A program made the position numbers and the translations under genes. A model generated the notes under the pieces. The model saw nothing but the letters and a program-made list of their open reading frames with translations, was not told where the DNA came from and did no database searches. A stretch of DNA of 64,000 nt. Source: Promethearchaeota archaeon (GTDB taxonomy: Archaea > Asgardarchaeota > Lokiarchaeia > Sigyniarchaeales > SOKP01). Below are positions 1 through 64,000 of the stretch, piece after piece. Location of the stretch: assembly GCA_019058295.1 (NCBI GenBank), contig JAHPZI010000010.1, positions 37,478 through 101,477 of the forward strand. The letters are read 5' to 3'. Each line of letters opens with the position of its first letter. The first letter of the stretch is position 1.

Positions 1-1
1 A

Positions 2-1231
2 GATAATTTGTATGAAGGATTACTGCTTAGCTTTGACCATGATATTACTCCAGATTGGTTACGTTATTCTTTAGACGGGCAAGCTAATAAAACCATTCTA
101 GGAAATACTACAATTCCAATGCCAGCTGATGGGCCTCATACAATTCAGGTATTTGGCAACGAAACAGGAACAATTCATAAATCTGAGATTAGGAATTTTG
201 TTGTTAGTATAATTAATATAATAACTCCAGAGAATAAAAGATACACTAAACCTATGAGTGGATATTATCCAGCATCATATGGATTTGAAAGCGATGAGGA
301 TGGCATGGTACCATATAATTGGACATCTTCTCAGGGTACTGTAGTAGATTCACTAGACGATCATAATAAAGTTTTAGAAATTGATAATACGGATAACAAT
401 ATTTATTGGGCAGATAATACATTTGTGCAACAGGTAAATGGAACAATTGAATTTTGGTTAAATACAACTTTTACGGGCGGGGATCCGCAACGAATAAGGT
501 TAATGGGAGATACTTCCACTATTGGTCCCGATTTTAGGATTATGAATGATGCTTGGCAGTATCGAGTTGTTAATACTTGGTATACTATGTATCAAAAAGA
601 TGGTATTACGCCGATGCTTATTTACTCTGCTGATACATGGATGCATGTTAAAATTGAATTTGAATGTGGAAGCGTGGGATATAAAGGATTGTCACCAGAT
701 ACTTATAGAGTTATAATAGATGGCAATTCCTCAGAGGATTTAGATTTTAGATATACCAGAAATTGGATAGATACATTTTCAGTATGGAGCGGAGGAACAT
801 TATCTACAATTTATCAAATTTACATAGATGCTGTTGGATATTCTTGGGATACAAATTATAATCTTGGAGATAATTCGAAAGAAGGATTATTAATTAGCTT
901 TGATTGTGAAATACCATTGGATAACATTGCTTATTCATTGGATGTTCAAGACTCTGTGCCAATTCTAGGAAATTTTACTATTCCAATGCCTTCAGATGGA
1001 ACACATACAATTCAAGTCTTTGGTGATGTCTATACTTCTCAGGTAAGACCTTTTATAGTTGGTAAATATTATCCTCCCCCTCCTCCGCCTGGTGATGACG
1101 ATGACGATGACGATGAGGAAGAAATTGAATTTTTGGTTTCCATTCTAATTATAGGTGGAATAAGTTTAGCTATTGGTGCTATTGCTGTCGCTGCTTATTT
1201 AATCAGGAAAAGGAGAATAGTTCGAGAATAA
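2..1231 (+). CDS. Cell-surface protein (5'-truncated by window) with repeated Ig-like/ConA-LamG-like modules and C-terminal Pro/Asp linker-TM-basic tail (Loki-CTERM-like)
   Basis: Frame is open from position 2 (DNLYEGLL, matching internal DNSKEGLL). The block EGLL.SF...YSLD...ILGN.TIPMP.DG.HTIQVFG occurs twice. C-terminus is PPPPPPGDDDDDDDEEE, a hydrophobic helix, then RKRR. Confidence 0.75.
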   Translation, partial: DNLYEGLLLSFDHDITPDWLRYSLDGQANKTILGNTTIPMPADGPHTIQVFGNETGTIHKSEIRNFVVSIINIITPENKRYTKPMSGYYPASYGFESDEDGMVPYNWTSSQGTVVDSLDDHNKVLEIDNTDNNIYWADNTFVQQVNGTIEFWLNTTFTGGDPQRIRLMGDTSTIGPDFRIMNDAWQYRVVNTWYTMYQKDGITPMLIYSADTWMHVKIEFECGSVGYKGLSPDTYRVIIDGNSSEDLDFRYTRNWIDTFSVWSGGTLSTIYQIYIDAVGYSWDTNYNLGDNSKEGLLISFDCEIPLDNIAYSLDVQDSVPILGNFTIPMPSDGTHTIQVFGDVYTSQVRPFIVGKYYPPPPPPGDDDDDDDEEEIEFLVSILIIGGISLAIGAIAVAAYLIRKRRIVRE

Positions 1232-1360
1232 AATAGAGTTATAAATCTAATATTTATTTTTTTTTTTATTATTGCTTTTTTTAAAGTTTTATTTCAAGCT
1301 TGTTATATAAAATATAGATCTTAAAAAAGAATTTTATATGATAAAATCAACTCTAATTTT

Positions 1361-2050
1361 ATGAAAAAAAATGAATTAAAGATAGTAATATTCGCAGCTC
1401 ATCCTGATGATGAATTGATTGGTGCTGGGAGTATGCTTAAGTGGAAAGATGAAGGACATGATGTTCATATTATCTATATTACTGATGGACGCGCCGCCTA
1501 TAGTTATGAGAGAGCGAGAGGTAGATTGGATGAATCCGAAGAAACTATAAACATAACTGATGATGAGCTAGCAGAGATTAGGATGAAAGAAATTGACGAA
1601 GTAACAGAGTTTTTAGGAATCCCTAAGGAAAATATTTATAAATTTAAAATTCCAGACCAAGAAGCTAAAAATCACATTAAAAAAGGAATTGAATTAAGTA
1701 AGACTATTATTAAAGATGCGGATAGAATAGTCTTACCAAGTAATAATAATCCTCATGTAGATCATCAAGCCACTTATGATATAGCAGTAGGAGCAGCAAA
1801 AGAGCTGGATTTAAAAAATACAGAATTCTATGGATATTGTATTTATGTTGCTCAAAAGGTCCCAAAAGAAAAACTAGTAAAAATAAATATCAGAGAATAT
1901 AGGGACAAAATTTTTGAGGCTTTATCAAAATATAAATCACAATTAGTTATATCACTTGTGCGCGCTTTCTATAACACCATAAAGAAAAAACCTGCCGAAT
2001 TTTTTGGTAGATACAGTTTTTCGGATATTGGAAAATATTATAATTTTTAA
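1361..2050 (+). CDS. PIG-L/LmbE family deacetylase
   Basis: AAHPDDE, ITDG and HVDH metal-binding motifs; KYKSQL near the C-terminus. Confidence 0.9.
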   Translation: MKKNELKIVIFAAHPDDELIGAGSMLKWKDEGHDVHIIYITDGRAAYSYERARGRLDESEETINITDDELAEIRMKEIDEVTEFLGIPKENIYKFKIPDQEAKNHIKKGIELSKTIIKDADRIVLPSNNNPHVDHQATYDIAVGAAKELDLKNTEFYGYCIYVAQKVPKEKLVKINIREYRDKIFEALSKYKSQLVISLVRAFYNTIKKKPAEFFGRYSFSDIGKYYNF

Positions 2051-2126
2051 ACTTAAACCTTTTAATAGAATAAAATGAAATTATTATTCATCAATCTATA
2101 TTTAAAAATTAAATGGTGAAAAAAAA

Positions 2127-2762
2127 TTGGTTGTTGAAGCAGAGGATGATAAAGTTCCGCTTTACAAACAGTATATCTCTGTTCTAATAATAATAATAAA
2201 TATACTAGTATTTATCGTCCAGGTATTAGATCCGACAGGAAACATGCTCATTCCAGCGGGGGCATTCTATCCTTCAGAGTTCTTTGCAGGCGAGAGAATG
2301 TGGACAATTTTTACATCAACATTTATGCATGCCGATTGGGTTCATATTACGATGAATTTAGCCTTTTTCATTGTAGTTGCAGATAACTGTGAGAATGAGA
2401 TGGGTCATATTTTCTTTCTTATTACATACCTTTTATCTGGCTTGGTTGGGTCTCTCTTACATGGTATTTTCGCTATATTTGTAGGTTGGGGAGATATTCC
2501 CTCATTAGGGGCATCTGGAGCAATAATGGGTATTATAGCGGTCTATGGCACTCTTTTTCCAAAGAATAAGCTCAAATATTTAGGAGCTGTTGGAACGACT
2601 ATTAGTGCAAGAATGTTTATACTCATCACATTCGCCACAGAGCTAATTTATGGATTAACTTCCATGCTGATCCTTACAGGAACAGCACATTTTGCCCACG
2701 TAGGAGGAATGATTGTTGGATTTATATGCGCTGGTATATTTAAGATTGTAAAACGAGATTGA
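2127..2762 (+). CDS. Rhomboid intramembrane serine protease
   Basis: FMHADWVHITMN, GASG catalytic Ser, AHFAHVGG catalytic His; multiple TM helices. Confidence 0.92.
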   Translation: MVVEAEDDKVPLYKQYISVLIIIINILVFIVQVLDPTGNMLIPAGAFYPSEFFAGERMWTIFTSTFMHADWVHITMNLAFFIVVADNCENEMGHIFFLITYLLSGLVGSLLHGIFAIFVGWGDIPSLGASGAIMGIIAVYGTLFPKNKLKYLGAVGTTISARMFILITFATELIYGLTSMLILTGTAHFAHVGGMIVGFICAGIFKIVKRD

Positions 2763-2872
2763 TGTTAGTCTCAAATTAAATTTTTTTTTATTTTTTTAAA
2801 TTTAAGAAAAAAAGCAAAATAGATAAACCAAATTAAATTTAATAGATCAATTAGATTAGATGTTAAAAGCTT

Positions 2873-4246
2873 ATGACTTCGCAAGAAAGAATAAATATTG
2901 TAGTTATAGGAATGGGATATGTTGGTATCCCTATGGCTGCATTATTAGCAGATGTACCAAACTTTTATGTCACTGGAATTCAAAGAAGATCAGATAGGTC
3001 AGGCTGGAAAATTGATTGGCTTAATGCTGGGAAAAATCCTTTTGAAGGAGAGGAACCAGGATTAGATGAATTAATTGAGCGAGTTGTAAAAAATGGAAAA
3101 TTTAAGGTTACAGATAAATACGAAGATGTTAATAGCGCTGACTTTATTTTGATTGATGTACAGACCCCAGTTGATGATTTAAGAGTTCCACGTTATGATT
3201 CTTTAAAGGATGTTTCAAAATTAGTTTCTCCTCGCTTAAAAAAGGGTACTACTGTAATTATCGAATCAACTGTCGCTCCTGGAACCACTAATAATATAGT
3301 TCAACCTATATTAGAGAAAGGAAGTGGTATGAAGAGAGGAGAAGATTTTTATTTAGTTTTTTCTTTTGAACGTGTTATGCCTGGAAAATTGATAGAATAT
3401 ATTACAGATTTTCCTAGAGTTATTGGAGGGGGATGTCCAGAGGCAAACGAGAAAGGAAAATTTTTATATGGGAAAGTTGTTAAAAAGGAGCTACAAGTTA
3501 CTGACACACTTACCGCAGAATTGACAAAATGCATTGAAAACACCTATAGAGATGTGAATATTGCGTTTTCTAACGAAATGGCCTTAGTCGCTGAAGACTT
3601 CAATCGAAATATCTTTGAAATTATAGAATTAATTAACTATAGGCACGATAGAATGATGCATTATCCTGGTTCAGGAGTAGGGGGTCATTGCTTAACTAAA
3701 GATCCTCATTTATTGGTGTATGGACATCGAAACTATACTGACCATATGCATAATTCAGATATTCTATTAAAAGCAAGAGAATTAAACGATTTCATGCCAG
3801 ATCATATGATAGAGTTAATGGAAGATGCCCTAAAGGAAGCAAATAAACATGATAATTTCAAAATTGCTCTTATGGGAGTTGCCTATAAAGCAGACACAGA
3901 TGATACCAGAAATACCCCTACCGAAAGAATAGTATGGACTTTAAAGAATCGTTATCATTCTCATAATATTCAATATATTGCGCACGATCCATATGTCAAA
4001 GAACGAGATTATAAAGAGACCGATTTGACAAGGGATCTTAACGAAGCGGTTTCAAATGCAGATGTTTTAATTTTTGCGACCAATCATAAACAGTATTATA
4101 ATCTCGATTTGGACGATATAAAAAATAAAGTAAACAAAGAAAAACCAATCATAATTGATGGTCGTAATATATTTAATAAAAAATCTGTCGAAGATCGTGG
4201 ATTTATCTATAGGAAGCTTGGAGAAGGTCCGAAAAATTATAGATAA
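2873..4246 (+). CDS. Nucleotide-sugar dehydrogenase (UDP-ManNAc/UDP-GlcNAc dehydrogenase, WecC-like)
   Basis: GMGYVG Rossmann motif, IESTVAPGTT, ENTYRDVNIAFSNE, GVGGHC catalytic Cys, YKADTDDTRNTP. Confidence 0.9.
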   Translation: MTSQERINIVVIGMGYVGIPMAALLADVPNFYVTGIQRRSDRSGWKIDWLNAGKNPFEGEEPGLDELIERVVKNGKFKVTDKYEDVNSADFILIDVQTPVDDLRVPRYDSLKDVSKLVSPRLKKGTTVIIESTVAPGTTNNIVQPILEKGSGMKRGEDFYLVFSFERVMPGKLIEYITDFPRVIGGGCPEANEKGKFLYGKVVKKELQVTDTLTAELTKCIENTYRDVNIAFSNEMALVAEDFNRNIFEIIELINYRHDRMMHYPGSGVGGHCLTKDPHLLVYGHRNYTDHMHNSDILLKARELNDFMPDHMIELMEDALKEANKHDNFKIALMGVAYKADTDDTRNTPTERIVWTLKNRYHSHNIQYIAHDPYVKERDYKETDLTRDLNEAVSNADVLIFATNHKQYYNLDLDDIKNKVNKEKPIIIDGRNIFNKKSVEDRGFIYRKLGEGPKNYR

Positions 4247-4280
4247 TCTAAATCTAATTTAATCATATATAAGAATTAAC

Positions 4281-4329
4281 AATGGTAATCTCAGGTTCTT
4301 GCGGAACCTTAAAATTAAATCCTACCATT
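4281..4329 (-). other. Two-helix stem-loop downstream of the UGA-containing ORF (candidate SECIS-like element or terminator)
   Basis: AATGGTA(4281-87)/TACCATT(4323-29) and AGGTTC(4293-98)/GAACCT(4304-09). On the minus strand, tandem GA/GA mismatches can form next to the outer helix. Confidence 0.4.
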
Positions 4330-4336
4330 TTCCGAT

Positions 4337-4501
4337 TTAATCTTTGAGAATATTTTTATTATTTTTTGATATTTTTCGATTTTGAAAGTATTTTTTTATA
4401 CTCCGAGCGCAATGTATTATTCCATCAATTATTGCTCAACCACTACAGTAAGTCTTTTCTTCTACTTTACCTGAATCTACCCTATTTTTCCACTCTGACA
4501 T
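4337..4501 (-). CDS. Unannotated small protein, candidate selenoprotein (54 aa with UGA read-through: MSEWKNRVDSGKVEEKTYCSG-U-AIIDGIIHCARSIKKYFQNRKISKNNKNILKD)
   Basis: Manual translation: ATG 4501, TGA 4438-4436 in a CxxU context, 32 further sense codons, TAA 4339-4337. Confidence 0.45.
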
Positions 4502-4627
4502 CTTAAATCAATCTAAGGCTAATTTATTATAATAATAGGTAAAGACAATATAAAAATGATTATTATAAATAATAAGGTGTATATTGTGAATTTTGTATCT
4601 TTTTTTTTAATCTTTATAATTTATTAT

Positions 4628-6049
4628 TTATTTAGAAATCTTATTGAGAATCCTCAGATAATAGGCATGTATTTCTTTAACCGTTTGCGCATCAAAGTTG
4701 TCTAACTCTAATTTATTTAGTAATGTTTCATAAATAGGATATTTAAATGGATTTGCTATAGTAAAATAAGCGCAAATGAGAGCATTTATAACAATATCTA
4801 AATCATCCTTTAATTTGGTTGCAATAATTTCATCCTCATCAATAGATTTTTTTAACAAGAGGAATTGAACCTCCAAAAATTGTTTTAAAGCTATATTCTT
4901 ACATTCAAATCTATTTTCTGAGTGATCTTGAAAAAGTTTGTAAAAATCTTCATAGGCTAATTCTTCATTGTTATTAAGTGCTTTTATCGTAGAACTTATC
5001 ATATTAAAGTGATTTCTTAAAATATTTTCAACTTTTACGCCTTTAATATCTCTTATCAATTCATTACATAATTTAAGGTCTAAATTAACATTTTTATAAA
5101 CTTTTTTTAAGGGCGCCTCATCCTCTTTTGCGACTTCTGGTGTTGGTTCTGCAATTTCTTCAACCTTCTCTTTTTCAACTGTTCCTTCTAATAAGGGAGA
5201 TGACTCAACATTTATGTCTAAGATGTCTGCGATAATGTGGATCATTTTGTCGCGATTTTCGTCTTTATTTGCAACCATCGGATAGGTTTTTAATCCTAAA
5301 ATATTTTCAATATTTTCAATCTTCATCGCACTATCGAGATCTTGCTTATTTCCGATGATAGCTATAAAAGCATATGGCGCTTCTTCATTCCTCAAATTTA
5401 TAAAAAATCTACTTTTTTCAACATTTATAGGAGTGGAATCCGTTACTACTAATACTGCGGTGCTCCCTTTAATAAATCCCTTCCATAGATACTTGAATTG
5501 TTCCTGCCCTGCAAAATCAAATAATTGAAATTGTAGTTTCCCTATTTGAACAGTTGTCATATCTCCTGAAATTGTAGGTATATGCTGTAGTGGAATTTCA
5601 TCCTCTTTAAGTAAATTCTTAATAGTTGTTTTTCCTACTCCGGAAAATCCAACAAGTGATATCTTGGAACTTATGCTACTATGCATTGAATCTATAATCG
5701 AATTAAGAGATTCTTTCAACGATAGATCAATCTCTTTTTGCTCATTACTTTCCGAGTATATCTTCAAAAATTCTTCTTTAAGATTATATAGAACTGGTCG
5801 AATTAATCTAAAATAATCATCCATTAATCCTGTTATAATTATAAAACTTAGATTTAATTGAAGTTCCATTGCATAAGAAACTCTATACTTATAATAATCA
5901 AAAAATCCAATTGGTTCCTCGGATTTTTTCCTTGCTTCTGATTTAATTTTAAATCGAAGATCTTCAACTTCATTCCTATTTAAAGCGTTTGCAAAAATTC
6001 GCTGATATATTATATCATCCCCTTTAATAACAAACACTTGGCGCAACAT
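4628..6049 (-). CDS. Longin-like domain + Arf/Rag-like small GTPase with C-terminal extension (Asgard eukaryotic signature protein)
   Basis: G1 GFSGVGKT, G2 PT, G3 DFAGQ, G4 NKQD; N-terminal beta-beta-alpha pattern (QVFVIKGDDIIYQRIF). Confidence 0.85.
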   Translation of the reverse strand: MLRQVFVIKGDDIIYQRIFANALNRNEVEDLRFKIKSEARKKSEEPIGFFDYYKYRVSYAMELQLNLSFIIITGLMDDYFRLIRPVLYNLKEEFLKIYSESNEQKEIDLSLKESLNSIIDSMHSSISSKISLVGFSGVGKTTIKNLLKEDEIPLQHIPTISGDMTTVQIGKLQFQLFDFAGQEQFKYLWKGFIKGSTAVLVVTDSTPINVEKSRFFINLRNEEAPYAFIAIIGNKQDLDSAMKIENIENILGLKTYPMVANKDENRDKMIHIIADILDINVESSPLLEGTVEKEKVEEIAEPTPEVAKEDEAPLKKVYKNVNLDLKLCNELIRDIKGVKVENILRNHFNMISSTIKALNNNEELAYEDFYKLFQDHSENRFECKNIALKQFLEVQFLLLKKSIDEDEIIATKLKDDLDIVINALICAYFTIANPFKYPIYETLLNKLELDNFDAQTVKEIHAYYLRILNKISK

Positions 6050-6180
6050 TTTTCTATTAACTTCTTTATTTGATTATTATGTTTTTAATTCGTAAAAAAC
6101 TAATAAAAACCAATATTTATAAAGTTTGATAACTCAAAAAATTTAAATTAATATATTGGAATAGCACTATTCTTATTTAC

Positions 6181-6813
6181 ATGAAAAAATATAATATTAA
6201 AACTCTAGTTTTTGATTTGGGTGGCGTTTTCTTCACTAAAGGAACCATTCTAGCTATTGAGAAGATTATAGATATGTACGAGATTAAAAATAAAAACCGT
6301 CATTTATTAAGAACATTTTTTCGAGATGGTGATAAAAATGAAGGAAATTTAGTAAGGTTGGGATTAATTACAATGGATGAGTTCGAAGAAAAACTGATTT
6401 CAAAATTTAATTTAGCAGATGGGAATCATATACGCAATTTATGGTTTGGTTCATACGTCCCAAATTATAAAATGGAAGAGCTTATTATTGAATTAGGTAA
6501 AAAATATAGGTTAGTTGTATTTAGTGGCAATGTTAGAGAAAGAATCGAATTTCTTGAGAATAGGTATAATTTTGGGAAATTATTTGATGATTTTGTGTAT
6601 AGTTTCGATTATCAAAAAAACAAAAATGATATAGAATTCTATAGAGAACTCTTAAATCACATTGAATGCGACCCATCAGAAGCAATTCTTATTGACGATG
6701 AAAGAAAGAGTGTTAAATACGGACAGTCAGTCGGGCTTAATACAATTGTCTATTTTTATACTGATCATTTAATAAATGAGTTAAAAAAATATGAAATAGA
6801 AATAGATCTTTAA
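6181..6813 (+). CDS. HAD-family phosphatase
   Basis: FDLGGV motif I, VFSGN motif II, ILIDD motif IV. Confidence 0.85.
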   Translation: MKKYNIKTLVFDLGGVFFTKGTILAIEKIIDMYEIKNKNRHLLRTFFRDGDKNEGNLVRLGLITMDEFEEKLISKFNLADGNHIRNLWFGSYVPNYKMEELIIELGKKYRLVVFSGNVRERIEFLENRYNFGKLFDDFVYSFDYQKNKNDIEFYRELLNHIECDPSEAILIDDERKSVKYGQSVGLNTIVYFYTDHLINELKKYEIEIDL

Positions 6814-6862
6814 AATTAAATAAACTGTTAATTTTTTAGGAAATATACTTGAGGTTATTAAA

Positions 6863-9661
6863 ATGAAAGCGAATAACATAATAATTGTTCCAGAAACTCA
6901 TTGGGATCGCGAATGGTATCTAACTTTTCAAGAATTCAGGGCTAGACTTGTTCTCATGATGGATAAATTATTAAATATTTTGAAAACGGACCCTGATTAT
7001 AAAAATTTCACTTTAGACGGGCAAGTAATTCCATTAGAAGATTTCTTGGAGACAAGGCCAGAAAAGGAAGAAGAAATTAAGAAATATATAAAGGAAAAGC
7101 GACTTTCAATAGGACCGATGTATGTTTTACCGGACGAGTTTCTAATTAGTGGTGAATCGTTGATAAGGAATTTAATGATTGGGCATCAAATCGCAAGGAA
7201 ATATGGCTCTGTTATGAAGGCGGGATACATTCCAGATCCTTTTGGGCATATCGCTCAATTACCCCAAGTTTTAAGTGGATTCGAAATACCTTCATGTCTT
7301 TTTATGAGAGGTTTTGGAAACGAATTTAAAGAGAAAAATCTAAATATGGAATTTATATGGAATGCTCCTGGAAATGCAGCATCAATTTTAGGTATTCATT
7401 TAATTGCATCATATGGGTCTGTGGCAGAATTAAATTTGAAAAAAAGAGAAGGGCAATATAAAATGGCTCTTAAAAAGATCAATAGAGTTGTTTCGAAATT
7501 GGAACAATATACGGCAACTCCATATGTATTACTCAACAGCGGTTCTGATCATCACGATGCAGTTCCGGACATTCCTACCATTGTTAAACAATGGAATGAA
7601 CTTTATCCTAATAAATTCATGGAGCAAAACGATTTTGAATATTATATTAATAAGGTCTTGGAGACAAAACAAGATTTAAACTCTTTTCAAGGAGAACTTA
7701 GGGGAGGTAAATATAGTCCTTTACTTTCAGGAGTTTTTTCTGCCAGAATGTGGATAAAACAGAGAAATACTGCTATAGAATATTTATACGAAAAATATAC
7801 TGAACCATTATCCTCTATTACTTGGGCCCTTGACAGATCTAAAACATTCGAGTATCCGAAAGCTTATATCCTTACTGGTTTAAAATGGTTGATTAAAAAC
7901 CATCCGCATGATTCTATATGTGGTTGTAGCATTGATCAAGTTCATGATGAGATGAAAACTAGATTTGATTGGGCAGAACAAATAGGAAATGAAGTATTTA
8001 AGAACTCCTTTATCTATTTAAACGAGCTAATTAAATTTAAAGTAGAAAATAAAGATCAAACCGAGTTAATTATCTACAATCCTCTTCCATGGGAACGTGA
8101 AGATATTGTGAAATTTGATCTTGTTGGCTTAGGAACATCACGTATCAAAATTACCTCAGTTAATTTAAAGATATTAGATAATGACGGGAAAGAAATTGAA
8201 TTTCAGTATTTTTCTTTAAAAGAGTTAACAAGATTTAATCGTGAATATGATACTAGATATCGTTTAACCTTTTTAGCTAAAGTCCCGGCTTGTGGGTACA
8301 AGGTTTATTATATAATTCCTCAAGAAGATGAAAAAAGATATAACGCGGATTCAGAGAACTTTAAATTAATCGATAATTCTATAGAAAATGAATTTTATAA
8401 GGTTACTATCAATGAAAAAGGTAAAATTGACGTATTTTATAAATTGAGTGGATTTAATTACGAGAATATCTGTCTATTTGAGGATGTCGGTGATTGGGGT
8501 GATGAATATGATTATTCAGGACCAGATGAAAATCAAATTGATTTAAAATTTTTAACAAAAGATGCTATAATTACTGAAATTTCTCATTTTTTAAACGGTC
8601 CTACCCATAAAACAATTAAAATTAACATGAACTTAAAATTACCTGTTTCTTTATCAAGAAATAGAGATAAAAGAGAGGAGGCTCGAGTTGATAACGATAT
8701 CGTAATTTACATATCATTATATAAGGGAATTGATCGCATTGATTTTAAGATAGAATTAGAAAATAATAGTAAAGATCATCGTATTCGAGTCTTATTCCCT
8801 TCAAATATTAAATCAAGTAAAATCTATGCCGATGGACATTTCTATATCGTTCCTCGAAATGTGGAATTACCTAATAGTGAGGGATGGATCCAAAAAGCTT
8901 TACCTACAAATCATCAGAAAGATTTTGTGAGTGTTTGTGATGAAAAAACTTGCTTTGCTGTACTTAATAAGGGGTTACCAGAATATGAAGCAGTTAGAGA
9001 AAATGATGGAACTATAACTCTCGCAATAACCTTATTACGATGTATTGAATGGCTCTCGCGTGTGAGATTTGCCACGAGGGGGAGTATTGCGGGACCAGAT
9101 ATAAAAACCCCTGGTGCCCAATGCCTTGGAAAACACGAATTTGAATTTTCACTTGTCATTAAAGAAAAAGGCTTAAGCCCTTTAACTTCAGAGATCCATG
9201 TCAAAGGAAAAGAATTCAATAATCCTTTACAACCGATATTTATTTCGCTTATAAAACAAACACCACTACGATTCTCTGACGTTCATATTTTAAATAATGG
9301 ACTCTTAACATATTTCCAACAACCATATGTTAAAAACGTAGAATCTTATTTACCCCCTGAATTAAGCTTTCTTGAAATCGATAATAAAAATATTCAGTTG
9401 AGCGCTCTGAAAAAATCAGAAGTAGGTAATTCATTAATTGTTAGGTGTTATAATTTATCGTCTAGTGCTGAGAAAACTTCTCTAAGGTTTTATCAAGGAA
9501 TCATGATTAAAAGCGCAATACTCGTTAATTTGTTAGAAGAAAAGCCTATTAATGAAATTAAGGCAAACTTAGATTTACTTGACGAAAATACCATAGAACT
9601 AAGTTTAAACCCGCATGTGATTGCTACAATCAAAATAGAATTCGAATTAAGATCAATTTAA
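6863..9661 (+). CDS. Alpha-mannosidase, glycoside hydrolase family 38
   Basis: THWDREWY, LDGQ, YIPDPFGH, HPHDSICGCSID motifs. Confidence 0.93.
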   Translation: MKANNIIIVPETHWDREWYLTFQEFRARLVLMMDKLLNILKTDPDYKNFTLDGQVIPLEDFLETRPEKEEEIKKYIKEKRLSIGPMYVLPDEFLISGESLIRNLMIGHQIARKYGSVMKAGYIPDPFGHIAQLPQVLSGFEIPSCLFMRGFGNEFKEKNLNMEFIWNAPGNAASILGIHLIASYGSVAELNLKKREGQYKMALKKINRVVSKLEQYTATPYVLLNSGSDHHDAVPDIPTIVKQWNELYPNKFMEQNDFEYYINKVLETKQDLNSFQGELRGGKYSPLLSGVFSARMWIKQRNTAIEYLYEKYTEPLSSITWALDRSKTFEYPKAYILTGLKWLIKNHPHDSICGCSIDQVHDEMKTRFDWAEQIGNEVFKNSFIYLNELIKFKVENKDQTELIIYNPLPWEREDIVKFDLVGLGTSRIKITSVNLKILDNDGKEIEFQYFSLKELTRFNREYDTRYRLTFLAKVPACGYKVYYIIPQEDEKRYNADSENFKLIDNSIENEFYKVTINEKGKIDVFYKLSGFNYENICLFEDVGDWGDEYDYSGPDENQIDLKFLTKDAIITEISHFLNGPTHKTIKINMNLKLPVSLSRNRDKREEARVDNDIVIYISLYKGIDRIDFKIELENNSKDHRIRVLFPSNIKSSKIYADGHFYIVPRNVELPNSEGWIQKALPTNHQKDFVSVCDEKTCFAVLNKGLPEYEAVRENDGTITLAITLLRCIEWLSRVRFATRGSIAGPDIKTPGAQCLGKHEFEFSLVIKEKGLSPLTSEIHVKGKEFNNPLQPIFISLIKQTPLRFSDVHILNNGLLTYFQQPYVKNVESYLPPELSFLEIDNKNIQLSALKKSEVGNSLIVRCYNLSSSAEKTSLRFYQGIMIKSAILVNLLEEKPINEIKANLDLLDENTIELSLNPHVIATIKIEFELRSI

Positions 9662-9718
9662 AATTTGATTTATTTTTGAATCTTTAATAACACTTAATTA
9701 GTCTACAAACTATTTTTA

Positions 9719-10627
9719 TTATTTTTTTAGCAACTTAAGCAACAATGCTTTTTGTAAGTGGAGTCTATTTTCTGCTTGTTGAAATACGATTGAATTATTT
9801 GAATCTAACACATCGTCCGTGATCTCAATTCCTCTATGTGCAGGCAAACAATGCATTATTACTGGGTTTTTAATAGCGTAGTTTAGTAATTCTTTATTTA
9901 TTTGGAATTTTGGCAAAAATATTTTTAATCTTTTCTCAGTCTCTTCTTCTTGGCCCATAGATACGAATGTATCAGTATATACAACGTCAGCTTCCTTTAT
10001 AGCTTCTTTTGGATCATTATAAATATGGAAAAATTGAGTTTTTTTTTCTTTTTCTAACCAATCCATCACCTCTTGATGAGGTCTATATTTTTCCGGAGTT
10101 GCGACTAAAATAGGGATATTTAACTTTACACATCCGATCATTAAGGAGTTGCACACATTGTTACCGTCCCCCACCCATGTTACTTTAATATTCTCAAAAC
10201 TGCCAAATTTTTCACGAATTGTCATCAAATCTGATAAAATTTGACATGGATGGTATATATCAGATAAACCATTAACGACTGGAACACTTGAAGCATCTCT
10301 CATAACTTCAAGGCTCTTATGTTCGTTAACCCGAGCCATAATTAAATCTACATAACAACTAATACTTTTTATCTCATCTTTTAATGCCCCTAAATGGAGA
10401 TTTGTTGTTCGCCAGTCTATATAAAGAGCGTTTCCTCCCAGTTGATACATGCCACTTTCAAAAGAGATTCTTGTTCGTGTGGATGTTTTCTGGAACAATA
10501 AAGCTATGCTTTTTCCATTTAGCTTGGAAGAATATTTATTTGGACTTTTTTTCACATCGTCAGCTAAATCTAATAAATCTAATATTTCTTTATCGGTTAA
10601 GTCTTTAATTGTTAATAAGTCGGGCAT
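9719..10627 (-). CDS. argF: Ornithine carbamoyltransferase
   Basis: STRTRISFE, HPCQ, GDGNNV, SMG and HCLP motifs. Start re-assigned to ATG 10627 (MPDLLTIKDL). Confidence 0.93.
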   Translation of the reverse strand: MPDLLTIKDLTDKEILDLLDLADDVKKSPNKYSSKLNGKSIALLFQKTSTRTRISFESGMYQLGGNALYIDWRTTNLHLGALKDEIKSISCYVDLIMARVNEHKSLEVMRDASSVPVVNGLSDIYHPCQILSDLMTIREKFGSFENIKVTWVGDGNNVCNSLMIGCVKLNIPILVATPEKYRPHQEVMDWLEKEKKTQFFHIYNDPKEAIKEADVVYTDTFVSMGQEEETEKRLKIFLPKFQINKELLNYAIKNPVIMHCLPAHRGIEITDDVLDSNNSIVFQQAENRLHLQKALLLKLLKK

Positions 10628-10646
10628 AGAATTGGTGAATTTTTTT

Positions 10647-10841
10647 TTAAAACTCTTCTCTTTTTTTCCAATTATTAACCACAAACAGCATAATCAGCAA
10701 ACTGATGATATATATAATTAGAAATAAACTCCATAAAATCATTAATTCATTTTTTTTTTCTATAAAAGCTCTAATAATTCTATAAATAAAATATATACTT
10801 AAGAGCCACAATAATTGCATTCTTAGGGTTAATTTGTCCAT
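10647..10841 (-). CDS. Small two-TM membrane protein
   Basis: 64 aa, two hydrophobic segments, co-oriented just upstream of argF. Confidence 0.5.
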   Translation of the reverse strand: MDKLTLRMQLLWLLSIYFIYRIIRAFIEKKNELMILWSLFLIIYIISLLIMLFVVNNWKKREEF

Positions 10842-10953
10842 AGTATTCTAAAAATTTTTTTTAAACAGGTATTGTTTAAAGGTATAAAGTAAGTTTTTTT
10901 AAATTATTTTCGTTAAGAAATATTTAAAAATTAATTAAAGAGGATAATTAAAA

Positions 10954-11097
10954 CTAAGCATTTAAAGCAATTTCTTGTAAAAGAATACGTTTAATAATTA
11001 TTTTTTCACTTCTTTTGATTTGATCTTGAGATGCGACTATTTCATTGATAAAAAGGTCATCTCTAAAAGAATGGCTTTTAACTTTTACTAACATCAT
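10954..11097 (-). CDS. Unannotated small ORF (47 aa, MMLVKVKSHSFRDDLFINEIVASQDQIKRSEKIIIKRILLQEIALNA)
   Basis: Manual translation; ATG to TAG, open for 48 codons in an AT-rich gap, protein-like composition. Confidence 0.4.
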   Translation of the reverse strand: MMLVKVKSHSFRDDLFINEIVASQDQIKRSEKIIIKRILLQEIALNA

Positions 11098-11305
11098 TAT
11101 TAACAAATTTATAAAACGTTTTCCTTGATTATAATTCAGATCTTTTCAATTATAAATTTTAGGGTTATAAATTATATAACTCTTTTTTTTTTTCAAAAAA
11201 AGGATTTTTGTAGAAAATTCTGAAGATTTTTTTTAAATTATTCTAATATATTATTTAAAATTAAAAGTATATAAGAAGATTAGATAATAATATTAAATTG
11301 AGAAG

Positions 11306-11515
11306 ATGTCAAAAGAAGATTCATTACCTCCAAATTGTTTCGTCTGTAATAAGAATTTTGAAGCATCTCTAGATGAATTACATTATTGCATATGCGATAT
11401 TGCTATTTGCTCTCGATGTATAAATTCAGTCAAGAAAAGCGAAAATTCGTGGGTGTGCCCCAAATGCTCTAATGAAAATGATGTAGAAAAAAGTATGTTA
11501 TTCCGAAAGAGCTAG
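11306..11515 (+). CDS. Stand-alone C4C4 RING-finger protein
   Basis: C-x2-C-x13-C-x-C-x4-C-x2-C-x12-C-x2-C spacing in 69 aa. Confidence 0.75.
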   Translation: MSKEDSLPPNCFVCNKNFEASLDELHYCICDIAICSRCINSVKKSENSWVCPKCSNENDVEKSMLFRKS

Positions 11516-11631
11516 CCCCTAAATTTTCTACTCTCCTCATTTTTAATAGGAAAATAAAATTATCATTCTACCAATGATGAAAATAAGAAATATGATTCCA
11601 AATGAAATAATCGTGGAAGGCTGAGGTTTAT

Positions 11632-12120
11632 ATGACAAAAGTCATTTCAAAAGTTTTAGAAATAGAGAATTGTAATAAAGATATTGTTTTAAAGGCTATT
11701 TACAATCCAAAGTTTTGGGAAGAAATTAGCCCCGTTGATAAGATTGAAGCAAGCTTCCCTTCTCCAAATGTTTTGCATACTGATATTGTTGATATGATAA
11801 AAGTTGTTAATATTGCTATAGAAATGGAAGGAGAACTGGTTTTAGTCGATAAGGGAGAAGAACAAGGAAAAGGGCACTTAATAGAATTTAATGTTCGAAA
11901 CAACAAAGATGTAACGGATTTAGAGGGTAATATAAGGGTAAAGGCACTTTCACCTAGTAAATCTAAGATCGGAATATTTATCCATGACTTTAAATTAAGT
12001 AGTAATTTTCTTAGTCTTTTTGGGAGCGCTACTGAATTAATTTTAAGAACAAAGATAACTGGTATTTTAAGGAATATTGAAAAATATTGTAAAACAAAAG
12101 ATTTGAAGAATTTTTTATAA
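11632..12120 (+). CDS. Hypothetical protein, possible SRPBCC/START (CoxG-like) fold
   Basis: N-terminal strand-helix ending in W..ISP, a run of beta-strands and a long C-terminal helix. Confidence 0.5.
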   Translation: MTKVISKVLEIENCNKDIVLKAIYNPKFWEEISPVDKIEASFPSPNVLHTDIVDMIKVVNIAIEMEGELVLVDKGEEQGKGHLIEFNVRNNKDVTDLEGNIRVKALSPSKSKIGIFIHDFKLSSNFLSLFGSATELILRTKITGILRNIEKYCKTKDLKNFL

Positions 12121-12240
12121 CCATTATCCAAAAGGATTTCAAGATAGTTATTTGGAAATCAATAATTGAATTTCCAAGAACTATTATGGAACTAAGGGGT
12201 TTAAAAAAATTAATATTATTAAAATGTCTTAATATAATTA

Positions 12241-13086
12241 ATGAACATCTGGATAATTGATATTAACAGCGGTACTACACTTCTTTATAAAGCTTTTATA
12301 AATTTACATATTGACGAAGATCTTGTCGCTGGATTATTAACAGCGTTGAATTCTCTTGCAGCATTTGAATTCAAGCAAGGTATCGAAGCAATCCTTATGT
12401 CTGGATATATTTGGGTTTATGTTGAAGATAGAGAAGTTGATTTACTATTTATTGCTGCAGCAAATAAAGATGAAAAAGCGGAAATGCTTAGAGCTCGATT
12501 GAACATTATAAAACAAGCTTTTATTCAAGAATATGTAAAAGATAAAGATCAATGGGAGAAAACTTGGACTGGAAACATTACTATATTTAAACCGTTTAAA
12601 GATACAATCAACGAATATTATCAAAACTGGCTTGCGGCTGAAAGCGTTACGACAATTGCAGAATTTTATGATATTTTAGGAATTTTTCAGCAATTACTTT
12701 TTGATCTATTAGGAATAGTGCAAAATCGACTAAATGTACTTTCAAAAGAAAATATTTTCGCAAAAATTGAAATTATGTTCGAAAATTATTTTGCTAATGA
12801 GTATGTAAAAAATAATACTGAATTAAGCAAAATTTCTTTTTCCAGAGAAGCAGGGATTAATATAATTACTATCAATCCCAATAACTGTGATATGCTTGTT
12901 TTGGAAAAACAGATTATAAATTTAATGAGAAGAATTGTAAAAACAATTAGAGAAGAGGTAGGTTTTCAAGAAAGTCTAAATTATTTTGTCCAAGAAGGCC
13001 TGTTTGATTATATTTTAAATAACATATCACTATTAAATCAGCTTAATTTAGACACATTCTTATTAAAACTGTTTCTGCAAGAGTAA
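12241..13086 (+). CDS. Longin-like domain protein
   Basis: IWIIDINSGTTLLYK...DLVAGLLTALNSLA pattern typical of Asgard longin-like domains; helical C-terminal half. Confidence 0.6.
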   Translation: MNIWIIDINSGTTLLYKAFINLHIDEDLVAGLLTALNSLAAFEFKQGIEAILMSGYIWVYVEDREVDLLFIAAANKDEKAEMLRARLNIIKQAFIQEYVKDKDQWEKTWTGNITIFKPFKDTINEYYQNWLAAESVTTIAEFYDILGIFQQLLFDLLGIVQNRLNVLSKENIFAKIEIMFENYFANEYVKNNTELSKISFSREAGINIITINPNNCDMLVLEKQIINLMRRIVKTIREEVGFQESLNYFVQEGLFDYILNNISLLNQLNLDTFLLKLFLQE

Positions 13087-13092
13087 TTAAAT

Positions 13093-14388
13093 ATGAACCC
13101 CGCCCTTCTTTTATTTGTTTTCATAATTTTTGTTTTAATGATTGTAAGCTATTCCTTAAAAGATCTTGATTTTGTTGCAATCTCGCTTATTCTTATGTTT
13201 ATCTGTGGGGCTGTTACAGGAATTATAAGAGGTATTGGAATAGAAGGCTTTATTATGTTTGTTGAATGGGAGGCTATAATCATCATATTAAGCATGAGTA
13301 TAATAACCAAAATCGCGCAAGATTCTAACATTTTAGAATATGTTGCGGTTAAGCTCTTCAAAATTTCGAAAGGCAATCAAAGGACTTTTTTCTGGCTTCT
13401 ATGTATCATTACAACCCTTCTGGCGTCTATCATTAGCGATGTTGTAGTTGTTCTAATTTTAGCTCCTATTGTGATTCGACTTTGTAATTTCTTGAAAATA
13501 AGAGCAGGGACTTATTTAATGGGTATGACGATATGTATAAACATTGGATCGATAATTACACCTTTCTCGTCTGGAGAAAATATTATTATTTCTACAGCAT
13601 TTGGATTAAATACACTTTATTTTATACAGTTTTATTGGATTTTTTCTTTTGGTTTATTATTTCTAACAATCTTTCTCATAGATAGATTTATCTTAAGTAA
13701 GGAACCAAAAATTGAAGACATGCAAAAAAAATTTGTGTTAGAATTAATTAACACAGATGTTATGATTAAAAATAAGAGAATGTTTTACATTAATTCAATA
13801 ATAATAATAATTACTATTGTTTTATTTGCTGTGCTGCCTTTACTTTATTTAACCGCAGCTATTTCTGCTTTAGTACTTGTTCTTATAAATAAGAAATTCA
13901 CTAAAAAAGAAATGAGTGGGCTTCTAAAAGATATTGAGTGGCCGATTATTTTCTTTTTTATTGCGTTATATGTTGTTATTGGCTGTTTAATTGAAGCGGG
14001 GTTTAGAGATTTAATCATGATGTTTAAATTTAAAGAGTATAATGTTTTTTTGGTTTGTTTGGTCATCCTTATAGTGGTTAGTTTGTTATCTGGACTCGTG
14101 GCAAACACCCCAACTGCATTAATTTTCATACCAATTATAGATACATTAATCCTATTGGGATTTCCACCCATTCCGCTTTTGTTTGCATTAATTATTGGAG
14201 TGAATCTCGGCGGTAATTTTTTACCTCAAGGAGCGGCTTGTGATATGATGACGTTAAAGATCGCCCAAGATTCAGGAGTAGAAAACTTTAGCTTTAAACG
14301 CTTGTTAAAAACAGGAGCCGTTTTTGCATTCATCCATCTTGCAGTCGCAATTTTATATTTATTTATTCTAGTTCTTATATTTGGATAA
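13093..14388 (+). CDS. ArsB/NhaD/SLC13 (ion transporter superfamily) permease
   Basis: About 11 TM helices; NIGSIITPFSSGENII and GVNLGGNFLPQGAAC repeat motifs. Confidence 0.85.
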   Translation: MNPALLLFVFIIFVLMIVSYSLKDLDFVAISLILMFICGAVTGIIRGIGIEGFIMFVEWEAIIIILSMSIITKIAQDSNILEYVAVKLFKISKGNQRTFFWLLCIITTLLASIISDVVVVLILAPIVIRLCNFLKIRAGTYLMGMTICINIGSIITPFSSGENIIISTAFGLNTLYFIQFYWIFSFGLLFLTIFLIDRFILSKEPKIEDMQKKFVLELINTDVMIKNKRMFYINSIIIIITIVLFAVLPLLYLTAAISALVLVLINKKFTKKEMSGLLKDIEWPIIFFFIALYVVIGCLIEAGFRDLIMMFKFKEYNVFLVCLVILIVVSLLSGLVANTPTALIFIPIIDTLILLGFPPIPLLFALIIGVNLGGNFLPQGAACDMMTLKIAQDSGVENFSFKRLLKTGAVFAFIHLAVAILYLFILVLIFG

Positions 14389-14442
14389 ATAATAGAAGGA
14401 TAAAAAAAAATTTTTAAAATTTTAAAATCTCATTTCTCACAG

Positions 14443-14772
14443 TTATAATTGCTTATAAATGTAAATCCGCAATACAATGATAATTGGATCCAATATAACT
14501 AAAAATAATAAAAACGCATTAAAGCTAAGTATTAGCAAAATAGTACCTATAATCGCTCCGATAAGGGGAAATATGATACTTAAAATTCCAATAATTTTAT
14601 TCTCGCTTTTCAATTGAACTAAAATTCCTAAACATGCATAAATAATACCGAAAAGGAGCATCCCCATACCTTCAAAAGTCATCCCATAAATTAATGGCGC
14701 AATTAAATGTAAAATCCCAGTTAATACTAACAAAATTACAGATATTAAATTTATTTTTTCCTGAGTTTCCAT
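14443..14772 (-). CDS. Small 4-TM membrane protein
   Basis: Four hydrophobic segments; likely start ATG 14772. Confidence 0.65.
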   Translation of the reverse strand: METQEKINLISVILLVLTGILHLIAPLIYGMTFEGMGMLLFGIIYACLGILVQLKSENKIIGILSIIFPLIGAIIGTILLILSFNAFLLFLVILDPIIIVLRIYIYKQL

Positions 14773-14940
14773 TTTTACATCATTTTTTATTTGATTATAC
14801 AAAATAGATTTCTAAGAAAATAGGTTTTTTTGAAAATTTAATTTTTATTGTATTCTATTAATTTAATAAAAATAAGAAATTTCTTTTTTTTTAAAATTTT
14901 ATTCAAATATAATAATTAAATTTTTACTCAAGGTGATTAT

Positions 14941-15741
14941 ATGACTCACATATCAGAGTTATTTAAATTAGATGGAAAAGTTGCTCTTGTTACCGGTGGC
15001 GGGAGAGGATTGGGATATTTTTCCGCGGAAGGGATGGCCGAAGCAGGGGCGGATGTGGCTATTTGTGGAAGAGATATCACCGGGAAGTTAGATAATGCTG
15101 TTGATAAATTAAAAAAAACTGGACGAGATTGTATATCAATTAAGTGTGATGTAACAAAAGAGGATGAAGTAAAGCAGATGGCAAAAAAAATGAAAGATTA
15201 CTATGGTAAATGCGACATTCTTGTAAATAATGCCGGAAAAGGCGAAATAGCACCGTCTAAAAATTATAGTTTAAAACGTTGGAATAATATGATTAATACA
15301 AATATAACAGGGACCTTCTTATGTTGTCGAGAGATAGGAAAAATGATGATAAAACAGAAAAACGGAAATATTATCAACTTTTCTAGTGAAAATGGACAAG
15401 TAGGATTTTCACTTGGTATGACGGCCTATGCTACAACCAAAATAGGTATTGTTGGTCTAACGAGATCATTAGCAGTTGAATGGGGGAAGTATAACATTAG
15501 AGTTAATGCCATCCTCCCAGGTAACATGGAAGAAGGTATGATGGAGTACCTTCAAGATAAAGAGAGTTCAATGTATAAAACGGTTGGAGTTCCTTTTCTA
15601 GATTTAACTCCAATACGAAGATTTGGTAAAGGAGATGATATTAAAGGAACGATTGTTTTTCTAGCATCAAAGGCAAGTAGTTATATTTCAGGGGCAAAAA
15701 TCGTAGTTGATGGGGGGTTCACTATTAATGCTGGGATTTAG
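14941..15741 (+). CDS. SDR family NAD(P)-dependent oxidoreductase (gluconate 5-dehydrogenase/FabG-like)
   Basis: TGGGRGLG, NNAG, YATTK, NAILPG, VDGG; upstream GGTGA Shine-Dalgarno-like sequence. Confidence 0.92.
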   Translation: MTHISELFKLDGKVALVTGGGRGLGYFSAEGMAEAGADVAICGRDITGKLDNAVDKLKKTGRDCISIKCDVTKEDEVKQMAKKMKDYYGKCDILVNNAGKGEIAPSKNYSLKRWNNMINTNITGTFLCCREIGKMMIKQKNGNIINFSSENGQVGFSLGMTAYATTKIGIVGLTRSLAVEWGKYNIRVNAILPGNMEEGMMEYLQDKESSMYKTVGVPFLDLTPIRRFGKGDDIKGTIVFLASKASSYISGAKIVVDGGFTINAGI

Positions 15742-15882
15742 ATTCTATAATATCATTTTTCATTAATTGGTATCCGAAAATATTCTTTACGCAATACTCC
15801 TTTTTATTTTCATTATTATCCTATTAATTATTAGTGTTTTTTTAAATATCTTTTTTTTTCGAAGAAATCTTTTTATACAATT

Positions 15883-17280
15883 ATGTCCCTTTTAATTAAT
15901 ATGAGAAATCCTAACAAAAATTATGATTTAATAGTTGTTGGAGCAGGTGCAGCGGGTTGTTTATTCAGCCGTAATTTAGCCCGAGCGGATTATTCGGTAT
16001 GTTTGGTTGAGAAAAGCGATCGCAATGCATTAAGTCATGACTGGTGGGATGTTGTTGCGACTTATATTTTTGATAAGGTTGATATAAATCATCCTGAATC
16101 TGACGAATTATTTAAAGTAGGGAACTTTATTTTCTGCTCACCTTTGGATTCGATACAGGTTAAGATTCCTCCATTTGAAGAAACTTACAACATAGACCGC
16201 CGTAAATTTACCACTCGTGTATTGAATGAGGCGATAGAAAATGGAGTTAATTTTTATGATAATGTAAATGTAATTGGACCAATTGTTAATGAGGAAACAC
16301 ATACAATAATCGGTGTAAAACTTGATAATTCAAAAACTATTAAAGCAAAGTTGATAGTGGATTGTTCTGGATATGAGGGCGTCATTCGTTCTAATATTCC
16401 TTTTGAGACGGATTTTGATAAAAATATCCGAAGGGAAGATACTTCTATAATATACAGAGAAATTAGGAAGAAATTACCATCAGTATCAGATTCACATGAA
16501 ATTGTTTTCGTTGGTAAAAATCAGGGAATTTCCTGGGTTTCATTTCACCAAGACAATTATGTAGATTTCCTTGGAGGACATACCGATTTATCATCAATAA
16601 AAATTTCTCCAAAAGAAATGGTTTACGAGTTGATTGAAAAATACAAGAATAAGTGTGGAACTGAAATTGTTATGGGAGGGTATGAAGCCCCTATCCCCTT
16701 GCGTAGAGCTCTTGATTCTTTTGTTGATAATGGTCTTCTAATTATAGGGGATGCTGCTTGTCAAGTTGATCCCAGTACTGGATCAGGTATTGCTAGTTCA
16801 TTATATGCTGCCAATATTGCTTCGAATGTTGCACTTAATGCGCTTGAAATTGATTCTACTAAAAAAGAAGATCTATGGTCTTACAATGTTGAATATCACC
16901 GCTCAGAACTTAACCAAGAATACTCTTCTAGTGATATTGCAATAAAAAATTTTTTTAATCTATCAGAAGAGGAAGTAGAATATATGTTTGCAAATGATAT
17001 TATGGATTTACGTGGAGTTTGGGGGTCGGGTGATAGAGCTAAAATTATAAAGAAAGAAAAATATAGACCGAAAATTTCAGTAAGATCTAAGATTTTAGCT
17101 CATTTAGCTAGATTTGCAGAAACTGACAGTAAAATAGAAGAAATGAAAGAATTTTGTAGGGAATACCCTGAGGAATACAATCCTGAAACTTTTAATGCAT
17201 GGCGCGAGAAGATGAATAATTGCTACATAGTAAGGTACGATTCAGAGGAACCACCTGAATCTGAATTAATAATATCCTAA
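15883..17280 (+). CDS. Geranylgeranyl reductase-family flavoprotein (DGGR paralogue)
   Basis: GAGAAG FAD motif, IDRRKF, VDCSG, IIGDAACQVDPSTGSGI. Confidence 0.8.
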   Translation: MSLLINMRNPNKNYDLIVVGAGAAGCLFSRNLARADYSVCLVEKSDRNALSHDWWDVVATYIFDKVDINHPESDELFKVGNFIFCSPLDSIQVKIPPFEETYNIDRRKFTTRVLNEAIENGVNFYDNVNVIGPIVNEETHTIIGVKLDNSKTIKAKLIVDCSGYEGVIRSNIPFETDFDKNIRREDTSIIYREIRKKLPSVSDSHEIVFVGKNQGISWVSFHQDNYVDFLGGHTDLSSIKISPKEMVYELIEKYKNKCGTEIVMGGYEAPIPLRRALDSFVDNGLLIIGDAACQVDPSTGSGIASSLYAANIASNVALNALEIDSTKKEDLWSYNVEYHRSELNQEYSSSDIAIKNFFNLSEEEVEYMFANDIMDLRGVWGSGDRAKIIKKEKYRPKISVRSKILAHLARFAETDSKIEEMKEFCREYPEEYNPETFNAWREKMNNCYIVRYDSEEPPESELIIS

Positions 17281-17511
17281 GTTTTTTCCCGATCTTTCTC
17301 TGTGGTTGATCCCATTTTTGTGGGAATGTCCTTTTTATATTTAAAGGTTGCGAAGATTAATAAATGTGAATTTTCTTAGAAATATTAACAATTTGTATTC
17401 AGTCCATAAGAAAGAAATCTAATAGATTTTGAATTTATTTAATTCAATAATTAATTCAAATTTTAGAATCCCTTTCTACTAATAAAAAAAAAAAGAAGTG
17501 AAATATAAAAA

Positions 17512-18546
17512 ATGACAAATATAGAGACTATTAAGAAATTCGCTACAAAAGTCTTAGCAAGTGAAAGTATAGAAATTGGAGTTCCTTTAGTACTAGAAGA
17601 AATCACCTTCATTCCTATAATCAAGCATGAAATTCCACGAGATGAACGAGATTATCTTTCGTTATCCGAAGCGCTTGAGGAAGGTGCTTGTAAAATAACT
17701 GATAAAGGAACTGAAGTAGCACATATTCTCTTTGAAAATATTAGTGAGTTTCCGATTTTAATCGAAGAAGGAGAGATTTTTAAAGGTCAAGGAACTCAAG
17801 ATCGAATGTGTGTTGGAACCATAAAAGTGGAACCAATGAAAACAGTAGAAATCCCTGTGAAATGTGTACATGCTCCTCATCACTTATCATCGGGAGCTGA
17901 TTTTAGATATGGTGGAAAAGCAGGACGAGGTATGTTAAAGGAACTTCGGTCATTAAAGTTTTCACATGCTGTAAATAAAGCTCCTGCTTCAACAATAGAC
18001 CAAATGCGTGTATGGGATCAAGTTCATTATGAAAATGCTATGGCAGATGTTGCTGACAATACAAAATATACCGAAAATGTTGAAAAGCGCCGGGAAAGAG
18101 CAGAAAAAATAGGTAAAAAATTGAAATTCCCAACAAATACAGTCGGAGTTGTAGTAGTTAATCCAGAAGGTGATGTAAAAGGATTAGAAATCCATCGAAC
18201 TCCACATAATTTCAAAGTTCGAAAAGATGGAATACTTGAATCCATAGAAGCAAACATCTCATGGGAAAAAAAAGGCAAGGGACCTTATAAAAAACCAAAG
18301 GAAAAAGTCCGGGGTATATTTGAAAAACTTACAAAACTTAAGGAAAACAAAGATGCTCAGAACCAAGTAGAAATTGACGGAACTGTAATCAATATGGATG
18401 AGATCACAGGTGAAGCTTATACAACAACATTTTATTCTAATTTTTGTCCCAAATGTAATGAAACTAAACCCCGTCAAAAAGTATGCCCAAATTGTGGTGC
18501 AATAGAAGAAGAAAATGATGATCTTGCGTATATGAGTTTGATGTAA
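17512..18546 (+). CDS. ARPP-1/DUF6569-like domain protein with C-terminal double zinc ribbon
   Basis: YLSLSEAL, ILIEEGEIFKG.GTQDR, IPVKCV and Q.RVWD motifs recalled for this family; CPKC...CPNC tail. Confidence 0.65.
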   Translation: MTNIETIKKFATKVLASESIEIGVPLVLEEITFIPIIKHEIPRDERDYLSLSEALEEGACKITDKGTEVAHILFENISEFPILIEEGEIFKGQGTQDRMCVGTIKVEPMKTVEIPVKCVHAPHHLSSGADFRYGGKAGRGMLKELRSLKFSHAVNKAPASTIDQMRVWDQVHYENAMADVADNTKYTENVEKRRERAEKIGKKLKFPTNTVGVVVVNPEGDVKGLEIHRTPHNFKVRKDGILESIEANISWEKKGKGPYKKPKEKVRGIFEKLTKLKENKDAQNQVEIDGTVINMDEITGEAYTTTFYSNFCPKCNETKPRQKVCPNCGAIEEENDDLAYMSLM

Positions 18547-18627
18547 TTAATTATGGCACTTTATAGTGAAGTAAAAATTTTTCTTTTTTTTAATAAGTTT
18601 AAATAAAAAAAAAATTAAAAAATTTGT

Positions 18628-18819
18628 TTATTCTTTTTGTTTTCTAACTATGTAGGGGTAAGTATCAATGAGTTCAAAAGTATCGGGATAATCTAACTTC
18701 CATCCACGGTTGTTAAGAATTTTCTTCTTAATTCTTTGTCTGTGTAATACCTTTCTACTAATTCTATCTCGAGGGTATTTACCCTTTTTTTTTCTTTGTT
18801 TTCTACTTACAAGAGACAT
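18628..18819 (-). CDS. Small highly basic protein
   Basis: 63 aa, Lys/Arg-rich N-terminal half; directly downstream of the co-oriented 18862-19641 gene. Confidence 0.55.
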   Translation of the reverse strand: MSLVSRKQRKKKGKYPRDRISRKVLHRQRIKKKILNNRGWKLDYPDTFELIDTYPYIVRKQKE

Positions 18820-18861
18820 GCTATTCCAGCATTGGAATTAGCCACCTCAATTTTTATTTTT

Positions 18862-19641
18862 TTAATCTACCCATTTAACTCCGTTGAAAATTTGATTACC
18901 AGAAATGGCTGAACTTCTTGCTTCATTATTCCTTACTACTCTGAACCATCCATGTAATTTTAAAGTCTTATGTTCAATGTGAGAAATTTTTTCAGTAGCA
19001 AATTGATCTCCTCTTATATTAATTAATAGATCAGCAATATGGGAGTTTTTTCCTCTCCAAGAGTTGATTCCTAATTGCATTTTCTTTTCAATTAAATTTG
19101 AATTATCTTCAATAATCATAATTTCTGCAGGTGTGGCTGGGATAAAAAACCATTCCCCTTGTCTTTTTATCCTATTGGTATCTTTTTCATTTTCTAAGAC
19201 TGCATCAGGTTTCAACACCTTATGAGCATCTTTAATTTTATTAACGACTCCTAAGTTTTTTGGTAATTCTGCGATAAATAAATGCGATTCATCCATTCCC
19301 ATTAAGTATTTTCTAAGAAAACCAGAGTTTTTCCGAGTAACATATTTCCAATCATGCTTTTTTCCATCCCAAATTCTAGCTCTATATTCCCTTTCAGGTT
19401 CATTAACAAGTAAAATGACTTGCTGATTCTTAGAATCTGTGTCAATAACTCTGATATCATTTTCTGGGTGTCCATAGTAAATTCTAAAATATTCTCTTTT
19501 TCTTCCGTTTTTACCCCGAGTGTCAATTGTCATTTGAAAAATATCGTTATTATTAACAGACAAAGTCATAGAACTTAGGGGTTCCTTTTCAATTTTTGCA
19601 GGCACTCTTGCCCTGTCAAACCATTTCTTTAAATCTTGCAT
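18862..19641 (-). CDS. Hypothetical protein with C-terminal RQG...H...HxEH beta-rich domain
   Basis: KRQGEWFFIP, NSHIAD, SHIEHKTLKLHGWFRVVRNNE. Confidence 0.7.
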   Translation of the reverse strand: MQDLKKWFDRARVPAKIEKEPLSSMTLSVNNNDIFQMTIDTRGKNGRKREYFRIYYGHPENDIRVIDTDSKNQQVILLVNEPEREYRARIWDGKKHDWKYVTRKNSGFLRKYLMGMDESHLFIAELPKNLGVVNKIKDAHKVLKPDAVLENEKDTNRIKRQGEWFFIPATPAEIMIIEDNSNLIEKKMQLGINSWRGKNSHIADLLINIRGDQFATEKISHIEHKTLKLHGWFRVVRNNEARSSAISGNQIFNGVKWVD

Positions 19642-20046
19642 TAATAAAGAAAAGCCATTCTAACTATTTAAATATTTCTAGCCTTACTCTAATTTGCTTA
19701 ATCCCAAATCTGACTAATATTATTTATAATTACCTTACATAAATATACTTAGCAAGCTTTCACCATATGGAATTAAGTAAAATATATAGCAGGTAAAAAA
19801 CCGTATGATATCCTCAAACGGATTACTGATTGAAGCTTAATTTTTTCCTTAGTAGCCTTCATGGGCTACAGATGCGTTACCTTTTCCGACATCTATAGTT
19901 CGCTTCTTTCATGATAATAGGTGAGAAAAAAAACGATTTTGTTATATTTAAGAATAATAATATCCTATTTAAATGATTTGGAAGAACTGGGTAAATCTTC
20001 CCACTAATATGGGAACAATCATATTGAAAATATAATTAGTTTGGAA

Positions 20047-20496
20047 TTATACTCTGTTGGTGTATTTATCAAACCATTCATTGAATATTTCATGCCGTTT
20101 GAACTTTTCAATGTCGAAATTTTTTCCTACAATCATTAAATTTCTAAGGGAAGCTAATAGAGCAGTAAAAAAAGCTTCATCCATTATATGAAACTCAATA
20201 ATGTGTTTATCATTATCAACAAGAGCAAATTTGTAGTCATTTAGATCTAATTTCTCAGATTTGAAATGCTCATACTCCTTCACACTAAAATCTAATTCAA
20301 ATAAGACTTGTTTTTTAAATTCAGTAAGATTATCATTTTTGAATGATCCTGATACAAATAGATTAAAAAATCCCATTTGATATCCTTGGTCGTCATTAAT
20401 AGGTTTAATTTGTTCTTCTGCTTTCTCAATAAAGATATATTCGACAGTTATATCTGGGTCTATAATATTATCCTGAATTTCTTCTTCATCAGGCAT
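20047..20496 (-). CDS. Hypothetical acidic protein
   Basis: 149 aa ORF overlapping the stop codon of the upstream ABC gene (translational coupling). Confidence 0.7.
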   Translation of the reverse strand: MPDEEEIQDNIIDPDITVEYIFIEKAEEQIKPINDDQGYQMGFFNLFVSGSFKNDNLTEFKKQVLFELDFSVKEYEHFKSEKLDLNDYKFALVDNDKHIIEFHIMDEAFFTALLASLRNLMIVGKNFDIEKFKRHEIFNEWFDKYTNRV

Positions 20497-22297
20497 GAGT
20501 ACTTTTTCTCATTTTTTCTATATACTCTAATGACTGGTGTCTAAAATAAGTATTGTAAAGTTCAGCATATTTTCCGCCTTTTGCCATAAGCTCATCATGG
20601 TTTCCTTGTTCAACAATTTTTCCATGATCTAAAACAATAATCCTATCGACATGGCGAACTGTCCAAAGACGATGTGCAATAATAATAGATGTTCGCCCCT
20701 TAATTGTCTTTTCAAGGGCGTCTTGTATTCGCGTCTCGGTAAAGGGATCTACACTAGCCGTAGCTTCGTCTAAAATGAGAATTGAAGGATTCTCGAGTAA
20801 AGTTCGGGCAAAAACGACTAATTGACGTTGTCCCATTGAAAGTTGATTCCCTCTTTCTCCAACTTTCGTAATTAATCCTTTTGATAACTCCCCAACCCAA
20901 CCATAACCACTTGTTTGATTCAATGCCTCAATAATATCTTCTCTAGTTGCGTTATTAAAACCGTATCTAATATTACTTTTAATTGTACCAGACCATAAGA
21001 ATGGTATTTGAGGTATAATTCCTATTTGTTTTCGGTATTCGCTAAGATCAAAATCTCTAATTGATGTTCCATCAATTAAAATGTTGCCACCTTGAAATTC
21101 ATAAAATCGAGCCAACAATTTAGCTAAAGAAGATTTACCTGCCCCTGTGTGACCAACAATAGCCAAAGATTCACCTGGTTGTATAGTTAGAGAAAAATTA
21201 TCGAAAACTCTTTTTTCATCTTCATATTGAAATGTTAAATTCCTAAACTCAATTTTACCTTTGAACTTTTCTGGTTTTATATCGTTATTTTGAATAACAA
21301 CTGGAGGAGTATCAATTAAAGCAAAAATTCTTTCTGAGGCTGCTAATCCTGCTTGAAGTTGGGGCCAAAATGCGGCAATCACTAATAGAGGAAAGAATAA
21401 CATCTGAAGACTTTGTAGAAATAGGTATAACTCTCCCACACTTATTTGCCCTCCAATAACGTATATGCCTCCAAAATAAACAATTAAAGCTAAAAGAACT
21501 CCCATTATAACACCAAGGGAAGGAAAAATTGTATATAAAACAAATCCTTTCTTTAAGTTAACATTGTAAGATTGATTATTGACATCGTTAAACTTTTCAT
21601 AAAGTTTCCTTTCCTGTCGAAAAGTTTTTGCTATTTGAATCCCGCTAAAACTTTCTTTGACATACGCATTAACAGATGCTAATGCTCTTTGACCTAAAAG
21701 AGTCTTATGTCTAGCTATCTTCCTAAATAATAATGCTACGATAAAAAAGAGCGGAATTGAGATCATAAAAATGATAGCTAAAAACATATTAATTAAGCAC
21801 ATAACTATTAACAATATTGCCATAATAAAGAGAGATGAGACAACCTGCATTGTTAGATCAACAGTTTGACCAAAATCTCGACTGTCTGTGTTCATTCGGC
21901 TGACAATTTTTCCAATTGGATTCCTATCAAAAAATGATAGATCATGGTTTAATACAGACTTATTTGCATCTCTTCGTAAATCTAAAACAACATTTCCAAC
22001 TACTCTAGCAGTATATTTCTGCCGAAAATAGTTAAACCCCCAGCTTAAAAGATTTAAAATAAAAATTAATAGAATGACTATAATCAAATATAAAAGATCT
22101 CTATTAGTTTCTAAATTGGTTATAGCAATTGAGACCAAAATTGGTATCAAAGCATATGTAAAAGCTGAGATTATCAAAAAAAATATAACTATGCTCATTT
22201 CTCGCCTATACGGATGAAAATAAGAAAATATCCGATTTACTAAATATTTATCTTCATACTTTCGGTCATATTCTTCTGCTTCAAGACCGGCCAACAT
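20489..22297 (-). CDS. ABC exporter, TMD-NBD half (MdlB-like)
   Basis: GHTGAGKS Walker A, LSMGQRQ signature, ILDEATA Walker B, N-terminal TM domain. Confidence 0.93.
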   Translation of the reverse strand: MLAGLEAEEYDRKYEDKYLVNRIFSYFHPYRREMSIVIFFLIISAFTYALIPILVSIAITNLETNRDLLYLIIVILLIFILNLLSWGFNYFRQKYTARVVGNVVLDLRRDANKSVLNHDLSFFDRNPIGKIVSRMNTDSRDFGQTVDLTMQVVSSLFIMAILLIVMCLINMFLAIIFMISIPLFFIVALLFRKIARHKTLLGQRALASVNAYVKESFSGIQIAKTFRQERKLYEKFNDVNNQSYNVNLKKGFVLYTIFPSLGVIMGVLLALIVYFGGIYVIGGQISVGELYLFLQSLQMLFFPLLVIAAFWPQLQAGLAASERIFALIDTPPVVIQNNDIKPEKFKGKIEFRNLTFQYEDEKRVFDNFSLTIQPGESLAIVGHTGAGKSSLAKLLARFYEFQGGNILIDGTSIRDFDLSEYRKQIGIIPQIPFLWSGTIKSNIRYGFNNATREDIIEALNQTSGYGWVGELSKGLITKVGERGNQLSMGQRQLVVFARTLLENPSILILDEATASVDPFTETRIQDALEKTIKGRTSIIIAHRLWTVRHVDRIIVLDHGKIVEQGNHDELMAKGGKYAELYNTYFRHQSLEYIEKMRKSTHA

Positions 22298-24162
22298 TAC
22301 AATTTCTCCTCACATTGTTTTAATAAATAATCTAAATCTACATCGAATTTTTTAACAAAAATTTTCCTATATTCTTCTGATGTTCTAAGCAATTCTTCGT
22401 GAGTACCTTTGGCTACAATTTCTCCTTGTTTTAATACTAAAATTAAATCAGCCCATCTTATTTGACTTAAACGATGAGTAATTAAAATTGTTGTTCTGTC
22501 TTTTAGTATGTTTCGAATAGCTTTTTGAATTTTATCCTCAGTTGCCGAATCAATTGCAGATGTTGAATCATCCAATATTAGAATTCGAGGATCACTAAGA
22601 AATGCACGGGCTATTGCAATTCTCTGTCTTTCGCCACCACTAAGCTGAACACCTCGTTCTCCAACCTCTGAATTGTATCCATTTGGTAATTTAGAGATAA
22701 ACTCATGTGCTTGAGCTTGCTTAGCAACCATTTCAACATCTTCAATTGAACTCGTTCTTCCAAATGTAATATTTTCGAAAATGGTTGTAGAAAATAAAAA
22801 TACATCTTGTTCAATATATGAGATTTGGCTTCTTAAAGAGTTTAATGCCATATTGCGCACATCTATATTATCTATAAGTATTCTACCCTCATTCACATCG
22901 TATAAGCGGGAAATTAATTTAGTTAAAGTGGTTTTACCTGATCCGGTTGTACCCACAATCGCAATTGTCTGTCCAGGTTTCACTTCAAAAGATAAATTTT
23001 TTAATATTGGTTGAGAACGTTTGGAGTAAGCAAAAGAAACATTTTCAAATTTAATATTACCCTCAAATATCTTTTCACTACCCTCAAGGTTTTCGTCAAT
23101 TTCAGTTTCTTGATTCATAAAATTAAGCAATCTTTGAGCGCCTGAAACAGCCAAACGAATAATAGCAAATACAAATATAGAAATAAATGTGGGAAAACGC
23201 AATAAAGAAATTAATCCAACATACGCGATGATTTGTCCAATATTCATAAAACCTTGATAATATAGATAAATTGCATGAGTCAACCCAAATGTAACAGATA
23301 ATGCCAAAAATAAGAGTGGTAGGTATTTTGCTTGAATATGTCCTTGCTTAATAAAAGCATCCCTATAATTCATTGCTTTATCAAGATATTTCTTCATCTC
23401 AGCCAATTCTTGAGTGCTACTTTTCACAACTTCTATACCGTTTAGAGTTTCAGTCAGAGTTGCATTCATTCGACCAAATTCAAATCTCAATATACCAGTT
23501 ACTGGTGTAATTTTATGAATATAAGATCTTAACGCAAATAAGAAGAATATTACAAAAATCAATGGAGCTAAAAGCAATTGGGGAGGAAAAAATAATGCTA
23601 TATATATTAAAGGCACAACTAATGAAGTAAAAGATTCTATTATAAGTGATAATGCGGGACTAATCATGAAATTAAGCATTCGGACATCATCTGTGGCACG
23701 TGCCATAACTTCTCCAATTTTTTGCTGATCATGAAAAGATTGGCTTTTTCCCAGAAGATTGGTAAAAAATTCCCTACGAACATCTCTTTCTAATCGTTGA
23801 GCCAAAATCTCTCTTACCAGATAATTAAAAAGTCTTAAAATAGGAACGCTTATACCTAATATTAAAATTATAATAATGTAAAATATAAAATTTGAATCAT
23901 TACCATCCATTAATTCAGAAATCGTCATACCTAGGACAATTAATGAAGCTGAATTTAAATTTGCAGCAACGATTGTAGTAAATAAAACGAAAAAAATAAA
24001 AAATTTGTTATTTTTATGAAATAAATGCGCTAAAATCCACGGACGCGTCCCTTTATGGCGAGTTTTTATAAAACGATCTATTTCTGGAGAAAATTCAACA
24101 GTTTGGTTAATAGAAGATCTATTTTTTTTTATTAAATGGGTTTTTTTTTTCCTGTTATCCAT
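22297..24162 (-). CDS. ABC exporter, TMD-NBD half (MdlA-like)
   Basis: GTTGSGKT, LSGGERQR, degenerate Walker B ILDDSTS; forms a heterodimer pair with the neighbour. Confidence 0.93.
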   Translation of the reverse strand: MDNRKKKTHLIKKNRSSINQTVEFSPEIDRFIKTRHKGTRPWILAHLFHKNNKFFIFFVLFTTIVAANLNSASLIVLGMTISELMDGNDSNFIFYIIIILILGISVPILRLFNYLVREILAQRLERDVRREFFTNLLGKSQSFHDQQKIGEVMARATDDVRMLNFMISPALSLIIESFTSLVVPLIYIALFFPPQLLLAPLIFVIFFLFALRSYIHKITPVTGILRFEFGRMNATLTETLNGIEVVKSSTQELAEMKKYLDKAMNYRDAFIKQGHIQAKYLPLLFLALSVTFGLTHAIYLYYQGFMNIGQIIAYVGLISLLRFPTFISIFVFAIIRLAVSGAQRLLNFMNQETEIDENLEGSEKIFEGNIKFENVSFAYSKRSQPILKNLSFEVKPGQTIAIVGTTGSGKTTLTKLISRLYDVNEGRILIDNIDVRNMALNSLRSQISYIEQDVFLFSTTIFENITFGRTSSIEDVEMVAKQAQAHEFISKLPNGYNSEVGERGVQLSGGERQRIAIARAFLSDPRILILDDSTSAIDSATEDKIQKAIRNILKDRTTILITHRLSQIRWADLILVLKQGEIVAKGTHEELLRTSEEYRKIFVKKFDVDLDYLLKQCEEKL

Positions 24163-24270
24163 AATATGTTAATTTAAAATATTATCGAGAATTTCAGTAT
24201 TCTTATTTAGAAATATAAATTAATCAATTCCAATTATTTATAGTATTTTTTCTGAAATTAGAAAAAAAAA

Positions 24271-25251
24271 TTAGATAAAAAATTTAACGGGAAAGTAAAT
24301 AATAATAGAAAGTATTGCTGATACAGGGAAAGTTAAAATCCAAACCAATATGATCTTCCATAAGCCTTTTTTCATCGGGGTTCTGCTTGCTTTCGCTAAT
24401 CCTACTAAGGATGCAACTAGCATGTGAGATCCTGATAGTGGTATTTTTTGAATGGTTCCAATTAACATTATTGCTGCTGTTGGTAGCTGCGCCGCAAATG
24501 CTGTGGAAGGTCTAAGTTCTGTCATTTCTCCTAAATTCTTAATAACTACCCTCCCTAAAACAACAAGTCCACAGCCTAAACTCAAACCAGTAATTATCAG
24601 GAGAAAACCAACATCAACTTTACCTACACCCACCACGATTCCTACCGCATTGGAACAATCATTTCCCGATCTTGAAAAAGCGGTAATACAAATTGCAATT
24701 AAGATGATGATGGCAAATTTTTTCTCATACCCTTCATAGTCTTGAAATCCATTAAGCCGATTTTCTTTAAATTTATACATAATTTTATAAGCAAAATATG
24801 TACCAAAAAATCCTACAATAGGAGATAAAATCCACCACATTGCCAAGTAGAGAATCATTCCCCAATTTAATCCGGTAATTCCCCATAGAAAAATTCCAAT
24901 CCCTATGATACTTCCGATTGTAGCATGAGTTGTGGAGATCGGAAGCCCTAAAGCAGATGCAAGAATCAACCAGATGGCTGTTGAAATCAAAACAGTCATA
25001 ACAATTACTTGGGTAACCTCAATGTTACTCGCAAGAATACTATTCCCAACCGTTTTTGCAACTCCTTCGCCTAATAATAATGCCCCCGCAAATGCAAGTA
25101 TAACAGCAAATAAAAGGACTTCTTTCATCGTTAGAATCTTGGAACCGTATATCACAGAAAAAGTTTCATCATTCCCACCGATTCCTACTGCGATCACTAC
25201 TGCTATAATAAGGAAAATGATGATAATGATTGTAAATTCCAATTTATTCAC
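24271..25251 (-). CDS. Inorganic phosphate transporter, PiT family
   Basis: GGNDE and SGNDCSN signature repeats, GLPISTTH, PLSGSH. Confidence 0.9.
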   Translation of the reverse strand: MNKLEFTIIIIIFLIIAVVIAVGIGGNDETFSVIYGSKILTMKEVLLFAVILAFAGALLLGEGVAKTVGNSILASNIEVTQVIVMTVLISTAIWLILASALGLPISTTHATIGSIIGIGIFLWGITGLNWGMILYLAMWWILSPIVGFFGTYFAYKIMYKFKENRLNGFQDYEGYEKKFAIIILIAICITAFSRSGNDCSNAVGIVVGVGKVDVGFLLIITGLSLGCGLVVLGRVVIKNLGEMTELRPSTAFAAQLPTAAIMLIGTIQKIPLSGSHMLVASLVGLAKASRTPMKKGLWKIILVWILTFPVSAILSIIIYFPVKFFI

Positions 25252-25256
25252 CTGAA

Positions 25257-25904
25257 TTATTTACCGGGATACTTAATAATTAATCCTCTTAAAAAATCTG
25301 AAATCTCTTCAGCCCCAGATATTACATCAAAAATTAATGTAACTATTTTCCATGTTAAGCTTATTCGCAATGGTTCGTCCTTTTTCTGGAAAATAATATG
25401 AAGAATTTTAAATTTCAAATCAAATGCTTGTCTTTTCCATTTTTCAACTTCAAAAGTTATCTCATAAGCCCCGCTAAAACTGGTTTCCATAAGTAATGTG
25501 CAATTTAGAAGTTGATTTACAGTCTCCAAATATAATTTGTTTAATTGGTTCATCTCGTCTCTAATATCCTCATAAAATTCGAACGGAAAAACTTGGATAT
25601 ATCTGGCTATGATCTCAGACATATCCATAATATTATCTAAAGAAGTTATTATTTTATATCTGTCTTCAATCAAAAAAGGAAGCGCTCTTTTATCCTTAAA
25701 TAAAACCTCTATATATTTCTCTTTAATCCTATCGCAATGCTTTTCGCATAATATTATTTCTTGAAATTTTTCCCCTACTTTATCTAACCTATTTTCGATA
25801 AAATCGCTCATATAATTGAATAGCCTTTCGGCGCCATTTCGTATTTCTTCTTGAAATTCTTTATTAATTTGGCTTATATTTTCCCTTTCTTTTTTCAATT
25901 TCAT
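25257..25904 (-). CDS. DUF47/PhoU-like phosphate transport regulator
   Basis: EKHCD, LPFLIEDR..I..SLD motifs; helical protein directly upstream of PiT. Confidence 0.85.
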   Translation of the reverse strand: MKLKKERENISQINKEFQEEIRNGAERLFNYMSDFIENRLDKVGEKFQEIILCEKHCDRIKEKYIEVLFKDKRALPFLIEDRYKIITSLDNIMDMSEIIARYIQVFPFEFYEDIRDEMNQLNKLYLETVNQLLNCTLLMETSFSGAYEITFEVEKWKRQAFDLKFKILHIIFQKKDEPLRISLTWKIVTLIFDVISGAEEISDFLRGLIIKYPGK

Positions 25905-26098
25905 TCATTAATCACTATATCTCTCAAAAACAGCTTTTTAATATTATTTCTTTAAAGTGTAATTTTATTAAGAATTAGTAAAATAAATATTATACTTTAT
26001 TGGAACCCTTGTTAAAAATAAAAAAATTATCCATTTAAAAATTTTTAATTATAATTTATCATTTCACTATGTAAAAATAATAATTGGATATATAATAT

Positions 26099-27460
26099 AT
26101 GTATAAATATAGCGTTTCAATTTTAGGAACTGGTTTTATTGGATTATGTTCCGCAGCATGCTTTGCCCTAAAAGATATAAAAGTTATAGCTTCTACACAT
26201 AATGAAAAAAAAGCTGCCATAATAAATGATTACAGATCTCCTTTTTTTGAAGAAGGATTAGCTGAAATGCTGTCTGAAGTAAAGGAGCAAAAGCCAGAAC
26301 TTCTTAAATGTTTGACTGATCCTGTTCAGGCTGTTGTAGACACAGATATTATGATGATTACACAGGGAACACCGATGCGACCAGATAAATCGATCAATTT
26401 AGGTTTTATCGAAAGTACTGCTAAAGAGATTGGTGAAGCTTTGAAAAAAAGTGATAAATACCGTTTAATTGTTGTGAGATCGACTGTAGTACCGGGGACA
26501 ACTAGGAATCTAGTAGGTAAAACTATAACAGAAGTTTCAGGAAAAGAACCAGGAAAAGATTTTGGGCTATGTATGCAACCTGAGTTCTTAGCAGAGGGAC
26601 GATCCATTGAAGATACTCTTAAACCTGACCGTATAGTTCTTGGTTCAATAGACGAGAAAAGCGGAGCGATGCTTCAAGAATTTTATGAATACTTCTATGG
26701 AGAACATCTCAAAAATTGCCCAATCAAGCGAATGAATTTGGAAAGTGCTGAACTCGTAAAATATGGAAATAATTGCTTGTTATCCACAAAAATATCATAT
26801 GCTAATGAATTTGCTAACTTGGCTGAACTTGTCCCTAATGTTGATGTTGTTCAAGTGATGGAAGGGGTAGGTTTAGATTATAGAATTAATCATAGATTCT
26901 TAGGTGCGGGAGTAGGTTTTGGAGGGGCGTGTTTCCACAAAGATGTTAACGCTATTACGAAATGGTCGAGATCGAAAGGGTATATTTCCAAATTATTAGA
27001 AGCAGTTTTAGAAATAAATGATCTGAGAGCTATCCGTATTTTAGATATTGCAGAAGGATTAATCGGTAAATTAGAAGGTAAAAAAATCACATTACTTGGT
27101 CTTTCCTTTAAACCGGGTACTGACGATATGAGGGAAGCTCCGAGCATAAGGGTAATAGATGAATTATTAAGAAGAAATGTCACCGATATAGTGGGATATG
27201 ATCCTAAATCTAAAAACTCCGCAAAAGAAGCCATTGGAGATAAAATTAAATATGCTGAGTCCATTGAAGAAGCATTGAAAGATTCGGAATGCGCACTTTT
27301 GATAACTGATTGGAATGAATTTAAGAAATTAACACCAGATGATTTTAAAAAGCATATGAAAACACCTAATCTCATTGATGGCAGGAGAATCTATGATTAT
27401 GATGAATTTAATAAGGCTCTAAACTTTAGAGCTATGGGACGTATAGATTTAAAGAAATAA
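26099..27460 (+). CDS. UDP-glucose/GDP-mannose 6-dehydrogenase family
   Basis: GTGFIG, RSTVVPGT, PEFLAEG, GFGGACFHKD, FKPGTDDMREAP. Confidence 0.92.
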   Translation: MYKYSVSILGTGFIGLCSAACFALKDIKVIASTHNEKKAAIINDYRSPFFEEGLAEMLSEVKEQKPELLKCLTDPVQAVVDTDIMMITQGTPMRPDKSINLGFIESTAKEIGEALKKSDKYRLIVVRSTVVPGTTRNLVGKTITEVSGKEPGKDFGLCMQPEFLAEGRSIEDTLKPDRIVLGSIDEKSGAMLQEFYEYFYGEHLKNCPIKRMNLESAELVKYGNNCLLSTKISYANEFANLAELVPNVDVVQVMEGVGLDYRINHRFLGAGVGFGGACFHKDVNAITKWSRSKGYISKLLEAVLEINDLRAIRILDIAEGLIGKLEGKKITLLGLSFKPGTDDMREAPSIRVIDELLRRNVTDIVGYDPKSKNSAKEAIGDKIKYAESIEEALKDSECALLITDWNEFKKLTPDDFKKHMKTPNLIDGRRIYDYDEFNKALNFRAMGRIDLKK

Positions 27461-27490
27461 GAATTTATTATTACCTAATTTTTTTTCGAT

Positions 27491-28741
27491 TTATGGATAA
27501 TGACCTCTTAATTTTATTGCTTCAGCAACCCCAGAAACTGCAAGAACGTAAGCGGCCATTCTTAAAGTGACTTTTCTTTCTTGAGAGAGGGTATATACAT
27601 CCTCAAATGCTTTTAATAGAACTCTTTTAAGTTCTTTGTTGATTCTCTCAAGATCCCAAAAATAAGCATTAATATCTTGAATATATTCAAAATATGATAC
27701 TAACACACCACCGCTATTAGCAAGAATGTCTGGAACAACAGTTATTCCTTTATTTTTCAAGATTTCATCAGCATCAGGTGTTGTGGGTCCATTAGCCCCC
27801 TCAAGTATGATTTTGCAATCAATTTCTTCCGCATTTTCTTTTGTTATTTGATTTTCTGTGGCGGCGGGAATTAATATGTCACATTTTAATTTGAAGAAAT
27901 CCATATTTGATATATTTTGTACAGAATTCTTTTTATAATCCTTTATTTCCTTGTATTTATCTTTCCATTGCATTAATTCATTGATATTAATACCATCCTC
28001 AGAATATAATATAGCAGAAGAATCAGAAATAGCAATAATTTTACACCCTATATTATATAACTTTTCTGCGATGACTTTGCCCACCTTTCCAAAGCCTTGT
28101 ATAGCTACCGTCATCTCAGATAAATTTAAACCCATTTTAAGACAAATTGCCTCAGCTATAAAAAATAAACCTGTTCCCGTAGCTGTGGACCTTCCAAGGG
28201 AGCCTCCAATCTCAACAGGTTTCCCAGTTACCACCCCTGGAACTGTGACTCCTTTATGCATAGAATATACATCCATTAACCAAGCCATTGTCTGAGAGTC
28301 CGTATTCATATCGGGAGCAGGAATATCTTTATCGGGACCAATAAAATTAATTATTTCGACTGTGTATCTCCTTGTAAGCCTCTCAAGTTCTGCTTTAGAT
28401 AATTTTTTAACATCTACTTTAATACCTCCTTTTGCTCCTCCTAATGGTAATTTTAATAAACTCGTTTTCCATGTCATCCACATCGCTAAAGCTTTAACCT
28501 CGTTAAGATTTACATTTTTACTATATCTTATACCTCCTTTTCCAGGACCTTTAACCAAAGAATGATGAACCCGATGACCTTCAAACATCTGAAGTGAACC
28601 ATTATCCATTATTATTGGAATTGATACCGTAAGTATTCTTTGACAATACTTTAATCTTTCATGTATATTTGGATCCAAATTAATTTCTTTAGCTACAATT
28701 GCAAGTTGTTTTTTTGCTACTTCATAAGGATTTATTTCCAT
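27491..28741 (-). CDS. gdhA: Glutamate dehydrogenase
   Basis: GPGKGGIR, GGAKGG, DIPAPD, QGFGKVG, EGANGP, ANSGGV; likely start ATG 28741. Confidence 0.95.
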   Translation of the reverse strand: MEINPYEVAKKQLAIVAKEINLDPNIHERLKYCQRILTVSIPIIMDNGSLQMFEGHRVHHSLVKGPGKGGIRYSKNVNLNEVKALAMWMTWKTSLLKLPLGGAKGGIKVDVKKLSKAELERLTRRYTVEIINFIGPDKDIPAPDMNTDSQTMAWLMDVYSMHKGVTVPGVVTGKPVEIGGSLGRSTATGTGLFFIAEAICLKMGLNLSEMTVAIQGFGKVGKVIAEKLYNIGCKIIAISDSSAILYSEDGININELMQWKDKYKEIKDYKKNSVQNISNMDFFKLKCDILIPAATENQITKENAEEIDCKIILEGANGPTTPDADEILKNKGITVVPDILANSGGVLVSYFEYIQDINAYFWDLERINKELKRVLLKAFEDVYTLSQERKVTLRMAAYVLAVSGVAEAIKLRGHYP

Positions 28742-28837
28742 AATATAAAACAAAATCTAATGTTTTTAAAAATATTTATTTTATTTAAAAAATAAAATAA
28801 AATTTTGAAAGTAGAAGGTGAATAATTTAAAATAGAT

Positions 28838-30235
28838 TTATTTCTTATTTTGCAGATATTTATTTATTTCTATTGCTGCTTTTCTTCCTGCACCCATTGC
28901 AGAGATCACTGTCGCAGATCCCGTAACAATATCTCCTCCTGCGAAAATATCTTCAATATTAGTCCTACCATCTTCGTCGGTCTCAATATAACCCCATTTA
29001 TTTAGCTTTAAGTCAGAAGTAGATTTAGTAAGGACAGGATTTGCTCTCGTTCCAACTGCTATAATAACAGTATTTGTATTTATGATAAATTCAGTATTTT
29101 CGATGGGAATTGGTCGACGCCTTCCAGATTCATCTGGTTCACCTAGCTCCATACGGATACATTCCATTTGAATAACATTATCATTTTCATCTCCTATAAA
29201 GCGAACGGGATTTGTTAAAAATTGGAATTCAATACCTTCTTCTTTAGCGTGATGATATTCTTCTTGCCTTGCGGGCATTTCTTTCTCTGATCTTCTATAA
29301 ACGATAATCACTTTATTAGCACCTAGTCTTAAAGCAGTTCTAGCAGAATCTAAAGCAACATTTCCTCCACCGATTACAGTTACAATTTTACCAACGTTAA
29401 TGGGTGTATCATATTCTGGAAAGGAATAAGCTTTCATTAGATTAGCCCTAGTAAGAAACTCATTTGCTGAAAGAACACCAATCAATTTTAACCCAGGTAC
29501 TTTTAGAAACATCGGAAGTCCTGCCCCCACACCAATGAAAAAAGCTTTAAATCCCATGTCTCTTAGATCTTGAATGGAATAAATTTTTCCTATGATTGCA
29601 TTATAATGAATTTTAACTCCCATTTCCGTAAGTGTATTAATCTCATCTGCTACGATGGCTTTTGGTAGACGAAATTCTGGGATGCCATAAACTAATACAC
29701 CTCCGCCTGTATGAAAAGCTTCAAAAATAGTCACATCGTATCCGTATTTCGCAAGATCAGCCGCACAGGTTATGCTTGCTGGGCCACATCCTATAACTGC
29801 GACTTTAATGCTATTAGGAGGCATACATTCGGGACAAGATTTGATCATATTATTTCTTTCCCAGTCTGCCACAAATCGTTCTAGGGCACCAATTGCGATG
29901 GGTTCCCATCGTTTCCCCAGCACACATTTTCCTTCGCACTGAACTTCCTGAGGACATACTCTTCCACAAATTGCAGGTAAAATGTTGAAGTTTTTTATAG
30001 TATCGATTGCTTCTCTAAAATTCTTTTCTTTAATATGCTTAATGAATTCAGGTATATCTATAAAAACAGGACAACCCTCTACACATAAAGGTTTAGCACA
30101 CTGTAAACATCTATCTGCTTCTATAATTGCTTGTTCTTCTGTAAAACCGAGGGGGACTTCCTTGAAATTATGAATTCTAACATTAGGATTTTGTTCTTCC
30201 ATTCTTTGCCGAGAAACTCTTTTTTTATCGCTCAA
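28838..30235 (-). CDS. nfnB: NfnB/SudA (GltD-like) NADPH-dependent flavoprotein
   Basis: CLQC..P.CVEGCP, CGRVCPQE.QCEGKC, YGIPEFRL, GGGNVA, AGGD; paired with NfnA. Confidence 0.85.
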   Translation of the reverse strand: MSDKKRVSRQRMEEQNPNVRIHNFKEVPLGFTEEQAIIEADRCLQCAKPLCVEGCPVFIDIPEFIKHIKEKNFREAIDTIKNFNILPAICGRVCPQEVQCEGKCVLGKRWEPIAIGALERFVADWERNNMIKSCPECMPPNSIKVAVIGCGPASITCAADLAKYGYDVTIFEAFHTGGGVLVYGIPEFRLPKAIVADEINTLTEMGVKIHYNAIIGKIYSIQDLRDMGFKAFFIGVGAGLPMFLKVPGLKLIGVLSANEFLTRANLMKAYSFPEYDTPINVGKIVTVIGGGNVALDSARTALRLGANKVIIVYRRSEKEMPARQEEYHHAKEEGIEFQFLTNPVRFIGDENDNVIQMECIRMELGEPDESGRRRPIPIENTEFIINTNTVIIAVGTRANPVLTKSTSDLKLNKWGYIETDEDGRTNIEDIFAGGDIVTGSATVISAMGAGRKAAIEINKYLQNKK

Positions 30236-30253
30236 CGAATAAAATCCTATTTA

Positions 30254-31135
30254 TTAATTCTTATTTTTATTTAATTTCTCTATTGCCTTACATTCATGCT
30301 CATAATGTTCAATCGATTTCATTTCTTGTTCTTTATATCTCATTGAACGTTTAATGAGATTATCAAAATCTACTGTATGCCCATCCACATCTGGACCGTC
30401 TACACATGCAAAATAAACCTCACCTGTATTTGTCAAGTATCTACATCCACCACACATTCCAGTACCATCGATCATAATAGGATTTAATGACACCATAGTA
30501 TCGATTTTTGGAAGTCCTGAGCTTCCATTTGTTGTTAAGACCACATATTTCATCATAAGTAATGGGCCAATCGCAATAACTAAACTTACTTTTTTCTCTG
30601 TTATTATTTTTCTTAAGGGTTCTGTTACAACGCCTTTTATTCCTTCTGAGCCATCGTCAGTACAAATAACTAATTCTTCGCTTACAGAAGCCATTTTATC
30701 TTTCCAAAAAAGTAACTTCTTTGTTCTAGCTCCGATGATTGTAAGTATTTTGTTCCCGGCCTCTTTCAATTCTTTAGCTTGAGGATAAGCTGGAGCAATA
30801 CCAATACCTCCTCCTATGACTACAACAGGATTCTCATATTTTTTAATATGAATTGCATTTCCTAAAGGTCCAGCCACGTCTAAAATATCGTCTCCTTCAT
30901 TAAGATGAGATAATAATGTAGTTGTTTTTCCAACAACTTGAAAAACAATTGTAATAGTACCTAATATACTATCATAATCAGCTATTGTAAGAGGAATTCT
31001 CTCTCCTTTCTCATTAATTCGAATTATGATGAAATTACCTGCATGTGCTTTCTTTGCTATTTGAGGGGTTTCCAAATCCATTTCATAAAGCAGGTCCTTT
31101 ACTAATTCAATTTTTTTTAATATCTTATATGGCAG
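30254..31135 (-). CDS. nfnA: NfnA/SudB (PyrK-like) FAD/[2Fe-2S] subunit
   Basis: GERIPLT, GPLG, GGGIG, TDDGS, DGTGMCGGC...CVDGP. Frame extends 18 codons upstream to CTG 31135 (PYKILKKIEL...). Confidence 0.85.
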   Translation of the reverse strand: MPYKILKKIELVKDLLYEMDLETPQIAKKAHAGNFIIIRINEKGERIPLTIADYDSILGTITIVFQVVGKTTTLLSHLNEGDDILDVAGPLGNAIHIKKYENPVVVIGGGIGIAPAYPQAKELKEAGNKILTIIGARTKKLLFWKDKMASVSEELVICTDDGSEGIKGVVTEPLRKIITEKKVSLVIAIGPLLMMKYVVLTTNGSSGLPKIDTMVSLNPIMIDGTGMCGGCRYLTNTGEVYFACVDGPDVDGHTVDFDNLIKRSMRYKEQEMKSIEHYEHECKAIEKLNKNKN

Positions 31136-31414
31136 ATTATATCACGTATAACATTTTTATGAATTCGCTCTAATTTAATTGGAATCAATATTATATTCGT
31201 TAAACCCCTATATCGAATTTTTGGTTATAATTTGAAATTCAATTTAAAGCTCCTTTAAAATCTTAAAAGTTTGTATAAATTTTAAACTTGCGATTATAAA
31301 GTTAAAGATAATTATAGCTCCTAATTTTTTTACTATATTTGAATTATAAGAATAAAATTTATATTTCTAAAAAAGTATGATAAAAGTAAAATCTTAGCTA
31401 ATAGTGAATCAATT

Positions 31415-32071
31415 ATGAAGAATATCGAAAAACTAGAAAAGGAAGCAGAAGAGAATTTAATTATAGCAGAAAATGAGATTAAAGTCGCAAGATTATTTAA
31501 AGAAATGGCTAAATTGGAGTCAAAAAAATCCAAAGCTCGAGAGAAGTTATTACACAGTGAATTAAAAATCGCAAAAACCCGAGAAAACCTCGCAAAGAGA
31601 AAAAAAGAACTCTCAACAAAAAAAAAGAAGTTCAAAGACGAGGGTATTTTAATCTTCTCTGATGATGAATTGCGGGGAGAAAGTAATTATGCGATATTTT
31701 ATGAGAATCTAGCAAAAAAACAATTAGAACTTGCAAGAATCCATGAAAAAATTGATAACTTAGAAAAGAAGATTATCAAAAACAAATATGCAATATCCAA
31801 GATAAGAAGTAGTCTCGCTAAGGAACTTAAGTTATTAACCAAAAAGATCAATAAGTATATTAAAACTGTTGGAACAAATAAATCCCCTGAAAAAATTTCA
31901 AAAGCAGAAACTCAAATACATACTCAGAGAAAACAAGTAGAAATTATTAAGGGGGAATTATTTGAGAAGGAAAATAAACTAAAAATAAAGCACAATATGA
32001 TTGCAGACCTCAATAAAGAATTATCTTTAAATTTAGCAGAACAGGAAAAAATTAGGCATCAAAAATCCTAA
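31415..32071 (+). CDS. Coiled-coil protein, Lys/Glu-rich
   Basis: Heptad-like K/E/L composition throughout. Confidence 0.7.
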   Translation: MKNIEKLEKEAEENLIIAENEIKVARLFKEMAKLESKKSKAREKLLHSELKIAKTRENLAKRKKELSTKKKKFKDEGILIFSDDELRGESNYAIFYENLAKKQLELARIHEKIDNLEKKIIKNKYAISKIRSSLAKELKLLTKKINKYIKTVGTNKSPEKISKAETQIHTQRKQVEIIKGELFEKENKLKIKHNMIADLNKELSLNLAEQEKIRHQKS

Positions 32072-32186
32072 TTCTTTTATAATTTAATAGTTTTATTCTT
32101 AATTTATTCTGAAAATTCAGATAGAAAATCTAACTTAATATTTCTTAAGGTGAGATTTTAAAAGTTTTTTTTAATTTTAGTCAAAT

Positions 32187-32717
32187 ATGGATTTTTGGAA
32201 AGAGATCCCCACTGGAGATAATCCTCCAAGTATTTTAAATGCTGTAATAGAAGTTATCAGCGGGTCAAGAGATAAATATGAGTATAAAAACGAATGGGAA
32301 GCATTTATATTAGATCGCATCATTCCTTCTTCCGTAATTTTTCCGGTTGAATATGGATTCGTCCCTCAGACATTCTCTGATGATAAGGATCCGCTTGATA
32401 TAATGGTGTTAAGTTACGAACCTTTAGAAGTGGGATGTATTGTAAAGGTAAGAGTGATAGGAGCATTAATTATTGAGGATGAGCACGGAGATGACCCTAA
32501 AATTTTATCGGTTTTAGTTAATGACGCAAGATTTGAAGGGTTTCATGATATAAGTGATATTCATAACCATAAGTTAAAAGAAATACAAGAGTTCTATGAA
32601 ACCTATAAAAGATTGGAACCTCATAAGTGGGTAAAGTTTAAAGAATGGAAAAATGCTGAAGGAGCAAAGGAAATCGTTAATTATTCAATTGAGATGTATA
32701 AGAATTTGGATATTTAA
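32187..32717 (+). CDS. ppa: Inorganic pyrophosphatase (family I)
   Basis: KYEY, YGFVPQT, DDKDPLD, DDPK, FYETYKRLE. Confidence 0.95.
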   Translation: MDFWKEIPTGDNPPSILNAVIEVISGSRDKYEYKNEWEAFILDRIIPSSVIFPVEYGFVPQTFSDDKDPLDIMVLSYEPLEVGCIVKVRVIGALIIEDEHGDDPKILSVLVNDARFEGFHDISDIHNHKLKEIQEFYETYKRLEPHKWVKFKEWKNAEGAKEIVNYSIEMYKNLDI

Positions 32718-32774
32718 TAAAGGATTCCGGCTAAAACCAATAACTTAAATAAAAAAATTAGATGTAAGTTATAA

Positions 32775-33458
32775 ATGTCCTATGTATATATGAAATCTTT
32801 GGAACATAAAGCAGAGAAATATGATAAAGGTATAAAATCATTAACTTTAGGAAGGCTTCCAAAAATAAAGCAAGAAATCGTTGAAAATTATTTAAATGAA
32901 GGGGAAAATTTATTAGATATTGGAATGGGTACAGGAACTTTAGCGATTATTGCTGCTAAAAAGGGAGTAAAAGTTACTGGAATTGATTATTCAGAGAAAA
33001 TGTTAGACGTAGCAAGAAAAAATCTAAAAAATAAGAATTTATCTGAATCAGTAAGGATCATAAAAATGCCTGTTATTGATTTAGATGAAGCATTTCCTAA
33101 TAATTCATTTGATAAAGTTACTGCAACGCTTTCATTTAGTGAACTTTATCAAAAAGAACAAGAATTTTGTTTAAACCAGATTTATCGTATTTTAAAGGAA
33201 AATGGAGAATTTATTATCGTGGATGAAGTGAAACCAAAAAAATTCTGGAAAAAGGTTGCCTACTTTTTTGTAAGAATGCCAATCTCTTTAATAAATTTTA
33301 TTAAAGCTCATATTTCGACTTCTCCATTAACCCATTTCGAACAAAAGTTAAAAAAACATAATTTCATGATATTAGAAGAAAAATTGTATTTATTAGACAC
33401 ATTAAAACTAATTCAGTCAAAGAAAATAAAAGGTGATTTAAACGAGCATAAAAAGTAA
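32775..33458 (+). CDS. Class I SAM-dependent methyltransferase (corrinoid-protein-associated, CpaM-like)
   Basis: LDIGMGTG motif I, GIDYSEKML, ILKENG; N-terminus MKSLE...YDKGI..LT.G; adjacent to the HgcAB-like gene. Confidence 0.8.
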   Translation: MSYVYMKSLEHKAEKYDKGIKSLTLGRLPKIKQEIVENYLNEGENLLDIGMGTGTLAIIAAKKGVKVTGIDYSEKMLDVARKNLKNKNLSESVRIIKMPVIDLDEAFPNNSFDKVTATLSFSELYQKEQEFCLNQIYRILKENGEFIIVDEVKPKKFWKKVAYFFVRMPISLINFIKAHISTSPLTHFEQKLKKHNFMILEEKLYLLDTLKLIQSKKIKGDLNEHKK

Positions 33459-34533
33459 ATTTAAATTGTTTGGAGCATATTTTTTTCGATGGATTGGTTT
33501 TCCTATTGAGCCAGATGTAATTAAAATTGGAAACCCGACAAAAGAAAGCCCTGTTTTATTGACTTGTAACTTTATTCTTACAGTAAAACGAGTTTTAAAG
33601 GAAATAAAAAACCTTGATTGTTATTTGTTAGTAGCACCTTCCAATGGCATTAATGTCTGGTGTGGTGCATGTGGAGATGATTTTCATACAGATCAAGTTA
33701 TTTCTATTATTAAAACGAGCGGAATCAATGAACTTGTTTCCCATAGAACGCTGATATTACCTCAATTGAGTGCTTCTGGACTTGATCCCATACTTATCAA
33801 AAAGAAAGTCGGATGGAACGTAAAATTCGGACCTGTATATGCAAAAGACATTCCCGAGTATATTAATAATAATTTTCAAAAAACAGAAAAACAAAGAATA
33901 ATTAGATTTCCTATTAAAAAACGAGCAGAAATGGCAAATCTCTATTTTTTTAGCATATTTCTGATATTCTCAGTAATATATTGGATTGTTTCATTAATAA
34001 TACAATCATATAATTTAACCCTATATCTAAATAGTACAATTTTGATGTTCATTATAATTTACGGGTCATTGATTATATTGCCAAATATTCCATTTAAAAC
34101 AGGTCGCCCCAAAGTCTTGGTCTATGAAATTGTCCTCATTATAATCATAGTATCATTATTTTTTATAGGTTTCTTAAATCTATTTTATTTAATATGGGAT
34201 ATAGTACTATCGGTTCTTGTAGCATACATTGTAGCAGAAGATTTTCATGGATTAACGCCCATTTATAAAAGTGAGATGGGAGAAAAAAGTTGGAATAAAG
34301 GAAAAGATAAGTTTAAGTTCTTATTTAGTGAATACAAACTCCAACCGTATGGACAAATTGCACTCGAAAGAGAGAAATGTATTGGTTGCAAGGTATGTAT
34401 TGAAATATGTCCCAGAAATTTATATGTTTTTAATGAAACTGATAAAAAGGTTGATTTGAGGACTCCAGAAAAATGTATAAATTGTAATGCATGTGTTAAA
34501 CGCTGTTTAGCTAAATGTTTAATAATTCAATAA
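33442..34533 (+). CDS. HgcAB-like fusion: corrinoid-binding (CdhD/HgcA) domain + TM helices + 2x[4Fe-4S] ferredoxin
   Basis: GNPTKESPVLLTCNF.LT, GINVWCGACG cap helix, LILPQLSA.G, FGPV.AKDIP; four TM helices; CIGCKVCIEICP and CINCNACVKRC. Start is ACG 33442 or TTG 33466. Confidence 0.88.
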   Translation, partial: TSIKSKFKLFGAYFFRWIGFPIEPDVIKIGNPTKESPVLLTCNFILTVKRVLKEIKNLDCYLLVAPSNGINVWCGACGDDFHTDQVISIIKTSGINELVSHRTLILPQLSASGLDPILIKKKVGWNVKFGPVYAKDIPEYINNNFQKTEKQRIIRFPIKKRAEMANLYFFSIFLIFSVIYWIVSLIIQSYNLTLYLNSTILMFIIIYGSLIILPNIPFKTGRPKVLVYEIVLIIIIVSLFFIGFLNLFYLIWDIVLSVLVAYIVAEDFHGLTPIYKSEMGEKSWNKGKDKFKFLFSEYKLQPYGQIALEREKCIGCKVCIEICPRNLYVFNETDKKVDLRTPEKCINCNACVKRCLAKCLIIQ

Positions 34534-34583
34534 AGTGGTTAAAATTAAAAAAAATCTGAAAAAAAAGTTAAGGTTAAGAAGGA

Positions 34584-35315
34584 ATGAATATATTAAGTGA
34601 AATGTTTTCTGGTCTTTTTTCATATACGATTGTTTGGCTCTATCTCTATTTCTCTTTTATTGGGCTATATGCTCTCATTATAATATATCACCAGCGAAAT
34701 CCAGAAAAATATACGTTATTATTCAAAATAATCGACCCAATAGGCGCTATTTTTGGTATTTTTATGGTCTTCGCAGTCCATTTAACCAGACAACCTAGGA
34801 TTTATGGGTCCCTCGGAATGGTTTTGACACCCTCAAATCAGATAATGACTGAACCAGTTGTTAATTATGGCCCATTACCCGGGTTAATTTTAAGTATCAT
34901 CGGTTTTGGAATCCTAATACCAGCGTTTATCTGTTTAGTATTAGCGATAATAAAAATACTTAAGGTAATAAATAGTGAAATGCTTGAGTCTGACGAGATT
35001 TTAGATACCAGTTTTTGGGGGATTGTCCGGAATCCATTATACACCTCTCTATTTTTAGTCTATCTAGGAAATGCACTAATACTCGGTGCTGTCTATAGTA
35101 TAATCTTAGCACCCTTCTTCTATTATACCAACTGGTTAAGTGGATGGGTTGAAACAACATTAAATCTTGAACCCACCTTTGGCAAAGAAAAGGTTGAAGA
35201 ATATAAGAAAAAAGTCCCTCATGCGCTCTTCAATATATATCTGTGGATATTAATGCTTGGATTAACTGTTTATCTTATCATACTAACTTTTTGGGGATAT
35301 GTTCCTTGGTATTAA
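34584..35315 (+). CDS. Membrane methyltransferase, ICMT/PEMT family
   Basis: Multiple TM helices; GIVRNPLY (RHPxY-like); FG...EEYKKKVP. Confidence 0.75.
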   Translation: MNILSEMFSGLFSYTIVWLYLYFSFIGLYALIIIYHQRNPEKYTLLFKIIDPIGAIFGIFMVFAVHLTRQPRIYGSLGMVLTPSNQIMTEPVVNYGPLPGLILSIIGFGILIPAFICLVLAIIKILKVINSEMLESDEILDTSFWGIVRNPLYTSLFLVYLGNALILGAVYSIILAPFFYYTNWLSGWVETTLNLEPTFGKEKVEEYKKKVPHALFNIYLWILMLGLTVYLIILTFWGYVPWY

Positions 35316-35459
35316 AAAATTAATCAAATAAATGCGATTATAATGAAATCTCAGCAATTAAATATAATTAAAATAATAAACCTCCTTAGAGATAAGTTTA
35401 ATTGATACCTAAAACAATATATAAATTAATAAGAGACAGAACTAATATGGATAAAAAAT

Positions 35460-35636
35460 ATGAGTAAGAAATATGAACATAGAATAAAAAGTTTAAAAGA
35501 TCAAAAACAAAATAAAGGAAAAAATCGTCGTAGATCAAAACCAGAAGCATATAAAAAATCTTATAAATTGAGTAAAGAAAAGAAGACTATTAATGGACTT
35601 CATAAAAAAATAGAAAAGAGTAAAAAGATATGGTAA
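35460..35636 (+). CDS. Unannotated small very basic protein (58 aa, MSKKYEHRIKSLKDQKQNKGKNRRRSKPEAYKKSYKLSKEKKTINGLHKKIEKSKKIW)
   Basis: Manual translation, ATG 35460 to TAA 35636; just below the ORF-track length cut-off. Confidence 0.55.
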   Translation: MSKKYEHRIKSLKDQKQNKGKNRRRSKPEAYKKSYKLSKEKKTINGLHKKIEKSKKIW

Positions 35637-35850
35637 AAAATTCTTTAAATTTTAATTTTGTTCTCAAAGAAATTAAACAAAAAAGAATTTCCCATTTTTT
35701 TTATTCAATTAAAATTATTTAGAAACTTATACGTTCATTTTTAAAGATTTGCTAATTTATAAATCAAATAAATTATAAGTATAAAGTTTAAAAAATAAAA
35801 ATAATAGAATAGTATTCAATATCTAATTTAAATCAACTAAAGGTGTATAT

Positions 35851-36402
35851 ATGTCAAAAAGAATGAGTGAAAAAAACCTAAGGGCATCTAATCTATTATT
35901 TGGTTTAATTACAATTGTAATAGCTGTTATTGTAATCTTATATTCTGTCGCTGGTGTAATATTTTTATTACTATTGACTTCAATTGGACTCATAATTATT
36001 GGTGTGGCTAGACTAATTAATGGATATGCTAATGAAAAACTTGATAGTTCTGCAAAATTAGCGAAAATCTTAAGTGGACTACTTGCTATTCTCTTTGGTA
36101 TCATCGTTTTAATAAGCACCTTAACGACACCAATACTTGCAATTGATATATTAATTATTTTAATTGCTATATTGTTCTTAATAATCGGCGTCGCTAGAGT
36201 TTTTGTGGGAGTCTTAACAAAAGAATATTATAAATGGTATAGAGTGATTTTAATATTCGTTGGAATCGTTGTAATTTTCTTATCTGTAATAGTTCTTATT
36301 AATTTAAGTATGAGCAATAATGCATTACTTTTTATACTCGCTATATCTATGTTATTAACTGGATTTGCTCGTCTGATTCTGGGAATAATTGGAATACAAT
36401 AA
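35851..36402 (+). CDS. HdeD/DUF308 family membrane protein
   Basis: Repeated hydrophobic hairpins with G.AR motifs. Confidence 0.8.
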   Translation: MSKRMSEKNLRASNLLFGLITIVIAVIVILYSVAGVIFLLLLTSIGLIIIGVARLINGYANEKLDSSAKLAKILSGLLAILFGIIVLISTLTTPILAIDILIILIAILFLIIGVARVFVGVLTKEYYKWYRVILIFVGIVVIFLSVIVLINLSMSNNALLFILAISMLLTGFARLILGIIGIQ

Positions 36403-36437
36403 TTGCTTATTAGATAAATCTGATTTTATTATCTATT

Positions 36438-37511
36438 TTAAATCCATTTTTTTTTCTTAAAATATAACAGCATTAAGACTGCTATGGATATCATAACCAT
36501 TATAACAATTGGATAAGCCAGAGGCTGTCGGACTTCGGGCATGTAAATAAAATTCATCCCATAAAAACCCGCTAGAAATGATAATGGAATGAAAATCGAA
36601 GTTATTATCGTCAATAGATTGATTACTTCATTCATTCTCTGGTTTATGCGTGATAAATAACTTTCACGCAATGTTGTTATAATATCTCGAAAATTTTCGA
36701 ATGTATCGATGGTCTGAATAATGTGATCATATAAATCTCTTAAATATAAACGAGTTGTGTCATGAATAATAGAATTTTCTTCTCTTTGAAATGAATTAAT
36801 AACTTCTCTTAATGGCCTGATTATCCTTCTTAATGTAATAACTTCGCGTTCAAGATGGCGAATTTTTCCTAGAAGCTCAGAACTAGGATTTTCTAATAGT
36901 TCCTCTTCTATTAAATCTAATTCTTCATCAATTTTTTCCTGTATTACAAAGTAATTGTCTAAAATAACGTCTAAAATTGCGTAGCCCAAATAATCCGATT
37001 TTTCTGTTCGTATTAAACCTCTTGATGTTTCTAATCTTTTGATGATAGGATCAAAGATTTTACTCTCTTGTTCTCTGAAAGTGATTATATAAGTCGACCC
37101 AATTATTAGACTGATTTGTTCACTTTGTATTAGTTCTGTTTCCTCATTCAAATACAACATTTTTAATACAATAAATAAATAGTTTTTCAGAACTTCAATT
37201 TTTGGACGCTGTTCGGGATTCATAATATCCTCTAAAATGAGTGGATGAATGTGAAATTGTTTACCAAGATTTTCAACCAAGTCAACACTACTTAAACCGT
37301 CGAGATTTATCCATCTTACAATACTTTCATCTTTATTGAATAAATCTCTTTTCAATTCTTTATATTCATTAATTTCTAACTGTTCTTCGTTAAAATCGAT
37401 AACTTTTATTTTCTCAATTTCTACTTTTTTTTCTCCAGTAAATAGAAGTGTTCCTGGAGGTAATCCAACCTTTTTAGAGCGTTTCTTAACTCGTTTGATC
37501 ATTTTAACCAT
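36438..37511 (-). CDS. corA: Magnesium/cobalt transporter CorA
   Basis: GLPPGTL, HPLILEDI, QRPK, FYGMNF signature, two C-terminal TM helices. Confidence 0.95.
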   Translation of the reverse strand: MVKMIKRVKKRSKKVGLPPGTLLFTGEKKVEIEKIKVIDFNEEQLEINEYKELKRDLFNKDESIVRWINLDGLSSVDLVENLGKQFHIHPLILEDIMNPEQRPKIEVLKNYLFIVLKMLYLNEETELIQSEQISLIIGSTYIITFREQESKIFDPIIKRLETSRGLIRTEKSDYLGYAILDVILDNYFVIQEKIDEELDLIEEELLENPSSELLGKIRHLEREVITLRRIIRPLREVINSFQREENSIIHDTTRLYLRDLYDHIIQTIDTFENFRDIITTLRESYLSRINQRMNEVINLLTIITSIFIPLSFLAGFYGMNFIYMPEVRQPLAYPIVIMVMISIAVLMLLYFKKKKWI

Positions 37512-37571
37512 TCACAAAGATTTTTTTTATTAATAGTCATACTAATAATTTTAACTTGAAAATTTTATATA

Positions 37572-38522
37572 ATGAATACGATTATTGAAGATTATATAAT
37601 TATTTCGTTAATAAAACCTAAAAAATTTACATTCCTAAAAATGAAACGAATATATAAGATAATTCTTGAAGTTATAATTATTTTAATTCTTGGGTATGTA
37701 GGATATTGGATTTACTTTTATTCTGGTCTAGATCAGATTCTTATCAATCTCATTATCTTAAACATTTTTATTTATATCATCCGTACATTTTTAATTAATA
37801 TTGTAAACCTAATAATAAAGTCTCGTATTTTTAAATTTGCCTTCTCTTTAATTATAAATCTAATTTGGATTGGTTTTCTATTTTCTTTACTGTTTTTTAT
37901 CTCGCCAACATTTACTATTTCCGTGATTTCATTCCTAATTATCGCAATTTCATTAACATTTCAAGATATAATCAATAATATCGCATCTGGTGTAATTCTT
38001 ATCTCAAGAGAAGATGTAGAGATAGGTGATTTAGTAGAAATAGATGGGATACAAGGAATAATACATGAAATAAATCTAAATTATACAATAATAAAGGAAT
38101 TTGATGGAACATTGACTCATATTCCTAATAGAATTGTCTATAATGCATCTGTTATTAAATTCACATATAGAAGAATAAAATCTGATAAAAATAACGGGGA
38201 TCAAATAAAATTAAAAAAATATTTAAAAGATTTTAAGGGATATATTTCTCGGGGAGAAAAATTAACAAATTATACAAAAATCGTGGAAGTTTTATCTCCT
38301 ATAAATCCTGATAAATTAAATTCTTTATTGTCAACTGTATTTGATAAGTATGAACCAATTTTTGGGATAAGACCTGACTATTTAATAGAAAAAACAACGT
38401 GGGATAGAGTTCAAATTACTTTATTGATACTATCAAAAGATCCAAATTTAGTAATTGAATATATTGATAATTTCCTTAAAGATATAGTTTATAAATTATA
38501 TCCAGAAAAGATTGCTGAGTGA
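37572..38522 (+). CDS. MscS-family mechanosensitive channel
   Basis: FQDIINNIASG, IGDLVEIDGIQG, IPN motifs; true start may be 37641. Confidence 0.85.
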   Translation: MNTIIEDYIIISLIKPKKFTFLKMKRIYKIILEVIIILILGYVGYWIYFYSGLDQILINLIILNIFIYIIRTFLINIVNLIIKSRIFKFAFSLIINLIWIGFLFSLLFFISPTFTISVISFLIIAISLTFQDIINNIASGVILISREDVEIGDLVEIDGIQGIIHEINLNYTIIKEFDGTLTHIPNRIVYNASVIKFTYRRIKSDKNNGDQIKLKKYLKDFKGYISRGEKLTNYTKIVEVLSPINPDKLNSLLSTVFDKYEPIFGIRPDYLIEKTTWDRVQITLLILSKDPNLVIEYIDNFLKDIVYKLYPEKIAE

Positions 38523-39447
38523 CAATAATAAAATAAAAGAAAGTATAAAAAACAGAGATTATAAAAAAATGGCAATTTTCAGTAACGATTTAGAAGCACT
38601 TATCTATATTATAATTATTGGATTTATTTTATTTGTTTTGAATAAAATTATTACTTCTTTTATGAAACATTTTAAAAAGATTTCCATAAAGACAGAAAAT
38701 AAAATTTCATTCATAATTAGCTTGATTTCATTTGTAACTATAATATACTTAATAATTGAAGGATTTCCTTCTTTTGAAAAGATTGATCCAACTTATGCTG
38801 CAATTCTTACTGGTGCTATTAGTACAGCTTTAGCTTTTGCCTCTAGTGGAATTTTTAAAAATTTAATATCAGGAATAGTTTTAATGTTTGTGGGCCCTTT
38901 TGATGTAGGAGATATTGTTAAAATTAAAGGCAATAAGGGAATTGTAAGGAGTATCACTCTATCTAAAACAATATTAGAAACTTTTGATGGAAAATTTATC
39001 GAAATCTCTAATACAGAAACTTTCTCATCTTCATTAGTAAATTATACGCAAAAAATACGTAAAGTTCGAAATTTTGAACAATTCTTAAGAAAAATTCAAA
39101 GTCCTCAAGTTAAAGCAATGGCACAATTAAAAACACTTGATGAGACATATCTGAAGAAAATGTTTGAAGTTTGTAAAAATATTCGAAATCCGATAATTCA
39201 TAGATATACATTTAGGATGGAATTTCCCTATGAAGGATTTAAAAGAAAAATAAGAGAAGTTCATAACTTATGTGTGAAATATAGAGAAATTTTTGGTGCT
39301 CGTCCATGGTATGACATTGTAAATTTTGGAGTAAAGATTCACATTAAATTTATGATATTAACATTAGATTCAAATACCATTCTTGAAGATCAACCTAAAT
39401 TTGCTCATGAACTTTATCAAATAATCCTTAAATCAGTAGTCAAATGA
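38512..39447 (+). CDS. MscS-family mechanosensitive channel
   Basis: NLISG..L...PFDVGDIV.I.G..G motif; true start may be 38569. Confidence 0.85.
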   Translation: MLSDNNKIKESIKNRDYKKMAIFSNDLEALIYIIIIGFILFVLNKIITSFMKHFKKISIKTENKISFIISLISFVTIIYLIIEGFPSFEKIDPTYAAILTGAISTALAFASSGIFKNLISGIVLMFVGPFDVGDIVKIKGNKGIVRSITLSKTILETFDGKFIEISNTETFSSSLVNYTQKIRKVRNFEQFLRKIQSPQVKAMAQLKTLDETYLKKMFEVCKNIRNPIIHRYTFRMEFPYEGFKRKIREVHNLCVKYREIFGARPWYDIVNFGVKIHIKFMILTLDSNTILEDQPKFAHELYQIILKSVVK

Positions 39448-39481
39448 AAAAGGATTTTTCAATTGCCTTAAAGGAATCATT

Positions 39482-39592
39482 TTAATAAACTTTGGTCTCA
39501 GACTCATTGAATCACTCCAATCTGCTCATTATTTCCACCCAATCAACTTTATGACCATCGAAAATTGGACTAGCAATGCACTTAAATTTATT
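39482..39592 (-). pseudogene. Degenerate C-terminal fragment of an nfnA/sudB paralogue
   Basis: Translation NKFKCIASPIFDGHKVDWVEIMSRLE*FNESETKVY aligns to VYFACVDGPDVDGHTVDFDNLIKRSMRYKEQE of the intact NfnA; internal TGA at 39514-39512. Confidence 0.6.
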
Positions 39593-39619
39593 TGAGTTAA
39601 GGAAATTATTAATTAGGAG

Positions 39620-39640
39620 ATATAACTAAAAGTGTTATAT
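39620..39640. promoter_or_regulatory. Inverted repeat ATATAAC-N7-GTTATAT upstream of guaA
   Basis: Perfect 7-bp palindrome arms about 35 bp upstream of the ATG; the half-site is shared with other nitrogen-cluster promoters. Confidence 0.5.
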
Positions 39641-39673
39641 TTTTGAAAAAGGTAAAATTACCTTAATTAATAC

Positions 39674-41230
39674 ATGGAAAAAATTATTATTATTGATTTT
39701 GGTGGGCAATACTGCCATTTAATTTCAAGGAGAATAAGAGAGTTAGGCGTATTCACTGAAATTATTCCGTTTGATGCTGACCTTAACAAACTAATAGAAT
39801 TAAAGCCAAAGGCTATTATTCTCTCAGGTGGCCCTAATAGTATATATGATGACGGAAGTCCAAAATTAAAGAATACCGTTTTAAAATACATGTTAGAAAA
39901 TAACATTCCCATGTTGGGTATATGTTATGGACATCACTTAATAATCCATCAACTTGGAGGTATAATTGAACCCCACGATTATAAGGAATATGGGAAAACT
40001 TATCTGGAGGTTATTGAGAATAGAACACTATTGAGTTCATTAAATCGAGAGGAGATTGTGTGGATGTCTCATGGAGATCAAGTAAGAGAGCTTCCAGAAG
40101 GATTTAAAACTCTTGCCAAGACCAAAAATTGTCCAATAGCAGCATACGGAAATGAAAACAGAAAGCTTTATGGTGTTCAATTCCATCCTGAAGTTGGTCA
40201 TACACCAAAGGGAAAAATAATTCTTGAAAACTTCATAAATATTGCCGGGTGTAGCAGAGATTGGAAATTAGAGAATTGGATTGAAAAGGCTCTTGAAAAA
40301 ATAAAAAAACAGGTAGGTTCAGAAAATAAAGTTATTCTAGGATTAAGCGGAGGAGTAGATTCCTCTGTAACCGCTATGTTAATTCATAAAGCAATTGGCA
40401 ATAGACTCCATAGTATTTTTGTAAATAACGGTCTACTTCGTAAAAATGAAGAGATTGAAGTTCAAGAAACTTTCCGGGATCAATTAGGATTCGCAAATTT
40501 TCATTATGCGGATGCTGAAGAGTTATTTTTAGAGAGATTAAAAAATGTTGAAAATCCTGAAGAAAAACGAAAAATAATCGGACATACATTTATCAAAGTT
40601 TTCGAAAATAAAACTGTAGAATTGGAGCGAGAATATCCTAACATTAAATATCTTGCTCAAGGAACTATTTATCCGGATAGAGTAGAAACTGCTACTACAA
40701 GCAAATCAGCAGCAAAAATAAAATCTCATCATAATTTAACTTTACCAGAAGATATGAAGCTTGAAATAATCGAACCACTTAAAGATTTATATAAAGATGA
40801 AGTTAGACGAATTGGGATTAAATTGGGACTTCCAAAAGACCTGATTTATCGACATCCATTTCCAGGACCTGGACTTGCTGTTAGAATAGTAGGAGTTATT
40901 GATAAGGAAAGATTGGATATATTAAGAGAAGCAGATACTATATTAATTGAAGAAATAAAGAAGGCAGGAATATATGAAAGTTTATGGCAAGCATTTTGTG
41001 TGTTTTTACCATTGAAAACAGTTGGAATTATGGGGGATTTTCGCACTTATGAGTATATTTGTTCAATTAGAATCGTCGAGTCTCTTGATGCAATGACAGC
41101 AAATTTTGCCAAATTAGATTGGGACTTATTAGAAAAAATAGGGACTCGAATTGTTAACGAGGTAAAAGGGATTAACCGAGTCGTTTATGATATCTCGAAC
41201 AAACCACCAAGTACAATAGAATATGAGTGA
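39674..41230 (+). CDS. guaA: GMP synthase (glutamine-hydrolysing), single-chain
   Basis: DFGGQY, GICYG, QFHPEV, SGGVDS, IKSHHN, HPFPGPGL, KPPSTIEYE. Confidence 0.97.
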   Translation: MEKIIIIDFGGQYCHLISRRIRELGVFTEIIPFDADLNKLIELKPKAIILSGGPNSIYDDGSPKLKNTVLKYMLENNIPMLGICYGHHLIIHQLGGIIEPHDYKEYGKTYLEVIENRTLLSSLNREEIVWMSHGDQVRELPEGFKTLAKTKNCPIAAYGNENRKLYGVQFHPEVGHTPKGKIILENFINIAGCSRDWKLENWIEKALEKIKKQVGSENKVILGLSGGVDSSVTAMLIHKAIGNRLHSIFVNNGLLRKNEEIEVQETFRDQLGFANFHYADAEELFLERLKNVENPEEKRKIIGHTFIKVFENKTVELEREYPNIKYLAQGTIYPDRVETATTSKSAAKIKSHHNLTLPEDMKLEIIEPLKDLYKDEVRRIGIKLGLPKDLIYRHPFPGPGLAVRIVGVIDKERLDILREADTILIEEIKKAGIYESLWQAFCVFLPLKTVGIMGDFRTYEYICSIRIVESLDAMTANFAKLDWDLLEKIGTRIVNEVKGINRVVYDISNKPPSTIEYE

Positions 41231-41255
41231 AAAAAAAAAAAAAAATAAGATAATT

Positions 41256-42902
41256 TTAATAATTTCCAGAGTAAATTTCTTTTTTAACTAGTTCTAAATC
41301 AAGTTCTTCTTGTGATTTTATCCCTAATTCCCAATGATTACATACATCAAAAGCTCTTTGGGAAATGCAGGCAATATCCTCTCTAGAAATCAGATCTAAT
41401 TCGAATTTTCTAATGCCCGCGAGTAATTGCTTCAGTCCAGTGCCTAATTTGCTTGCAAAATATGTATAAACTCCAACTGGAGAAGCAGGAATTTCTTTAT
41501 CAGGTAGCTTTCTTTTTAAGGAATCATACTCTACAAATGCTTCACTCATCGTCAATGTATCTGGTTCTTTATCAGAAGGAAATCCTAAAGAAGTAAGCAT
41601 TCCTCTATTTGCTGCTTTTTTTTCAATTATTTCACCCATATATTTTCCTTTCATAGCGGCGGTTATCGGTGCTCTAGCCATGGCAATACAAGTCGTATAT
41701 GGAGCTCCCATTGCAAGTGCCTTAAACATCTGAGTTTCATTTGCAAAACCGCCAGCAATAGCAATTGTGGGAATTTTTACATTTGGACTCTTTTTCTTAA
41801 TCATATCTAAGCAGCCAATTACTAATGCTTGTAGATAAACCGTTGGAATTGAACCTTCATTCATCATACTAACAGGGCTCATTCCTGTACCGCCACCAGC
41901 TCCGTCAAAGGTCATTCCGTCAACTTTGCCCTCAATACCTAATCGTGTTATCCAAGCTGTCGCAGCTGGTCTATATGCACCAGTTTTAATGAAAATGTTC
42001 TTAGCTCCGCTTGACCTTATTTGATCAATTTCCTCTAAAACTTCCTCTGTAGTAGACAATCCAACTCTACTATGTCTCTCAAAATCAGGGATCATTCCCG
42101 CTTTCCATTGTTCTATCACAAATGGATCAGAAGGATCGGGAATAACTAAGTAACCTCTTCTTTGTAATAATTGTGCATGCTCTAAGGTATGTAACCTTAC
42201 TTCTCCACCAATAGCTTTTGCTCCTTGTCCAAATTTTATTTCAAGTGAAGTTACATCTAATTTTGAGGTGACATAATCAAAAACACCCAATCTTGTATCT
42301 TCAACATTCTTTTGAACAATAATATCTCCATTTTGTCCATCCCAATATTCTCTGAAGGTATCAACACGGAATTTCATATCTTCTGTATCGATTACCTTTG
42401 GATATACACCAGATTCATCGAATTTTGCATTAGGATCCATCCCTACAACATTTTCTCCAACTGTAATGCTAACACCTGCAAGAGCAGCTCCTCCAGCTAA
42501 TCCAATCCAATTTCTTTTAGCAACATATGTACTACCTAAACCAGCAATTACAATGGGTAATTTTTGATCTATATTCCCCCATTTAGTACTAATATCCACA
42601 TTAGGAAAAATTACTAAATCCTCTTCTTCCTTAATTCCTTGGGCCCCTCTCACTTCAAATTGGATCTGAAAATCACTATATGATAAGCCGAAATCCTTAG
42701 GTGTGCCTGCAGTTGAGTTTCCAAAATATTCGCGTGAAGGATATAAGACCTCTCTGCCCCTAAGAGCGCTTTTACTAACTTCACAAAAGACAGGGCAATC
42801 AGCTACACAAATAGGACATAATCCAGATTCACACGAATCCTCTACTCTTGTTCGCGTACCAATCATACTCGAACGATGAGTTACCATTGAAAATTTTGTC
42901 AT
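41256..42902 (-). CDS. FMN-binding glutamate synthase family protein (stand-alone GltB FMN domain)
   Basis: EIKFGQGAKAIGG, DGAGGGTG, AGG, KALAMGA; N-terminal Cys cluster CESGLCPICVADCPVFC. Confidence 0.85.
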   Translation of the reverse strand: MTKFSMVTHRSSMIGTRTRVEDSCESGLCPICVADCPVFCEVSKSALRGREVLYPSREYFGNSTAGTPKDFGLSYSDFQIQFEVRGAQGIKEEEDLVIFPNVDISTKWGNIDQKLPIVIAGLGSTYVAKRNWIGLAGGAALAGVSITVGENVVGMDPNAKFDESGVYPKVIDTEDMKFRVDTFREYWDGQNGDIIVQKNVEDTRLGVFDYVTSKLDVTSLEIKFGQGAKAIGGEVRLHTLEHAQLLQRRGYLVIPDPSDPFVIEQWKAGMIPDFERHSRVGLSTTEEVLEEIDQIRSSGAKNIFIKTGAYRPAATAWITRLGIEGKVDGMTFDGAGGGTGMSPVSMMNEGSIPTVYLQALVIGCLDMIKKKSPNVKIPTIAIAGGFANETQMFKALAMGAPYTTCIAMARAPITAAMKGKYMGEIIEKKAANRGMLTSLGFPSDKEPDTLTMSEAFVEYDSLKRKLPDKEIPASPVGVYTYFASKLGTGLKQLLAGIRKFELDLISREDIACISQRAFDVCNHWELGIKSQEELDLELVKKEIYSGNY

Positions 42903-43227
42903 TTTTCTTATACTTTTTTTTAATTTTATATTAATTATGTAAATATAAATAAGTTATATATTTTCGGTTAAGATTATATATTCAGTATATTTAATATAAC
43001 TCTTACATAAAATGCTTGATTTCTCGTTTAACACCGGGATTCAATACTAGAAATATTAAAAGCATTCGAAAAATCGCACCTTGGCAAGATAAAAAATTAA
43101 ATTTAACCTAATTTTTTCTTGAATAATTATTCTTTTTATAAATAATCTTTAAAATTTATATATTATAAAGGAAATTTTTAAAAATTTGAATATCTATTCA
43201 AATGATAAGCTTCAAAGGTGAATTATC

Positions 43228-43896
43228 ATGTCTGAAAAAAGTATAGGTATACCCCTATTAGGAGATAAATTTCCTGAAATGAATGTCCAAACGACTCAGG
43301 GGATGATGAAATTACCAAATGATGCAAATGAGGGAGGTAAATGGTGGTTTATATTATTTAGCCATCCTGCAGATTTTACACCCGTTTGTACTACTGAATT
43401 CCATGCGTTTGCTGTGAGAAATGAAAAATTTCAAGAACTCAATACGCGATTAATAGGGCTCTCTATCGATCAAGTATTTGCCCATATAAAATGGGAGGAA
43501 TGGATTAAAGATAATCTAAAAGTTGAGATTCCATTCCCAATTATTGCTGATGATGGAACAGTTGGAAAAAAGCTAGGAATGATCCATCCAGGAAAAGGCT
43601 CAAATACAGTTAGAGCGGTTTTTGTTGTAGATCCCGAAGGAAAAATTCGACTTATTCTATATTATCCCCAAGAAATTGGTCGTAATATGGACGAAATTCT
43701 TAGGGCAGTTAAGGCACTTCAAACAGCAGATGCAAATAAAGTTGCAACTCCAGCAAATTGGCCGAATAATGAATTATTTGGAGATCATGTGATAATCCCG
43801 CCAGCAAAAGATGTTAAAACAGTAAAAGAACGTCTTTCAAATGCAGGAAAGGATTATGAATGCTTAGACTGGTGGCTCTGTCATAAAAAATTATAA
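43228..43896 (+). CDS. Peroxiredoxin (Prx6/archaeal type)
   Basis: [22 protein letters not shown]-terminal CLDWWLC. Confidence 0.93.
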
Positions 43897-44132
43897 ATTT
43901 TAATTTACTCTTTTTTATTTTTTTAAAAATTTAGAAGTAGCTATAAAAATCTTTGAAATTTATTATTAAAAATCTGAATTTCTATAGATTCACCTGAAAG
44001 TTTTTCAGATTTGATTCCCATTTTTTGAAATTTCTTTAATTTATTGAATTCTCCTTATCATTTTGTTTTATAGGATATTAAGATTAATGAAAAAACTTAT
44101 ATTTGGTAAAAATATATATAATAATAATATAT

Positions 44133-44160
44133 AATATAACTTTGTGATAAAAATATAACT
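44133..44160 (+). promoter_or_regulatory. AATATAACT direct repeat upstream of the hdrBC-gltB operon
   Basis: AATATAACT at 44133 and 44152; the whole 28-bp element is near-identical to 50289-50317. Confidence 0.6.
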
Positions 44161-44178
44161 TACCCAAAGTGATGTAAA

Positions 44179-45528
44179 ATAACAATTCAGCAAGATATTG
44201 TTTTATTTCCAGGATGTATGATATCTTACCGGTTGCCTTTTATTGAAGTGTCAATTAGAAAGGCTTTGGAGTTTTTTGGAATTCAATTTAGTGAAAATTC
44301 GCGATTTTCATGTTGTCCTGAGCCTAATGGTATAAAAAATACGGATGAATTAATTTATTCAATTACAGCGGCGAGGAATTTAGCACTTGCTGAAGGCGAA
44401 AAAAGGAATATCTTAACACCGTGTAATGGTTGTTTTGAAACTTTAAAGGGGATAAGATCAGAAATAAGATCTGATCTTCATTTTCGAGATAGAATGAATT
44501 CTCAGCTTGAAAAAATAGATTTAAAAGCTACAGGAGAATATGATGTTTTCCATTTAGTTGAATTCTTTCATAAATTAGGAAAAGATCTAATTAAAGATAA
44601 CATTAAATATCCTTTAACGGGATTACGTGTCGCTGTTCATTATGGTTGTCATTTTCTTAGACCTAGTAATAAAATACAGATGGATGATCCTATGGAGCCA
44701 CATATTTTCGATGAATTAATTGAAGATTTGGGAGCTAAAAGTGTAGAATATGACAGAAAGATGGATTGCTGTGGGGGAAGTCTGGCAAGAGCAGATAATC
44801 CAGATTCGGGGATGGAAATGACGCATACTAAATTAGAAATTATGAAAGAAAGGAGAATTGATTGTATAGTTGTCGGGTGTCCGCAATGTTTTACTCAATT
44901 TGACCATGTACAGCAAGATCTCAAGAAATTAGATTATGAATATGACATTCCTGTGTTATATTATTCAGAACTTTTGTGTATAGCACTTGGGATCGACATC
45001 AGGGATACTATTAGAAGATTTCATAGGATATCTGTTGATAAAGTCTTTGAAAAAGTGGATTTAATTCACCAAAAGAATGAAGAAATTAAAAAATACTTTG
45101 ATATTGAGTTCTTGAAGAAATGTTATTCATGTGGGGCATGTAATAATGACTGTCCTGTCGCTAAGATTACATCATTCGATCCTAATAATATAATTAAAAA
45201 AATCCTTGATGGTGATTTGGATAAAGTTATAAAAGATCCCTCTATTTGGATGTGTCTTGATTGTTATGTTTGTTATGAACTATGCCCTATGAGGGTTGGA
45301 TTAGTTGATATTTTTACAACTTTAAGAAATTTAGCAAGAGAAAGAGGATATATAACAAAAGGATTTGAGGGCCAACTTGATTCCTTTAAAAAAATGGGAA
45401 CAGTTGCGATGTTTTCCCGTTCAGCAAGGAAGAGGGTTGGTTTGTCGTCAAGTAAACCTCAGATTGATGATCTGAAACAAATCATAAAAGAACTTAAAAT
45501 TGAAAAAAAATTGGAGGAGAAAAGTTAA
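44179..45528 (+). CDS. HdrB-HdrC fusion (two CCG domains + [4Fe-4S] dicluster)
   Basis: FPGC, SCCP, PCNGC, HYGCH, DCCGG, GCPQC, then CYSCGACNNDCP and CLDCYVCYELCP. The FPGC motif lies upstream of the first ATG (44218), implying an ATA start at 44179. Confidence 0.88.
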   Translation: MTIQQDIVLFPGCMISYRLPFIEVSIRKALEFFGIQFSENSRFSCCPEPNGIKNTDELIYSITAARNLALAEGEKRNILTPCNGCFETLKGIRSEIRSDLHFRDRMNSQLEKIDLKATGEYDVFHLVEFFHKLGKDLIKDNIKYPLTGLRVAVHYGCHFLRPSNKIQMDDPMEPHIFDELIEDLGAKSVEYDRKMDCCGGSLARADNPDSGMEMTHTKLEIMKERRIDCIVVGCPQCFTQFDHVQQDLKKLDYEYDIPVLYYSELLCIALGIDIRDTIRRFHRISVDKVFEKVDLIHQKNEEIKKYFDIEFLKKCYSCGACNNDCPVAKITSFDPNNIIKKILDGDLDKVIKDPSIWMCLDCYVCYELCPMRVGLVDIFTTLRNLARERGYITKGFEGQLDSFKKMGTVAMFSRSARKRVGLSSSKPQIDDLKQIIKELKIEKKLEEKS

Positions 45529-45530
45529 GA

Positions 45531-46724
45531 ATGAGATGGGAGAATTATACAAGTCCCTCTGAAAAATTTAGAAATGAAAGAGTCTTTGATGGATGTGGGA
45601 TAACTGGATTTATAAATATTGATGGGACTCTCACAAAAGGAGATAAAATCATAGAAATGTTGGAAATTTTGCATGATCGAGAGAATGGACTAGGTGCGGG
45701 GTTTGCAGCATACGGAATATATCCGCAATATAAAGATTTCTATGCGCTCCATTTTCTGTTCGATAATGATCAAATAAGATTAAATACAGAAGATTTTCTC
45801 AGTTCAAAAGGAGTTGTGGTTTTTTCTGAGCCGATTCCAACAAAACAGCCAAGCAATGTTGATAAACCTCCTATTGTTTGGAGAATGTTTTACGAGCCAA
45901 AAGAAATGAAAAGTTTATCTCAGGATGAACAAATGGTTCAACTTGTAATGGAAGTAAATGAAAAAATTGAAGGTGCTTTTATAATGTCCTCAGGTAAGAA
46001 TATGGGTGTTTTTAAGGGTAATGGGTGGTCACATGAAATTGCAGAATATTACAAAATTAAAGATTATGAAGCATACATGTGGCTAGGTCATAGTCGCTTT
46101 CCAACAAATACTCCTGGTTGGTGGGGAGGAGCTCATCCTTTTAATCTACTAGGGACGTCTGTTGTTCATAACGGTGAGATTACATCTTATGGAACCAATA
46201 TGCGATACTTAGAATCATTTGGGTATAAATGTACATTATTTACCGATACAGAAGTTATCGCCTATTTATTTGATTTATTAGTTAGAAGGCATAAGCTTCC
46301 GATTCCTATTGTTAGCTTAGCATTGGCACCTCCACTTTTTAGTGAGATTGAAAGTATGGATAAAAAATATCAGCTTGCGCTTAAAAATATCAGAGCTACC
46401 TATCGATCTGCTATGCTAAACGGGCCATTTTCCATTGTTGTAGGTCAAAATGGACATATACCTACTCTGATCGGCTTGACAGATAGGAAGAAATTGAGAC
46501 CTTTAATTGCCGCAATATCAGAAGATGAAAATACAATATACTTAAGTAGTGAAGAGGCTTCCTTTAAAAGATTAATGTTAGATTCTAGCAAATCTTTTAA
46601 ATTCAAAGAAATTTGGCATCCACGCAGTGGTACAGCCGTTGTAGCGAGGTTAGGAGAGGGACTTATTAGAAATGGGCTTGAGTTACCATTTGAAAATTTA
46701 CAATTATCAGTTATGGGGGTTTAA
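45531..46724 (+). CDS. Glutamate synthase amidotransferase subunit (archaeal GltB1, class II GATase)
   Basis: Propeptide then CGITG; HSRFPTNT, AHPF, HNGEI, TDTEV, DRKKLRP. Confidence 0.9.
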   Translation: MRWENYTSPSEKFRNERVFDGCGITGFINIDGTLTKGDKIIEMLEILHDRENGLGAGFAAYGIYPQYKDFYALHFLFDNDQIRLNTEDFLSSKGVVVFSEPIPTKQPSNVDKPPIVWRMFYEPKEMKSLSQDEQMVQLVMEVNEKIEGAFIMSSGKNMGVFKGNGWSHEIAEYYKIKDYEAYMWLGHSRFPTNTPGWWGGAHPFNLLGTSVVHNGEITSYGTNMRYLESFGYKCTLFTDTEVIAYLFDLLVRRHKLPIPIVSLALAPPLFSEIESMDKKYQLALKNIRATYRSAMLNGPFSIVVGQNGHIPTLIGLTDRKKLRPLIAAISEDENTIYLSSEEASFKRLMLDSSKSFKFKEIWHPRSGTAVVARLGEGLIRNGLELPFENLQLSVMGV

Positions 46725-46730
46725 AGCTAA

Positions 46731-48251
46731 ATGTCATTAAGCCATATTTTTCCGACATATTTTAAAATAGAGATTGATCGAGACTTATGTAAGAAATGCA
46801 AGCGATGTACGAATCATTGTTCCTATGGAGCATTGAGTTTTAATGGAGAGAGAATAGTTGCTGAAGATGATAAATGTGTGGCCTGTCAGAGATGTGTTAC
46901 TATGTGTCCGGGAAAAGCAATAAGAGTTGTTAGAAATGAATCGTATCTACCTCCTCACGGAAATTATACAAGAAGAATAAGAAATATCATTTGGGCTCAG
47001 TCTGGGAATGGAGGTGTATTATTAAGTGCTACTGGAAACGATAGACCCATTAGATCTATATTTGATGATTTGCTCCTTGACGCATGCCAGGTAACCAATC
47101 CAGCAATCGACCCATTAAGGGAAACAATCGAAACTAAAGTTTTCTTTGGTCGCAGACCGAATAAACTTGATTTTTCGATGGATGAAGGGGATCCTTCTAA
47201 AGTATCCTTGAAAACGGAGTTTTATCCTCACTTCGAGATTGATATGCCTATTATGGTAGGTCATATGAGCTTGGGCTCTATTAGCTACAATGCATGTATG
47301 GCAATATATCAAGCATCGAAAGAGTTAAATATATTAGCAGGTTCAGGAGAGGGAGGTTTGCATCCAGATTTCTATGAATATGGTCCTAATATCATCTCAG
47401 AAGTTGCTTCAGGTAGGTTTGGAGTCGATATTAATTACTTGCATAATGTTGCGGGTTTGGAAATTAAGATTGGGCAAGGCGCTAAGCCAGGACATGGCGG
47501 ACATCTCCCTGGCGAGAAAGTCAATACCCTGATCTCTCAAACCAGAATGATTCCAAAAGGTTCTGATGCTTTGAGCCCATATCCTCATCATGATATATAT
47601 TCCATAGAGGACCTTGCCCAGCTCATAGCTGCATTAAAGGAAGCTACGCGATACAAGGTGCCTGTTGGTGTAAAAATCGCAGCTGTTCATAATTCAGCAC
47701 CAATAGCAGTTGGAATAGTAAGAGGAGGAGCAGATTTCCTCACACTAGATGGTTTCCGAGGTGGTACTGGAGCGGCACCAAGAATTATAAGGGATCACGC
47801 AGGGATTCCAATTGAACTTGCGATCGCTTCTGTTGATCAGCGTTTAAGAGACGAAGGACTTAGGGATGAAATCACCTTAGTAGCAGGGGGTTCCATCAGA
47901 TATTCTGCAGATTTAATAAAAGCAATTGCATTAGGAGCTGATGTAGGAATGTGTTGTTTGCCAGTTCTAATTGCTATGGGATGTAGGATGTGTCAACAAT
48001 GCTTTAGGGGATTATGTTCTTGGGGTATAGCTACTCAAAATGAGTATTTGGTAAAGAGACTCGACATAGACGTTGCACGAAATCGTATCATCAATTTATT
48101 CCATAGTTGGAACGAGGAGCTCAAAGAAGTTTTAGGCGCGATGGGAATTGATTCAGTTGAATCCCTTCGTTCAAATCGAGATAGATTAAGATACATTGGT
48201 CCAAATCCAAGAATTGCTGAAATATTAGGAGTAAAACATGCAGGAGAGTGA
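46731..48251 (+). CDS. Glutamate synthase FMN subunit with N-terminal ferredoxin (archaeal GltB2)
   Basis: Two CxxCxxCxxxC; MSLGSIS, GEGG, EIKIGQGAKPGHGGHLPGEKV, HHDIYSIEDL, CRMCQQCFRGLCSWGI. Confidence 0.93.
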   Translation: MSLSHIFPTYFKIEIDRDLCKKCKRCTNHCSYGALSFNGERIVAEDDKCVACQRCVTMCPGKAIRVVRNESYLPPHGNYTRRIRNIIWAQSGNGGVLLSATGNDRPIRSIFDDLLLDACQVTNPAIDPLRETIETKVFFGRRPNKLDFSMDEGDPSKVSLKTEFYPHFEIDMPIMVGHMSLGSISYNACMAIYQASKELNILAGSGEGGLHPDFYEYGPNIISEVASGRFGVDINYLHNVAGLEIKIGQGAKPGHGGHLPGEKVNTLISQTRMIPKGSDALSPYPHHDIYSIEDLAQLIAALKEATRYKVPVGVKIAAVHNSAPIAVGIVRGGADFLTLDGFRGGTGAAPRIIRDHAGIPIELAIASVDQRLRDEGLRDEITLVAGGSIRYSADLIKAIALGADVGMCCLPVLIAMGCRMCQQCFRGLCSWGIATQNEYLVKRLDIDVARNRIINLFHSWNEELKEVLGAMGIDSVESLRSNRDRLRYIGPNPRIAEILGVKHAGE

Positions 48252-49081
48252 AAAATATGATAAAAACAACTATGATTTTGAGTAAAGAGAATAAAAAAAC
48301 AGTTGAGATAGATGTTGCACCTAATGGGAAACCTTTAAAATATCAAGATTTAAACGACAAAATCCATGAAATTATTCAAAATGGATATGAAAGATTGATT
48401 TTGAATAATGTTTGTGGCCAAAGATTTATTGCTGCCTCTCTACAAGGAGACTTTGAGATAATTATAAATGGGATTCCTGGTAATGATTTAGGAGTCTTTA
48501 TGGATGGTCCTAAAATCATTGTTAATGGAAATTGTGAAGATCAAATGGGTAATACCATGAATGATGGTTTTATCATCGTTGATGGGGATGGCGGCGATGT
48601 GATAGGCTTATCTGCAAGGGGAGGCAAAATCTATGTGAAAAAAGATGTTGGCTATAGAGTAGGGATACATATTAAAGAATATGAGCATCAATATCCCATA
48701 ATCATAATTGGAGGAACTGCGGGAGATTTCCTAGGTGAATATATGGCTGGAGGTCTTATAATTACTTTAGGATTAAAATTCTTACCTGATGGGACGATTA
48801 TAGAAAATAGTCATTCAATTTGTGGAGGAGAATTAGGTACTGGAATTCATAGGGGAAAGATTATTCTAAGAACTGAAGAAAATCTTGAGTCAAAATTAGG
48901 AGTAGGGGCAAAACTTTTTAAATTAATGGAAGAAACAAAAAAAGAAATAGAACCTTATATCAAAGAATTCTGTGAAATCTTCAATATCCCTTTTGATCTA
49001 ATTGGCAAAAAACCATTACAAGTGGTAAAACCAATCTCAAAAAGACCATTTGGAGGAAATTACTGCGGACAGTATATATAA
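48248..49081 (+). CDS. Glutamate synthase GXGXG subunit (archaeal GltB3)
   Basis: GQRFI, GNDLG, GNTM..G, GEYMAGG beta-helix repeats; overlaps the GltB2 stop codon. Confidence 0.9.
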   Translation: MKNMIKTTMILSKENKKTVEIDVAPNGKPLKYQDLNDKIHEIIQNGYERLILNNVCGQRFIAASLQGDFEIIINGIPGNDLGVFMDGPKIIVNGNCEDQMGNTMNDGFIIVDGDGGDVIGLSARGGKIYVKKDVGYRVGIHIKEYEHQYPIIIIGGTAGDFLGEYMAGGLIITLGLKFLPDGTIIENSHSICGGELGTGIHRGKIILRTEENLESKLGVGAKLFKLMEETKKEIEPYIKEFCEIFNIPFDLIGKKPLQVVKPISKRPFGGNYCGQYI

Positions 49082-49117
49082 AATTTTTTTTTCTTATTTT
49101 AATATATTGATATGATT

Positions 49118-49582
49118 CTAATCAACATCAACTGAGTTTTTACATTTATTACACCTTTTTGCACCGCGAAATAACGGATTTCCACATTCCGGACAATGAT
49201 ATCTTTTCTCTTCTTCTTCAACAAATTTTTCTGTCCCTTGGTCTCTCCATGTAGGTATAGCCCGCATTATTACTTTTCTTCCAACAGGAATAGGAAAGTT
49301 TTCAATATACTTACATGGCCACTCATCACATTGATGACAGCCATCAATCCCTTTTTCTTTCGTGCAATCTTTAATTGGACACCTTCTACATACAGGGAAA
49401 ACGACACCATCAGATAGACAACCAGTACAAGCAATATCGTCTACAGTCTTGGCAAATGCTTTATAAACCGGAAGTAGCACTTGTTTAAATTTTAAATTAT
49501 TATCTCTATGGGCTATATAAATTGAGCAGACACCACAATACAGCCCACATGGAGATAAAAGCTCTTTTTTAATTTCAACCAT
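49118..49582 (-). CDS. DUF3795 family Cys-rich protein
   Basis: PCGLYCGVC, CTGC, C.IKDC...GCHQCDEWPC, terminal CPECG...CNKC. Confidence 0.8.
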   Translation of the reverse strand: MVEIKKELLSPCGLYCGVCSIYIAHRDNNLKFKQVLLPVYKAFAKTVDDIACTGCLSDGVVFPVCRRCPIKDCTKEKGIDGCHQCDEWPCKYIENFPIPVGRKVIMRAIPTWRDQGTEKFVEEEEKRYHCPECGNPLFRGAKRCNKCKNSVDVD

Positions 49583-49629
49583 ATTAATAAACCTAATTTT
49601 TATTAATATTATAATATTTTAATTTAATT

Positions 49630-50109
49630 TTATTTTTCCATTAATTCAGCTAAATTTGTACCTTCTTTTATCACATTTAAAATTAAATGGGTATTTGTAT
49701 TTTCAACATAAGGTTTAGAGTTAATATTCTTAACCATTTCACTAAGGCCTTTCCTGGTCTTAAATCTCGCTAATATCAATGCATCATATTTACCTGTGAC
49801 ATCATAAACTCCAAAAACATGAGGATCTTTTGCGATATCATTTTCTACTTCGAGCATCTTCCCCTGTGAGATATTTAGCTCAACGAGAGCGATAATGTCA
49901 TATCCTAATTTTTCATAATCGATCTCAATTGTAAAATTTTTCAAGATTTTTCCTTCCATCAATTCCTCTATATGTTTTCCAATAGTCGTGGGTGATTTAT
50001 CCAATTCCTCCCCTAATTTACGATTTGATTTACGGCTATCTTCAGTTAATATCCGTAAAATATCATAATCAATAGATTCTAACTCTTTCAACTTTTCATC
50101 ACTCATCAT
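49630..50109 (-). CDS. Lrp/AsnC family transcriptional regulator
   Basis: DYDILRIL..DSR.S...LG HTH, IDYEKLG, YDVTGKYD; divergent from glnA. Confidence 0.92.
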   Translation of the reverse strand: MMSDEKLKELESIDYDILRILTEDSRKSNRKLGEELDKSPTTIGKHIEELMEGKILKNFTIEIDYEKLGYDIIALVELNISQGKMLEVENDIAKDPHVFGVYDVTGKYDALILARFKTRKGLSEMVKNINSKPYVENTNTHLILNVIKEGTNLAELMEK

Positions 50110-50148
50110 ATTTATTATTGTTATCTAAGTATTTAAATATGATTCAAA

Positions 50149-50217
50149 TGTCCAGAAAATCCTATGAAATTGATAAAATGATCAAGTTATGAACTTTTAT
50201 GAATTTTTGTCTGGACA
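50149..50217. promoter_or_regulatory. ATGATCAA-TTATGAA-N3-TTATGAA element framed by inverted repeat TGTCCAGA/TCTGGACA (lrp-glnA intergenic)
   Basis: TTATGAA at 50187 and 50197; inverted-repeat arms at 50149-56 and 50210-17; core repeated at 56775-56800. Confidence 0.55.
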
Positions 50218-50288
50218 AATGCTGATTATAATAAATTTATTAACAGAATATGACCACATTTAAATACGATCATGATTTATCTGATCAT

Positions 50289-50317
50289 AATATAACTTTG
50301 TTATAAAAAATATAACT
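50289..50317 (+). promoter_or_regulatory. AATATAACT direct repeat upstream of glnA
   Basis: AATATAACT-TTGTTATAAAA-AATATAACT. Confidence 0.6.
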
Positions 50318-50359
50318 AAAGAATTTTAATATATATAGAAACAAAAAAATGAGATTATT

Positions 50360-51862
50360 ATGACTACAACAAAAGAAAGTTTAGCAAAAGGTATTATTAG
50401 TCCTGAGATGGGATCGGCAGAGGCAGCAAAAAAAATATTAAAAGAAGAAAAAGTAGAATTTGTGCTATGTGCTTTCACGGATGTTCGAGGGATCTTTCAA
50501 AGCTTTAGTTCCCCTGTTCATCATTTTCTAGAAGGAGATCAATATTTTGAAACCGGGATTGGTTTCGATGGCTCAAGTATTAGAGGATTTAGAGAGCTTC
50601 ATACAAGCGACATGATTTTTTATCCTGATCCCGAAGCGTTGTATGTTCTTCCATGGACTAGTGGTATACAAAAAACAGCTGTTCTTATAGGCGACATCAG
50701 AGAGCCTTATGGTAGCAGTGAAGCCGCGGATTGTGACCCTAGGGGATATGTAGCAAGACGTGCTATTGAAAAAGCTAAATCTATGGGGTATGTGCCTTAT
50801 TTCGGACCTGAAATTGAATTTTTTGTATTTAAGTCAATAGATCCGAGCAGCTTAAATTATGATATCTTTGTTAGCCCTAAGGGGGGTGCAGGAGATAGTT
50901 GGGGGCCTCCTCGAGTAAATCCTGTATCACCAGAAACCGATGTAGGAGGGTATATACTACGTCCTAAAGAAGCATACTTTAGGAATCCTCCAGAAGATAC
51001 CACAAATGGCTATCGAAATGAATTGGCTCATACACTTGAAATAATGGGATATTCTATAGAAATGCATCATCATGAAGTATCTACGAAAGGTCAGGTAGAG
51101 TTAAACTACAGCTATAGTGACTTACTTGACACGGCAGATAAAGTCCAAATTTATAAGTTAGCTGCAAGAAATATTGCCGCTAAATATGGATGGATTGCTA
51201 CATTTATGCCAAAACCAATTTATTTAGATAATGCCAGTGGTATGCATGTTCATAATTCATTGTTTAAAAATGGGGATAATGTAATGTGGGATCCTAATGA
51301 TGATTACGCAGAGATAAGTCAAATATGCCGATATTATATTGGGGGGCTATTAGAACATGCTGAGGCATTAACTGCTATTTGTTGTCCTACAGTTAATTCA
51401 TATAAGCGATTAGTACCCGGTTTTGAGGCTCCAATAAATGTAATGTATAGTAGAAGAAACAGATCAGCACTTATCCGTATTCCTGTTTACTTAAAAGGAG
51501 AAAAATATAAAAATAGAAGACGAATAGAATATAGAGGCGTTGATCCTTCGACAAACTCATATTTTGCGTTCGCAGCAATCGTTACAGCTGGTTTAGATGG
51601 TATAAAAAAGAAAATTGATCCTGGTGATCCAGTCGACCAAGATGTATACGAGATGTCGGAGGCAGCCAAGAAAGCAGCAGGGATTAAGCAATTACCTACC
51701 ACGTTAAAAGAAGCATTAGATGTTTTGGAGAGTGATGCGATATCAAAGGAAATATTAGGATCGCATCTCTATGATGCCTTTATAGAATATAAGACAAATG
51801 AATGGAACCAATTTTGCCTTTATGTGACACCCTGGGAGATAATGAAGTATCTGGATTATTAA
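50360..51862 (+). CDS. glnA: Glutamine synthetase type I (with long internal insertion)
   Basis: FDGSS, GPEIEF, HHEV, ATFMPKP...NASGMH, NSYKRLVPGFEAP, NRSALIRIP, RIEYR. Confidence 0.95.
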   Translation: MTTTKESLAKGIISPEMGSAEAAKKILKEEKVEFVLCAFTDVRGIFQSFSSPVHHFLEGDQYFETGIGFDGSSIRGFRELHTSDMIFYPDPEALYVLPWTSGIQKTAVLIGDIREPYGSSEAADCDPRGYVARRAIEKAKSMGYVPYFGPEIEFFVFKSIDPSSLNYDIFVSPKGGAGDSWGPPRVNPVSPETDVGGYILRPKEAYFRNPPEDTTNGYRNELAHTLEIMGYSIEMHHHEVSTKGQVELNYSYSDLLDTADKVQIYKLAARNIAAKYGWIATFMPKPIYLDNASGMHVHNSLFKNGDNVMWDPNDDYAEISQICRYYIGGLLEHAEALTAICCPTVNSYKRLVPGFEAPINVMYSRRNRSALIRIPVYLKGEKYKNRRRIEYRGVDPSTNSYFAFAAIVTAGLDGIKKKIDPGDPVDQDVYEMSEAAKKAAGIKQLPTTLKEALDVLESDAISKEILGSHLYDAFIEYKTNEWNQFCLYVTPWEIMKYLDY

Positions 51863-51941
51863 ACTAAATTAAATAAGTTTTTTTTTTTAAATTTTAAATT
51901 TTTTATTTTTTTATTGAAAGAAATAGAATTGGAAAGGAGAA

Positions 51942-52178
51942 ATGAAAGATAAATATTGTTATTATTGTGGAAAAAAAATAGATTTGTCAAGTTTAATATG
52001 TAAAAACTTTCATCTCAATCAAGATTATTTAAAAACCCTATGGGACAATCGCGTAATTCAATTTCTATGTTGTGATTGTTTTAAGGAAGAAATGTTATAT
52101 GAGAAAGGTTTACTCCAAATACCTGAATTAAATGAGGAAAAACCTAAAAATGAAATATTACAATCATATGAATTGTAA
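51942..52178 (+). CDS. Small Cys-rich putative Zn-binding protein
   Basis: CYYC...CCDC in 78 aa. Confidence 0.65.
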   Translation: MKDKYCYYCGKKIDLSSLICKNFHLNQDYLKTLWDNRVIQFLCCDCFKEEMLYEKGLLQIPELNEEKPKNEILQSYEL

Positions 52179-52213
52179 ATCTATAATTAAAATCACCAGA
52201 AAAAGTAAATAAT

Positions 52214-52828
52214 ATGCAAATAAATGAAAAAGATGTGAAGATTTTGGAGAATAAAAAAAATAGTAATAAGATTAATAGAATAACCATTGCTTTAGACGAT
52301 GAGACTGACGATGTTCTTAATGAGTTAAAGAATGGATCGCACAAATCTCAGTCAGAATTAATTAGGAAAGCTATTAGATTCTATCATCAATTTAATCAAG
52401 TCTTTAATCATAGTAAAAAGGGGGTTGCAAAGCGAGTAAATACATATTTAGAGTTATTATCAAATGGAGAGCATATAATATTAGATATCGACCATTACCT
52501 TTCATTTTTGAGATTTATTGAAAATTCTTCAGATAGCGATGAATATTGGGAGATGAATAAATCCATTGGTAAAGCTCATGCAGAAGAATTTTTGGAAGAA
52601 ATGGATCTTCCAACGGTCCAAAAAGTGGTAGAACGCCTCGAGGCATGTAATTTTTTTAAAATGGTAAAAGATTCTTCAAACAGATATACATTATTATTAG
52701 GATCTGATATTCAGAAAAAATTTATAAAGAATTTTTTGGAGGAAGTGTTTCAAGGAATGGGATTCAAGGCCCTAATTAAAGAGGGGTTTTCAAAACTCAA
52801 AATAATTCTTGGTAATGCCGCCTATTAA
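52214..52828 (+). CDS. Ribbon-helix-helix (CopG-like) regulator with C-terminal putative effector domain
   Basis: RITIALDDETDDVLNEL...SQSELIRKAI RHH pattern. Confidence 0.8.
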   Translation: MQINEKDVKILENKKNSNKINRITIALDDETDDVLNELKNGSHKSQSELIRKAIRFYHQFNQVFNHSKKGVAKRVNTYLELLSNGEHIILDIDHYLSFLRFIENSSDSDEYWEMNKSIGKAHAEEFLEEMDLPTVQKVVERLEACNFFKMVKDSSNRYTLLLGSDIQKKFIKNFLEEVFQGMGFKALIKEGFSKLKIILGNAAY

Positions 52829-52883
52829 TCATAAGACAAATTTAAATGGTTATTTCAATAAATTATTCAAAAATGCGTAAAAG

Positions 52884-53120
52884 ATGATGAAAAAATCTCA
52901 ACAGAAAAAAATTTTTTATGAAGCAATGTGGTTTAGTGAAGATGATTCAAATGAACCTGTTGTTCGAGGATCGAATGTTGATGAAATAATTGAGAAATTA
53001 TTGAAAATGACAAAAGGTAGAGAAGGATGGATTGAAGTTTACCAAATATCTTATACTGACAGAGGATATAAAATACAGCTTCAGAAGAAAATAGACGTTT
53101 TGAATGAATTAACAATTTAA
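52884..53120 (+). CDS. Hypothetical small protein
   Basis: 78 aa ORF co-oriented between the RHH gene and asnB. Confidence 0.6.
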   Translation: MMKKSQQKKIFYEAMWFSEDDSNEPVVRGSNVDEIIEKLLKMTKGREGWIEVYQISYTDRGYKIQLQKKIDVLNELTI

Positions 53121-53171
53121 ATTTATATATTTCTTGATTGCTAAATAACTTTTTTTGATATCTGATTGTCT

Positions 53172-55001
53172 ATGTGCGGGATAAATGGTTTTAACTGGAA
53201 GGATAAAGCAAAAATAAACCAAATGAACAATGAAATTATTCATAGAGGCCCTGACAATCAAGGAATTGCTGTTTTCAATAATGTGTCTTTAGGGCATGAT
53301 CGCCTTTCTATTATTGATCTGTCTGACCGTGGACATCAACCTATGTGTAATGATGAAAAAACTATTTATATTGTTTTTAATGGTGAGATTTATAATTATA
53401 AAGAGCTTAGAGAAGAGTTTTGTCAAGATTACAAATTTCATTCTGCCACTGATACAGAAATAATACTTGCAATGTATCAGAGATTCCAAGATAAATGTGT
53501 TGATTATTTCAATGGGATGTGGACTTTTTGTATTTTTGATTTAGAAAAAAATATTCTTTTTTGCTCGAGAGACCGTCTTGGAATAAAACCATTTTACTAT
53601 TATTATGAAGGAGAAAAATTCATATTTTCCTCAGAAATAAAAGCAATTCTAATTCATAAAATAAAAAAAAAACTTAATCCAAAAGCTATTAGCTCATTTC
53701 TAAGATATCGCTACATTCTTGAAGATGAAACATTTTTTGAAGGAATTTACAATATAAAACCAGGTTATAATTTAATCTATGACTTAGAGACTAATGAATG
53801 CCAGCAAATTCAATATTGGGACTTAAATCAACTTGAAACTATTGATACATTCAATAAACAAAAAGTAATAATTGAACAAGAATTAGTAAAAAGCGTAAAT
53901 TATAGAATGGTTGCTGATGTTGAAGTAGGATCAATCTTATCAGGAGGAATAGATTCAAGTCTCACTTCAGCAATTATGGCTGACTTAAATAACAACCATG
54001 TAAATACATATACTGTCAAATTTAATGAAGATGGTTTTGATGAAACACCATATGCAAGATTAGTAGCAGAGAAGTATAAAACAAGACATAATGAAATTTT
54101 AATCGATCAAGATGATTACATAGCAGTAATGAATGAATATCTAAAATATAAAGATGAACCAATAGGAGTTCCCAATGAAGTCGCTCTCTTTTTACTTTAT
54201 AGAGATATTAAGAAAACTGCTACAGTAGTACTCGCGGGAGAAGGTGCAGATGAAATATTTGCAGGGTATGGAAGAATTTTTCGTTCTCCATTTGATTTTT
54301 TAAAAGAATCAATTCATAATGAAGATATCAATTTTTTAGATTTCTTTATGAATATTTATGGTTATTTTTCTGATGATGATTTGAAACTTATTCTAAAAGA
54401 AGAATTTTATTATGATTTTAGGGAAATATTTAAGAATTACATGTTAAAGTGCCCACGAGATTATTATACCAAAATTTCATATATTTTCTTGAAGTTACAT
54501 CTTCCAGGATTACTTTTAAGAAGCGATGTTTCAAGTATGGCTAGTGCGGTTGAATCAAGAGTTCCATTTTTGGATCATAATTTAGTTCAATTTGTCTATA
54601 GTTTACCTTTTGATTTTAAAAATAAATTTAAATCCATTTCTGCTTTGAAAAAGTCTGTAGATTTAAATTATAATGAAATCTCCGAAATTAATGATATTCC
54701 AAAATACATGTTAAAAGAAATTGCAAAAAAATACCTGATGGATGATATTATCTATAGAAAAAAACAAGGCTTTCCACTTCCCTTGAATAAATGGTTTGGA
54801 GAGAATTATATAAATAAACTCAAGATACTCTTATTGAATGATAATAATATCATTAAAAATTACGTGAACATAGAGAATTTAAAAGAATGGATTGAAAATA
54901 CTGAAAATGATAAGAATTTCGGATTAAAACTATGGATGTTATATAGCTTAGAAATCTGGCTGAATTCAATTAAAAAAAAAAATCCAGATTTGGTTTTTTA
55001 A
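53172..55001 (+). CDS. asnB: Asparagine synthase (glutamine-hydrolysing)
   Basis: MCGI (start 53172), HRGPD, RLSIIDL, FNGEIYN, LSGGIDSS, GEGADE, E.RVPFLD, K.GF. Confidence 0.93.
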   Translation: MCGINGFNWKDKAKINQMNNEIIHRGPDNQGIAVFNNVSLGHDRLSIIDLSDRGHQPMCNDEKTIYIVFNGEIYNYKELREEFCQDYKFHSATDTEIILAMYQRFQDKCVDYFNGMWTFCIFDLEKNILFCSRDRLGIKPFYYYYEGEKFIFSSEIKAILIHKIKKKLNPKAISSFLRYRYILEDETFFEGIYNIKPGYNLIYDLETNECQQIQYWDLNQLETIDTFNKQKVIIEQELVKSVNYRMVADVEVGSILSGGIDSSLTSAIMADLNNNHVNTYTVKFNEDGFDETPYARLVAEKYKTRHNEILIDQDDYIAVMNEYLKYKDEPIGVPNEVALFLLYRDIKKTATVVLAGEGADEIFAGYGRIFRSPFDFLKESIHNEDINFLDFFMNIYGYFSDDDLKLILKEEFYYDFREIFKNYMLKCPRDYYTKISYIFLKLHLPGLLLRSDVSSMASAVESRVPFLDHNLVQFVYSLPFDFKNKFKSISALKKSVDLNYNEISEINDIPKYMLKEIAKKYLMDDIIYRKKQGFPLPLNKWFGENYINKLKILLLNDNNIIKNYVNIENLKEWIENTENDKNFGLKLWMLYSLEIWLNSIKKKNPDLVF

Positions 55002-55050
55002 TTAATCTTCTAAAAATAACTTATAAAAAAAAAAAAAATTAATAAATTTA

Positions 55051-55392
55051 TTATAAAATATCTTCTCCCTTCTCGTTAGTTCTTATTCTGATTGCGTTTT
55101 CTACAGGAGTTATAAATATTTTTCCATCTCCCTCTTTCCCGGTTTGGGCTTTATCAATTATAGTTTTAATAACTTGGTCAATATTCACTTTACTACTTAC
55201 TACAATTTCTAATTTTATTTTATCAATCCACTCGACACAATATCTTCCAGATCTTCCTGTTAACCACATTCCCCCTTGATTTCCTCGGCCTTTTACCTCA
55301 TAAACACTCATTCCTTTAATCTCCAATTCGGAAAGTGCGTTTTTTACAGGTTCCATTTTTTCTGGTCTAATAAAACACTCAATTTTTTTCAT
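55051..55392 (-). CDS. glnK: P-II nitrogen regulatory protein
   Basis: IRPEK, V.GRG.Q.G, TGKEGDGKIF, IRIRT.E.G; downstream of amtB. Confidence 0.93.
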   Translation of the reverse strand: MKKIECFIRPEKMEPVKNALSELEIKGMSVYEVKGRGNQGGMWLTGRSGRYCVEWIDKIKLEIVVSSKVNIDQVIKTIIDKAQTGKEGDGKIFITPVENAIRIRTNEKGEDIL

Positions 55393-55401
55393 TTTTTCAC
55401 C

Positions 55402-56604
55402 TCACGCTGCTTTTTCTCCATGGAGAGTAATATCAAGGCCTACATATTCTTCTTCAGGTGAGACTCTGAAACCAATTGTTTTATCAATAATAAAGGCTAT
55501 GATAAAGGTAGCAACAAAAGCATAAACAACTGTTACAGCTACACCTATTAATTGAATCCATACTTGTTCCCAATTTCCTAATACTGCACCGCTGGCTCCA
55601 ATACCAGCAAAGACTCCTGTTAATATGGCACCTAATATTCCACCCGTTCCATGAATTGAAATAGCATCCAATGACTCATCGATCTTTGAGCTAGTTCTCC
55701 ATGATAATACTATAAAACATACTACACTAGAGAGACCGCCTATTATTAGAGCAAAAACTGGTGCTACAAATCCTGCCGCGGGGGTAATAGCTACTAATCC
55801 TGCTAATACTCCTGATGCCATTCCTAGAGTACTAAACTTTCCAGTTTTAAAGTATTCAATCAGCATCCAGGTTAAAGCACCCATAGAAGCAGCTAAGTGC
55901 GTGTTAAACATCGCCAAAACAGCAATGTTATTCGCACCCAAGGCACTTCCTCCATTGAATCCAAACCATCCAATCCATAATAAAGCTGCACCTAACAATA
56001 CATAAGGAATGTTATTAGGTTCCATTGGTTCTTTTCGATAACCTTCTCGTGGTCCAATAACTAAAGCAACGGCTAAAGAAGCAAACCCTACATTAATATG
56101 AACGACAGTTCCCCCGGCAAAATCAAGGCATCCGATGGCTCCTAGAAAGCCGCCCTCACCCCAAACCCAATGAGCAATTGGAGAATACACGAATATCAAC
56201 CAAATGGATATAAATATGCAAAATGCTCCAAAATTAACTCTCTCAGAAAAGGGACTTGCAATAATAGCAACAGTAATAATTGCAAACATCAATTGAAAAG
56301 CCATATATAACATATGTGGAATATCATCTGAATAGGCAGAATTTGTACCAAGTTCTACTCTCATGAGACCCACAAATTTGAAACTGCCAATAAGACCTCC
56401 ACCAACATCTGGGGCAAATGCTAAACTATAAGCAATGAAAAACCATAAAACACTAACTATGGCTATAGAAACGAAACACATAGCCATCATGTTAACCATA
56501 TTTTTTTTTCGTAGTAATCCCCCGTAAAAAAATGCTAAACCAGGTGTCATTATAAAAACTAAAGCTGTACAAATTATAACAAATGAAATATCTGCTCCTG
56601 ACAT
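55402..56604 (-). CDS. amtB: Ammonium transporter
   Basis: MTPGLAFFYGG, FQLMFA, HWVW, DFAGGTVVH, GWFGFNGGS, GLVAITP. Confidence 0.96.
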   Translation of the reverse strand: MSGADISFVIICTALVFIMTPGLAFFYGGLLRKKNMVNMMAMCFVSIAIVSVLWFFIAYSLAFAPDVGGGLIGSFKFVGLMRVELGTNSAYSDDIPHMLYMAFQLMFAIITVAIIASPFSERVNFGAFCIFISIWLIFVYSPIAHWVWGEGGFLGAIGCLDFAGGTVVHINVGFASLAVALVIGPREGYRKEPMEPNNIPYVLLGAALLWIGWFGFNGGSALGANNIAVLAMFNTHLAASMGALTWMLIEYFKTGKFSTLGMASGVLAGLVAITPAAGFVAPVFALIIGGLSSVVCFIVLSWRTSSKIDESLDAISIHGTGGILGAILTGVFAGIGASGAVLGNWEQVWIQLIGVAVTVVYAFVATFIIAFIIDKTIGFRVSPEEEYVGLDITLHGEKAA

Positions 56605-56751
56605 ATCATCAACTAATTATATTTTTTTGATTATATTTTTTTATTAAAATTATATTCTTAAAATTAAATTAAATATATTATATTACTATATAAAATTGAT
56701 TGAGAAATTTGATTAATTGTTATATCACATTTCGTTTTAATTCTTAAAGAA

Positions 56752-56800
56752 TTATGAAAAAAGTAAGGGGAAATATGATCAATTTATGAAATATTATGAA
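56752..56800. promoter_or_regulatory. TTATGAA repeats with ATGATCAA in the amtB-nadE divergent region
   Basis: TTATGAA at 56752, 56784 and 56794; ATGATCAA at 56775. Confidence 0.55.
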
Positions 56801-56880
56801 ATCATCTTAAAAGATTAAATAAAACATAAAATTATTAAGAACATAATAGAATTAGTATATAATAAACAATTGATATTAGA

Positions 56881-58530
56881 ATGAGAAATCGAAAATTAAA
56901 CGTTGTTATAGCCCAAATCAATCCTATCGCTGGAGATGTTGATCGAAATAAAGATTTGATTATAGATATTATTAAAAACAATCAAAATTCGGATATTATT
57001 GCTTTTCCAGAGATGTCATTGGTTGGATATCCTCTTATGGATCATATCCTTGATCCTTTAATCAGAAAGAGAAACGCTGAAGCGATTGAAGAAATAAAAA
57101 ATACAAATTCAAAACCTACCATTATTCTCGGGACATTTACAGAACCACCTGAATTGAGAGGAAAATTTCAATTCTTTTATAATTCAGCTATAGTAATTGA
57201 AGGAAATGATATTAAGTATGTTGAAAATAAAAGATTGTTGCCAAATTATGATGTTTTTGATGAAAGAAGATATTTTTCTTTTGATAAAAAGTTTGAACCT
57301 ATTGAGATAAAAGGTATAAATGTTGGAATTTTAATATGTGAAGATATATGGGATGATGCTTATGAAATTAAAGTAGCAAGTAATTTAATCTCAAACGGAG
57401 CTGAAATTCTTATTGTAATAAATGCATCTCCATATCATATAAATAAATTTAATATTCGAAAAGATTTAGTATGTGATAAATCAAAACAATTTTCGGTTCC
57501 TATCGTTTATATAAATATGGTTGGAGGGCTTGATGAAATTGTCTATGACGGAAATAGTTTTATCTCTAATAAATTCGGGCAGATAATTTTTAAAGCAAAA
57601 GCATTCAAAGAAGATGTTGTTAATATAGAAATTAATATTGATGAAGAAAATCCAATAGAAGAAAAAAATTATGAAAAAGATTGGAGAGATAATGTTGTTA
57701 ATGCCTTAAAATTGAACTTATACGATTATTATCATAAAAGTGGAATATTCAAGGGAGTGGTTCTAGGTTTAAGTGGGGGTGTAGATTCTGCGTTTACAGC
57801 TTATATCTGTGCTTCATCTTTAGGATCTGAAAAAGTGACGGCCATTATGATGCCTACGAGATATACTTCCGAAGAAAGTATTAATTTAGCTAAAAATCTC
57901 TGTGATAATACGGGAATTAATTATATTATACACCCGATTGATAAATTATTTACTTCATATGAAGAAAATTTTAAAGATATTATGGGAGAGTTACCCTTTG
58001 ATGTTGCTGATGAGAATCTCCAAGCACGAATAAGAGCAACAATCCTTATGTATTATTCTAATAAATATAATTGGTTATTAGTTTCGACTGGAAATAAATC
58101 AGAAATAGGTGTAGGATTTTGTACTCTCTATGGAGATACATGTGGAGGTAAAAATATCCCAGGTGATCTCTTAAAAGTACAGATTTATGATATCTGTGAA
58201 TGGATAAACAGAGAAAAAGAAATTATTCCTAGAGGAATTATTGAACGGCCACCAACCGCTGAATTGCGAGAAAATCAGAAGGATAGTGATTCAATACCAG
58301 TATATGAAACCCTTGATGCCATTTTAGGTGAAATTATTGAAAATGGGATAGGAAATGAATTTGATACTCTTAAAGATAGAGGGATTGATATGGAAACTGT
58401 TTTAAAGGTAAGAAAGCTTTATTTAAACTCAGAATACAAACGTAGACAATTAGTACAATCAATAAAAGTAAGTGATAGTGCGTTTGGTATAGGAAGAAGA
58501 TATCCAGTATTAAAGAGGATTAAGTATTAA
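56881..58530 (+). CDS. nadE: Glutamine-dependent NAD+ synthetase (nitrilase + synthetase domains)
   Basis: FPEM, KRLLPNYDVFDERRYF, ICEDIW; SGGVDS, ENLQARIR, TGNKSE, PTAEL. Confidence 0.95.
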   Translation: MRNRKLNVVIAQINPIAGDVDRNKDLIIDIIKNNQNSDIIAFPEMSLVGYPLMDHILDPLIRKRNAEAIEEIKNTNSKPTIILGTFTEPPELRGKFQFFYNSAIVIEGNDIKYVENKRLLPNYDVFDERRYFSFDKKFEPIEIKGINVGILICEDIWDDAYEIKVASNLISNGAEILIVINASPYHINKFNIRKDLVCDKSKQFSVPIVYINMVGGLDEIVYDGNSFISNKFGQIIFKAKAFKEDVVNIEINIDEENPIEEKNYEKDWRDNVVNALKLNLYDYYHKSGIFKGVVLGLSGGVDSAFTAYICASSLGSEKVTAIMMPTRYTSEESINLAKNLCDNTGINYIIHPIDKLFTSYEENFKDIMGELPFDVADENLQARIRATILMYYSNKYNWLLVSTGNKSEIGVGFCTLYGDTCGGKNIPGDLLKVQIYDICEWINREKEIIPRGIIERPPTAELRENQKDSDSIPVYETLDAILGEIIENGIGNEFDTLKDRGIDMETVLKVRKLYLNSEYKRRQLVQSIKVSDSAFGIGRRYPVLKRIKY

Positions 58531-58532
58531 AA

Positions 58533-59237
58533 ATGATGAAAAAAGTCCTTATTATTAAAAACATTAGCCATGAAGACCCTGGATTAATTCTCGATGTTTT
58601 AAATGAAAAACAAATACCTTTTGATGTCTTAGATTTCTCTATAAAAATAGAAAGACCAAATCTTGAAAATTATGAGCTCTTAATCATTATGGGGGGTCCA
58701 GATAGCGGAAATGATGATTCGTTAAAGATACAAATTGAATTGGAAATAATTAAATCTGCTTTTAATAAGTCAATTCCCATATTTGGAATTTGTCTTGGAT
58801 TACAATTAATGGTGAAAGCAGTGGGGGGGATGATTTATAGGAATCCTGTTGAAGAGATTGGGTTTAAACATGGTAATGATTGGTATGAAGTAATATTAAC
58901 GGATATTGGTAAAAAAGATCCAATATTTAAAGATATAAATAAAAAATTCGTGGTGTTCCAGCTTCATGGAGAAACGGTTGAATTGACAGAGAAAATTAAG
59001 CTATTAGGTCAGGGAAAGTATTGTAAAAACCAAATCATCAAAATTGGTAATTTAAATTATGGATTCCAATTTCATTTTGAGATCACTACTTTGTTACTAA
59101 AAAAGTGGATAGATTTAGCTCCAGAACTGCAAAATTATCGTAAAGAAGATATTTTATCTAATTTTGAAACAATTGAAAAAGATTTTATAAAAAGAGGTAG
59201 AAAAATTTTTACAAATTATTTAGAACTAGTCTTATAA
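58533..59237 (+). CDS. Class I glutamine amidotransferase (stand-alone)
   Basis: MGGP, GICLG.Q, QFHFE catalytic triad. Confidence 0.88.
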   Translation: MMKKVLIIKNISHEDPGLILDVLNEKQIPFDVLDFSIKIERPNLENYELLIIMGGPDSGNDDSLKIQIELEIIKSAFNKSIPIFGICLGLQLMVKAVGGMIYRNPVEEIGFKHGNDWYEVILTDIGKKDPIFKDINKKFVVFQLHGETVELTEKIKLLGQGKYCKNQIIKIGNLNYGFQFHFEITTLLLKKWIDLAPELQNYRKEDILSNFETIEKDFIKRGRKIFTNYLELVL

Positions 59238-59320
59238 CTAATAAGAATTAAATTCTTAAAATAATACTAATATAACTGTTTTAATTAAAAACTAAATAAT
59301 GTAAGAAATTGTATTTCTAT

Positions 59321-59364
59321 ATGATCATAAAATAAATTTCATAAAAGTTATGAAAAGTTATGCA
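59321..59364. promoter_or_regulatory. ATGATCA and TTCATAA-N3-TTATGAA-N3-TTATGCA upstream of the second glnA
   Basis: Repeats at 59338, 59348 and 59358 (10-bp period); AATATAACT also at 59269. Confidence 0.5.
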
Positions 59365-59396
59365 TATGCATAATTAATAAAAAAAAATTGATTAAT

Positions 59397-60752
59397 ATGA
59401 TTGAAAAAGATGATCCTAATCGCTGGAAAATATGCGATAAAGTTATTGAAACCGTAAAAGAACAAGATATTAAATTTATCTACCTACAATTTACAGATAT
59501 ACATGGTATTGTCAAATCTTTTGAAATTAACGCTAAAAGAGTAGAAGATTTTTTACAAGATGGTGAGAATTTTGATGGTAGTTCTATTACGGGTTATGGT
59601 GCGATAGAAGAATCAGATAAAGTAGCGATTCCTGATCCTAGTACTTTTTGTATAATTCCATGGAGGAAACAAAAGAATGTTGCTAGATTTTTTAGTGACA
59701 TATATAATCCTGATGGTTCTCGTTATGAGGGAGATCCAAGATATATTCTTCAAAAAGCTGTAAAAAAGGCAAAACAACATGGGTATGAATATTTTTGTGC
59801 TCCTGAATTAGAATTTTTTATTTTAGAAAAAGATACAACAGAAAAGGCATTTAGTCCCTCAGACCTAAGAGGGTATTTTGACTATGATCCTTATGATATA
59901 AATGAACGGATGAGATTTACGTTTGCTGAATATTGCGATGCTATGGGTATCGAGATAGAAGTGCTACACCACGAAGTTGCTCTTGGACAACACGAGATAG
60001 ATTTTAAATATGGCCCCGCAGTAGAAACCGCTGATAATACTAATACAATAAAAATGATTGTAAAGACTGTAGCAGCTCAGAACAGCATGACTGCAACCTT
60101 TATGCCAAAACCATTTATGGGAATAAATGGTTCAGGAATGCATGTTCACCAATCTCTTTGGAAGGATGGTACAAATGTATTTTACGATGATTCTGATAAA
60201 AATTATATCTCTCTTATAATGAAAAAATGGATTGCAGGGCAATTAAACCATGCAAGAGCAATGTGTGCCGTTTTAAGTAGCTGGCCTAATTCATATAAAA
60301 GATTAGTGCCTGGATTTGAAGCCCCAGTTTATGTTGCATGGGGTTTTAGAAATAGATCTCCATTAATCCGAGTTCCAAATTTTGGAGGAAAATCAAATGC
60401 GGCGAGATGCGAAGTCAGATGTCCGGATCCAGCAGGAAATCCATACCTACAATTTGCTGTTCTTTTAGCAACAGGTTTAGATGGAATATTATCTGAAGAT
60501 ATTGAAATTCCAGAACCCACTGACCTTAATGTTTATCACTTATCAACGAAAGAGTTGTTAAAATCAGGAATTATTTCATTACCAGGAAGTCTTAGTGAAG
60601 CTCTTAAGGAGTTTCAGTCATCCGAATTCATGAAAGAAGTATTCGGTGAAGATCCATTTAAAAATTTCTTATACGCCAAACTGGAAGAAAATGACGCATT
60701 TCGCGTTGTAGTAAGCGACTGGGAACGTGATAGATATATAAATAGACTTTAA
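59397..60752 (+). CDS. glnA: Glutamine synthetase type I (second copy, no insertion)
   Basis: FDGSSITGY...ESD, APELEF, HHEVALGQHEI, ATFMPKP..GINGSGMH, NSYKRLVPGFEAP, RCEVR.PDP. Confidence 0.92.
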   Translation: MIEKDDPNRWKICDKVIETVKEQDIKFIYLQFTDIHGIVKSFEINAKRVEDFLQDGENFDGSSITGYGAIEESDKVAIPDPSTFCIIPWRKQKNVARFFSDIYNPDGSRYEGDPRYILQKAVKKAKQHGYEYFCAPELEFFILEKDTTEKAFSPSDLRGYFDYDPYDINERMRFTFAEYCDAMGIEIEVLHHEVALGQHEIDFKYGPAVETADNTNTIKMIVKTVAAQNSMTATFMPKPFMGINGSGMHVHQSLWKDGTNVFYDDSDKNYISLIMKKWIAGQLNHARAMCAVLSSWPNSYKRLVPGFEAPVYVAWGFRNRSPLIRVPNFGGKSNAARCEVRCPDPAGNPYLQFAVLLATGLDGILSEDIEIPEPTDLNVYHLSTKELLKSGIISLPGSLSEALKEFQSSEFMKEVFGEDPFKNFLYAKLEENDAFRVVVSDWERDRYINRL

Positions 60753-60800
60753 TTTTTTTTTTATTTATTATTAAGAAAGTTTTCGCTTCTAATCTTGAAC

Positions 60801-62321
60801 TTATCTGGATTTTGCTATAGAGTTTTCAATTTCAGCTAAGTTTTCTATTGCTTTTAGGGGATAATTTCCCGTTAAGCATGCCAAACATAGCTGGTCTTCT
60901 CTCAAGCCAATTGCCTGTACTAAATCATTCACATTTTGGTAAATTAATGTATCAGCACAAATTTTTCTTCTAATTTCTTCAATATAATTCTGTCCAAATA
61001 GCTTCTGAGCTCTCCCAGCTATGAGTTCATCTCTAGTAGGAAAATCAATTCCCATATAACATGCGCTTATAATAGGAGGACAACTAATCCTCAAATGGAC
61101 AGCTTTAGCGCCACCTTTTTCTTTTAGTAATTTAACTATTTGACTGGTTGTTGTCCCTCTAACAATCGAATCATCAATCAGAATTACATCTTTTCCCTTC
61201 ACGACACTTCTTACTGGATTAAGCTTTTCTTTAACAATAGCTTTTCGACGATCTGCTCCGGGAGTTATGAAACTACGCCAAAGGTAGCGATTTTTCATTA
61301 ATCCTTCCACGTAAGGCAACCCCGCTGCATGGGCATAACCTACAGAAGCACTACGACCTGCGTCAGGTACAGGTACAACTATAGCATTTTCTTTAAACTT
61401 AGGATCTTGTAGATATGGATCTGCTTTTGCTAAATTTTCACCTAATTTCATTCTTGCTTCAGCCACAGAAACTCCATCAATGACAGAATCTGGGCGAGCG
61501 AAGTATACAAATTCGAATTGACATAGAGCACCTCTATCTGCTTTCAAAATTATCTCAGAATGAATATCATCTTGAAAACTTAAACGAACTATTTCTCCTG
61601 GCTTAACATCTCTTAGGAAAAGTCCACCAACCGCATCAATAGCACATGATTCTGAAGCAACGTAATACAGATTTCTTTCTTCTGTTATTAATTCACCGAT
61701 ACATAAAGGTTTAAAACCAAGCGGATCTCGCATCGCGTAAATATCACCTTCCGGAGTTAATAGAATTAAAGCATAGGAGCCTTCAAGATAATTACTTGCT
61801 CTTTTTAAAACTTCTACCCAGTCTTCAGTTTCTAGAGCAATAGATGCTATTAATTGAACAATAACCTCTGTATCTGTATTAGTAACGAATACTCTACCCA
61901 TCTCGTTCAATTTTTGTTTAATTTTATCATAAACAGGTATAGTTCCATTGAAAGCCAGAGAAAATTCAAGCACATTATTCTTAAAATGATATGGTTGCAT
62001 ATAGTCGGGTGAAGAAAATTCCGATGATCCCGTCGTTGCGTATCGATTGTGTCCAATTCCTATATTACCCCAAAAATGAGAGCGTACTTTTTCATTTAGG
62101 ACTTTAGAAACTAAACCCCTCTTTTTATATGTAAAAATTTTACCCCCCGTTTGAATTATTGAGATCCCAGATGATTCTTGACCTCGATGTTGTAAAGCCA
62201 TTAGCCCTTTATATAATTCTTGAGAAACTGAATAGCCGGTATCATCACATATAACCCCGAAGACAGCACAGTATTCTATAGGTTTATCTCTCACTATTAG
62301 GTTCTCTTTTTTAAAAAGCAT
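60801..62321 (-). CDS. purF: Amidophosphoribosyltransferase
   Basis: Propeptide then CAVFG; LQHRGQES, GHNRYAT, CQFEFVYFARPDS, DDSIVRGTT, CLACLTG. Confidence 0.96.
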   Translation of the reverse strand: MLFKKENLIVRDKPIEYCAVFGVICDDTGYSVSQELYKGLMALQHRGQESSGISIIQTGGKIFTYKKRGLVSKVLNEKVRSHFWGNIGIGHNRYATTGSSEFSSPDYMQPYHFKNNVLEFSLAFNGTIPVYDKIKQKLNEMGRVFVTNTDTEVIVQLIASIALETEDWVEVLKRASNYLEGSYALILLTPEGDIYAMRDPLGFKPLCIGELITEERNLYYVASESCAIDAVGGLFLRDVKPGEIVRLSFQDDIHSEIILKADRGALCQFEFVYFARPDSVIDGVSVAEARMKLGENLAKADPYLQDPKFKENAIVVPVPDAGRSASVGYAHAAGLPYVEGLMKNRYLWRSFITPGADRRKAIVKEKLNPVRSVVKGKDVILIDDSIVRGTTTSQIVKLLKEKGGAKAVHLRISCPPIISACYMGIDFPTRDELIAGRAQKLFGQNYIEEIRRKICADTLIYQNVNDLVQAIGLREDQLCLACLTGNYPLKAIENLAEIENSIAKSR

Positions 62322-62546
62322 GATATTTTATTTGATTATTAGAGAGATTTTAATTATCACAAAACAATTTCAATTAAAGTATATTCTTCTTAATTTATAA
62401 TTATTTTTATAACAAATTATTAATAGGCTTATAAAAAACACTATTGAAAGATTTAGATATATTAGTTATATTAAGGAAAAATATCTTATTTTCCTAGAAC
62501 TTATTTAGAATCAATGATAAGATTCAAGGGATTTCTGAACCTTAAT

Positions 62547-63851
62547 TTAATATTTTTGTCCCCTTGGATGAGGAATTTTTCCTTTAAGAAGAGGATCATT
62601 TGTTCGTTCCATCCAGTCATTAAGTTTCGTTCGCATTTCACTAACGGTTTTATAATAAGCTGGATCGCTAATTAAATTAGTCAGCTCATTTGGATCATTT
62701 TCAAGATCATACAATTCTTCTTCAGCTCTTGGAATTTCGAATGTATCCTTCATTCGTTTTTGAATAAACCTCCCTATACGTGTACTTAATGAAATATCAA
62801 GAGGGAGTAAATATTGAGTCTCAATTTTTTCATAATTTTTAATATATTTAAATTTCTCAGTTCTGATAGCTCGTATTGGATCATATTTATCATGCCATGA
62901 TTTCTCAGTAAATATCTTCTTTCTAAAGGTGGTCTTTTTTCCCTTCAAAACTAGAAGAAAGCTCCTACCTTCAATATTTTTAGGAATTTCAGATCCTATA
63001 TGCTCAAGAATTGTAGGGAGTAAGTCAATATTACTTACCATACAATCAAAAACTCGCCCCTGATTAAATAAATTTGATGATGTTTGAGACATTATAAGAG
63101 CAGTTTTTATTCCAGGATCAGACATCGTACATTTAGCACGAGGTAGAGCAATTCCATGATCAGTTGTAAAAATAAATAGAGTCTCTTCCAACAAACCATT
63201 AGATTCTAAACTCTTGATTATTTTGCCAATCATCTCATCTACAGTATGTACAGCACCATAAAGTTCTGATAAATCTTTTCGAGATTTTGAATTATCGATC
63301 AAAAAAGGAGGAATTTTTACTGTATTTGGATCGACTGGAACACCTAAATTTTTAAAAGGAATATGAACCTCAAATGTCCCTATACAAACATAGAAAGGCA
63401 TATCGTCATCTTTATGTTCAGAAAAGAAATTTATGATTTCTTCTTCCATGTTATTGCAAAGGTAATTAAAATCAGCATCAGTTTTGCTTCTAGTATCATA
63501 ACCTAAAGTAGCACGCCTCTTACTTTCATGTTGAAGACCAATTAAATGAGTTGTATATCCATTCTCTTTTAAATACATTGCTAGAGTTTTATTATGCTTA
63601 GGTAATGTCCAACCACGATTAACAAGTCCCATTAACCCATTCTGATGAGGATATAAAGAAGTTTGTATACTGCCTCGACTGGGACTACATTGAGGTGCTG
63701 TACAAAAATGATTTGTAAATCTAACACCATTTTCAGCTAAGCGATTTAAATTCGGTGTTTTAAGAGAATTGGGCATCTGGTAAGAATTATAACATCCAAT
63801 AAGTTGACCTTGATCATGCGTAATAAATAGTATAATATTTGGTTTTTTCAT
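62547..63851 (-). CDS. Sulfatase (formylglycine-dependent, SGSH-like)
   Basis: KPNIILFITHD, CSPSR (CxPxR), FTTDHG, ELYDL..DP.E..NL. Confidence 0.92.
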   Translation of the reverse strand: MKKPNIILFITHDQGQLIGCYNSYQMPNSLKTPNLNRLAENGVRFTNHFCTAPQCSPSRGSIQTSLYPHQNGLMGLVNRGWTLPKHNKTLAMYLKENGYTTHLIGLQHESKRRATLGYDTRSKTDADFNYLCNNMEEEIINFFSEHKDDDMPFYVCIGTFEVHIPFKNLGVPVDPNTVKIPPFLIDNSKSRKDLSELYGAVHTVDEMIGKIIKSLESNGLLEETLFIFTTDHGIALPRAKCTMSDPGIKTALIMSQTSSNLFNQGRVFDCMVSNIDLLPTILEHIGSEIPKNIEGRSFLLVLKGKKTTFRKKIFTEKSWHDKYDPIRAIRTEKFKYIKNYEKIETQYLLPLDISLSTRIGRFIQKRMKDTFEIPRAEEELYDLENDPNELTNLISDPAYYKTVSEMRTKLNDWMERTNDPLLKGKIPHPRGQKY

Positions 63852-64000
63852 CTTAATAGTTATTAAAATTAAGTTTTTTTCTATTTACACTCATCAAATC
63901 AAAATTTTAAAAAAAAATAATAATAATTACTTAAAATAGTTCAATTATAAATATTTATAAAACTATCCCTATGTGACCATAATGATCACATTTAAATATG

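Follow-up and report, generated by a model that had tools for sequence, protein, structure and literature searches.

The core of the locus is an ordinary copy of a catalogued two-gene module, cpaM plus hgcAB-like, in the genome of a Promethearchaeota (Loki-type Asgard) archaeon. The window, meaning the whole stretch of DNA that was analysed, is 64,000 nucleotides long. NCBI already lists both protein families (NF043040 and NF043039) and the fact that they occur as a pair, and gives homologs of the second protein the name 'HgcAB-like fusion protein'. This prior naming in NCBIfam makes the module less novel than a first, sequence-only reading had assumed. At a probability of roughly 60%, the module passes a methyl group from SAM through CpaM to a Co(I)-corrinoid and on to a membrane acceptor that is probably not mercury, and the methyltransferase-like gene downstream, P0003, lies outside the core.

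What HgcAB and its fused relatives do natively has long been asked in mercury biogeochemistry. The window copy does not represent a new type of system, and what is sharpened is comparative: CpaM is a near-obligatory and often fused partner of the HgcAB-like protein. PEMT/ICMT-like genes beside fused and canonical systems may, in addition, hint at the class of acceptor.

The HgcAB-like fusion protein and its family

Three open reading frames lie on the forward strand at 32775-33458, 33466-34533 and 34584-35315, separated by gaps of 7 and 50 bp, and the co-oriented, tightly packed arrangement first noticed is borne out. The second encodes the HgcAB-like protein, in which one chain combines an HgcA-type corrinoid domain, a transmembrane block and, at the C-terminus, a 2x[4Fe-4S] domain. 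The protein reaches 369.3 bits with NF043039 (cut-off 285) over residues 5-352 of 355. Its scores against canonical HgcA (NF040863; 167.2 bits, cut-off 275) and canonical HgcB (NF040864; 43.5 bits, cut-off 99) are both under the cut-off. Pfam places CdhD at residues 15-131 and Fer4 families at 300-350. The annotated start of this gene is a TTG that falls 8 codons short of the ortholog start, and the codon at the ortholog start position is ACG in the window.

The cap helix of the corrinoid domain (33652-33675, forward strand) reads GINVWCGACGDD and carries C66 and C69. The extra Cys and the missing Lys of NVWCGACG, both pointed out by the sequence-only reading, are thus present as described. 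C66 is invariant in the family and is the putative cobalt ligand, and at least 90% of the sequences in the NF043039-type alignment keep C69. The eighth position of the helix is Gly in 168 of 174 family members and Lys in none.

The membrane domain spans residues 150-258 (33913-34239). Hydropathy and the AlphaFold2 (AF2) model both give the four transmembrane helices that had been counted at first sight (H150-176, 184-207, 213-235 and 239-258). The model as a whole is well defined (pLDDT 89, pTM 0.82) and is unsure at the cap helix, where residues 65-68 have a pLDDT below 50. The HgcB-like ferredoxin domain (34351-34521), which matches Pfam Fer4 families and, under its cut-off, the HgcB profile, contains two CxxCxxCxxxC motifs (C305-C315 and C337-C347) followed by C351. 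This last residue, overlooked at first, is near-invariant (at least 90%) and sits 4 residues past the last cluster ligand. The ferredoxin indeed has no HgcB-type C-terminal Cys tail, and the CC pair is found in 0 of 174 HgcAB-like family members.

All of these protein features are family or clade traits, and none is peculiar to the window copy. The CxxC cap helix and C351 characterise an Asgard/Bathyarchaeia/Hadarchaeota branch and do not extend to the family as a whole. The NF043039/NF043040 module, the 'fused HgcAB' of Gilmour 2018 and Lin 2023, shares gene order, domain order, the four transmembrane helices and the missing CC tail with the window copy, and nothing essential differs. A quick tree places the window protein within a well supported Asgard clade (SH-aLRT 99). 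The same quick tree, of 143 columns and with a long outgroup branch, nests canonical HgcA within the CpaM-associated diversity, a placement to be taken as no more than a lead.

A Foldseek search with the model returned an HgcA model, 9a0b_A, as the top match, followed by the large subunit of CFeSP. A sequence search of the PDB returned no HgcA entry; as 9a0b is a modelled structure, the canonical HgcA and HgcB sequences used for comparison were taken from genomes. The corrinoid-binding fold is common to CFeSP (AcsC/CdhE), with an rmsd of 2.1-2.4 Å over about 130 residues and an E value of 7.6e-10. CFeSP and its methyltransferase MeTr also follow the logic proposed here, with a methyltransferase as loader, a corrinoid protein as carrier and reduction through Fe-S clusters. 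The differences are that CFeSP is soluble whereas the window protein has membrane helices, that the position of the cap Cys is Thr or Ala in CFeSP by alignment, and that the CFeSP loader is a TIM-barrel methyl-H4folate enzyme whereas that of the window would be a Rossmann-fold SAM enzyme.

CpaM as the conserved partner

The first gene (32775-33458, forward strand) encodes CpaM, a class I (UbiE-like) SAM methyltransferase, the 'corrinoid protein-associated methyltransferase'. It scores 251.7 bits against NF043040 and passes the cut-off of 180. The SAM motif DIGMGTG is present and, together with the N-terminal block MSYVYMK.LE..AE.YD.GI..LTLGR, is kept across phyla.

CpaM is a near-obligatory, sometimes fused, partner of the HgcAB-like protein. 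In 76 of 80 genome loci, drawn from many archaeal and bacterial phyla, the HgcAB-like gene is preceded on its own strand by a CpaM-like gene, and the two matches are less than 260 nt apart in 73 of those 76. Among metagenome loci with enough upstream sequence, 53 of 61 have it too. The methyltransferase is fused at the N-terminus of the HgcAB-like chain in 12 of 77 proteins; one triple fusion, P0113, scores 254 bits as CpaM and 373 bits as HgcAB-like. No conserved neighbour other than CpaM was found within 3.5 kb on either side of the HgcAB-like genes. Modelling of a complex, which covered CpaM and the HgcAB-like protein, gave an ipSAE of 0.46 against 0.00 for the best control, with run agreement of at least 57% and partner pLDDT of at least 74, and lends weak support to contact between the two; the mark used for such scores is passed by 58 of 80 solved complexes and by 2 of 110 mismatched pairs. 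The search for literature yielded no relevant paper on CpaM or the HgcAB-like protein, and the preprint version of Haft treats HgcA selenoproteins without CpaM.

The proposal that CpaM transfers the SAM methyl group to the corrinoid draws on the SAM motif, the fusions and the weakly supported complex. In the route that we infer, the N-terminal domain of the HgcAB-like protein would hold the corrinoid with Cys66 beneath the cobalt, and the C-terminal 2x[4Fe-4S] domain would reduce it to Co(I). CpaM would bind SAM and methylate Co(I) to CH3-Co(III). From there the methyl group would go to an acceptor within or next to the membrane, the site of the four-helix domain; this acceptor is probably not Hg(II). 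The number of transmembrane helices is even, so both redox domains would stay on the cytoplasmic side. Of the membrane corrinoid relay first imagined, with a methyltransferase on each flank, the built-in ferredoxin and one dedicated SAM methyltransferase are supported, and the PEMT-like flank is not supported as a fixed partner.

The corrinoid protein might instead act reductively, for instance in halomethane dehalogenation, a recent proposal for HgcAB, with CpaM performing another step or only reactivating the cofactor, as happens in MetH through its SAM domain. Reductive remethylation with SAM is well known as a means of repair in methionine synthase, and a 2026 preprint reports that heterologous HgcAB dechlorinated CCl4; both speak for such a role. 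A partner serving repair only would hardly be so universally linked and so often fused as CpaM, however, and no dehalogenase-type genes are conserved within 3.5 kb on either side. This role is quite unlikely, and methyl transfer from SAM is preferred.

Likeness to canonical HgcAB and the question of mercury

Canonical HgcA and HgcB share with the window protein a corrinoid domain with a Cys-bearing cap helix, a membrane domain and a 2x[4Fe-4S] partner, and SAM would be the ultimate methyl source in both (PMC11588087). In purified canonical HgcAB, the methyl group moves from SAM onto Co(I) (PMC11588087). Canonical HgcAB needs no helper methyltransferase to use SAM in vitro, so CpaM may have the product or a different substrate as its target and not load the corrinoid. 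No CpaM gene adjoins canonical hgcA in the two loci L130 and L131, whereas the window fusion has a dedicated CpaM.

The two systems differ in several respects. Canonical HgcA and HgcB are two chains and the window protein is one; canonical HgcA has about five transmembrane helices and the window protein four. The cap helix is WCAAGK in canonical HgcA (GINVWCAAGK in the true HgcA of L130 and L131, with NVWCAAGK also in L198 and L204) and WCGACG in the window. Canonical HgcB has C73 and a CC tail, both of which the HgcAB-like fusion family is without. The Cys that follows the last cluster Cys comes 14 residues on in HgcB (GVGC) but 4 residues on in the window protein (C351).

These differences bear on whether the protein is simply a fused mercury methylase doing the same job as canonical HgcAB. 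The two have the same set of domains, the same fold and an invariant Cys in the cap helix, and 9a0b_A, the top Foldseek match, is itself an HgcA model. Set against this likeness, the HgcA profile score of 167 bits is below the cut-off of 275, and the cap-helix Lys, the HgcB C73 and the CC tail are all missing. Two organisms with fused hgcAB formed no methylmercury (PMC5893877; also Lin et al.), in tests that comprise these two organisms only with one set of conditions each (PMC5893877). True hgcAB and the fusion are both present in two of the genomes (G041 and G043). A mercury methylase of the canonical kind is therefore highly improbable. The non-mercury role that the sequence-only reading had proposed is, on these same grounds of profile score, missing residues, coexistence and published tests, probably correct.

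The third gene and PEMT/ICMT-like neighbours

P0003 (34584-35315, forward strand) encodes a membrane methyltransferase-like protein that is a weak match to the PEMT/ICMT superfamily. Like members of the ICMT/PEMT/MddA superfamily it is polytopic, with about six hydrophobic helices by hydropathy, and it carries the conserved RNPLY (the C-terminal R-x-P-x-Y) and E..L...FG..Y...VP motifs. Its match to PF04191 (20.5 bits) is under the gathering cut-off of 25, whereas its orthologs match that family (27.3 bits for P0130), and it matches no NCBIfam equivalog. The AF2 model built with 12 orthologs has a pLDDT of 49 and is unusable, being too poor for fold comparison. Thirteen orthologs were found in Asgard archaea under the NCBI name 'methyltransferase family protein'.

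The data do not support P0003 as a core member of the module, and the 'three-gene system' of the sequence-only reading does not hold at its third gene. Examination of the neighbourhood upheld CpaM and went against P0003: a P0003-like gene was found in none of 86 other loci, the 80 diverse loci included. Among the six nearest Asgard orthologous loci the downstream genes are all different, and none is PEMT-like. Six of seven P0003 orthologs lie elsewhere in their genomes, and the seventh, P0130, lies 1 kb from a cpaM/hgcAB-like pair.

The picture changes at the level of the superfamily, where a PEMT/ICMT-like gene adjoins in 13 of about 166 loci. At least seven independent lineages have such a gene directly beside an HgcA-family gene on the same strand, with fewer than one expected. 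Three of these loci have canonical hgcAB, and one bacterial clade shows a 4-nt overlap between the PEMT-like gene and the start of cpaM. We found no paper noting PEMT/ICMT-like genes beside fused and canonical hgcAB.

An obligate three-gene relay, in which all three proteins are needed, with CpaM as the loader of the corrinoid and the PEMT-like membrane enzyme as its unloader or with these roles exchanged, would draw on this recurrence, the 4-nt overlap and the position of P0130. In the window, the shared strand and the 50-bp gap before P0003, which has no T-run, also fit it. It has to contend with the absence of a PEMT/ICMT-like gene from more than 90% of loci, as well as with the scattered P0003 orthologs and the differing Asgard downstream genes. 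PEMT-domain fusions are absent among the longer homologs, whose fusions are of class I methyltransferases only. The methyl donor of PEMT/ICMT enzymes is SAM, and none is known to use a corrinoid donor. The obligate relay is thus very unlikely.

With the core confined to CpaM and the HgcAB-like protein, the recurrence of PEMT/ICMT-like neighbours in at least seven independent lineages makes a facultative accessory role plausible, and for P0003 in the window genome we put this at somewhat under even odds. A broader proposal would have the whole HgcA family recruit PEMT/ICMT/MddA-type membrane SAM methyltransferases as an accessory, repeatedly and independently, upstream or downstream of cpaM/hgcAB-like or beside canonical MarR-hgcA-hgcB, with P0003 as the window's version. 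The native job would then be the methylation, by two enzymes at the membrane, of a substrate that is hydrophobic or volatile, such as a small thiol or chalcogenide, a metalloid or a lipid, and mercury methylation would be a side reaction. This proposal is speculative and we consider it unlikely. In the closest relative, G002, P0003 is 95% identical, and the contig ends inside the gene.

The cpaM and hgcAB-like gene pair

The three-gene observation of the sequence-only reading is confirmed, and its coordinates are exact. Gene 1 (cpaM, 32775-33458), gene 2 (the HgcAB-like fusion, 33466-34533) and gene 3 (encoding P0003, a PEMT/ICMT-like protein, 34584-35315) all lie on the forward strand, separated by 7 bp and 50 bp, respectively. 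The window has a G+C content of ~30%, and the genes around the trio serve housekeeping and transport and are unrelated to it (glutamate dehydrogenase, a GltD-like oxidoreductase, inorganic pyrophosphatase, DUF308, CorA, MscS-like channels, and GMP synthase). A 218-residue ORF at 31415-32071, upstream of the pyrophosphatase, is very Lys/Glu-rich and coiled-coil-like and has no Pfam match. The interpretation of the trio as a corrinoid methyl-transfer system is partly supported. The cpaM and hgcAB-like pair is real, yet already catalogued, and gene 3 is at most a facultative accessory.

The product of gene 1 is a class I SAM methyltransferase with UbiE-like ancestry and scores 251.7 bits against NF043040, corrinoid protein-associated methyltransferase CpaM (cut-off 180). 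Lineages from Asgard archaea through Actinomycetota share its SAM motif, DIGMGTG, and an N-terminal block specific to the family. Gene 2 scores 369.3 bits against NF043039, the HgcAB-like fusion protein (cut-off 285), and falls below the cut-offs for true HgcA (167 bits; cut-off 275) and HgcB (43.5 bits; cut-off 99). Its close homologs are found in MAGs named at NCBI as Promethearchaeota and Thor-, Odin-, and Heimdallarchaeota, which marks the window as Asgard archaeal. Orthologs have an ATG start 8 codons upstream of the annotated start in the window, where the aligned codon is ACG (33442), immediately preceded by TAA (33439-41). The start of gene 2 is therefore either TTG at 33466, making the protein 8 residues shorter, or a non-canonical codon that overlaps the end of cpaM.

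CpaM is a real, near-obligatory partner of the HgcAB-like fusion, and the two are sometimes covalently linked. In a set of 80 hgcAB-like loci drawn from numerous phyla of archaea and bacteria (contigs, one genome per species), 76 have an upstream, same-strand CpaM-like gene. The two matches lie less than 260 nt apart in 73 of the 76, and contig ends interrupt two of the four loci lacking the gene. A second locus set, from metagenomes, has CpaM in 53 of the 61 loci with upstream room; several of the others are canonical hgcAB. Clustering of flanking ORFs within +/-3.5 kb found no conserved gene besides CpaM. An N-terminal methyltransferase fusion is present in 12/77 HgcAB-like proteins, and the protein P0113 is a single 587-residue chain exceeding both the CpaM and HgcAB-like cut-offs. 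The predicted CpaM/HgcAB-like complex has an ipSAE of 0.46 (best control, 0.00), weak support on the tool's scale; 58 of 80 solved complexes attained this mark, as did 2 of 110 mismatched pairs. Contact agreement between runs was at least 57%, and partner pLDDT was at least 74.

The HgcAB-like protein and its proposed methyl transfer

The AlphaFold model of gene 2 (69 homologs; pLDDT 89, pTM 0.82) is composed of a Rossmann-like corrinoid domain, four predicted TM helices (residues 150-176, 184-207, 213-235, and 239-258), and a ferredoxin domain, and is uncertain only at cap-helix residues 65-68. The top Foldseek match is an HgcA model (9a0b_A), followed by CFeSP large subunits (rmsd 2.1-2.4 A over ~130 residues). 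The cap helix was correctly read as NVWCGACG, as opposed to NVWCAAGK in the true HgcA of L130, L131, L198, and L204. The ferredoxin, as also described earlier, has two CxxCxxCxxxC motifs and lacks the C-terminal CC. Overlooked in that reading was C351, a near-invariant extra Cys four residues past the last cluster ligand.

These cap-helix features are clade traits and are not peculiar to the window's copy. In a survey of 174 non-identical fusion proteins with two clusters, 168 have Gly at cap position 8, none has Lys there, and the C-terminal CC is absent from all. The second cap Cys is found in 133 and occurs together with C351 in 123. Both typify the Asgard/Bathyarchaeia/Hadarchaeota branch, and A, T, G, S, K, or R occupies the second-Cys position elsewhere in the family. 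Because the survey is weighted to this branch, their co-occurrence may be mere shared descent.

Purified canonical HgcAB transfers the SAM methyl to Co(I) following reduction by the HgcB clusters, and its cobalt is ligated by a Cys thiolate (PMC11588087). Mutagenesis has shown that the cap-helix Lys, HgcB C73, and the CC matter for mercury methylation (PMC11588087), whereas the HgcAB-like fusion lacks all three. M. methylutens and P. furiosus, which have fused genes, produced no MeHg (PMC5893877; Lin et al.). Two Desulfobacterales-type genomes, G041 (loci L130 and L135) and G043 (L131 and L136), encode canonical hgcAB (431 bits) plus the fusion, so neither system is redundant with the other. 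Their canonical hgcA genes have no methyltransferase upstream. The missing residues, the MeHg-negative organisms, this coexistence, and the family's score under the HgcA cut-off all disfavor mercury as the acceptor, in line with the non-mercury substrate proposed earlier.

Based on the HgcAB analogy and the near-obligatory, sometimes covalent tie to a SAM enzyme, we propose the route SAM to CpaM to Co(I)-corrinoid to membrane acceptor. The ferredoxin domain would reduce the cobalt, CpaM would transfer the SAM methyl to Co(I), and an acceptor at the membrane domain would then receive the methyl of CH3-Co(III). With four TM helices, compared to roughly five in HgcA, both redox domains would be on one side of the membrane, as a fused ferredoxin needs.

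A quick ML tree built on 143 columns of the corrinoid domain, with SH-aLRT as the only support measure and a weak backbone and rooting, puts the window's protein inside an Asgard clade (support 99). The fused clade has been described as sister to HgcA (Lin et al.). A second Asgard paralog (L015-L026, in relatives G004-G036; e.g., L018:745-2403 and L018:2461-2790) is a ~550-residue fusion of a CpaM-like methyltransferase, an HgcA-like corrinoid domain, and TM helices, followed by a separate HgcB-like ferredoxin gene (103-115 residues). Its cap helix is NVWCAARG, and all parts are under NCBIfam cut-offs. In the same weakly rooted tree, it clusters with canonical HgcA (SH-aLRT 97).

PEMT/ICMT-like neighbors of the module

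P0003 has ~6 hydrophobic helices and the conserved motifs RNPLY and E..L...FG..Y...VP. Against PF04191 (cut-off 25), it reaches 20.5 bits and its ortholog P0130 27.3 bits. The proposed three-gene system holds for the cpaM and hgcAB-like pair but not for P0003, which lies outside the conserved core. Downstream genes at the six nearest orthologous hgcAB-like loci differ (an ABC ATPase, a CbbQ-type AAA protein, an acetyl-CoA hydrolase, an MFS transporter, and two unknowns), and tblastn of P0003 against the 80 loci gave no match. Its 13 orthologs all come from Asgard archaea, and only one of the seven checked, P0130, is near a cpaM and hgcAB-like pair, at 1 kb and with an opposite-strand gene between. 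Genome G000 has 7 PF04191-type genes. P0003 may act as a facultative accessory in this genome, at somewhat less than even odds.

Further PEMT/ICMT-family genes adjoin the module in an HMM search, and a replicate on the metagenome loci gave the same result. They occur at 13 of ~166 loci and represent no fewer than 7 independent lineages, which show 40% or less pairwise identity to one another, and are immediate same-strand neighbors in every case. To allow for a slight overlap between the two locus sets and for layouts shared among kin, lineages were counted instead of loci. PF04191 genes account for 0.1-0.23% of the gene content of the genomes checked, so less than one adjacency is expected. 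None of these neighbors attained an NCBIfam equivalog cut-off, and no PEMT domain was found in longer homologs. We read the PEMT/ICMT-like gene as a facultative accessory that has been repeatedly recruited, and its recurrence is the one lead that merits pursuit.

Three layouts are seen. The order cpaM, hgcAB-like, PEMT-like is found in the window and in L043 (Desulfurococcales). The PEMT-like gene comes first, before cpaM and hgcAB-like, in L033 (Hadarchaeota), L138, and a bacterial clade (L082, L099, L139, L143, L147, and L182). In this clade, the PEMT-like gene (168-182 residues in L082, L139, L143, L147, and L182) and the cpaM start share a 4-nt overlap, which suggests translational coupling within a three-gene operon. 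The HgcA-like ORF of L082 (3453-4220) has 255 residues and no Fe-S motifs, compared to 382-391 residues in its kin, and may be truncated or frameshifted. In the literature searched, no paper names both hgcA and MddA. In the third layout, on metagenome contigs L198 (2271-4889), L204 (2172-5064), and L209 (2301-5062), MarR is followed by canonical hgcA (464-474 bits), hgcB (123 bits), and an MddA-like PEMT-family gene, whose best NCBIfam match is methanethiol S-methyltransferase MddA at 137 and 58 bits (cut-off 270).

Follow-up and report, generated by a model that had tools for sequence, protein, structure and literature searches.

Conserved linkage of an HdrB-HdrC fusion to a split glutamate synthase points to an undescribed, probably thiol-driven electron feed into ammonium assimilation

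What supplies the electrons to a glutamate synthase (GOGAT) whose operon is headed by a gene of the heterodisulfide reductase type? The question is raised by positions 44179-49081 of the window, the 64,000-nucleotide stretch of DNA analyzed here, which derives from a low-GC Asgard (Promethearchaeota) MAG and not from a methanogen. The ORF list and translations revealed four plus-strand genes running in the same direction with intergenic gaps of 2, 6 and -4 bp (Table 1), the last of which, gltB3, starts with GTG and overlaps the gltB2 stop by 4 bp. Together with Pfam and NCBIfam matches, they bear out the original prediction of an hdrBC fusion followed by gltB1-3, as well as its claim that GltD, an FrhB-like subunit and HdrA are not encoded in the operon. 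The sole Fer4_20/Pyr_redox_2 (GltD-like) gene of the genome lies 14 kb away and is NfnB, located beside an NfnA-like gene in an nfnA-nfnB-gdh operon, and none of the seven FrhB_FdhB_C matches in the genome falls on the cassette.

Table 1. Features of the operon and its surroundings in window coordinates
Feature	Position	Strand	Basis and remarks
NfnB gene (GltD-like)	28838-30235	-	Fer4_20/Pyr_redox_2
548-aa protein, weak partial Glu_synthase (FMN domain) match	41256-42902	-	PF01645 (E=9e-12), limited to profile positions 186-300
Peroxiredoxin, upstream of operon	43228-43896		
AT-rich intergenic region 5' of hdrBC; T-run directly after peroxiredoxin stop	43897-44178	+	Sequence
hdrBC, HdrB-like (two CCG motifs)-HdrC-like (2x[4Fe-4S]) fusion; proposed electron-input subunit	44179-45528	+	Pfam, NCBIfam and structure-profile matches
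gltB1, class-II (Ntn) glutamine amidotransferase subunit	45531-46724	+	GATase_2, E=4.6e-11
gltB2, synthase subunit, N-terminal 2x[4Fe-4S] ferredoxin and FMN/2-oxoglutarate domain	46731-48251	+	PF01645, 416 bits
gltB3, GXGXG beta-helix subunit corresponding to the C-terminal domain of GltB	48248-49081	+	PF01493, 101 bits
Lrp/AsnC-family regulator, divergent from glnA	49630-50109	-	Recurrent cassette neighbor, 19 loci
glnA, glutamine synthetase	50360-51862	+	Gln-synt_C, 408 bits; most frequent cassette neighbor, 26 loci

The hdrBC frame is open from 44173, directly after a TGA at 44170-72, and its first ATG is at 44218. Since the conserved peptide IQQDIVLFPGC, which contains the first CCG cysteine (C13, invariant), is encoded upstream of this ATG, 44179 is the better start, and translation probably begins at a near-cognate ATA (44179) or ATT (44185). 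The intergenic region preceding the gene is the presumed operon promoter region. A bacterial promoter scan was uninformative.

The three gltB genes correspond to an archaeal-type split glutamate synthase, for which GOGAT activity is predicted. By its sequence, gltB1 encodes an Ntn amidotransferase with a ~21-residue propeptide ahead of the catalytic cysteine (…VFDG/CGI…), and removal of this propeptide is predicted to expose the cysteine, which lies in a GCG[IL] motif and is retained by every orthologue whose start is correctly placed. The Glu_synthase match of GltB2 covers profile positions 6-368 of 369, and its FMN domain aligns with PDB 7mfm (E=7.5e-60), including a conserved KPGxGGxLPG block. 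Orthologue alignment revealed 8 + 4 invariant cysteines in GltB2, belonging to the N-terminal dicluster and to a four-cysteine motif, C418-x2-C421-x2-C424-x4-C429, which occupies the place of the three-cysteine [3Fe-4S] motif of bacterial GltS (alignment to 7mfm and 2vdc) and may bind a [4Fe-4S] cluster. The GXGXG beta-helix domain is supplied by gltB3. In the host genome, which is 79% complete, gltB2 was the only full Glu_synthase gene found.

The hdrBC product comprises two CCG domains (PF02754, 92.8 bits) followed by a 4Fe-4S dicluster, in the order CCG-CCG-Fer4. Residues 7-293 match the HdrB model TIGR03288 (E=2.5e-77) and residues 313-440 the HdrC model TIGR03290 (E=2.6e-26), with scores below the equivalog cut-offs in both parts (260 bits vs 345 for TIGR03288, 146 vs 450 for NF041780, and 92 vs 160 for TIGR03290). 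The HdrB part aligns end to end with the solved methanogen HdrB 8rvu_b (E=7.9e-89), the HdrC part matches 5odc_C (E=7.4e-24), and the TfrB model NF004898 also matches the protein (E=5e-21). The pattern C-x31-39-CC-x35-36-C-x2-C occurs twice, giving two predicted non-cubane [4Fe-4S] sites, and is followed by two C-x2-C-x2-C-x3-C(P) motifs with two further predicted [4Fe-4S] clusters. In 37 archaeal and bacterial orthologues, all ten CCG cysteines (C13, 45, 46, 82, 85 and C157, 197, 198, 234, 237) and all eight cysteines of the HdrC part (C315, 318, 321, 325 and C359, 362, 365, 369) are invariant. Fused proteins of the reverse order, C then B, were found in other contexts, such as POR-HdrA, so that the B-then-C clade is specific to GOGAT.

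A survey with the HdrBC profile returned 80 species-level genome loci, and the linkage is not unique to the host genome. The amidotransferase gene follows hdrBC in all 65 loci having at least 1.3 kb of downstream sequence, and all three gltB genes follow in the same order in 58 of the 59 having at least 3.7 kb; the genes are tightly spaced or overlapping in most cassette loci. Carriers include several Asgard lineages, Bathyarchaeota, Thermoproteota, Actinomycetota, Armatimonadota and "Hebobacteria", and the same order recurs in metagenome contigs with unrelated flanks. The cassette is unevenly distributed, occurring in 14 of the 121 genomes sampled from the phylum. Trees of HdrBC and GltB2 have all deep bipartitions in common and their patristic distances correlate with r=0.96, although conserved neighbors co-diverge whether touching or not. 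That the four genes have been kept together across archaea and bacteria points to an undescribed electron feed into ammonium assimilation, probably thiol-driven. Consistent with the original statement that no enzyme of this type had been described, we found no account of an HdrBC-linked GOGAT in the literature searched.

Departures from the full cassette bear on which subunit is the point of electron entry. One bacterial locus harbors a trio of hdrB, hdrC and gltB2 without gltB1 or gltB3, and therefore the HdrBC-GltB2 pair constitutes the constant core; one further locus has hdrBC and gltB1 and lacks gltB2. Besides a single HdrBC cassette, genome G081 carries another copy of gltB123, led by a gene for an NADH-flavoprotein (Pyr_redox_2, PadH/NirB-like) that overlaps the amidotransferase gene and sits where hdrBC would be, with an extra polyferredoxin gene last, constituting a module swap in a paralogous cassette. 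In genome G123, only a 3' remnant of hdrBC, interrupted by stop codons, is left beside intact gltB1-3 ORFs, and either GOGAT may work without HdrBC there or the operon may be decaying. Structure prediction for the GltB2-HdrBC pair, another of the checks originally proposed, yielded an ipSAE of 0.39 against 0.00 for the best control. In calibration, 58 of 80 solved complexes and 2 of 110 mismatched pairs attained the mark, but only 7 of the 80, as against both mismatches, did so with values of at most 0.60. At least 88% of contacts recur between runs and partner pLDDT is at least 85, and the model weakly backs a predicted contact between the two proteins.

These observations can be set against a ferredoxin-dependent split GOGAT, in which electrons would enter at the N-terminal 2x[4Fe-4S] domain of GltB2 and HdrBC would be accessory, serving either a regulatory or protective role (e.g., as a thiol-redox sensor gating activity) or as a second, non-essential input. 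The invariant dicluster of GltB2 could itself accept electrons from free ferredoxin, and this reading also accommodates the intact gltB1-3 of G123, the modest ipSAE, and the finding that no donor-related gene recurs in the flanks of the cassette loci. However, the NADH-type cassette keeps the GltB2 dicluster and still adds a dedicated input flavoprotein and a polyferredoxin, so that the dicluster looks like a wire and not an entry point. The invariance of all 18 HdrBC cluster ligands over archaea and bacteria, the near-constant gene order and the existence of the trio likewise argue against an accessory HdrBC, and we regard ferredoxin dependence as unlikely.

HdrBC is thus most likely the electron-input subunit of this GOGAT, and we propose that it stands in for GltD (NAD(P)H), for plant-type ferredoxin docking or for an FrhB-like subunit (F420). 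On balance, we lean towards the four genes encoding one enzyme, a split GOGAT with the HdrB-HdrC fusion as its fourth subunit, in which HdrB oxidizes a dithiol donor. The HdrB-like domain would oxidize a two-electron dithiol donor at its paired non-cubane [4Fe-4S] clusters, a reversal of methanogenic heterodisulfide reduction as seen in thiol:fumarate reductase, whose TfrB uses an HdrB-like CCG module to oxidize thiols. Single electrons would then travel via the HdrC-like domain's two [4Fe-4S] clusters, the two N-terminal clusters of GltB2 and the four-cysteine cluster beside the flavin to FMN, which would reduce 2-iminoglutarate formed from 2-oxoglutarate and the ammonia freed from glutamine by GltB1. 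With the neighboring glnA, the enzyme would complete a GS-GOGAT cycle for ammonium assimilation.

The original prediction had HdrBC linking GOGAT to a thiol/disulfide pool. Its role as electron-transfer partner gains from gene order, co-divergence, the NADH-flavoprotein swap and the trio, whereas the thiol pool stands where homology to HdrB had placed it. The physical complex, the direction in which electrons run through it and the assignment of the donor, both as a thiol and as any particular one, are inferred, the dithiol being suggested by that homology. Not every CCG-domain protein acts on thiols, since the SdhE, GlpC, GlcF and LutA types pass electrons to quinone or unknown acceptors. McrA and ComA are absent from the five cassette-bearing genomes searched, including the 79% complete host genome, and because the Asgard host lacks both, CoM-S-S-CoB is an unlikely substrate. 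A protein dithiol is one candidate donor (on a lipoyl or thioredoxin-like protein, for example); the disulfide carrier that serves Asgard HdrABC complexes is another. A tblastn search with the genome's own GcvH-like protein, whose gene is an orphan far from the cassette, located no GcvH/LbpA-like gene in the 7 kb flanking the cassette at 86+5 loci.

The same Hdr homology admits a reading in which a flavin-based electron-bifurcating Hdr complex uses GOGAT as its high-potential arm. HdrBC would dock to an HdrA from another locus, together with hydrogenase, FrhB or AOR modules, and the exergonic half-reaction would be the reduction of iminoglutarate in place of that of the heterodisulfide. We consider this improbable. 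The host genome does encode at least five full-length HdrA homologues and ~24 CCG proteins, the nearest non-cassette relatives of the HdrB part are HdrB subunits of Asgard HdrA-HdrC-HdrB clusters, and in methanogens HdrC links HdrA to HdrB (PDB 5ODC). Yet HdrA is absent in and beside the cassette in all 86 loci, neither of two bacterial genomes with the cassette, including one complete 4.6-Mb chromosome, yielded a full-length HdrA, and the catalytic HdrB clusters would be left without a role. Neither HdrA nor CoM/CoB, GltD or FrhB is a required partner.

The dithiol-driven GOGAT that we favor is placed by its neighbors in an assimilatory setting. Besides glnA and the Lrp/AsnC gene, which lies directly upstream of the cassette in one locus, guaA (10 loci), amt and nadE recur beside the cassette, and glnA, Lrp/AsnC, amt and guaA point to assimilation. 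The gene for the 548-aa protein, which has no NCBIfam match, is a cassette neighbor in nine loci, one of them actinobacterial, and a convergent DUF3795 gene lies downstream of the operon. The reverse direction, also entertained in the original prediction, would make the enzyme a glutamate:disulfide oxidoreductase of an amino-acid-fermenting archaeon, glutamate being oxidized at FMN and electrons passing via HdrC and HdrB to a disulfide. In its favor, disulfide reduction is the usual reaction of HdrB, amino-acid fermentation is known from Asgard archaea of this group, and the trio variant has a gdh gene close by and no amidotransferase. Against this, the amidotransferase is retained wherever its position could be read, with catalytic cysteine and propeptide conserved, the nfnAB-gdh operon is already available in the genome for glutamate oxidation, glutamine-dependent GOGAT is effectively irreversible, and the neighbors glnA, amt and Lrp are assimilatory; glutamate oxidation is accordingly disfavored, and we hold it to be very improbable.

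It is possible, if somewhat short of probable, that the cassette represents a fourth glutamate synthase class, set apart by its reductant, in which a dithiol oxidized at HdrB-type non-cubane clusters drives ammonium assimilation, the dithiol perhaps being protein-bound or a low-molecular-weight carrier kept reduced by the numerous Asgard HdrABC-type complexes. If so, the "heterodisulfide" of non-methanogenic Hdr systems would gain its first identifiable consumer, and the enzyme could serve as an assay to identify it.

Known glutamate synthases share the core of this enzyme and differ in its electron supply. NADPH-GltS (GltB/GltD; 1EA0, 2VDC, 6S6S, 7MFM) and ferredoxin-GltS (1LLW) have homologous FMN/2-oxoglutarate, Ntn amidotransferase and GXGXG domains and an Fe-S motif at the equivalent place beside the flavin; here, in contrast, the large subunit is split in three, an extra 2x[4Fe-4S] domain stands at the N-terminus of GltB2, four cysteines replace the three of solved GltS (C-x5-C-x4-C, [3Fe-4S]), and, unlike in NADPH-GltS, the operon does not pair GltB with a GltD. 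Methanogens harbor a split glutamate synthase whose fourth subunit is FrhB-like (e.g., MTH193), a putative F420-dependent GOGAT (PMC3087415, PMC9012536) that "remains to be proven" (PMC3087415). It likewise consists of three polypeptides (amidotransferase, ferredoxin + FMN synthase, GXGXG) and an extra operon gene thought to supply electrons, which here is an HdrB-HdrC fusion and not an FrhB-like F420H2 oxidase.

Compared with methanogen HdrB/HdrC (5ODC, 7BKB, 8RVU, 9SFI), both CCG and both ferredoxin motifs are complete, but B is fused ahead of C, HdrA is absent from the operon, the host is no methanogen, the partner is a glutamate synthase and electron flow is presumably reversed. HdrD, GlpC and GlcF fusions place the HdrC-like ferredoxin first and the CCG domains after it, whereas the order here is CCG-CCG-Fer4. 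In sulfur-oxidizing sHdr systems, HdrB/HdrC-type subunits operate with lipoate-binding LbpA proteins (PMC6067878; 10.1101/2023.12.18.572138), a parallel for Hdr subunits outside methanogenesis working in the oxidative direction, in sHdr with a protein-bound dithiol; sHdr loci, however, always contain lbpA, sulfur transferases and HdrA, and the GOGAT cassette has no GcvH/LbpA-like gene nearby. In Methanothermobacter TfrAB, an HdrB-type module (TfrB) oxidizes thiols for the biosynthetic reduction by a flavoenzyme, as proposed here, although in TfrB the CCG module is coupled to an SdhB-like domain, the flavoprotein served is a fumarate reductase and the donors are CoM-SH and CoB-SH, whereas the present module is joined to HdrC and serves GOGAT in hosts without CoM or CoB. 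Lastly, the NADH-flavoprotein split GOGAT (Pyr_redox_2-gltB1-gltB2-gltB3-polyferredoxin; L089, L090) has the same gltB123 core with ~50% GltB2 identity, glnA as a neighbor and an input gene heading the operon, and differs in that an NAD(P)H-oxidizing flavoprotein and a separate polyferredoxin take the place of HdrB and HdrC.

ORF and domain analysis bore out the original description of a compact four-gene operon in the window (G+C ~30%), in which an HdrB-HdrC fusion gene (hdrBC) precedes a split glutamate synthase (gltB1, gltB2 and gltB3) with minimal spacing and no GltD, FrhB-like or HdrA gene lies within the four genes. Residues 7-293 of the fusion protein match the HdrB model (E=2.5e-77) and residues 313-440 match the HdrC model (E=2.6e-26); the two scores are under the equivalog cut-offs. 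A peroxiredoxin gene and then a T-run lie upstream of the operon, and a convergent DUF3795 gene lies downstream. A promoter/terminator scan returned 25 sites versus 26.5 expected, using consensus sequences that are bacterial only for an archaeal host.

Coordinates of the cassette genes and of related features in the window
Feature	Position	Strand	Description
Glutamate dehydrogenase gene (gdh)	27491-28753	-	In operon 27491-31081
NfnB/GltD-like gene	28838-30235	-	The one GltD-like gene of this genome; after the NfnA-like gene, before gdh
NfnA-like gene	30254-31081	-	In operon 27491-31081
548-aa Glu_synthase-like paralogue	41256-42902	-	Partial Glu_synthase FMN-domain match only
Four-gene operon	44179-49081	+	Gaps of 2, 6 and -4 bp
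Gene 1 (hdrBC)	from 44179	+	Two CCG domains, then a 4Fe-4S dicluster domain
Gene 2 (gltB1)	in operon 44179-49081	+	Class-II glutamine amidotransferase
Gene 3 (gltB2)	in operon 44179-49081	+	N-terminal 2x[4Fe-4S] domain; Glu_synthase FMN domain, complete (416 bits)
Gene 4 (gltB3)	in operon 44179-49081	+	GXGXG domain

The first ATG of hdrBC (44218) falls after the peptide IQQDIVLFPGC, which includes the first cysteine of CCG motif 1, and the frame is open from 44173, where a TGA stop precedes it. Close relatives keep this peptide with synonymous changes, many without ATG, GTG or TTG before it, and the homologous start codon is ATG or TTG in other lineages and ATA or ATT in this Lokiarchaeial clade. 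Because the conserved peptide precedes the first ATG and ATA or ATT occupies the homologous start position, the originally given start at 44179 (ATA) is reasonable, and hdrBC in this clade seems to begin at a near-cognate codon, so that gene callers truncate the protein. The near-cognate start is seen at 44173-44220 of the window and in the related loci L007, L008, L009, L013, L022, L023, L025, L034 and L040; it might tune subunit stoichiometry.

The closest homologues of the HdrBC protein are found in Promethearchaeota/Lokiarchaeia and other Asgard MAGs, and the same four genes stand between unrelated flanks on four contigs, from metagenomes or genomes, whose homologues share 63%, 56%, 45% and 42% identity. 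From an HdrBC profile scan using one genome per species, the best 80 of 410 relatives were inspected, it being understood that 410 relatives are not 410 cassettes and that the search patterns occur in ordinary HdrB too. Among these 80, the amidotransferase gene stands next to hdrBC wherever 1.3 kb or more of downstream sequence is available (65 of 65 loci), and all three gltB genes follow in unchanged order in 58 of the 59 loci that extend 3.7 kb or more; the sole exception (L025) is without gltB2. The linkage thus extends well beyond this genome, to both archaea and bacteria. Archaeal carriers comprise Loki-, Thor-, Hod-, Hermod-, Odin-, Sigyn-, Jord- and Freyarchaeota-labelled MAGs, one Bathyarchaeota MAG and one Thermoproteota MAG; bacterial carriers, at 35-40% identity, belong to Actinomycetota (Coriobacteriia, Slackia-labelled MAGs included, Thermoleophilia, Gaiellales and Anaerosomatales), Armatimonadota and "Hebobacteria". 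GltB2 of this type was found in 14 of 121 sampled genomes of the phylum, and HdrBC adjoins it in 10 of the 12 other genomes where this could be checked.

A search of 1.84 billion representatives yielded ~26 clusters of full-length B-then-C fusions, and gltB genes lie behind both of the two distant clusters that were looked up. C-then-B fusions and separate hdrC-hdrB pairs occur with HdrA/MvhD, POR or AOR genes, which argues that the B-then-C clade is specific to glutamate synthase. One such locus (L093 2151-8392) encodes POR delta/alpha/beta, an HdrA-MvhD fusion and an HdrC-HdrB fusion; it is a predicted pyruvate-oxidising Hdr complex and shows that C-then-B fusions would serve other partners.

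Among 37 orthologues, archaeal and bacterial, the ten CCG and eight HdrC cysteines of HdrBC are invariant, as are the eight cysteines of the GltB2 N-terminal dicluster domain and four further GltB2 cysteines (C418, C421, C424 and C429). In an alignment, these four fall on the C-x5-C-x4-C [3Fe-4S] motif known from solved GltS, from which GltB2 differs in having one extra cysteine. The catalytic cysteine of the amidotransferase is kept behind a conserved propeptide. Maximum-likelihood trees of HdrBC and GltB2 have every deep split in common (a bacterial clade, a Jord/Freya/Thermoproteota group beside it, a Sigyn/Bathy group and a Loki group), with a correlation of r=0.96 between the patristic distances. 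The comparison shows a cassette inherited and moved as a unit, tree agreement by itself being no proof of HdrBC-GltB2 contact.

The role of HdrBC within this unit is illuminated by a genome (G081) with two gltB123 copies, one of them the HdrBC cassette. The other is arranged as glnA, a Pyr_redox_2 flavoprotein, gltB1, gltB2, gltB3 and a polyferredoxin; the flavoprotein is a PadH/NirB-like NADH module, and its gene occupies exactly the position of hdrBC, overlapping the amidotransferase gene. By analogy, HdrB would be the counterpart of the substrate-oxidising flavoprotein in the NADH-type copy, and HdrC that of its polyferredoxin, the wire. A third input module of this exchangeable kind would be the FrhB-like subunit proposed for the split glutamate synthase of methanogens (PMC3087415, PMC9012536). 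On a bacterial contig of 54% G+C (L092 7001-9856), hdrB, hdrC and gltB2 occur as three genes with gdh nearby, and no amidotransferase or GXGXG gene was found within 13 kb; this trio may encode a reductase that depends on ammonia or is different in some other way. Since only hdrB, hdrC and gltB2 stand together at that locus, GltB2 is the likely direct partner of HdrBC. Complex modelling of this pair gave an ipSAE of 0.39 against 0.00 for the best control, with run-to-run contact agreement of at least 88% and partner pLDDT of at least 85, and lends weak support to the contact: in calibration, 58 of 80 solved complexes reached the mark, as did 2 of 110 mismatches, but a score of 0.60 or lower is, without a prior, more often wrong than right. 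A counterpoint to HdrBC as the input is that the dicluster domain of GltB2 itself could accept electrons from ferredoxin. Comparative genomics nevertheless gives good support to HdrBC as the electron-input subunit of this glutamate synthase, the partnership originally put forward. Also counting against this reading, one relative within the family (L091, contig C81 of G123) has a rearranged stretch (7105-8400) in place of hdrBC, where a 59-residue 3' remnant with stop codons lies beside fragments resembling an unrelated enzyme; gltB1-3 are intact.

Over its whole length the HdrB part can be aligned with solved methanogen HdrB (E=7.9e-89), and the proteins nearest to it are the HdrB subunits of HdrA complexes in Asgard archaea, on which grounds a dithiol is the most economical guess for the donor. 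Of the thiol/disulfide link proposed at the outset, the input subunit is thus well supported, but the thiol donor is reasoned from HdrB homology, and not all CCG proteins are thiol enzymes. With potentials of about -0.27 to -0.29 V, dithiols such as lipoamide or thioredoxin have the reducing power needed to reduce iminoglutarate, and thiol:fumarate reductase provides a precedent for an HdrB-type module run oxidatively. CoM-S-S-CoB is an unlikely substrate, as the host is not a methanogen and neither McrA nor ComA was found in its assembly (3.2 Mb, 79% complete) or in four other carriers. A lipoyl protein is another candidate donor, one that gene distribution neither singles out nor rules against: 40 of 40 cassette genomes have GcvH-like genes, but so do most control genomes, and these genes are never adjacent to the cassette; the 7 kb on either side of it contain no GcvH/LbpA-like gene in 86 loci, nor in another 5. 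This genome has an orphan gene for a GcvH-like lipoyl carrier (C30:75676-76092; L088 8677-9096), placed between MptE-like and NAD kinase genes. It does not track the cassette, since its orthologues, present in 20 of 20 sampled family members, also occur where GltB2 was not detected. GcvT was not found in the 79% complete assembly, which has one LplA/BPL match only, a weak one.

Other redox proteins of this genome were considered as partners. The GltD-like gene was rejected as a hidden small subunit of the cassette: placed on the minus strand between the NfnA-like gene and gdh, it is NfnB, and the nfnA-nfnB-gdh operon is likely an NADPH/ferredoxin-coupled route of glutamate catabolism. The upstream peroxiredoxin was likewise rejected as a thiol partner, not being a recurrent neighbour of the cassette and being separated from it by the T-run. 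All seven FrhB-like genes lie outside the cassette. Several full-length HdrA are encoded in this genome, and none was found in two cassette carriers, a complete Armatimonadota chromosome and a Coriobacteriaceae genome. HdrA homologues at C1:162291-164210, C7:36101-38014, C18:23062-25005 and C20:1-1026 contain 1-5 in-frame TGA codons, which may encode selenocysteine. Genes for CCG-domain (HdrB/HdrD-like) proteins number ~24 in this genome, and contig C20 has several of them in tandem.

The genes that recur beside the cassette are glnA (26 loci), one for an Lrp/AsnC regulator (19) and guaA (10), together with amt, nadE and an aminotransferase; in the window, the operon is surrounded by guaA, the 548-aa paralogue, Lrp/AsnC, glnA and asnB. 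The paralogue has no NCBIfam match and stands beside the cassette in nine loci, one of them actinobacterial (L008, L014, L015, L027, L031, L033, L035, L036 and L081). The only full Glu_synthase gene found in this assembly is gltB2 of the operon. Taken with the intact amidotransferase, and with nfnAB-gdh available for oxidation, these neighbourhoods support a probable role in ammonium assimilation rather than glutamate oxidation.

The full-text literature searched, subscription journals lying outside its coverage, contains no description of an HdrBC-GltB cluster, in agreement with the initial statement that no enzyme of this type had been described. The forms mentioned there are FrhB- or GltD-linked, or HdrA-GltD fusions only, and a 2021 review of GltS notes for Archaea only that single-GltS-domain ORFs exist (PMC8097209). 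The HdrBC-gltB123 enzyme is apparently both widespread and uncharacterised. Asgard metabolic models are affected, the cassette being the only glutamate synthase found in this genome. HdrB-like proteins are very numerous in non-methanogens, and glutamate, as an easily measured product, could help to identify their substrate. Ammonium enters biomass mainly through glutamate synthase, and a thiol-fed HdrBC would tie nitrogen assimilation to thiol/disulfide redox chemistry. The textbook reductants of the enzyme are NAD(P)H, ferredoxin and tentatively F420; an HdrBC-type input, conserved among Asgard archaea, Bathyarchaeota and several bacterial lineages that are anaerobic or live in the subsurface, would bring in a further class of donor.
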